A program made the position numbers and the translations under genes. Shown here in pieces: positions 1-25,602 of a stretch of DNA of 25,602 nucleotides. The notes beneath the pieces were generated by a model. It did no database searches. It had not been told where the DNA came from and saw nothing but the letters and a program-made list of their open reading frames with translations. This stretch comes from Gemmatimonadota bacterium (GTDB lineage Bacteria; Gemmatimonadota; Gemmatimonadetes; Gemmatimonadales; GWC2-71-9), in NCBI GenBank assembly GCA_039930625.1, contig JBDTTN010000001.1:1-25602 (forward strand), read 5' to 3'. Position 1 is the stretch's first letter. The number at the start of each line of letters is the position of its first letter.

Positions 1-394
1 CGCAGAGGGGCTCGACGCCCCGAGGGCCGTCGCTCCGGGGCAGGCAGGCGTCGGCATCCTGCAGGCCTTCGGCCAGGGTACGGAGGAGATTTGGAGAGAC
101 GAAGGGCATGTCCCACGCGGCGAGGACAACCGGGGCCGGCGCCTCAAGGACCGCGGAGTAGATGCCTCCTAGGGAGCCCATTCCGGGCCGTGCATCGGGA
201 ACCACCCGGAGATCGGCGCGCCAGGTACCGGCGTCCGGGGCGTTGGCGACAAGCAGCGGCAGGGCACCGAAGGCAGCTTCGAACGCGGCGACGAGCCGAT
301 CGAGGATCCGGATGCCGCCGACCAGCTCCAGACCCTTCGGCCGGCCGCCGAATCGGCTGGCCTGGCCGCCAGCGATGATGGCCCCGTGAATCAA
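1..394 (-). CDS. mobA: Molybdenum cofactor guanylyltransferase (N-terminal part; runs off the window start)
   Basis: Absent from the ORF track; translated by hand from TTG at 394, which overlaps the upstream stop: (M)IHGAIIAGGQASRFGGRPKGLELVGGIRILDRL...GMGSLGGIYSA...AWDMPFV...GVEPLC. Contains the MobA-type AGGxxxRxGxxK, GPL/SLxGI and DMPF motifs. Confidence 0.85.
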   Translation of the reverse strand, partial: MIHGAIIAGGQASRFGGRPKGLELVGGIRILDRLVAAFEAAFGALPLLVANAPDAGTWRADLRVVPDARPGMGSLGGIYSAVLEAPAPVVLAAWDMPFVSPNLLRTLAEGLQDADACLPRSDGPRGVEPLC

Positions 395-1182
395 TAGCGC
401 TTCCCGCGTTTGCGTTCGAGCACCACGTCGAAACCGACGGTGAAGCTCAGGAGGTGCTTTCCCACCGGCGCGCTGCCGGGGATCAGGCCCTGGCGGTCGG
501 TGGGCCCATTGATCGCGGGAACTCGGACCCAGTTGTCCCGCACCTCGAACCGAAGCTGGTAACCGCGCCCGACCACCGCCACCACGCCGCCACCCAGCGA
601 ATAGTACGGCTGCAGGTTGGCGGGATTGCCGTCGTCGTAGAGTGGCAGGTCCGCGGTGCCGCCGGAAGTGGAGTGGCTGCCGCCGGTCTTGAGGAAGCTC
701 TGCTGCGAGACCACGAAGCCGAGGTTGCCCCGGATGTACGGGTGCACCGGCTGATTGCTCCAGATACGGTAGATACCTCCAACGGAGACGGCGGCGGAGG
801 TGGCGCTCCGGGTCGAGCGGTTGAGGGAGCTGCAGAGGTCGGAGGTGATGGCTGCTCCCTGCGTGGCCACCAGGCTGCAACTGTCGCGGGTGCCGAGTCC
901 GAGAAGCTGCGCCTCGACGTTGAATCCCAGATGCTCACCCGGGAAGTAGGTGCCCGAGAAGACCACGTCGAGGCTGTTCCGGAAGTGGCGGGAGACCGAG
1001 AGGGTATCCACGACGCCGCTCGCCACATCGAACGGCTGGTTGCCGACGGTCCACAGCGTGCCGCCACCGGTCGTCTCGCCGATTCCGATCGTGAACATCA
1101 GGCGGGCCTGATCGACGGTGGACTGGGCCGAGACAGCGGCCGGGATCAGGAGCAGGATTGTCAGGCAGTGCAGATGGCGCAT
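391..1182 (-). CDS. Exported hypothetical protein, predicted outer-membrane beta-barrel (263 aa)
   Basis: Start set at ATG 1182 (TGATG overlap with the upstream stop). Signal peptide MRHLHCLTILLLIPAAVSAQ, alternating amphipathic strands (YSLGGGVVAV, YQLRFEVRD, LSFTVGFDVVL), one Cys pair. Fold is inferred. Confidence 0.7.
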   Translation of the reverse strand: MRHLHCLTILLLIPAAVSAQSTVDQARLMFTIGIGETTGGGTLWTVGNQPFDVASGVVDTLSVSRHFRNSLDVVFSGTYFPGEHLGFNVEAQLLGLGTRDSCSLVATQGAAITSDLCSSLNRSTRSATSAAVSVGGIYRIWSNQPVHPYIRGNLGFVVSQQSFLKTGGSHSTSGGTADLPLYDDGNPANLQPYYSLGGGVVAVVGRGYQLRFEVRDNWVRVPAINGPTDRQGLIPGSAPVGKHLLSFTVGFDVVLERKRGKRY

Positions 1183-1601
1183 CAGGTGCTCGTGAGCCAC
1201 GGGTGATCCACCATGAGACAACGGTTCATGACCACGGGAATGCCGGCCGACTCGAGGCCCGCGCGCACTCCTTCGTCCGCCACCCCGACCTGCATCCACA
1301 CCAGCTTCGGGTGCAGCGCCACCAGATCGTCGGCCAGGGCCGGCACCGCATCGGAGCGCCGGAAGATGTTGACGATGTCGATCGGACCGGCAGCGGCGGC
1401 GGCAGCGCGCAGATCCGGATACGCCAGTTCCCCCAGAATCGTCTCACCGCCGGGCCGCACCGGTACGATCCGATAGCCAGCCTCCTGCAGGTACTCGGCG
1501 ACCTCGTGACTGGGCCGGTCCCGCCGCGGCGAAAGGCCGACGATGGCTATGGTCCGGCTCTGTCGGAGCAGTGCGCCCAGCGTGGCGCGTTCATCGCTCA
1601 T
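1182..1601 (-). CDS. CoA-binding protein (YccU-like, CoA_binding_2)
   Basis: IAIVGLSPRRDRPSHEVAEYLQEAGYRIVPVRP, DIVNIFRRS, VWMQVGV and VVMNRC are characteristic of the family. Confidence 0.9.
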   Translation of the reverse strand: MSDERATLGALLRQSRTIAIVGLSPRRDRPSHEVAEYLQEAGYRIVPVRPGGETILGELAYPDLRAAAAAAGPIDIVNIFRRSDAVPALADDLVALHPKLVWMQVGVADEGVRAGLESAGIPVVMNRCLMVDHPWLTST

Positions 1602-1714
1602 GCGAGGCTTCGCGATTGTGGAGGAAGACGAACGATCTGTCGCCGACCGGCCGTCGCTGGAACCGTGGAGACGGTGGCCCGGCTTGCCACGAGCACACCG
1701 TCAGTCGCGGTAGT

Positions 1715-2131
1715 TCAGTCGAGGCCGGTGCACTCCGCGTGCAGCGTCGAGTCCTCGGCAATCCGGACCCGCGTCAGGCGCACGCCGGAAGGGAGACGTC
1801 CCGCAATGCGACGAAACAGGTATTCGGCGAGCGCTTCACAGGTCGGGATCCGGGCTCCGCCGGCGAACCCGTCCACGTCCCGGTTCAGGTCCTTGCCCTC
1901 GAGCGGAGCCCGCACCTCGTCCGCGAGGATCCGGTCCAGCAGGGCGAGGTCGACGAGCATCCCCGATCGGCTGTCCACCGGTCCCGACACGGAGACGGCG
2001 CAGGTGTAGTCGTGCGGGTGGGATTCGGTGAGCGGGCCGAAGCTGGCCCGGTTCTGCTCTGCCGACCAGGCTGCCATCCAGAGATGATGGGTGGCGTGGA
2101 ACTGCAGCACCCGCGTCAGGCTTGTCGGCAT
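1715..2131 (-). CDS. 6-pyruvoyl/6-carboxy-tetrahydropterin synthase family protein (COG0720, QueD-like), non-canonical active site
   Basis: Start set at ATG 2131 (MPTSLTRVLQFHATHHL). HxH-D-Y zinc motif, GMLVDLALLD, LN, PTCEALA and C-terminal EDS match the T-fold PTPS family. Confidence 0.85.
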   Translation of the reverse strand: MPTSLTRVLQFHATHHLWMAAWSAEQNRASFGPLTESHPHDYTCAVSVSGPVDSRSGMLVDLALLDRILADEVRAPLEGKDLNRDVDGFAGGARIPTCEALAEYLFRRIAGRLPSGVRLTRVRIAEDSTLHAECTGLD

Positions 2132-2139
2132 GCGACCCG

Positions 2140-2859
2140 CTAGAACGAGTAGCTGAGTCCCGCCCGGAATTCGCGCGCACCGCTCCACTCCTCGCGCTTG
2201 CTTCCCGGCAGAACGGAGTTGGGGTGTTTGGTAACGTCCCCCGACGGTTGCGCGGCCGGATCCAGATTGTAGGCGAGCGGATACTTGAGTTTCCAGAAGA
2301 GCTGGCGCGCCTCCAGCCGTACGTGCAGCGACTTGCTCAGAAAGATCCGGAGGCCTGCCGCAGGCGCCAGGTAGATCTTGCCGCCGAACTTGTAGCCGCT
2401 CGAGTCCTTCACCGAGGCCGGGAGGCCCCCGCCATCCATGAAGCCCGCGGAGCCGCCGATGAACGGCGCGAGCCGGTTCCAGCTCTTCCGCCCGGTGAAG
2501 TTGATCTGCAGTGCCAGCTCCAACATCGTGACGGCCTGCTTCGCCGGTCCGTCCACCCGATTGGCGACGCTGTCCGCGGCGCTGACAACCAGGCGCTCCA
2601 GATCGCCGCGCGCGACGCTCAGGCCCAGCTGAATCGGCGCGCCCACCCGGACATCGAAGCGCACCCCGTAACTCTGACCATTGTGCGGACCGACGCCGAT
2701 CGAGCCGCCATCCCCACCGATATCACCGACCAACAGGGTGAAGGAGCGGCCGCCCGGAATGTCGCGGTAGGGGGAGGAGCCAGGAGGGTGTCCCACCTGC
2801 GCGGCGAGGGGGCCCGCCAGCACCATCAGGGTCAGGGTACGCGTGAGGAGTCGATGCAT
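2140..2859 (-). CDS. Outer-membrane beta-barrel protein (hypothetical, 239 aa)
   Basis: Signal peptide (MHRLLTRTLTLMVLAGPLAAQ), amphipathic strands, and C-terminal FRAGLSYSF ending in Phe, as typical of BAM substrates. Confidence 0.75.
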   Translation of the reverse strand: MHRLLTRTLTLMVLAGPLAAQVGHPPGSSPYRDIPGGRSFTLLVGDIGGDGGSIGVGPHNGQSYGVRFDVRVGAPIQLGLSVARGDLERLVVSAADSVANRVDGPAKQAVTMLELALQINFTGRKSWNRLAPFIGGSAGFMDGGGLPASVKDSSGYKFGGKIYLAPAAGLRIFLSKSLHVRLEARQLFWKLKYPLAYNLDPAAQPSGDVTKHPNSVLPGSKREEWSGAREFRAGLSYSF

Positions 2860-2865
2860 TGGGGA

Positions 2866-2871
2866 ATAGTA
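2866..2871 (-). promoter_or_regulatory. Candidate sigma70 -10 box TACTAT, 6 nt before ATG 2859 (leaderless-type spacing)
   Basis: Minus strand reads cccct-TACTAT-tcccca-ATG; no Shine-Dalgarno. Confidence 0.55.
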
Positions 2872-2878
2872 AGGGGGG

Positions 2879-3001
2879 GAGTTCCGAGTTCCGAGTTCGA
2901 TATCCGGAGGATCGGCGCAGGGGATTGGAATTCGATGCTCGGCCTCAACCCGGAACTCGCAACTCGGAACTCGGAACTCGGAACTCGGAACTCGGAACTC
3001 G
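2879..3001. repeat. Heptamer inverted/tandem repeat element A (GAGTTCC x3, spacer, CGGAACT x7)
   Basis: gagttcc gagttcc gagttcg at 2879-2899; cggaact units at 2951-2999 (one unit cgcaact). The arms are reverse complements. Confidence 0.95.
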
Positions 3002-3004
3002 AAT

Positions 3005-4558
3005 CTACATCACCCGCAGATCCCGACCGGTCATCTCCGGAGGCGGTTCGATGCCGAGGAGACGAAGCACGGTGGGTCCGACGTCACACAGCGCGCCGCC
3101 ATCGCGGAGACCGCGAGCCCCGGCGCGGATCGCCACCAGCGGCACCGGGTTGGTGGTGTGGGCGGTGTGCACGCCACCGGTGGCCGGATCGATCATCTGC
3201 TCGCAGTTGCCGTGGTCCGCGGTGACCAGCACCGTGGCGCCCGCCGCCTCCGCGGCGGCGAGCACGCGGGCGAGACAGCGGTCTACCGTTTCCACCGCGG
3301 TGATCACCGCCGGGAGCACGCCGGTGTGGCCCACCATGTCGGCGTTGGCAAAATTGCAGAGCATGAAATCGTGGGCCTTCCGCTCGATCGCCTGCACCAG
3401 CACATCGGTGATGCCGGCCGCGCTCATCTCCGGAGCGAGATCGTAGGTCGCTACCTTCTGCGAGGGTACCAGCGAGCGCTCCTCGCCCTTGTACGGCGGC
3501 TCATAACCGCCATTGAAGAAGTAGGTGACGTGCGGGTACTTCTCGGTCTCCGCCGTGCGCAGCTGGGTACGGCCGTGATTGGCCAGGACCTCCGCAACGA
3601 TCTTCGCCATGGTGAAGGGCGGGAATGCCTGCGGCACCGGAAAGGTCCGGTCGTACTGGGTCATGGTGACCATCGCGAGTCGCGGGCGACCCGAGACGTC
3701 GAACCCGTCGAAGCCTTCGATCATCAGTGCCCGGACGATCTGCCGCATCCGGTCGCTGCGGTAATTGAAGCAGAAGACCCCATCGCCGTCGCGGAGCGGC
3801 GCGACGGGGGCCCCGTCCCGCTGCAGGACGATCGGTTTCACGAACTCATCGGTTTCGCCCCGCGCGAGCGCCGCCTGCACCGCGGTCGCGGCATTGTCGG
3901 CGGGCGCGCCGATGCCGCGTACTATCGCATCGTAGGCGATCCGGGTTCGCTCCCAGCGGCGGTCCCGGTCCATGCCGAAGTAACGCCCCACCAGCGAGGC
4001 GATCACCGCCTTGCCGGGCGCGAGTCGCGCAATGTCCTGCTCGAGCTGTCGTACTACCTGTGTGCCGATCGCGGGGAGAGTGTCCCGCCCGTCGAGGAAA
4101 CCGTGAATGGCGATGCGGGGCACCTCGGCCCGGACGCCGAGTTCGATGCAGGCGAGCAGATGCTGGTCGATGGCGTGCACTCCGCCGGGCCCGAGCAGGC
4201 CGACGAGATGCAGGGTGCCGCCGCTCTGCTTCAATTGCGCGCAGAGGGCGCGGAGCGGCTCGAGCTGGAAGAACGATCGGTCGGCGATGCTCTGGGAGAT
4301 GCGGACCAGGTCCTGCGGAACGATACGCCCGGCGCCGAGGTTGAGGTGTCCCACCTCGGAGTTGCCCATCTGGCCCTCGGGTAATCCAACCGGGAGTCCG
4401 CTCGCGTGGAGAAGGGTACGCGGCTGACTCGCCCAGAGCCCATGCCAGATGGGCGTTTGTGCCAGTTCGATCGCGTTGCCTTCACGGCCTTCCCGGTAGC
4501 CCCAGCCGTCCAAAACGACGAGGATCACCGGACCCGCCGGCCCGTGCGTGTTTGACAT
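3005..4558 (-). CDS. gpmI: 2,3-bisphosphoglycerate-independent phosphoglycerate mutase
   Basis: VLDGWG, GQMGNSEVGH (catalytic Ser), AETEKYPHVTYFFNGG, NFANADMVGHTG, TADHGNCE, HTAHTTNPVP. Confidence 0.98.
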   Translation of the reverse strand: MSNTHGPAGPVILVVLDGWGYREGREGNAIELAQTPIWHGLWASQPRTLLHASGLPVGLPEGQMGNSEVGHLNLGAGRIVPQDLVRISQSIADRSFFQLEPLRALCAQLKQSGGTLHLVGLLGPGGVHAIDQHLLACIELGVRAEVPRIAIHGFLDGRDTLPAIGTQVVRQLEQDIARLAPGKAVIASLVGRYFGMDRDRRWERTRIAYDAIVRGIGAPADNAATAVQAALARGETDEFVKPIVLQRDGAPVAPLRDGDGVFCFNYRSDRMRQIVRALMIEGFDGFDVSGRPRLAMVTMTQYDRTFPVPQAFPPFTMAKIVAEVLANHGRTQLRTAETEKYPHVTYFFNGGYEPPYKGEERSLVPSQKVATYDLAPEMSAAGITDVLVQAIERKAHDFMLCNFANADMVGHTGVLPAVITAVETVDRCLARVLAAAEAAGATVLVTADHGNCEQMIDPATGGVHTAHTTNPVPLVAIRAGARGLRDGGALCDVGPTVLRLLGIEPPPEMTGRDLRVM

Positions 4559-4580
4559 GACTCTCCGGCGTTTCTACAAT
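4552..4580 (+). promoter_or_regulatory. Near-consensus sigma70 promoter TTGACA-N17-TACAAT
   Basis: TTGACA at 4552-4557 (overlapping the first gpmI codons), 17-nt spacer, TACAAT at 4575-4580, and GTG start 7 nt later. Confidence 0.8.
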
Positions 4581-4587
4581 CGAGGTC

Positions 4588-5574
4588 GTGCGAGACGCGC
4601 CACAATCTACTTCGCCCCTCTGCCGCCTACCAGCCTTGGCGGCTGTTCTCCTCACACTGCTCGCGACATCGCTCGCGGGGCAGGCCACCCTCCGGCTTGC
4701 CCAGCAGACCCGATTCACCAAGGTCCCCGGCGGGGCCGCGCTCGGAACGCTGCAGGTCGGCGCCGAAGTTACGCCCGGCAGGACCTCCGGCGCGGCGACC
4801 GAGATTGCCCTCGAGGGCTGGTTCCCCTCTGCCTCCCTGGGGCCGATGAAGCGCGATGGCTTCGATGTCGCCGTCTCGAAGCGACCTTCGGAGCTGCTGC
4901 GCCAGGCACCCGACGGGCCGGCCACCGCCAAGGTCTCCCCCGGTGTCGGCTTCATCAAGGTGGAGACCCGCGGCACGTGGACCCGGGTGAAGCGCACCGC
5001 GTGGGTCGATCGCAAGGCGCTGCAGGCGGTCTCAACGCCCGTGGTGCAGCAGGTCACCGGCCCCGATCAGGCGGAGGTGACCCAGAAGTCGGCGCTCGCC
5101 ATCGTGCCCGGTGGCGCGACAGTGGGGTCGATCGACTCCGGTGCCGGTGCGCGCGTGCTCGCGCACTCCGGCGGATGGAGCCGCATTCAGGTCGAGGCCT
5201 GGGTGCCGGACAGCGCGCTGCGGCCGACCGATCGCAGCGTACTCGTCGGTCTGAGCCAGGCCGAGGTCCGTGCCAATCCGGCGAAGTATGTGGGTCAGGT
5301 GGTGGAGTGGCGGGTGCAGTTCGTCGCCATCCAGAAGTCGGATGAACTCCGGCCGGAGATCCCCGAGGGATTGAACTATCTGCTCACCCGGGGGCCGCTG
5401 CCCGAGCCGGGGTTCGTCTACATCATCATCCCGTCGTCCGCGGTGGCGCAGTTCCAGGCGGTGCCCGCGCTGCGGGAACTCACAATCCGCGGTACCATCC
5501 GCTCCGCCACCACAAAGTACCTGCCGACTCCGGTGCTTGAGCTGGTCGAAGTGGTGGCGGGGCTGGGCAAATAG
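4588..5574 (+). CDS. Exported hypothetical protein with three SH3b-like repeats and a possible C-terminal OB-like domain
   Basis: Signal-like segment (LAAVLLTLLATSLAGQ); three ~45-50 aa beta-rich units each ending W-x4-L (GWFPSASL, AWVDRKAL, AWVPDSAL); GC-biased codon usage. Domain names are inferred. Confidence 0.75.
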   Translation: MRDAPQSTSPLCRLPALAAVLLTLLATSLAGQATLRLAQQTRFTKVPGGAALGTLQVGAEVTPGRTSGAATEIALEGWFPSASLGPMKRDGFDVAVSKRPSELLRQAPDGPATAKVSPGVGFIKVETRGTWTRVKRTAWVDRKALQAVSTPVVQQVTGPDQAEVTQKSALAIVPGGATVGSIDSGAGARVLAHSGGWSRIQVEAWVPDSALRPTDRSVLVGLSQAEVRANPAKYVGQVVEWRVQFVAIQKSDELRPEIPEGLNYLLTRGPLPEPGFVYIIIPSSAVAQFQAVPALRELTIRGTIRSATTKYLPTPVLELVEVVAGLGK

Positions 5575-5611
5575 TTCGGGCGGGAGGGTAACCTTTTCGG
5601 GTACGAGGCCG

Positions 5612-5617
5612 TACCTT
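5612..5617 (+). promoter_or_regulatory. Candidate -10 box TACCTT, 6 nt before ATG 5624
   Basis: g-TACCTT-ctgcct-ATG; no Shine-Dalgarno in between. Confidence 0.5.
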
Positions 5618-5623
5618 CTGCCT

Positions 5624-6007
5624 ATGAACGATCTCCTCAAGCAGCGCATCCTCCGCCGGCTCGAGAGTCTGCCGGACGAGCGCGCCTACCAGATTCTCGA
5701 TTTTGTGGAATTCCTCGAGAGCAAGTACGCCGAGCGCGCCGCACCGAGCGGAATTCTGGCCCGGATCACCGATACCGTCGAAGACACCATGCGCGCGGCG
5801 AAGCTGCCGGTGCAGGCGATCAGCGGCACGGTCGGTGTGATGGACAGCGCCAGCCGGATTATGAAAGGCCTCGCCGCGGCGGGGCAGGCCGTGGTGGACG
5901 AGGCGGTGAAGGCGGCCAAGCCGACCGCCGTCAGCCCGCAGCCGTCCGGGCCGAACCCCCAGGTCCCGCCCGCTCCCCCTCCCTCGCCGTTGAAGGCCGA
6001 CGGCTGA
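5624..6007 (+). CDS. DUF2281-like small protein with Pro-rich tail (127 aa)
   Basis: Start set at ATG 5624. LESLPDERAYQILDFVEFLESKY resembles the DUF2281 signature (LPxxxxxEVLDFIEFL). Confidence 0.75.
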   Translation: MNDLLKQRILRRLESLPDERAYQILDFVEFLESKYAERAAPSGILARITDTVEDTMRAAKLPVQAISGTVGVMDSASRIMKGLAAAGQAVVDEAVKAAKPTAVSPQPSGPNPQVPPAPPPSPLKADG

Positions 6008-6032
6008 AGGCTCACCGCTGATGGCTGATTCA
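5920..6032. repeat. Heptamer inverted/tandem repeat element B (GCCGTCA-like x4, spacer, TGANGGC-like x6) overlapping two CDS ends
   Basis: gccgacc gccgtca gcccgca gccgtcc (5920-5947); tgaaggc cgacggc tgaaggc tcaccgc tgatggc tgattca (5991-6032). Confidence 0.75.
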
Positions 6033-7469
6033 GGCTCATCTCCCGCGACGGAATTCGTTCGCGGGATCGGTCCGATTGCGGCGATCTCAATGGTCGTCGG
6101 CACCATGATCGGGTCCGGCATCTTCATCGTCTCCGCCGATATCGGTCGGCAGGTGAACGACTGGGGACCGGGAGCGCTGCTGCTGATCTGGCTCATCACC
6201 GGACTGATGACGGTGACCGGCGCGCTGGCCTATGCCGAGCTCGCGGCCATGATGCCGGACGCCGGCGGACAGTATGTCTTCTTGCGCGAAGGGCTCTCGC
6301 CGCTGGTGGGCTTTCTCTTCGGATGGACCCTCTTCACGGTCATCCAGACCGGGACCATCGCAGCGGTCGCCGTAGCCTTCGGCAAGTTCCTGAGCGTGCT
6401 GGTCCCCGCCGTCACCCCCGACGTCTTCCTCTCCCTGGGGCATCTTCCGATGCCCGGCGGCGCCATCGAACTCGGCGTCTCGTGGCAGCGGATCGTCGCG
6501 CTCGTCATCGTGGCATCGCTCACCGCCCTGAACGTGCGCGGCGTAACGCTTGGCGCGAGGGTCCAGACGGTCTTCGCGGTGGCCAAGGTCGGTGCACTCG
6601 CGGCGGTCGTGCTCTTCGGTCTCACCCTGGCGCCGAAGGCGGCGGCGGTCGCGGGGCAGAGCTTCTGGGGCACGGGGAGCTGGAGCCTCGCCGTCATCCC
6701 CCTCTTCGGCGCCGCGATGGTCGGCTCGCTCTTCTCGGCGGATGCGTGGAACAACGTGACTTTCGCCGCCGCGGAGGTGCGCGACCCCAAACGCAATCTG
6801 CCGCTTGCGCTGGGTCTCGGCACCGCGACGGTCAGCGTGCTCTATCTGCTCGCCAATCTCGCCTACCTGAGGGTGCTACCCTTCGCCGGCGATCCCGCCG
6901 GTCTCGACGCACTCTCGCGCGGGCTGCAGCACGCGGCGCAGGATCGGGTCGGCGTCGCCGCCGCGGAGGTGATGTTCGGCCCAGTGGGCGGAGTGCTGAT
7001 GGCGGTCGCGATCATGCTCTCCACGTTCGGATGCGTGAACGGGCTGGTCCTCGCCGGACCGCGGGTCTACTACGCGATGGCAGAGGACCGGTTCTTCTTC
7101 TCGCGCGCCCGCGAGTTGCACCCGACCTTCAAGACCCCGGTCTTCGGCCTGGTGGCGCAGGCGGCATGGGCGATGGTGCTCTGCCTGAGCGGGAGTTACG
7201 GCAACCTGCTCGACTACGTGATCTTCGCATCGCTGCTCTTCTATTTCTTCACCGTGCTCGCGCTCTTCCGCCTCCGCGCCACCCGACCCGACGTACCTCG
7301 GCCGGTCCGGGCATTCGGCTATCCTGTCGTTCCGGCGCTCTACATGGCGGCCGTGTTCCTGCTGATGGTGATCCTCCTCTTCGAGAAGCCGCTCTACACC
7401 TGGCCCGGGCTGGTCATCGTGGCGCTGGGGGTGCCGGTGTTCTATCTCTGGCGCCGCGGTGCGGCCTGA
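6021..7469 (+). CDS. APC-superfamily amino acid permease (LAT/SteT-like)
   Basis: [11 protein letters not shown] (TM1), [38 protein letters not shown]; about 12 hydrophobic segments. Confidence 0.93.
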
Positions 7470-7478
7470 CCCCGCGCC

Positions 7479-7508
7479 TTGCGCCCCCCCAGTGCCGGGC
7501 CGTAAACT
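7479..7508 (+). promoter_or_regulatory. Candidate sigma70 promoter TTGCGC-N18-TAAACT upstream of guaB
   Basis: TTGCGC at 7479-7484, TAAACT at 7503-7508. Confidence 0.55.
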
Positions 7509-7513
7509 TCAGG

Positions 7514-7552
7514 ATGGAACTCCAAATTCAATTCGGAACGCCCGCGTCATGA
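7514..7552 (+). other. Possible 12-aa upstream ORF ([12 protein letters not shown]) whose stop overlaps the guaB start
   Basis: ATG 5 nt after the TAAACT box; TGA at 7550-7552 overlaps guaB ATG 7549-7551 (ATGA). Confidence 0.3.
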
Positions 7553-9006
7553 GCACCATCCGCCCCGGACTGGCGCTCACTTTCGACGACGTTCTGCTGA
7601 TCCCGCGCCACTCGACGGTCCACCCTCGCCTGGTCTCCGTCCAAACCCGACTCACGCGCACTATTTCGCTCAACATCCCGCTGGTGTCCGCCGCCATGGA
7701 CACGGTGACCGAAGCGGAGATGGCCATCGCGATGGCCCGTTACGGCGGGATCGGCGTGGTCCACAAGAACATGTCGGTCGAGAAGCAGGCCGCGGAAGTA
7801 GACCGGGTGAAACGCAGCGAGAGCGGGATGATTCTCAACCCGATCACGCTGACCGCCGACCGGCCGCTCCGGGAAGCGGCGGCCGCGATGGCCCGGTTCC
7901 GCATCTCCGGGGTGCCGATCGTCGACCAGGCGGGGAAGCTGGTCGGCATCATTACCAACCGGGATCTGCAGTTCGAGCGGAATCTCGATCAGCCGATCCG
8001 AGAGGTGATGACCAAGGACAAGCTCGTCACCGCACCGGTCGGCACCGGACTGGATGAGGCCGAACGTATTCTTGCGAAGCACCGGATCGAGAAGCTGCCG
8101 GTGGTGGATGCGAAGGGCCTGCTCAAGGGACTGATCACGGTCAAGGACATCTTCAAGCGGAAGCAGTTCCCCGACTCGAACAAGGACCAGCACGGCCGGC
8201 TGCGGGTCGCGGCCGCGGTCGGTGGCACGCCCGAAGCGAGGATTCGCGCCCAGGCGCTGCTCGATGCCGGAGCCGATGCCATCATTATCGACTCCGCTCA
8301 CGGCCACAGCGACGGCGTGCTGCAGACCGTCTCCCTGCTGCGTGAGGCGTTCCCCGATGCGCAGCTCATCGCGGGCAACGTGGCCACCGAGACTGCCGCG
8401 CGCGAGCTGGTGCGGCGCGGAGTCGATGCGGTGAAGGTGGGTGTCGGTCCCGGGAGCATCTGCACCACCCGGGTGGTCACCGGCGTCGGAGTTCCGCAGG
8501 TCACCGCAATCGTCGATGCGGTACGCGGAGCGGGTGATATCCCGGTGATTGCCGATGGAGGCATCAAGTATTCCGGTGATGTCGTGAAGGCGCTGGCGGC
8601 CGGAGCTTCGTCAGTGATGATGGGCTCGATGCTCGCCGGCACCGACGAAAGCCCGGGGGAGTCGATCCTCGCCGAGGGTCGGCGGTTCAAGGCGATCCGT
8701 GGCATGGGAAGCCTCGCTGCCATGCAGGAAGGCTCCGCCGACCGCTACTTCCAGGAAGGGGAGCTCTCCAGCTCCAAGATGGTCCCGGAAGGAATCGAGG
8801 GACGGGTACCCTATCGTGGTGCCGTCGGCGAGGTGCTCTTCCAGATGGTCGGTGGACTCCGCAGCGGCATGGGATATTGCGGCGTCGATACCATCGAGGC
8901 GCTCGGGCGCGACGTGGAGATGGTGCAGATCACCAGCGCGGGCCTGCGCGAATCGCATCCGCACGACGTGCACATCACCCGGGAAGCACCGAACTACAAC
9001 GTGTGA
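7549..9006 (+). CDS. guaB: IMP dehydrogenase (with CBS pair)
   Basis: Start set at ATG 7549 ([17 protein letters not shown]). [26 protein letters not shown] (catalytic Cys), [27 protein letters not shown]. Confidence 0.98.
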
Positions 9007-9015
9007 GAAACGGCT

Positions 9016-9101
9016 GTTAGCCATTGGCCGTAGGTCTCTCGGACCGGCCAACAGCCAACGGCTAACGACCAACGGCTAACGACCAACGGCTAACGACCAA
9101 C
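9016..9101. repeat. Heptamer inverted/tandem repeat element C (3 inverted units, loop, 8 RGCYAAC-like units incl. GGCTAACGACCAAC x3)
   Basis: gttagcc attggcc gtaggtc (9016-9036); ggccaac agccaac (ggctaac gaccaac)x3 (9046-9101). Confidence 0.93.
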
Positions 9102-9133
9102 GGCTCTACTCCCAACATTCAGCACGGGGCGCC

Positions 9134-10621
9134 ATGAGTCTCTGGGCAACCAAGTCCATCTCCGCACTGCGCGCCGAGGCGGATGCCGCCGGCGGGCTTC
9201 GCCGCACCCTGGGCCGCGGCGGCCTCACCGCGATCGGAATCGGCGGCATCATCGGCGCCGGGATCTTCGTACTCACGGGGCAGGCGGCGGCGTTGCACGC
9301 CGGCCCCGCCGTCCCGATCTCCATGATCCTGGTGGGTATCGCCTGCGCCTTCGCCGGGCTGTGCTACGCCGAAATGGCCAGTGCCGTTCCCGTCGCCGGC
9401 AGCGCGTACACCTACGCCTACGCCACCATGGGTGAGCTGGTGGCCTGGATCATCGGGTGGGACCTGGTGCTCGAGTATGCCGCAGGCGCCTCCACCGTGG
9501 CGGTCGGGTGGTCGGGCCACCTGGTGTCGCTGCTGCGGCTGTTCGGAATCACCCTCCCGACGACGCTCACCACCTCTCCCACCGCGTGGTGCACTGCGTC
9601 GAATGTCGCTGGCGGGATGGCGGGATGTGCGCGAGAGGGGCTCAACTTCACCGGGGCACTGGTGAATCTGCCGGCGGTACTGATCGTGGCACTGGTCTCC
9701 ACGGTGCTGGTGATCGGCATGAAGGAGTCGGCGCGGGTCAACACCACGATCGTGATCATCAAGGTGGCGATCGTGATTCTGGTCGCTGGGACCGGACTCT
9801 TCTACATCACGCCGGCCAACTGGCACCCCTTCATCGCCCCGAACACCGGCGAATGGGGAACCTTCGGCTGGTCCGGTGTGCTCCGGGGCGCGGGGCTCGT
9901 CTTCTTCGCGTACATCGGCTTCGACGCCGTCAGCACCGCGGCACAGGAGGCGAAGGATCCTCAGCGCGACATGCCGTTCGGCATTCTCGGCTCCCTGGCG
10001 ATCTGTACCCTGCTCTACGTGGTGGTCTCGGCGGTGCTGACCGGCATGGTGCCATACGGCGAGCTCAATAACGCCGCCCCCACATCGTACGCCCTGGAAA
10101 AGGTCGGGGCACCGTATTTCATCCGGCTCCTGGTTGACATCGGTGCGGTGCTCGGCCTCGCGTCGGTGGTGCTGGTGATGCTGCTCGGTCAGTCGCGGGT
10201 ATTCTATTCGATGTCCCGGGACGGGTTGCTCGGGGAGTGGGCCGGCAAGGTGCATCCGAAATTCCGCACTCCCTACCTCTCCTCGATCTACACCGGGATC
10301 GCGGTCGCCATCGCCGCCGGAGCATTGCCACTGCAGCTGCTGGGGCAACTGGTGAACATCGGGACCCTGCTCGCCTTTGTGCTGGTGAGTGCCGGCGTCT
10401 GGATCCTGCGCGTCAAGCGTCCCGATCTCGAGCGGCCGTTCCGGACGCCGTGGGTGCCGTTCGTGCCGATCATGGGCATGCTCTGCTGCTTCGGCCTGAT
10501 GCTCACCCTTCCCGCCGATACCTGGATCCGGCTCGCGGTCTGGCTGGTCATCGGCCTGGTGATCTACTTCTCGTACGGCCGCCGGCACAGCCGGCTGCAA
10601 CTGGAGCGGTCTTCGCGGTGA
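9134..10621 (+). CDS. APC amino acid permease (CAT/YhdG-like)
   Basis: GIGGIIGAGIFVLTG, CYAEMASAVPVAGSAYTY, FFAYIGFDAVSTAAQEAKDPQRD, RPFRTP. Confidence 0.95.
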   Translation: MSLWATKSISALRAEADAAGGLRRTLGRGGLTAIGIGGIIGAGIFVLTGQAAALHAGPAVPISMILVGIACAFAGLCYAEMASAVPVAGSAYTYAYATMGELVAWIIGWDLVLEYAAGASTVAVGWSGHLVSLLRLFGITLPTTLTTSPTAWCTASNVAGGMAGCAREGLNFTGALVNLPAVLIVALVSTVLVIGMKESARVNTTIVIIKVAIVILVAGTGLFYITPANWHPFIAPNTGEWGTFGWSGVLRGAGLVFFAYIGFDAVSTAAQEAKDPQRDMPFGILGSLAICTLLYVVVSAVLTGMVPYGELNNAAPTSYALEKVGAPYFIRLLVDIGAVLGLASVVLVMLLGQSRVFYSMSRDGLLGEWAGKVHPKFRTPYLSSIYTGIAVAIAAGALPLQLLGQLVNIGTLLAFVLVSAGVWILRVKRPDLERPFRTPWVPFVPIMGMLCCFGLMLTLPADTWIRLAVWLVIGLVIYFSYGRRHSRLQLERSSR

Positions 10622-10649
10622 ATCTCCGGTTGCGTGGCGCAGTCCCCGC

Positions 10650-10666
10650 GGGCGCACCGTGCGCCC
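10650..10666. other. GC-rich hairpin between the tandem permeases (GGGCGCA-ccg-TGCGCCC)
   Basis: Perfect 7-bp stem with imperfect outer pairing (ggttgc 10628-33 / gcaatc 10672-77); no U tract. Confidence 0.5.
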
Positions 10667-10700
10667 AGCGTGCAATCCCTCTTACCAGGACTCCATTCTC

Positions 10701-12242
<1,542 letters not shown>

Positions 12243-12269
12243 GTCGCAGCCGCTCCCGCTGTGAGCCCG

Positions 12270-12316
12270 CAATGCCTGGTGCCCTTCGGCACCGGGCATT
12301 GTGCGTTCGGGGCACA
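12270..12316. repeat. REP-like double hairpin downstream of the permease pair
   Basis: CAATGCCTGGTGCC-cttc-GGCACCGGGCATTG (14-bp stem, one G.T) at 12270-12301, abutting TGTGC-gttcggg-GCACA at 12300-12316. Confidence 0.6.
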
Positions 12317-12361
12317 GTGCGAGGCGCCTGCCGCGCTCTTTCCCGGCCCGGCCCCTTGTCT

Positions 12362-12367
12362 TACTTT
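12362..12367 (+). promoter_or_regulatory. Candidate -10 box TACTTT, 8 nt before ATG 12376
   Basis: t-TACTTT-cccgcccc-ATG; the leader has no A or SD-like purine run. Confidence 0.45.
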
Positions 12368-12375
12368 CCCGCCCC

Positions 12376-13395
12376 ATGACCGACCTGCCCCCGGACCGTC
12401 TCGCCGCCGCTCGCGCCTTTGCCACGACCTTTCAGCCCGGCCAGCGGCTCTGCATAACCACCCACGTCAATCCCGACGGCGATGGGCTCGGCAGCGAGGT
12501 CGGCCTGATCCACCTGCTCAAGGCGCAGGGGATCGACGCGTTCGTGACCAATCCGTCACCCACGCCAGAACGCTACCGATTCCTCTTCCGCGACCTTCCG
12601 GGGGTCGATCGCACGCAGGAGGCGGTGAAGGAACTGCGGAAAGCGGACCAGATCCTGGTGCTCGATATCGCCGATGTCGATCGCCTCGGCATGCTCACCC
12701 AGACGGTCGTGGCCCGCGGGGTGCCGGTGGCCTGTGTTGATCATCACGTGAGTCAGGGACACCTGCCCGATGGCGCGCGCTATGTCGATCCCGAGGCTTC
12801 GGCTACCGGTGAGCTGATCTATCAGATCGCGATCGCCAACGGGTGGCCGCTCACCCCGCTGGCGGCCCGCGCGCTCTACGTCGCGATCCTCACCGACACC
12901 GGCGCGTTCCGATTCAGCAATACCAAGCCGGCAGTGCTCCGCGCGGCAGCCGCGCTGCTCGAGGCCGGACTCGATCCGGAGCAGATCTATCTCGACGTGT
13001 ACGCCAGCGCCCCGGAGGGACGGGCCCGGCTGCTCGCGGAGACGCTGCAGACCCTCGTGGTCGAGTCCGACCACGGTCTTGCCTGGGTGACCGTCCCCCC
13101 CGGCGCACTGGAGCGGCTGGGGGCAACGGCGGACGACCTCGACGGTATCGTCGAGGTCCCCCGGAGCATCAACGGAATCCGCATGGCGCTGCTCTTCCGG
13201 GAGATCGCCGCGGGACGAGTGAAGGTGTCACTCCGATCGGTGGGCACCGTGGATGTGGCGGAGTTCTCCCGCCCCTTCGGTGGGGGTGGCCATACCAAGG
13301 CCTCGGGGCTCTCCATGGAGGGGTCCCTGGCGACAGTCCAGGCCCGCGTGCTGGCGGCGGCAAGGGAGTATCTTTCGGCGGACAGCAGCCGCTAA
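12376..13395 (+). CDS. nrnA: DHH/DHHA1 bifunctional oligoribonuclease / pAp phosphatase
   Basis: HVNPDGDGLGS, LVLDI, VDHH, DTGAFRF, RVKVSLRS, GGGHTKASG; start set at ATG 12376. Confidence 0.9.
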   Translation: MTDLPPDRLAAARAFATTFQPGQRLCITTHVNPDGDGLGSEVGLIHLLKAQGIDAFVTNPSPTPERYRFLFRDLPGVDRTQEAVKELRKADQILVLDIADVDRLGMLTQTVVARGVPVACVDHHVSQGHLPDGARYVDPEASATGELIYQIAIANGWPLTPLAARALYVAILTDTGAFRFSNTKPAVLRAAAALLEAGLDPEQIYLDVYASAPEGRARLLAETLQTLVVESDHGLAWVTVPPGALERLGATADDLDGIVEVPRSINGIRMALLFREIAAGRVKVSLRSVGTVDVAEFSRPFGGGGHTKASGLSMEGSLATVQARVLAAAREYLSADSSR

Positions 13396-13417
13396 CGTGG
13401 AACAGGATATGGCAGTC

Positions 13418-13666
13418 ATGGCAAACACTGACGATCCCGAAGTGCTTCAGCGCATCGAGCGCACGCTCGATTCGCTCCGTCCATACATCGCATCGCACAA
13501 GGGCAGTGTCGAAGTCGTGGATTTCGATGATGTGCAGGGCCGCCTGCTGCTCCGCCTCGGCGGGACGTGTCACGGCTGTTCGGCCTCGACCATCACGCTG
13601 AAGCAGGGCATCGAAACCCGGCTCCGCGCCCTCGTCCCTGAAGTCAAACTGGTGGAAGCGATCTGA
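13418..13666 (+). CDS. NifU C-terminal (Nfu) domain Fe-S carrier protein (82 aa)
   Basis: LRPYIASHKGSVEVV, LRLGGTCHGCSASTITLKQGIE (CxxC); AGGA about 10 nt before ATG 13418. Confidence 0.92.
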   Translation: MANTDDPEVLQRIERTLDSLRPYIASHKGSVEVVDFDDVQGRLLLRLGGTCHGCSASTITLKQGIETRLRALVPEVKLVEAI

Positions 13667-13679
13667 CACTGAGAAGCGC

Positions 13680-13775
13680 CGAGTTCCCAGTACCGAGTTC
13701 CGAGTGCACGCAACCAGCTCGGTTCCCGGAACCCGGAACCCGGAACCCGGAACTCGGTACTCGGAACTCGGAACT
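13680..13775. repeat. Heptamer inverted/tandem repeat element D (CGAGTTC-like x4, spacer, CGGAACY x7), same unit family as A
   Basis: cgagttc ccagtac cgagttc cgagtgc (13680-13707); cggaacc x3, cggaact, cggtact, cggaact x2 (13727-13775). Confidence 0.95.
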
Positions 13776-13802
13776 TGAGACTCCGTAAGGAACAGCCAGA
13801 AG

Positions 13803-14936
13803 ATGTCGAATGATCTGTCCGCCCGTGTGGCCGCAGCCCTCTCCCGCATCCAGAACCCGCGGCTCGAGAACGACCTGCTCTCCGCCGGCATGGTCCGCGA
13901 TCTCGTCGTCACCGACGACGGCAAGGTCTCATTCACGTTTCTGTTGTCACGCGAGGATCCTGCAACGCTGGTGCGTGAGGCCCGCGCAGCAATCCGGGCC
14001 ATCGAAGGGGTGAACCCGCAGGAGATGCGGATCAGCGTCGTCGATCCGGGCGGCCCCGCCAGGAGCACCCATGCTCCCCCGGGACAACCGGCCCCGGGCC
14101 AGACTCACGGGCAGGCCGGTCTGGTGACCCCGCCGCCGCAGCCTTCGGAGTATCCCAGCCTCGGCCGGATCATCGCGGTTTCGTCAGGCAAGGGCGGGGT
14201 GGGCAAGTCGACCGTCACGAGCAACCTGGCGGTGGCGCTGGCTCAGAAGGGCTACCGCGTCGGGCTCATGGACGGGGACGTCTACGGACCGAACATCCCG
14301 CGGATGTTCGGCCTCTTCGAGAAGCCGCCGGTGATCCAGGGCAAGATCCAGCCGCTCACCGCCTGGGGCGTGAAGCTGATGTCGATCGGCTTCCTCATCG
14401 ATCGCGACGCGGCGGCCGTCTGGCGCGGTCCGATCATCATGAAGATCGTGCAGCAGTTCCTGCGGGATGTGGAGTGGGGGGAGCTCGACTATTTCCTGGT
14501 GGATCTCCCTCCCGGCACCGGTGATGCCCAGCTCTCGCTGGTGCAGTCGTGCCAGGTGGCGACGGCCGTCATCGTCACCACGCCGCAGGAGGTCGCCGTG
14601 GGCGACGCTCTCCGCGGCGCCAAGATGTTCGAAAAGGTGGGCGTGCCCGTAGCCGGCATCGTCGAGAACATGAGTGCCTTCGTCGACCCGGCGACCGGCG
14701 TCCGCCTGGAGATGTTCGGCTCTGGCGGCGGTCAGCGCCTCGCCGATGAGCTGCACGTCCCACTGCTCGGCAGCGTGCCGCTCACTCCGGGGCTCACCGA
14801 CCTCGCCGACCGCGGCAAGCCGATCGTGGTCGCGGAGCCCTTGAGCCCCGCCGCGACCACCCTGGTCGCGATCGCCGCCGCCCTGGTCGCCGCGGTCGGA
14901 CAGGTCTCGGTGGCGCTACCCATCATGCACGGGTGA
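13803..14936 (+). CDS. mrp: Mrp/NBP35 (ApbC) family P-loop ATPase with N-terminal MIP18/DUF59-like domain; lacks CxxC
   Basis: SGKGGVGKST, DGDVYGPNIP, WRGP, DLPPGTGD, TTPQEVA, ENMS. Confidence 0.92.
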   Translation: MSNDLSARVAAALSRIQNPRLENDLLSAGMVRDLVVTDDGKVSFTFLLSREDPATLVREARAAIRAIEGVNPQEMRISVVDPGGPARSTHAPPGQPAPGQTHGQAGLVTPPPQPSEYPSLGRIIAVSSGKGGVGKSTVTSNLAVALAQKGYRVGLMDGDVYGPNIPRMFGLFEKPPVIQGKIQPLTAWGVKLMSIGFLIDRDAAAVWRGPIIMKIVQQFLRDVEWGELDYFLVDLPPGTGDAQLSLVQSCQVATAVIVTTPQEVAVGDALRGAKMFEKVGVPVAGIVENMSAFVDPATGVRLEMFGSGGGQRLADELHVPLLGSVPLTPGLTDLADRGKPIVVAEPLSPAATTLVAIAAALVAAVGQVSVALPIMHG

Positions 14937-16288
14937 CGATTGCAGACGATCGGAGCGCGCCGCAGGTGCGCTCCATCGGCCTCACCAGCGCACCGCTGCT
15001 CCCCACGGTCCTCCGGCTCGCGCTGCCCGCCGTCGGGACGACGCTTCTGCAGGTCCTCTTCAACATCACCGATACCTTCTGGGTCGGCCGTACCCTCGGC
15101 CCGGCCGCGCTCGCCGGCGTCTCGTCCGCCGGCTACTCCCTGTGGATCATCATCACGACCGGCGAGCTGTTAGGCGCAGGGCTCACCGCGGTCGCCGCCC
15201 GGCGGCACGGCGAGGGGCAGCCGGCGCTCGCAGCGCGCGCAGCGGGCACGGCGCTCGTGCTTGCGGCGCTGATCGGGGTCGTCGTCGCCGGGTTCGGGCT
15301 CACCGGCCTCAACCCGCTGTTCCACTTGATGCACCTCCCCGCGGACGCCGATCGCGAGGCCCGCCGATTTCTCGTGGTGCAGTGTGTGGGCTCGGTGCTG
15401 ATCTACGGCTACTTCGTGGTCGAGGCCGCCTTCCGCAGCGCCGGGAACACCCGCACGCCCTTCCTGCTTCTCGCCGTCTCGGTGCTGCTCAATCTGGTAC
15501 TCGATCCGCTCATGATCCTCGGCATCGGGCCCTTTCCCGCGATGGGCGTCTACGGTGCCGCACTCGCAACGGTGCTCACCCGGGGCTTCGGTTTCGTCGC
15601 CGGCCTGGCGCTGCTGATCCGTCGCGGCCACATCCGGCCCGCCTTCGACCCCGCTGCGGCGTGGAACATCGTGCGCATCGGCACGCCGGTGATGCTCGCC
15701 GGTTCGCTGTTCAGTCTCTCCTACATCTTCCTGGTGCCGATCGTGGGCCGGTTCGGCACGCCGGCGCTCGCGGCGCTTGGAGTAGGGCACAAGGTCGAGG
15801 GAGTGAGCTACATGATCGCCGTCGGCTTCGGGCTCGCCGCGAGCACGTTGGTGGGCCAGAACCTCGGTGCCGGGCAGCCCGGGCGGGCGCGCGCGGCCGG
15901 CTGACTCACCGCGACCCTCGCCGTGGTGCCGATCGGAATGCTCGGGGTGGTCTTCTCGCTCTGGCCGCAGCAGCTCGCGGAGGTGTTCACCCGTGACGAG
16001 GCAACCGCGGGCGCGGCGGCGCTCTACCTGCTCGCCTTCGCGGTGGTGCAGCCGTTCATCGCGTTCGAGGAGGCGCTCTTCGGCGGGTTGTCAGGCGCCG
16101 GATACACCGTGTGGCCGATGGTGTGGGTCATACTGCTGTCGGTCGTCCGGATTCCGCTCGCCCTGTGGGCTGCCGTCCGCGGCGGACTCGCGGGGGTCTG
16201 GCTGGTTCTCGCCGTTACCGCCATGGGGCGGGGTGTGGCGATGCTGGTCCTCTGGCGCTGGGGACGGTGGGAGCGGGCAGAGGCGTAA
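14933..16288 (+). pseudogene. MATE-family efflux transporter interrupted by one in-frame TGA at 15902-15904
   Basis: ORFs 14933..15904 and 15923..16288 are in the same frame and join into a 451-codon MATE (LALPAVG, NITDTFWVG, FRSAGNTRTP, LNLVLDPL, VGQNLGAG). Confidence 0.8.
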
Positions 16289-16343
16289 TAGGCTAGCCCT
16301 GTTTCACGGCGCTGCGCCGAGAGGACTGCTCATACCCTGCGGG

Positions 16344-17846
16344 TCACGCCGCGGCGATGGCCTCCGCTGCAAGCTCCCGCCCCAGCCGAAGCACTCCCTC
16401 GAAGAGCTGGTCCAGGTCAGACTTCCTTGTGCGATGGTTGACGTTGCAAACCCGCAGGGCAAACCGGCCGTCGATCACCGTGCTGGATGGTACCGCAACT
16501 CCCTGCTCCTGCATGCGGAGCAGCAGCTCACGATTGAGTCCGTCGCGTTGCAGCTCCCCCAGCCCCTCACCGACATATCGAAAGCACACCACGTTGAGCG
16601 GTACTGGCGCGAGCAGTTCCAGCTCCGCACTCGCCTCGATCCGGTCCCGGAGGTAGCGCGATTGACCCACGTTCTGCTCGATGACCCGAGCCAGCTTGTC
16701 GCTCCCCTCCGCCTTGAGCGTCAGCCACACCTTGAGAGCCTTGAAATCGCGGGTGAGCTCCAGTCCGCGCTCGGCGAAGGGAAGCCCGCCGGCCATCACC
16801 CCCCGAGTCGTCTCCGCGAGATAGTTCGCACGGGTCGTGAACGCTTCCCGGTGGATTTCGGCGTCACGCACGAGCAGGCAGGCGCAGCCGAAGGGCAGCG
16901 AACCCCATTTGTGGAGGTCGAAGCCGAGTGAGTCGGCGAGCTCCAGGCCGGCCACCTGGGGTCTGAGAGCCGGAGAGAGATAGGCCAATGCACCGTAGGC
17001 GCCATCGACGTGGAACCAGAGGCGCTCCGAGCGCGCGAGCGCCGCGATCGCCACGAGGTCGTCTGAGGCCCCGGTGTTCACCGTGCCGGCGGTCCCGACG
17101 ACACAGAACGGTCTCAGGCCGCCGGCCCGATCCGCCGCGAGCATCGTCTGCAGGGCTCGAAGATCCATCCGGTACTCCGAGTCGATCGGCACCTGTCGAA
17201 AGGCTCGATGCCCGAGCCCGAGCAATTCGGCGGCTTTTCTGGCCCAGCCATGAGTCTCGGTGGAACCGTAGAAGACCAGCGGTTCGGCGCGCGGCTCCGC
17301 CCACGCCTGGAGTCCATGCTCCCGCACATCACCTCCGGCCGCCTTGGCACCCGCATAGCGAGCGATGGCCAGGCCGAGTGTGCTCGCCATCGTGCCGCCG
17401 CTCACCATGAGTCCGCTGGCGCCGCGGAATCCGAGCGCTTCGGCCAACCACCCGATCACCTGTTGCTCGACCAGCGCGGGAGCCTGGTTGAAGCCGGCCA
17501 GGTGCGCATTCATCCCCGCGGCGAGCATGTCCGCCATCATGCCGAGCGGCGTCCCATTGCCCTGCACCCAGCCGAAGAACCGCGGATGCAGATTCCCGTT
17601 CGGATACGGCAGCACATTTTCGACGAACTCGGCGTACGCAGCCTCGGCACCGATGCCTGTGCGAGACGCGCCACCGGTGAATGAACGACGAACCGTCTCC
17701 GGCATCTCCCGCCAGGCGGGCTGCTCGTTCAGGGTAGCAAGGTGGTCGAGCATATCAAGGACCATTTGATGGCTCAGTGTGCGGAACGCATCCCAGCCGG
17801 CGGGGGTGGCCGGGTCGAACGTGAGTTCATTCGGGAGTTGTGACAT
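16344..17846 (-). CDS. Group II PLP-dependent amino acid decarboxylase (aromatic-amino-acid/DABA decarboxylase-like)
   Basis: HPRFFGW, SGGTMAS, TAGTVNTGASDDL, HVDGAYG, DSLGFDLHKW (PLP lysine), LNVVCFRY. Confidence 0.93.
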   Translation of the reverse strand: MSQLPNELTFDPATPAGWDAFRTLSHQMVLDMLDHLATLNEQPAWREMPETVRRSFTGGASRTGIGAEAAYAEFVENVLPYPNGNLHPRFFGWVQGNGTPLGMMADMLAAGMNAHLAGFNQAPALVEQQVIGWLAEALGFRGASGLMVSGGTMASTLGLAIARYAGAKAAGGDVREHGLQAWAEPRAEPLVFYGSTETHGWARKAAELLGLGHRAFRQVPIDSEYRMDLRALQTMLAADRAGGLRPFCVVGTAGTVNTGASDDLVAIAALARSERLWFHVDGAYGALAYLSPALRPQVAGLELADSLGFDLHKWGSLPFGCACLLVRDAEIHREAFTTRANYLAETTRGVMAGGLPFAERGLELTRDFKALKVWLTLKAEGSDKLARVIEQNVGQSRYLRDRIEASAELELLAPVPLNVVCFRYVGEGLGELQRDGLNRELLLRMQEQGVAVPSSTVIDGRFALRVCNVNHRTRKSDLDQLFEGVLRLGRELAAEAIAAA

Positions 17847-17927
17847 CTAACGGTTCCAGGATTGTGGGGGATGTCGTGCAGTGGCAACGCCAGCGTCGGC
17901 AACGGAGACAAAGTGGTGGGGAAGGAA

Positions 17928-17952
17928 CGCAAGACGATATCCGAATCTTGCG
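17928..17952 (-). terminator. Possible terminator hairpin after the kinase gene
   Basis: CGCAAGA-N11-TCTTGCG stem, followed on the minus strand by TTCCTT; large loop and weak U tract. Confidence 0.35.
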
Positions 17953-17968
17953 ACGCAATCGCTGGATG

Positions 17969-19819
17969 CTAACCCGGGGGAGTGGGATTCAGCGAGGAGT
18001 CGATTCGATCCGAAATCCGGTGCAGGACGTCGATGTCGTCCGTCAGGTTTCCGCCGGCAGATTGCCGCGCCCTAACCCGCAACAGTTCGAGCCGCAGAGT
18101 CTCCAACGCGCTCAGCGTCGAGGCCAGTCGGCCCGCTGCCGCGCGCTGGGCGTCAGCGATCTCCTGCACCAGCACGCTACGCTCGGCCGATCCGCCGCCA
18201 CCTACTTCGGCGGCCGTCGCATCGAGCTCCTCCAGTATGCGGCGCAGCCCTGCCGCATCCCGCTCCAGCCGTGCGAGCAGCTCTTCGGCACCGCCGAGCT
18301 GGCGGCGTTCGCTCTCGGGCAGGGCAAGCAGGAGTCCGCGCACCGCGCCCGCAAGCGCCAGCTCCGTCGGCTGATCGGCGATCGCCGGTGGCGGCGCAGG
18401 CCTGGCCAGTTTCCAGCGCAATACCTTGAAAAGCCAGCCGGCTTTGACCCTGAGAAAGAAGCGGCTCAGCAAGCCCAGCCGACCGTTGCGCGGCGCCTCG
18501 AGCGCGTGTCCCAGCCAGCGCCCGAGGGCGATCGGGAGCGCGAGACTCAGGACTTCGGTGATGAGGCCGATCGGGAAGACGCTGCCGTCATAGACCCACT
18601 GCTTGGGCCCCAGCCAGAACAGGGCCAGCGCGATGGTTCCCGCGAGGTACAGTCCGATCGTGCGCGGCAGCGGCGGTCGCCGTTGTTCGTTCGCCTGGTG
18701 ATCGCGCGCCTCGCGTTCGGCGGCTGCGGTCAGGTCCGCCGCGGTCCATCCCTCGGCAATCGCCTCACGAATCAGCCGGCTCGCATGCACCCCGCGGATG
18801 GCGAGCAGGCTCACCAGCAGCGCCATGAGGCCGGCGGTGTAGTTGAATCCGAATCCGAAGAAATCGCGGGTGAGAGTCTGGGTGAGCACCGCCAGGCCTG
18901 CGAGTGTACCGTAGCCGGCGAGGTCCACGCCGAAGCTGGAGACTTCCCGGGTGATCGATTGCAGGCTCCGGGGAACAAGGGCGACGCTGCTCGAGGCCGC
19001 GACGGCCTCCGCGAGCTCTTCTCCAGTGGAGAAACGCTGCTCCGGCGACTTGGCGAGGCAGCGATCCACTGCCGTCGCGAGGCCGCGTGGCACCCCCGGA
19101 CGCAGCGTCGCGACTGCGGGCGCAGGGACGGTCATGTGCTGCGCCAGCAATTGGCCTGCGCTGTCTCCCTCGAAGGGATAGCGGCCCGTCAGGGCGAAGA
19201 ACGCGGTGACCCCGAGGGAGTAGAGGTCGCTCCGCCCGTCGAGCAGCTCCCCGGCTGCCTGCTCTGGACTCACCAGTCGCGGTGTGCCCATGACCGGGCC
19301 GCCCGGAGTCACCGGGGCATCCTCTGCCAGCCGCGCGATCCCGAAGTCGGTCACCAGCGCCCGGCCACTGCCGCGCTCCAGCAGAATGTTCTCCGGCTTG
19401 ATGTCACGGTGGATCACGCCGTGCTGATGGGCGTAGGCCAGCGCCCATGCGACCTCCTGCACCAGCCGCGTGACGACCGCCGGCGCCAGCGGTCCCTCGT
19501 TGCGCACCCGGGCGGCCAGCGTCTCGCCAGGCACATAGCTCATGATGAAGCAGACCAGGTCGCCATGCTCCTCGACGGCGTGAATCGCGACGATGTGGGG
19601 ATGGGAGAGCCGTGCCGCCGTCCGGGCCTCCTGGAGGAAGCGGGCCCGTACCACCGGGATGCCGGCGAGGTGCTGCGGGAGGAGCTTGATTGCGACCGGC
19701 CGGTCGAGGGCGAGATCGCGGGCCAGGACCACGATGCCCATCCCACCACGGCCGAGTTCACGGTCGAGGTGGTAGCGGCCGCGCAGGGCCGATTGCAGGG
19801 CTTCGAAGCTAGTATTCAT
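17969..19819 (-). CDS. Hanks-type Ser/Thr protein kinase with multi-pass membrane region and helical C-terminal domain
   Basis: LGRGGMG, VAIK, HRDIKPEN, DFG, SPEQ, DLYSLG. Start is either ATG 19819 or ATG 19828 (AGGAG 7 nt upstream of the latter). Confidence 0.93.
   Translation of the reverse strand: MNTSFEALQSALRGRYHLDRELGRGGMGIVVLARDLALDRPVAIKLLPQHLAGIPVVRARFLQEARTAARLSHPHIVAIHAVEEHGDLVCFIMSYVPGETLAARVRNEGPLAPAVVTRLVQEVAWALAYAHQHGVIHRDIKPENILLERGSGRALVTDFGIARLAEDAPVTPGGPVMGTPRLVSPEQAAGELLDGRSDLYSLGVTAFFALTGRYPFEGDSAGQLLAQHMTVPAPAVATLRPGVPRGLATAVDRCLAKSPEQRFSTGEELAEAVAASSSVALVPRSLQSITREVSSFGVDLAGYGTLAGLAVLTQTLTRDFFGFGFNYTAGLMALLVSLLAIRGVHASRLIREAIAEGWTAADLTAAAEREARDHQANEQRRPPLPRTIGLYLAGTIALALFWLGPKQWVYDGSVFPIGLITEVLSLALPIALGRWLGHALEAPRNGRLGLLSRFFLRVKAGWLFKVLRWKLARPAPPPAIADQPTELALAGAVRGLLLALPESERRQLGGAEELLARLERDAAGLRRILEELDATAAEVGGGGSAERSVLVQEIADAQRAAAGRLASTLSALETLRLELLRVRARQSAGGNLTDDIDVLHRISDRIDSSLNPTPPG
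19810..19815 (+). promoter_or_regulatory. Candidate -10 box TAGTAT for the DUF62 gene, inside the kinase CDS
   Basis: TAGTAT-tcatg-ATG(19821); no recognisable -35. Confidence 0.4.
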
Positions 19820-19820
19820 G

Positions 19821-20579
19821 ATGGCCATCATAACGCTCCTGTCCGACTATGGCACGACCGACTCCTACGTCGGCGAGATGAAGGGGGTTCTGCTCTCCCT
19901 GGCTCCCGGCGCCACGCTGGTCGACCTCACCCACGAAATCGCCCCCGGCGATGTGGCGGCGGCCGCCTATGTACTCGGACGGGCGTGGAGTCACTTTCCC
20001 GCCGGGACAGTGCACCTCGCCGTCGTGGATGCCGGCCCCGGCTCGTCGCGCGCGGCACTGGCCTTCCGCACCAGGGAACACTGCTTCGTGGGTCCGGACA
20101 GCGGCCTCTTCACCGTGCTGCTCCGCGGGGCGGAGATCGAGGCCGTCAGCCTTCCCACTCCGGTCGCTGCCTCTCCCACATTTCCGGGACGGGACCTCTT
20201 CGCGCCGGTGGCGGCCGCTCTCGCCCGCGGGGAGGCGCTGCTCTCACTCGGCGAACGCTTCGCCGGAATCCCCCGCCGCATGAGCGGCACGATGCCGCAC
20301 TACGAGGGCAAGGTGGTGGTCGGGGAAGTGATCTACGTCGATCGATTCGGCAACCTGGTCACCAATCTTACCGCGGAGTTCGTCCCGGCCTACGCGGTGA
20401 TGGAGGCGGAGTCGCTCGCCATCGGCCCGTTGCGGACCACCTTCGGCGACGTCCCGCCGGGAAGTCTCATCGCGTATATCGGATCGGGCGGGCAGGTGGA
20501 GATCGCGGTGCGCGATGGCTCCGCCGCGCGGCGTCTGGGGCTGGGAGTGGGTGGTCGTGTGCGGGCGCGACTGGGATGA
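19821..20579 (+). CDS. SAM hydroxide adenosyltransferase / SAM-dependent chlorinase-fluorinase family (DUF62) protein
   Basis: IITLLSDYG, YVGEMKGV, DLTHEI, VHLAVVD, GPDSG, TFxGRDLFAP, YVDRFGNLVTN, GQVEIAV. Confidence 0.92.
   Translation: MAIITLLSDYGTTDSYVGEMKGVLLSLAPGATLVDLTHEIAPGDVAAAAYVLGRAWSHFPAGTVHLAVVDAGPGSSRAALAFRTREHCFVGPDSGLFTVLLRGAEIEAVSLPTPVAASPTFPGRDLFAPVAAALARGEALLSLGERFAGIPRRMSGTMPHYEGKVVVGEVIYVDRFGNLVTNLTAEFVPAYAVMEAESLAIGPLRTTFGDVPPGSLIAYIGSGGQVEIAVRDGSAARRLGLGVGGRVRARLG
19827..19855 (-). promoter_or_regulatory. Candidate promoter GTGCCA-N17-TATGAT for the kinase, inside the DUF62 CDS
   Basis: Minus strand: GTGCCA (19855-19850), 17 nt, TATGAT (19832-19827), 7 nt, ATG 19819. 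Confidence 0.55.
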
Positions 20580-20586
20580 AACAACG

Positions 20587-20614
20587 TAGGGGCGGCGCTG
20601 ATGCGCCGCCCCTA
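20587..20614 (-). terminator. Intrinsic terminator-like hairpin between convergent genes
   Basis: Perfect 12-bp stem TAGGGGCGGCGC-tgat-GCGCCGCCCCTA; minus-strand tail CGTTGTTT; may act in both directions. Confidence 0.75.
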
Positions 20615-20634
20615 GCGATTGGTCGTCTCGTGGC

Positions 20635-22218
20635 TCAAACCGGCGGTGGCGTCCGGTCCCGCGGGGGCCGCTTGGCGGCAGGCACGCCGAACTGCGGCGT
20701 CGCCCACAGGTACTCATCGGTGAGCGCCTCGGCGGGCAGCAGCCGACCGGCGAAGTGCTCCCTGAATCCGGCGCGCGAGAGCAGCGCGGCACCGAAGCCC
20801 ACCGTGCCGAGAAGCCAGGTCACCAGGACCGCGGTCGCAAAGATCAGCGTGCCGGCCACGGGGACCCAGTCGAATACCACCCAGGACAACCACAGCGCCA
20901 TGACGCCGCCCAGTCCGACGGTGACATAGCGATAGCTGTTCGCGGAGGTCATTGCGTGGCCGAGGGCGAGCTGGCGCCGAGTCAGCGTCTCGCCCATCGC
21001 GTGGGCGATCGCCAGAAACCCGCCGAGAACCGAAACGATCAGGAGCAGTGCGAAGACGATCACCGCGAACGGTACCAGCAGGATCCCCGCGACGCTCAGG
21101 ACCAGTCCCACGACCACCATGCCGAAGGTCGGCAGGATAAGGACCTGGCCCAGCAGGCCGACGAGAAGCGCGCGGCTGAAGGAGTGCAGCACCGTGTCGC
21201 TCACCACCTCCAGTGGCGGCCGTGCGAAGAGCACCAAACCTGTCCCGACCAGCATCAGGGTGAAGAAGACCCCGACAACACCTGCACCATTGCGGCCGAT
21301 GCGCTGCCACACCGAAAGCGTCGCCTCGGCGGACCGGCCGCCGGGTTCATCGCGGTGTCGGGGCGCATCGAGCGTGCGGATCGCGCCCTGGATGTCGCCA
21401 CCGAGATCGCGCACCTGGCCGGCTACGGCGAGGACGTCGCCGGTCACCACGGCGCCGGGGTGAACGATGGCGTTCCCTTCCACGACGGCCAGATTGCCTT
21501 CGATCGTGCCGTAGATATCGGCATCGCCGCGCACCACGAGGATCGGACCGTGGTACCGCTCGCTGGAGCCGAGACTGAAGTGGCCGGCGTGGGCCTGACC
21601 ACCGGGCACCGTGATCCGGAGCGCCGCACCGCGCAGCTCGGCCGCACCGCGCAGCATCGGGGCGAGGCGGCTCGGGTTGCTCAGATCGCTCAGGTCTATT
21701 GTCAGGCCACCGGCGGCTGCGGGCTCCACGGCCTGCGGAATCGTGATTGCACCACGTGGCGCACTCAACGTTGCGGCCTTGGTGCGGAGGAGCTCAGCGT
21801 AAGCCTCCTCTTCACGGGAGAGCCCTTCGGGACGCCAGTTGCGGAGTGCGGTCAGGGCGCCCGGCGTATCGATGTGTGAGGCGTCGAGCATGAGCTGGCG
21901 CCACGCCGTCTCGAGGGCACCGCCCTCCGGATACCGTCCGGCAACCCGGCCATCGAGGCGCACTTCACCATTTTCGAGGGAGAGCGACAGTGCGCCGCCG
22001 TCGGCGTAGTCGAACGTCAATGTGGCCAGACCGCTCGCCATCGCGACGACATGATCCCGAACCACCCGGCTCGGGTCGTCCTGCAGGAACTGACTCAGAA
22101 ATTCAATGCGGCTCTTCCAGGTGGGTTCGGTGCGGTCCTTCGATTCCGCCGCGGAGGCAGGCCCCGTGGCGAGCAGGCCGAGCAGGGCAAGGAGGGCGAT
22201 AGGTCTACGGCAGTGCAC
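20635..22218 (-). CDS. Exported/membrane protein with bactofilin-like (polymer-forming) beta-helix segment and multi-TM C-terminus
   Basis: Start set at GTG 22218 (MHCRRPIALLALLGLLATGPASA signal peptide, overlapping the anti-sigma stop). VVRGDADIYGTIEGNLAVVEGNAIVHPGAVVTGDVLAVAGQV is beta-helix-like; several hydrophobic segments follow. Confidence 0.75.
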   Translation of the reverse strand: MHCRRPIALLALLGLLATGPASAAESKDRTEPTWKSRIEFLSQFLQDDPSRVVRDHVVAMASGLATLTFDYADGGALSLSLENGEVRLDGRVAGRYPEGGALETAWRQLMLDASHIDTPGALTALRNWRPEGLSREEEAYAELLRTKAATLSAPRGAITIPQAVEPAAAGGLTIDLSDLSNPSRLAPMLRGAAELRGAALRITVPGGQAHAGHFSLGSSERYHGPILVVRGDADIYGTIEGNLAVVEGNAIVHPGAVVTGDVLAVAGQVRDLGGDIQGAIRTLDAPRHRDEPGGRSAEATLSVWQRIGRNGAGVVGVFFTLMLVGTGLVLFARPPLEVVSDTVLHSFSRALLVGLLGQVLILPTFGMVVVGLVLSVAGILLVPFAVIVFALLLIVSVLGGFLAIAHAMGETLTRRQLALGHAMTSANSYRYVTVGLGGVMALWLSWVVFDWVPVAGTLIFATAVLVTWLLGTVGFGAALLSRAGFREHFAGRLLPAEALTDEYLWATPQFGVPAAKRPPRDRTPPPV

Positions 22219-23017
22219 GGGCAACCTGAGAGCGGGGCAACGAAAGCAGGCGCCGAAGCGCCACCAGTCCGGCCGCATAGAGTGCAGCCATTGCGGTCCC
22301 GGCCAGGGCGATGCGGCCCGGAGTGAGCGCAGCACGCACTGTCGGGTACCAGGACTGCTGGTCGAGCACCGCGGTCGCCATCCCAACGCCCTGCCAGAAC
22401 CACTGCTGACCGTGGGACATCATCCAGACGCCCGCGCCAGTGATCGTATCCTGATTCGCGGACGCCCAGGCGGCGCTCGCCGCGACCGACCCGCCAAGCA
22501 CCACGGCTACTCCTGCGGCGATACCAACTCCCATGGGGTTGGCGAACACCCGCCCCCGCCAGAGCCGCCAGGCATCAGCGATAGAGCCGACGGGCAGCTC
22601 CACCCGGTCCATTACCCGGTCCGCGAAGCCCTGCCGTGGATCGAAGAGGGGCAGCGCCTCGAGCCGCATCACCAGCACCCGCTCCTGGTTGGCCAGCGTC
22701 TGACACGCTGCGCAGCCGCGCAAATGCGCCTCACGCTGCGCCGGGAGCGCTCCGATCACCCACGCGTCCAGATCGTCGCCCGTGAGGTGAACCGCCGCCG
22801 CTCCGGTATTCACCCGAGCCATCACCCGGTCAGCAAACGCAACTCCGGGCGACGCCTTCGGCAGTCGCGAAAGCTGCAGTACGATCTCGCGAGTCTCATC
22901 GGCAGCGGTCCGGCACAGCTCACATGTTTCGAGGTGGGACGTACGAGAGGCGGGGAGACGTCCGTCCAGCCAGAGATCCAGCTCTTCGGGACCAAGGTGG
23001 AAGGGATCGTCAATCAT
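22205..23017 (-). CDS. Membrane-anchored zinc-binding anti-sigma factor with two tandem ZAS domains
   Basis: HLETCELC and HLRGCAAC (HxxxCxxC) 70 aa apart; downstream TM segments; directly follows the ECF sigma; AAGAGG RBS. Confidence 0.85.
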   Translation of the reverse strand: MIDDPFHLGPEELDLWLDGRLPASRTSHLETCELCRTAADETREIVLQLSRLPKASPGVAFADRVMARVNTGAAAVHLTGDDLDAWVIGALPAQREAHLRGCAACQTLANQERVLVMRLEALPLFDPRQGFADRVMDRVELPVGSIADAWRLWRGRVFANPMGVGIAAGVAVVLGGSVAASAAWASANQDTITGAGVWMMSHGQQWFWQGVGMATAVLDQQSWYPTVRAALTPGRIALAGTAMAALYAAGLVALRRLLSLPRSQVARALP

Positions 23018-23052
23018 ACGGCGCCTCTTACGGCCTCCCCAAGAGCGAGGTT

Positions 23053-23655
23053 TCAGTCCCGTAGATGGATCAGCATGTCGCGCAGCTCATGCCGCGCGCG
23101 ATGGATATAGGTCTTCACGGTGCCAAGTGGCAGGTCGAGGAGCTGGGCGATCTCCTCATAGGCCAATCCCTCAACATGCCGGAGCATGATGCATGAGCGG
23201 TACTCGGGCCGGAGCTGGCCGATGGCCCGCTCGATGGCGGTACCCAGTTCGCGGGCTTCCAACTCCGCCAGCGGAGTCTCGCTCTTGTCGCCCACCTGAA
23301 GAGCGGTCGCCTCGATATCCTCGGCGCTGGTCGCGTTCGGTGACCCGTCGATTGAAAGGGTGTTGAGCTCGCGCCGGCGCAGGTGATCGATGGCGGCATT
23401 GTTCGCGATCTTGAAGATCCAGCTCGAAAATTTGTACTCGGGTCGGTAGCTCGCAATCGCGTTCAGGGCCTTGATGAAGGTCTCCTGGGACAGATCCTCG
23501 GCCAGCTGCCGATCACGTACCATTCTGAGCACGAGCGAGAAGACGGGCCGCTCGTACCGGCGAATGAGTTCGCGGTACGCGGCCTCCTTGCCCTCGACCG
23601 CGAGGACAACGATCTCCTGGTCCGTTGCGGATACCAGATCGAGCCGCTCAGCCAT
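23053..23655 (-). CDS. ECF RNA polymerase sigma factor (SigW/RpoE-like)
   Basis: Start set at ATG 23655. AEDLSQETFIKA, FSSWIFKIANNAAIDHLRRR (region 2); GLAYEEIAQLLDLPLGTVKTYIHRAR (region 4). Confidence 0.95.
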   Translation of the reverse strand: MAERLDLVSATDQEIVVLAVEGKEAAYRELIRRYERPVFSLVLRMVRDRQLAEDLSQETFIKALNAIASYRPEYKFSSWIFKIANNAAIDHLRRRELNTLSIDGSPNATSAEDIEATALQVGDKSETPLAELEARELGTAIERAIGQLRPEYRSCIMLRHVEGLAYEEIAQLLDLPLGTVKTYIHRARHELRDMLIHLRD

Positions 23656-23670
23656 GGGCAGACCCGCGGC

Positions 23671-23700
23671 TTGCCTCGCCGCCGTGCAGAGCACTACATT
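23671..23700 (+). promoter_or_regulatory. Candidate promoter TTGCCT-N18-TACATT, 8 nt before ubiE ATG 23709
   Basis: TTGCCT at 23671-23676, TACATT at 23695-23700; no SD before the ATG. Confidence 0.55.
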
Positions 23701-23708
23701 GCGCGCCT

Positions 23709-24437
23709 ATGTTAGCCACGGATAGGAAGTTAGCGCTCTCCGGCGGCCGGGAGAAGCGGTCATACGTCCGGGCGATGTTTACGGCCATTGCCCCCCGGTA
23801 CGATTTCCTCAATCACCTGCTCAGCCTGAACGTCGACCGGCGCTGGCGTCGCCAGGCCGTCGCCCGGCTCAATTGGGAACGTAAACCCGGCGGCCGGTAT
23901 CTGGACCTGTGCGCCGGCACCCTGGATCTGGCCGCGACCCTCGGCGCCCAATCGGGATTTGCCGGCCAGGTGATCGGGGCCGATTTCGTCCTGCCGATGC
24001 TCGCCCTGGGCCAGCGCAAGTCCGCGCGAGTCCGTCCCGTCAACGCCGATGCGCTGGAACTGCCATTCCCGGACGAGACGTTCGACGGTGCGACGGTCGG
24101 GTTCGGGGTCCGCAACCTCGCCGATCTGAATGCCGGTCTGGTCGAAGCGTGCCGCGTACTGACCTCCGGTGCGCGCTTCGTGATCCTCGAGTTCACCACG
24201 CCGCCCCGGCAGCCGATGCGGGCGGCGTACTTCCTCTACTTCAAGCGCATCCTTCCGCTGATCGGGCGACTGGTGTCCCGGCACAGCGATGCCTATGACT
24301 ACCTGCCGGAATCGGTGCTGACCTTTCCGGAACCCGAGGCCCTCGCCGCCCGGATGCGGGAACATGGCTTCCGGGAGGTGGGGTATTCGCTGCTGTTCGG
24401 CGGGATCTGCGCCATTCACGTTGGCACCAAGCCATAG
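23709..24437 (+). CDS. ubiE: UbiE/MenG quinone C-methyltransferase (242 aa)
   Basis: MFTAIAPRYDFLNHLLS, LDLCAGT, ADALELPFPDETFD, FGVRN, LEF, YDYLPESV. Confidence 0.93.
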   Translation: MLATDRKLALSGGREKRSYVRAMFTAIAPRYDFLNHLLSLNVDRRWRRQAVARLNWERKPGGRYLDLCAGTLDLAATLGAQSGFAGQVIGADFVLPMLALGQRKSARVRPVNADALELPFPDETFDGATVGFGVRNLADLNAGLVEACRVLTSGARFVILEFTTPPRQPMRAAYFLYFKRILPLIGRLVSRHSDAYDYLPESVLTFPEPEALAARMREHGFREVGYSLLFGGICAIHVGTKP

Positions 24438-24448
24438 ACAGCGCGATC

Positions 24449-25602
24449 ATGACATTCGACTCGCTCCAGGAATTCATCGCCGCCATCGACAAGATGGGCG
24501 AACTCGTCCGCATCAGCGAGCCGGTGAAGACCAGGCTGGAGATCGCGGAGATCGCCGACCGCTGCATGAAAAGCCCGGGGGGCGGGCCGGCGCTGCTCTT
24601 CGAGCGGCCGCTCCTCGAGAACGGAGGGCCGAGCGAGTTTCCCGTCGCCATCAATCTGTTCGGGTCGATGAAGCGGATGTGTCTCGCCTTGGGCGTGGAG
24701 GAGCTCGACGAGGTTGGCGGGCGCATCAGCGCGCTGCTGAATCTGAAGGTGCCTGACGGAATCCTCGGCAAGCTCTCGATGCTCCCCAAGCTGGCTGAGG
24801 TCGCCAAGTTCCCGCCGCGGACGCGGAGCGGGAGGCCGAGCTGTCAGGAGATCGTGTGGAAGGGGGAGCAGATCGATCTCGACCGGATTCCTTTCCTGAC
24901 GACCTGGCCGGGTGACGGCGGACGCTATATCACACTGCCGATGGTTATCACCGAGGATCCGAAGACCGGGGTGCGCAACGTCGGGATGTATCGGGTGCAG
25001 GTACAGGGGAAGAATATCCTCGCGATGCACTGGCAGCGGCACAAGGTGGGCGCGGCGCACTGGCGCGAGCTGGCGCAGCGGGGCGAGAGGATGCCGGTGG
25101 TGATTGCCATCGGTGCCGATCCCGCGAGCCTCTACTCCGCGTCGGCGCCGCTGCCGCCGACGATCGATGAGTTCATCTTCGCAGGGTTCCTCAGGAAATC
25201 GCCGGTGGAGCTGGCCAAGGCGCTCACCTGCGATCTCGAAGTGCCGGCCGAGGCGGAGTTCGTCATCGAAGGCTACATCGATCCGTCGGAGGCGCTGGTG
25301 CTGGAGGGCCCCTTCGGTGACCACACTGGCTACTACTCGCTCGCCGATGAGTATCCTCGGGTGCATGTCACCGCGGTCACCATGCGCAAGAACCCGGTCT
25401 ACGCGGCAACGCTGGTGGGCAGGCCGCCGATGGAGGACTACTACCTCGGCCACGCGACGGAGCGGATCTTCCTCCCGCTGCTCCGGCTCACGGTCCCGGA
25501 GATCGTCGACTACCACATGCCGGCGTATGGTATCTTCCACAACCTGATCTTCGTGTCGATCGACAAGCAGTATCCCGGTCAGGCCTACAAGGTGATGAAC
25601 GC
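24449..25602 (+). CDS. UbiD-family prFMN-dependent decarboxylase, menaquinone (MqnL-like) type; runs off the window end
   Basis: Absent from the ORF track; translated by hand without stops from ATG 24449: MTFDSLQEFI...GGPALLFE...RNVGMYR...MHWQRHK...EGPFGDHTGYY...GRPPMED. Confidence 0.92.
   Translation, partial: MTFDSLQEFIAAIDKMGELVRISEPVKTRLEIAEIADRCMKSPGGGPALLFERPLLENGGPSEFPVAINLFGSMKRMCLALGVEELDEVGGRISALLNLKVPDGILGKLSMLPKLAEVAKFPPRTRSGRPSCQEIVWKGEQIDLDRIPFLTTWPGDGGRYITLPMVITEDPKTGVRNVGMYRVQVQGKNILAMHWQRHKVGAAHWRELAQRGERMPVVIAIGADPASLYSASAPLPPTIDEFIFAGFLRKSPVELAKALTCDLEVPAEAEFVIEGYIDPSEALVLEGPFGDHTGYYSLADEYPRVHVTAVTMRKNPVYAATLVGRPPMEDYYLGHATERIFLPLLRLTVPEIVDYHMPAYGIFHNLIFVSIDKQYPGQAYKVMN

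Follow-up and report, generated by a model that had tools for sequence, protein, structure and literature searches.

Inverted heptamer arrays in a Gemmatimonadales genome: a known class of repeat and its association with S23p cassettes

What kind of element places mirror-image runs of a 7-nt repeat between unrelated genes, and what keeps its two arms alike? The question is raised by the window analysed here, a stretch of 25,602 nucleotides from a Gemmatimonadales MAG of a soil bacterium (551 contigs, 78% complete), in which an initial annotation described four heptamer hairpins, A to D, each placed at a gene 3' end with a short arm preceding a longer one. Cyanobacterial heptanucleotide repeats (STRR) were recognised in 1990, and in 2007 heptanucleotide repeats emerged as the most frequent long SSRs of prokaryotes; to our knowledge, neither a function nor an origin has been established for them.

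Heptamer hairpins in the window and across the genome

Of the four elements, A, C and D are real hairpins, each with arms made of 7-base repeats that mirror one another; TRF detected period 7 at each, and the loops measure 10-48 nt. In element A, a 5' arm of (GAGTTCC) x2.9 (2879-2898; TRF, 100% matches) and a 3' arm of (GGAACTC) x7.9 (2947-3001; TRF, 93% matches, score 96) enclose a non-repetitive loop of 48 nt (2899-2946). The 20-nt 5' arm is 100% complementary to the 3' arm in three registers, shifted by 7 nt, and 3 nt separate the 3' arm from the stop of the minus-strand iPGM gene (3005-4558). The 5' arm of element C (9012-9034; GTTAGCC/ATTGGCC-type units, inverted repeats I1-I5) begins 6 nt past the IMPDH stop at 9006, and the 3' arm (9045-9105) consists of (GGCTAAC GACCAAC) x3.6-4 with period 7/14, reported by TRF at period 14 with 100% matches (score 102); the complementarity of the arms (9016-9034 and 9048-9066) is 84%. 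Element D opens 12 nt past a NifU-like stop at 13666 with GAGTTCC-type units (13679-13705; x3.9 by TRF), and in its 3' arm (13718-13783, by TRF) four copies of GGAACCC are followed by 3-4 copies of GGAACTC, upstream of an Mrp/ApbC-like gene that starts at 13803; the complementarity of its 32-nt arms is 88%. The sense RNAs fold with z-scores of -5.3 (A), -5.65 (D) and -2.3 (C), the antisense RNA of C folding more strongly (-4.7). The adjoining genes are protein-coding and lie within co-directional runs, and the neighbours in the window (iPGM, IMPDH, permeases, NifU, Mrp) are mutually unrelated housekeeping genes. Logan contigs from four rhizosphere runs were short and ended at the arrays, and the depth spikes seen in these runs at the A and D bins represent collapsed repeats only.

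"Element B" (5920-6032, plus strand) is not a member of the family. TRF gave only 67-70% matches there, the inverted match reaches 75% and the region folds with a z-score of -2.2. The region comprises the coding 3' end of an ORF (5537-6007), a 13-nt spacer and a permease start at 6021. What had been taken for the long arm is made up of the C-terminal codons, the stop, the spacer and the permease start, and it is almost unchanged in three sister species (G010, G018 and G003), in which the spacer is likewise 13 nt; the supposed short arm is not preserved in them. Given these weak repeat and inverted matches, and a 3' half conserved as coding sequence along with the length of the spacer, we rejected B as a heptamer hairpin.

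The genome contains some 29 such hairpins and roughly 90 period-7 arrays (87 at a TRF score of at least 40); at a score of at least 50, there are 50 arrays of period 7 versus 2 of period 6. An inverted partner (at least 14 nt, within 200 nt) was present for 29 of 60 period-7/14 arrays, about half of the strong ones, versus 3 of 48 period-21 arrays, and neighbouring period-7 arrays formed 30 inverted pairs (29 of them unique) versus 1 direct pair. This genome-wide search, which the initial annotation had proposed, bears out the class that it had envisaged, defined by period and inversion with a free unit sequence, far above chance. The majority of the 29 pairs lie wholly between genes called by a crude in-house gene caller. 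The spacers holding hairpins were co-directional in 20 cases, divergent in 3 and convergent in 3, against a background of 1852, 309 and 299, so that the placement at gene 3' ends reflects co-directional spacers being the commonest and is not a feature of the elements. A further 33 arrays have period 8. The search of Rfam families returned no match at the gathering score, only chance miRNA-hairpin hits far below threshold.

The fixed features of the elements are period, inversion and polarity. The first two had been proposed as conserved together with arm asymmetry, which fell away. The short arm comes first on the plus strand within the window only; genome-wide, 14 hairpins are short-first and 16 long-first, and relative to transcription in co-directional spacers the orders stand at 11 versus 9. 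Arm lengths differ among orthologous copies in sister species, element D having about 4+7 units here versus 5+4 in G010. Polarity, by comparison, is strict: GAGTTCC always forms the 5' arm and GGAACTC always the 3' arm. By family, the counts are 17/17 for GAGTTCC...GGAACYC, 9/9 for GGGAAAC-type...GTTTCCC and 4/4 for GTCAGCC...GGCTGAC, and the same polarity prevails in other phyla (19-20 versus 3-4). The initial annotation had overlooked it. Across the 20 co-directional hairpins, the stem was more stable in the sense strand in 9 and in the antisense strand in 11; as the asymmetry of G-U versus A-C pairs thus shows no bias, selection on the sense-strand RNA was rejected.

S23p cassettes and concerted change of the repeat unit

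The same architecture also houses genes: in an S23p cassette, a hairpin built like A, C and D carries a PF05635 gene in its loop. We take the product of this gene, S23p, to be a four-helix-bundle protein related to Avd of diversity-generating retroelements (DGRs); in our comparisons it showed weak similarity to Avd and was related to a pentameric protein (PDB 2GSC, five chains, E 1.8e-14). Both PF05635 genes of the genome, on contigs C538 and C448, are flanked on either side by inverted heptamer arrays. In its arms, the C538 cassette matches A and D and the C448 cassette matches C, and the 3' unit family of C agrees with the arms of the "MQDFRNL" S23p clade. Across the order (27 genomes), inverted arrays of period 7, 8 or 9 enclose 36 of 51 PF05635 genes, and G-rich 5' arms occur on both strands in 29 of 33 cassettes. 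The tie to S23p cassettes had likewise gone unnoticed in the initial annotation.

The repeat period tracks the S23p clade. The period-8/9 clade comprises 22 rows (support 99/98), and only 2 changes between period 7 and period 8/9 are needed among the 35 labelled rows of the S23p tree, a result equalled in 0 of 500 shuffles per period label and in 0 of 200 for all labels together. The GAGTTCC/GGAACTC-armed S23p genes from Chloroflexota, Hydrogenedentota, Myxococcota and another Gemmatimonadota group with the C538 gene in one 100/99 clade. Sampling of 334 kb from five genomes that have PF05635 yielded 30 period-7/8 arrays, 24 of them with a partner, versus 8 arrays and 1 partnered in 360 kb from five genomes without it, a contrast between small samples of 5+5 related genomes.

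The arrays turn over between close relatives. Hairpins at junctions A and D are found in the three closest species only, with differing copy numbers, the array at junction C is present only in this genome, and orthologous junctions vary in both copy number and unit. Among congeneric species, the distribution of units is all-or-none: GGAACTC has 52 hits in G000 and 113 in G011 versus 0 in G017 and G004, GGGCACT has 141 in G017 and 48 in G004 versus 0 in G000 and G011, and GCACTAA has 88 in G010. At an orthologous cassette locus with shared flanks, both arms switch unit together (AACTCGG, CACTAAG, TACTAAG, CACTGGG), and the cassette unit at this locus is also abundant genome-wide in 7 of the 7 genomes that have it.

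The correspondence is not one S23p cassette per array family, a rule that we rejected. In this incomplete (78%) assembly there is no cognate S23p gene for the GGGAAAC-type family or for any of the 33 arrays of period 8, and G003 and G018 have 160-186 GGAACTC hits, yet both S23p cassettes there bear other arms. In other phyla, about 80% of the arrays with at least four GGAACTC units are without a partner within 1 kb.

Explanations for the origin and upkeep of the hairpins

On balance, if only slightly, we favour the reading that A, C and D are gene-less foldback elements of the same evolving lineages as the S23p cassettes. Such an element has a variable loop flanked by two tandem arrays of one 7-nt unit in inverted orientation, and it fills the whole intergenic spacer. 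Direct observation covers the architecture, polarity, distribution and turnover of the elements, their association with S23p, the period-clade tie and the agreement of units within each genome. The copy number of each arm would drift independently, presumably via replication slippage, and the short-arm/long-arm look would be incidental, because it follows from that drift. Within a genome, the unit sequence would be homogenised between the cassette arms and the dispersed arrays, for which the cassettes may serve as source or reference; between species, it changes in both arms in concert. S23p might recognise the periodic arms, with roughly one subunit per unit. Stable stems could form in the DNA or in the RNA of either strand, with no terminator signal. 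The C-rich arm may yield RNA resembling rut, the loading site for the termination factor Rho, and the G-rich-arm-first polarity would keep such RNA unexposed before its partner arm exists; the cost to the host would be small. The loops of the gene-less hairpins showed no similarity to each other or to cassette leaders, trailers or ORFs. Since arms alone are shared and the loops have nothing in common with the cassettes, the gene-less hairpins are not simple deletion derivatives of them. We found neither a transposase nor a target-site duplication, nor any other means of movement.

Polymerase slippage favours 7-nt units, and the arrays might have arisen in place by this route, the inverted pairs being kept as useful stem-loops of the polycistronic mRNA (a stability barrier or a processing site, for example) in which S23p genes merely lodge. 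Long SSRs in many prokaryotes are most commonly heptanucleotides, with slippage as the proposed cause (PMC4679880, PMC4692102); orthologous sites do differ in copy number, A, C and D do lie within co-directional gene runs, and the stems are strong (z-scores down to -5.7). However, a role in mRNA fits poorly with the lack of a sense-strand stability bias (sense 9/20, antisense 11/20) and with the hairpins of divergent spacers, which are proportionate to the background. Nor does slippage alone account for the fixed polarity, the tie between period and clade, the match of cassette and dispersed units within a genome or the all-or-none distribution of units among congeneric species. We therefore consider this explanation unlikely.

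Distinctly less likely still is a dispersed regulon in which the arrays serve as operator-like sites, with S23p binding its cognate repeats in mRNA or DNA and tuning the neighbouring genes. The period-clade tie, the identity of cassette and genome-wide units and the kinship of S23p with the pentameric 2GSC protein and, weakly, with Avd would all suit a binding protein of this kind. Unlike those of a regulon, however, the sites are not conserved past the closest species, they adjoin unrelated housekeeping genes, and their copy numbers drift freely.

We regard it as very improbable that the hairpins are IVS-like inserts, cut from transcripts by RNase III as in 23S rRNA. The design does equal that of the S23p-bearing IVS, the Coxiella IVS has strain-variable heptamers and a stem cut by RNase III (PMC4990558), and the A and D stems, at 20-32 bp, are long. 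Against this, searches for the RNase III domain (PF14622, TIGR02191, PF00636) found it in 0 of 66 genomes of the class (all at least 90% complete except this MAG), whereas 14 of 15 genomes from the remaining classes of the phylum have it, and none of the 20 S23p loci of the order lies in rRNA.

The initial annotation had also suggested termination or templated repeat generation. GC-rich stems just past stop codons do resemble intrinsic (Rho-independent) terminators or attenuators, but the hairpins fill spacers of every orientation, including divergent and tight operon-like ones, and no U-tract follows the stems (no T-run after the 3' arms; 0 terminator-like sites called in the scan at A, C and D), and therefore they are not terminators, a function to which we give hardly any weight. 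Least credible of all is synthesis of the arms by a reverse transcriptase of telomerase or DGR type, which would have S23p for its Avd-like partner and would lengthen both 3' ends of a break on a short template. This would account for complementary arms, tandem units, independent arm copy numbers and the G-rich 5' arms of the cassettes, but RVT_1 is present in just 2 of 39 genomes of the genus and missing from the other 37, including all the array-rich ones.

Returning to the gene-less foldback elements, a bolder version can be formulated, which we put forward tentatively and consider improbable as a whole. S23p pentamers would be sequence-specific, period-measuring partners of the arms, and each lineage would set a period (7 or 8/9 nt) and a unit, spreading and homogenising it across dozens of intergenic foldback arrays with the help of host replication or recombination. 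Three testable handles are at hand: the repeat period goes with the lineage of the S23p protein, both arms and the dispersed arrays change unit along with the cassette arms, and all this takes place in a class without detectable RNase III and in genomes without reverse transcriptase, which removes the two mechanisms usually invoked by analogy (with the rRNA IVS and with Avd). If true, the partnership of S23p and the arms would provide the first protein partner for bacterial heptamer repeats, and would constitute a new kind of protein-repeat system with no transposase, reverse transcriptase or RNase III.

Relation to known repeat systems

A, C and D belong to an already known, unexplained class of repeat, and the window itself adds no new kind of element. 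REP, BIME and REPIN sequences are dispersed intergenic hairpins with RAYT transposases, and they share inverted pairing, many copies and lineage specificity with the present elements. REPs, however, are single imperfect palindromes of conserved sequence, as opposed to tandem units, and no RAYT/Y1 transposase (PF01797) was found in this 78%-complete genome. A MITE was rejected, the loops being mutually unrelated and no target-site duplication definable at junctions A, C and D. The STRR of cyanobacteria (Calothrix, Nostoc) comprise several unrelated 7-nt units per genome, tandem and intergenic, as here, and of unknown function. They are described mainly as direct arrays. PMC4692102, which also cites STRR, notes few paired arrays in Nostoc; about half are inverted pairs here. 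The heptamers of Beggiatoaceae (TAACTGA; PMC4679880) and Geobacter (GGACCGG; PMC2700814) likewise form many intergenic tandem arrays of one unit with a patchy phylogenetic distribution, but these are nearly all direct and often just upstream of start codons, in contrast to the inverted pairs in spacers of any orientation found here.

The S23p-bearing IVS of 23S rRNA in Coxiella and Leptospira has terminal inverted repeats that form a long stem around a PF05635 ORF (PMC4990558). A, C and D have long terminal inverted repeats of this sort, and the two cassettes of the genome (C538 and C448) share the whole design. Unlike the IVS, A, C and D have no ORF in the loop, no element that we examined lies in rRNA, and the class is without detectable RNase III, the enzyme that excises the IVS.

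The closest counterpart was described in Xanthomonas in 2015, where GGGAATC forms inverted heptamer pairs, with 70-75 cases of two convergent arrays as potential stem-loops or cruciforms (Rehm et al. 2015, PMC4692102, which cites Mrazek 2007 for heptanucleotide long SSRs in general). A, C and D show all the features of that type: tandem 7-nt units in at least 3 copies, a convergent partner, an intergenic position (mostly so in Xanthomonas), and variation in length and sequence between close species; the G-rich array comes first in both. The units here (GGAACTC, GGCTAAC), unlike the Xanthomonas unit, form no G-quadruplexes, and, whereas PMC4692102 draws no link to S23p, the units here match the arms of S23p cassettes and change with them.

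Heptamer hairpins in the window and its genome

TRF and an inverted-repeat search confirmed three of the four heptamer hairpins proposed in the initial annotation (elements A, C and D). Element A has a 5′ arm of 2.9 GAGTTCC units (2879-2898) and a 3′ arm of 7.9 GGAACTC units (2947-3001). In the inverted-repeat search, its 20-nt short arm was perfectly complementary to three registers of the long arm, 7 nt apart, in line with the proposed stem formation in several 7-nt-shifted registers. Element C combines a 5′ arm at about 9012-9034 (inverted-repeat search) with a GGCTAAC/GACCAAC 3′ array at 9045-9105 (TRF), and element D consists of two arrays (13679-13705 and 13718-13783; TRF), the 32-nt arms of which are 88% complementary (inverted-repeat search). 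Each element fills a spacer between co-directional genes: iPGM (stop at 3005) and a 239-aa gene (start at 2859) for A, IMPDH and an amino-acid permease for C, and a NifU-like and an Mrp/ApbC-like gene for D. The sense RNA folds of A and D scored -59.8 kcal/mol (z -5.3) and -58.3 kcal/mol (z -5.65), respectively; that of C scored -34.5 kcal/mol (z -2.3), the antisense fold being stronger (z -4.7).

The fourth candidate, element B, is not such an element, with TRF matches of 67-70%, an inverted match of 75% and a fold z-score of -2.2. Its supposed long arm runs from the final codons of an ORF (5537-6007) and its stop through a 13-nt spacer into the permease start, and is nearly letter-identical in three sister species, all of which lack the supposed short arm.

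Three AA_permease_2 paralogues (6021-7469, 9134-10621 and 10659-12242) form a single co-directional run interleaved with IMPDH, and the paralogue following IMPDH varies among relatives. A sigma-70-like near-consensus site (TTGACA, 17 nt, TACAAT) lies at 4552-4580, in the spacer from which iPGM (minus strand) and a gene starting at about 4588 diverge. The contig depth in the rhizosphere runs increased about tenfold at the array bins of A and D (2901-3301 and 13728-14128; 93x and 105x versus about 8x), likely reflecting heptamer arrays common to many loci and many organisms in the sample.

The window belongs to a 3.1-Mb MAG (G000; 551 contigs, 67% G+C, 78% complete), with DNA 77-80% identical to Gemmatimonadales MAGs over 2-3 kb and found in rhizosphere and soil DNA runs only. 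The genome-wide search suggested by the initial annotation revealed an excess of period-7 arrays: at TRF scores of at least 50, 50 arrays had period 7, 24 had period 8 and 2 had period 6, with GGAACTC/GGAACCC, GACGGCT/AACGGCT and GGGAAAC-type units recurring. An inverted partner of at least 14 nt within 200 nt accompanied 29 of the 60 strong period-7/14 arrays, versus 3 of 48 period-21 (coding) arrays. Neighbouring period-7 arrays formed 30 inverted pairs and one direct pair, yielding 29 unique hairpins with mutually unrelated loops of 6-143 nt.

Another palindromic element, whose core resembles GTCATCCCGAGCGAAGCGAGGGATC, occurs inside the longest hairpin loops of this genome (contigs C204:3348-3472 and C360:1324-1466 and 2193-2318) and in one relative's spacer, at the NifU-Mrp junction (locus L139 of G011). 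This element has 15 matches in G000 at up to 4 mismatches.

Synteny around the window is retained across the genus, and the hairpins turn over within it. At junctions A and D, heptamer hairpins beyond G000 were restricted to the three nearest species (about 83% nucleotide identity across genes), with other copy numbers and extra unit families (AGTGCCT/AGGCACT, nested, in G010; AGTACTA in G003), and distant genus members have plain spacers of 1-57 nt. The GGCTAAC/GACCAAC array at junction C was found in G000 only, and two other species carry unrelated short repeat hairpins there. Among 39 genus genomes, (GGAACTC)x3 was all-or-none: 10 had 7-186 matches (nine at least 40), 2 had a single match and 27 had none.

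S23p cassettes and their arm units

G000 contains two PF05635 (S23p; four-helix-bundle, Avd-like) genes, and both occupy the loop of a heptamer hairpin. Both match TIGR02436 ("four helix bundle protein"), one with a weak Avd match, and the protein on contig C538 matches the pentameric PDB entry 2GSC (E 1.8e-14). The C538 cassette, (GKGTTCC)x15 - ORF - (GGAACTC)x4, shares the unit family of A and D, and the C448 cassette, (AGCCGYC)x7 - ORF - (GCTGGCG)x7, that of C. Within the order, 27 genomes contain 51 PF05635 genes, of which 36 lie between inverted arrays with a period of 7, 8 or 9, nearly each of these cassettes having its own unit. In the S23p protein tree, the repeat period behaves as a clade trait: periods 8 and 9 fall in one clade (22 rows, support 99/98), the other bracketed clades having period 7. 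The 35 labelled rows require only 2 switches between 7 and 8/9, a value matched by 0 of 500 label shuffles per period label and 0 of 200 with all labels together. S23p genes flanked by GAGTTCC/GGAACTC in Chloroflexota, Hydrogenedentota, Myxococcota and another Gemmatimonadota genome joined the clade of the C538 gene (support 100/99).

The C538-type cassette is one orthologous locus, with flanking genes common to at least five species (G000, G011, G010, G003 and G018) and partly shared in G017 and G004. Its arm units change step by step, and jointly in both arms: AACTCGG in G000 and G011, CACTAAG in G010, TACTAAG in G003 and G018 (one outer GGAACTA unit being retained), and CACTGGG in G017 and G004. 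The dispersed arrays track the cassette unit across genomes. GGAACTC has 52 matches in G000 and 113 in G011 but none in G017 or G004; GGGCACT has 141 in G017 and 48 in G004 but none in G000 or G011. G010 has 88 GCACTAA matches, GTACTAA variants are present in G003 and G018, and these three genomes also retain an older GGAACTC population. Even the minor GGGCCCT variant of G004 occurs in both cassette and dispersed arrays. Five sampled genomes with PF05635 had 30 arrays in 334 kb, 24 with a partner, whereas five without it had 8 period-7/8 arrays in 360 kb, 1 with a partner; given kin genomes and small samples, this contrast is suggestive only.

Taken together, we lean, somewhat beyond an even balance, towards regarding A, C and D as gene-less S23p-linked foldback heptamer arrays, the copy number of which drifts by slippage and the unit of which tracks that of the cassette arms in the same genome. 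The periodic arms may be recognised by S23p, and the cassettes could serve as the source or reference of the dispersed arrays.

Two further groups were observed. The 33 period-8 arrays of G000 (GGCGATTG/GCCCAATC and GGCGGTTG families, up to 18 copies, mostly without an inverted partner) lie on contigs C63, C78, C91, C94, C301, C357, C371, C548 and others; a period-8-clade S23p gene was not found in this 78% complete assembly, and cassettes of G002 and G005 bear the very GGCGATTG/GCCCAATC and GGCGGTTG units. An S23p clade with the N-terminus SDFKKL... has up to 8 copies per genome without bracketing arrays (loci L167, L168, L189, L190, L193 and L200; G025 and G029), providing a natural control group for testing S23p function. 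Deletion of the cassette gene was considered as an origin of the gene-less hairpins; their loops are unlike cassette leaders or ORFs, only the arms being shared, and therefore they are not simple deletion derivatives.

Arm polarity and candidate mechanisms

The period and the inversion, singled out by the initial annotation as constant, are indeed fixed. Polarity, which reads alike on both strands and was overlooked there, is also fixed: GAGTTCC was 5′ and GGAACYC 3′ in 17/17 cases, and the 5′ arm was GGGAAAC-type in 9/9 and GTCAGCC/GTTAGCC in 4/4. Of 33 S23p cassettes, 29 had a G-rich 5′ arm (binomial p about 1e-5), as did 21 of 26 gene-less hairpins. In other phyla, the GAGTTCC partner of (GGAACTC)≥4 arrays lay upstream in 19-20 cases and downstream in 3-4, and about 80% of the arrays lacked a partner inside 1 kb. 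G-first polarity might spare the exposure of C-rich, Rho-loading RNA ahead of partner-arm transcription. One S23p cassette (locus L028, Geobacter sp. AOG1, 6700-7500; GGAACTC/GGACCCC arrays) has the reverse polarity, GGAACTC first, and its protein lies outside the GGAACTC-arm clade.

The asymmetric, short-arm-first order is not a design. On the contig strand of G000, 14 hairpins were short-first versus 16 long-first, and relative to transcription the co-directional spacers gave 11 versus 9. The orthologous D junction holds about 4+7 units in G000, against 5+4, 5+2 and 5+3 in the three species closest to it. Arms of unequal length are the expected outcome when two arrays slip independently.

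Among alternative mechanisms, the excision of rRNA intervening sequences by RNase III (PMC4990558) offers an analogy. PF14622 (RNase III) was present in 14 of 15 genomes of the phylum's other classes, but in 0 of 66 from the class of the window (all except G000 at least 90% complete, several closed), and TIGR02191 and PF00636 were blank in five near-complete genomes, which looks like a class-wide loss of rnc. Since, in addition, 0 of 20 S23p loci were located in rRNA, the analogy probably describes the design rather than the processing here.

In gene calls from our own crude GC3-based caller, covering 90% of G000, the hairpins lay 0-20 nt from a flanking gene, in 20 co-directional, 3 divergent and 3 convergent spacers, the same proportion as in all spacers (1852/309/299); thus, the proposed tie to gene 3′ ends does not hold. 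A terminator function is likewise not supported, as the stems of A, C and D are followed by no U-tract and the scan called no terminator-like site at them. No Rfam family matched. The stems of co-directional hairpins were more stable in the sense orientation in 9 cases and in the antisense in 11 (mean difference 0.8 kcal/mol), with no sign of selection on mRNA structure as such.

A templated repeat-generating process of the reverse-transcriptase type found no support: RVT_1 occurred in 2 of 39 genus genomes, neither of them array-rich, which makes a telomerase-like or DGR-like origin unlikely. No Y1 transposase was found in the 78% complete G000.

Relation to known repeats

The elements of the window belong to a known, unexplained kind of repeat. 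The heptamer SSR class dates to the cyanobacterial STRR repeats and Mrazek's survey, as cited in PMC4679880 and PMC4692102. We found no link between heptamer arrays and PF05635 genes in the searchable literature; the present analysis adds the tie between repeat period and S23p clade, the joint unit change of cassette and dispersed arrays, and the lack of both RNase III and reverse transcriptase. The pairing of heptamer arrays in inverted orientation is itself not new: in two genomes of Xanthomonas, Rehm et al. (PMC4692102) described 70-75 GGGAATC pairs in convergent orientation and pointed out their potential to form stem-loops or cruciforms.
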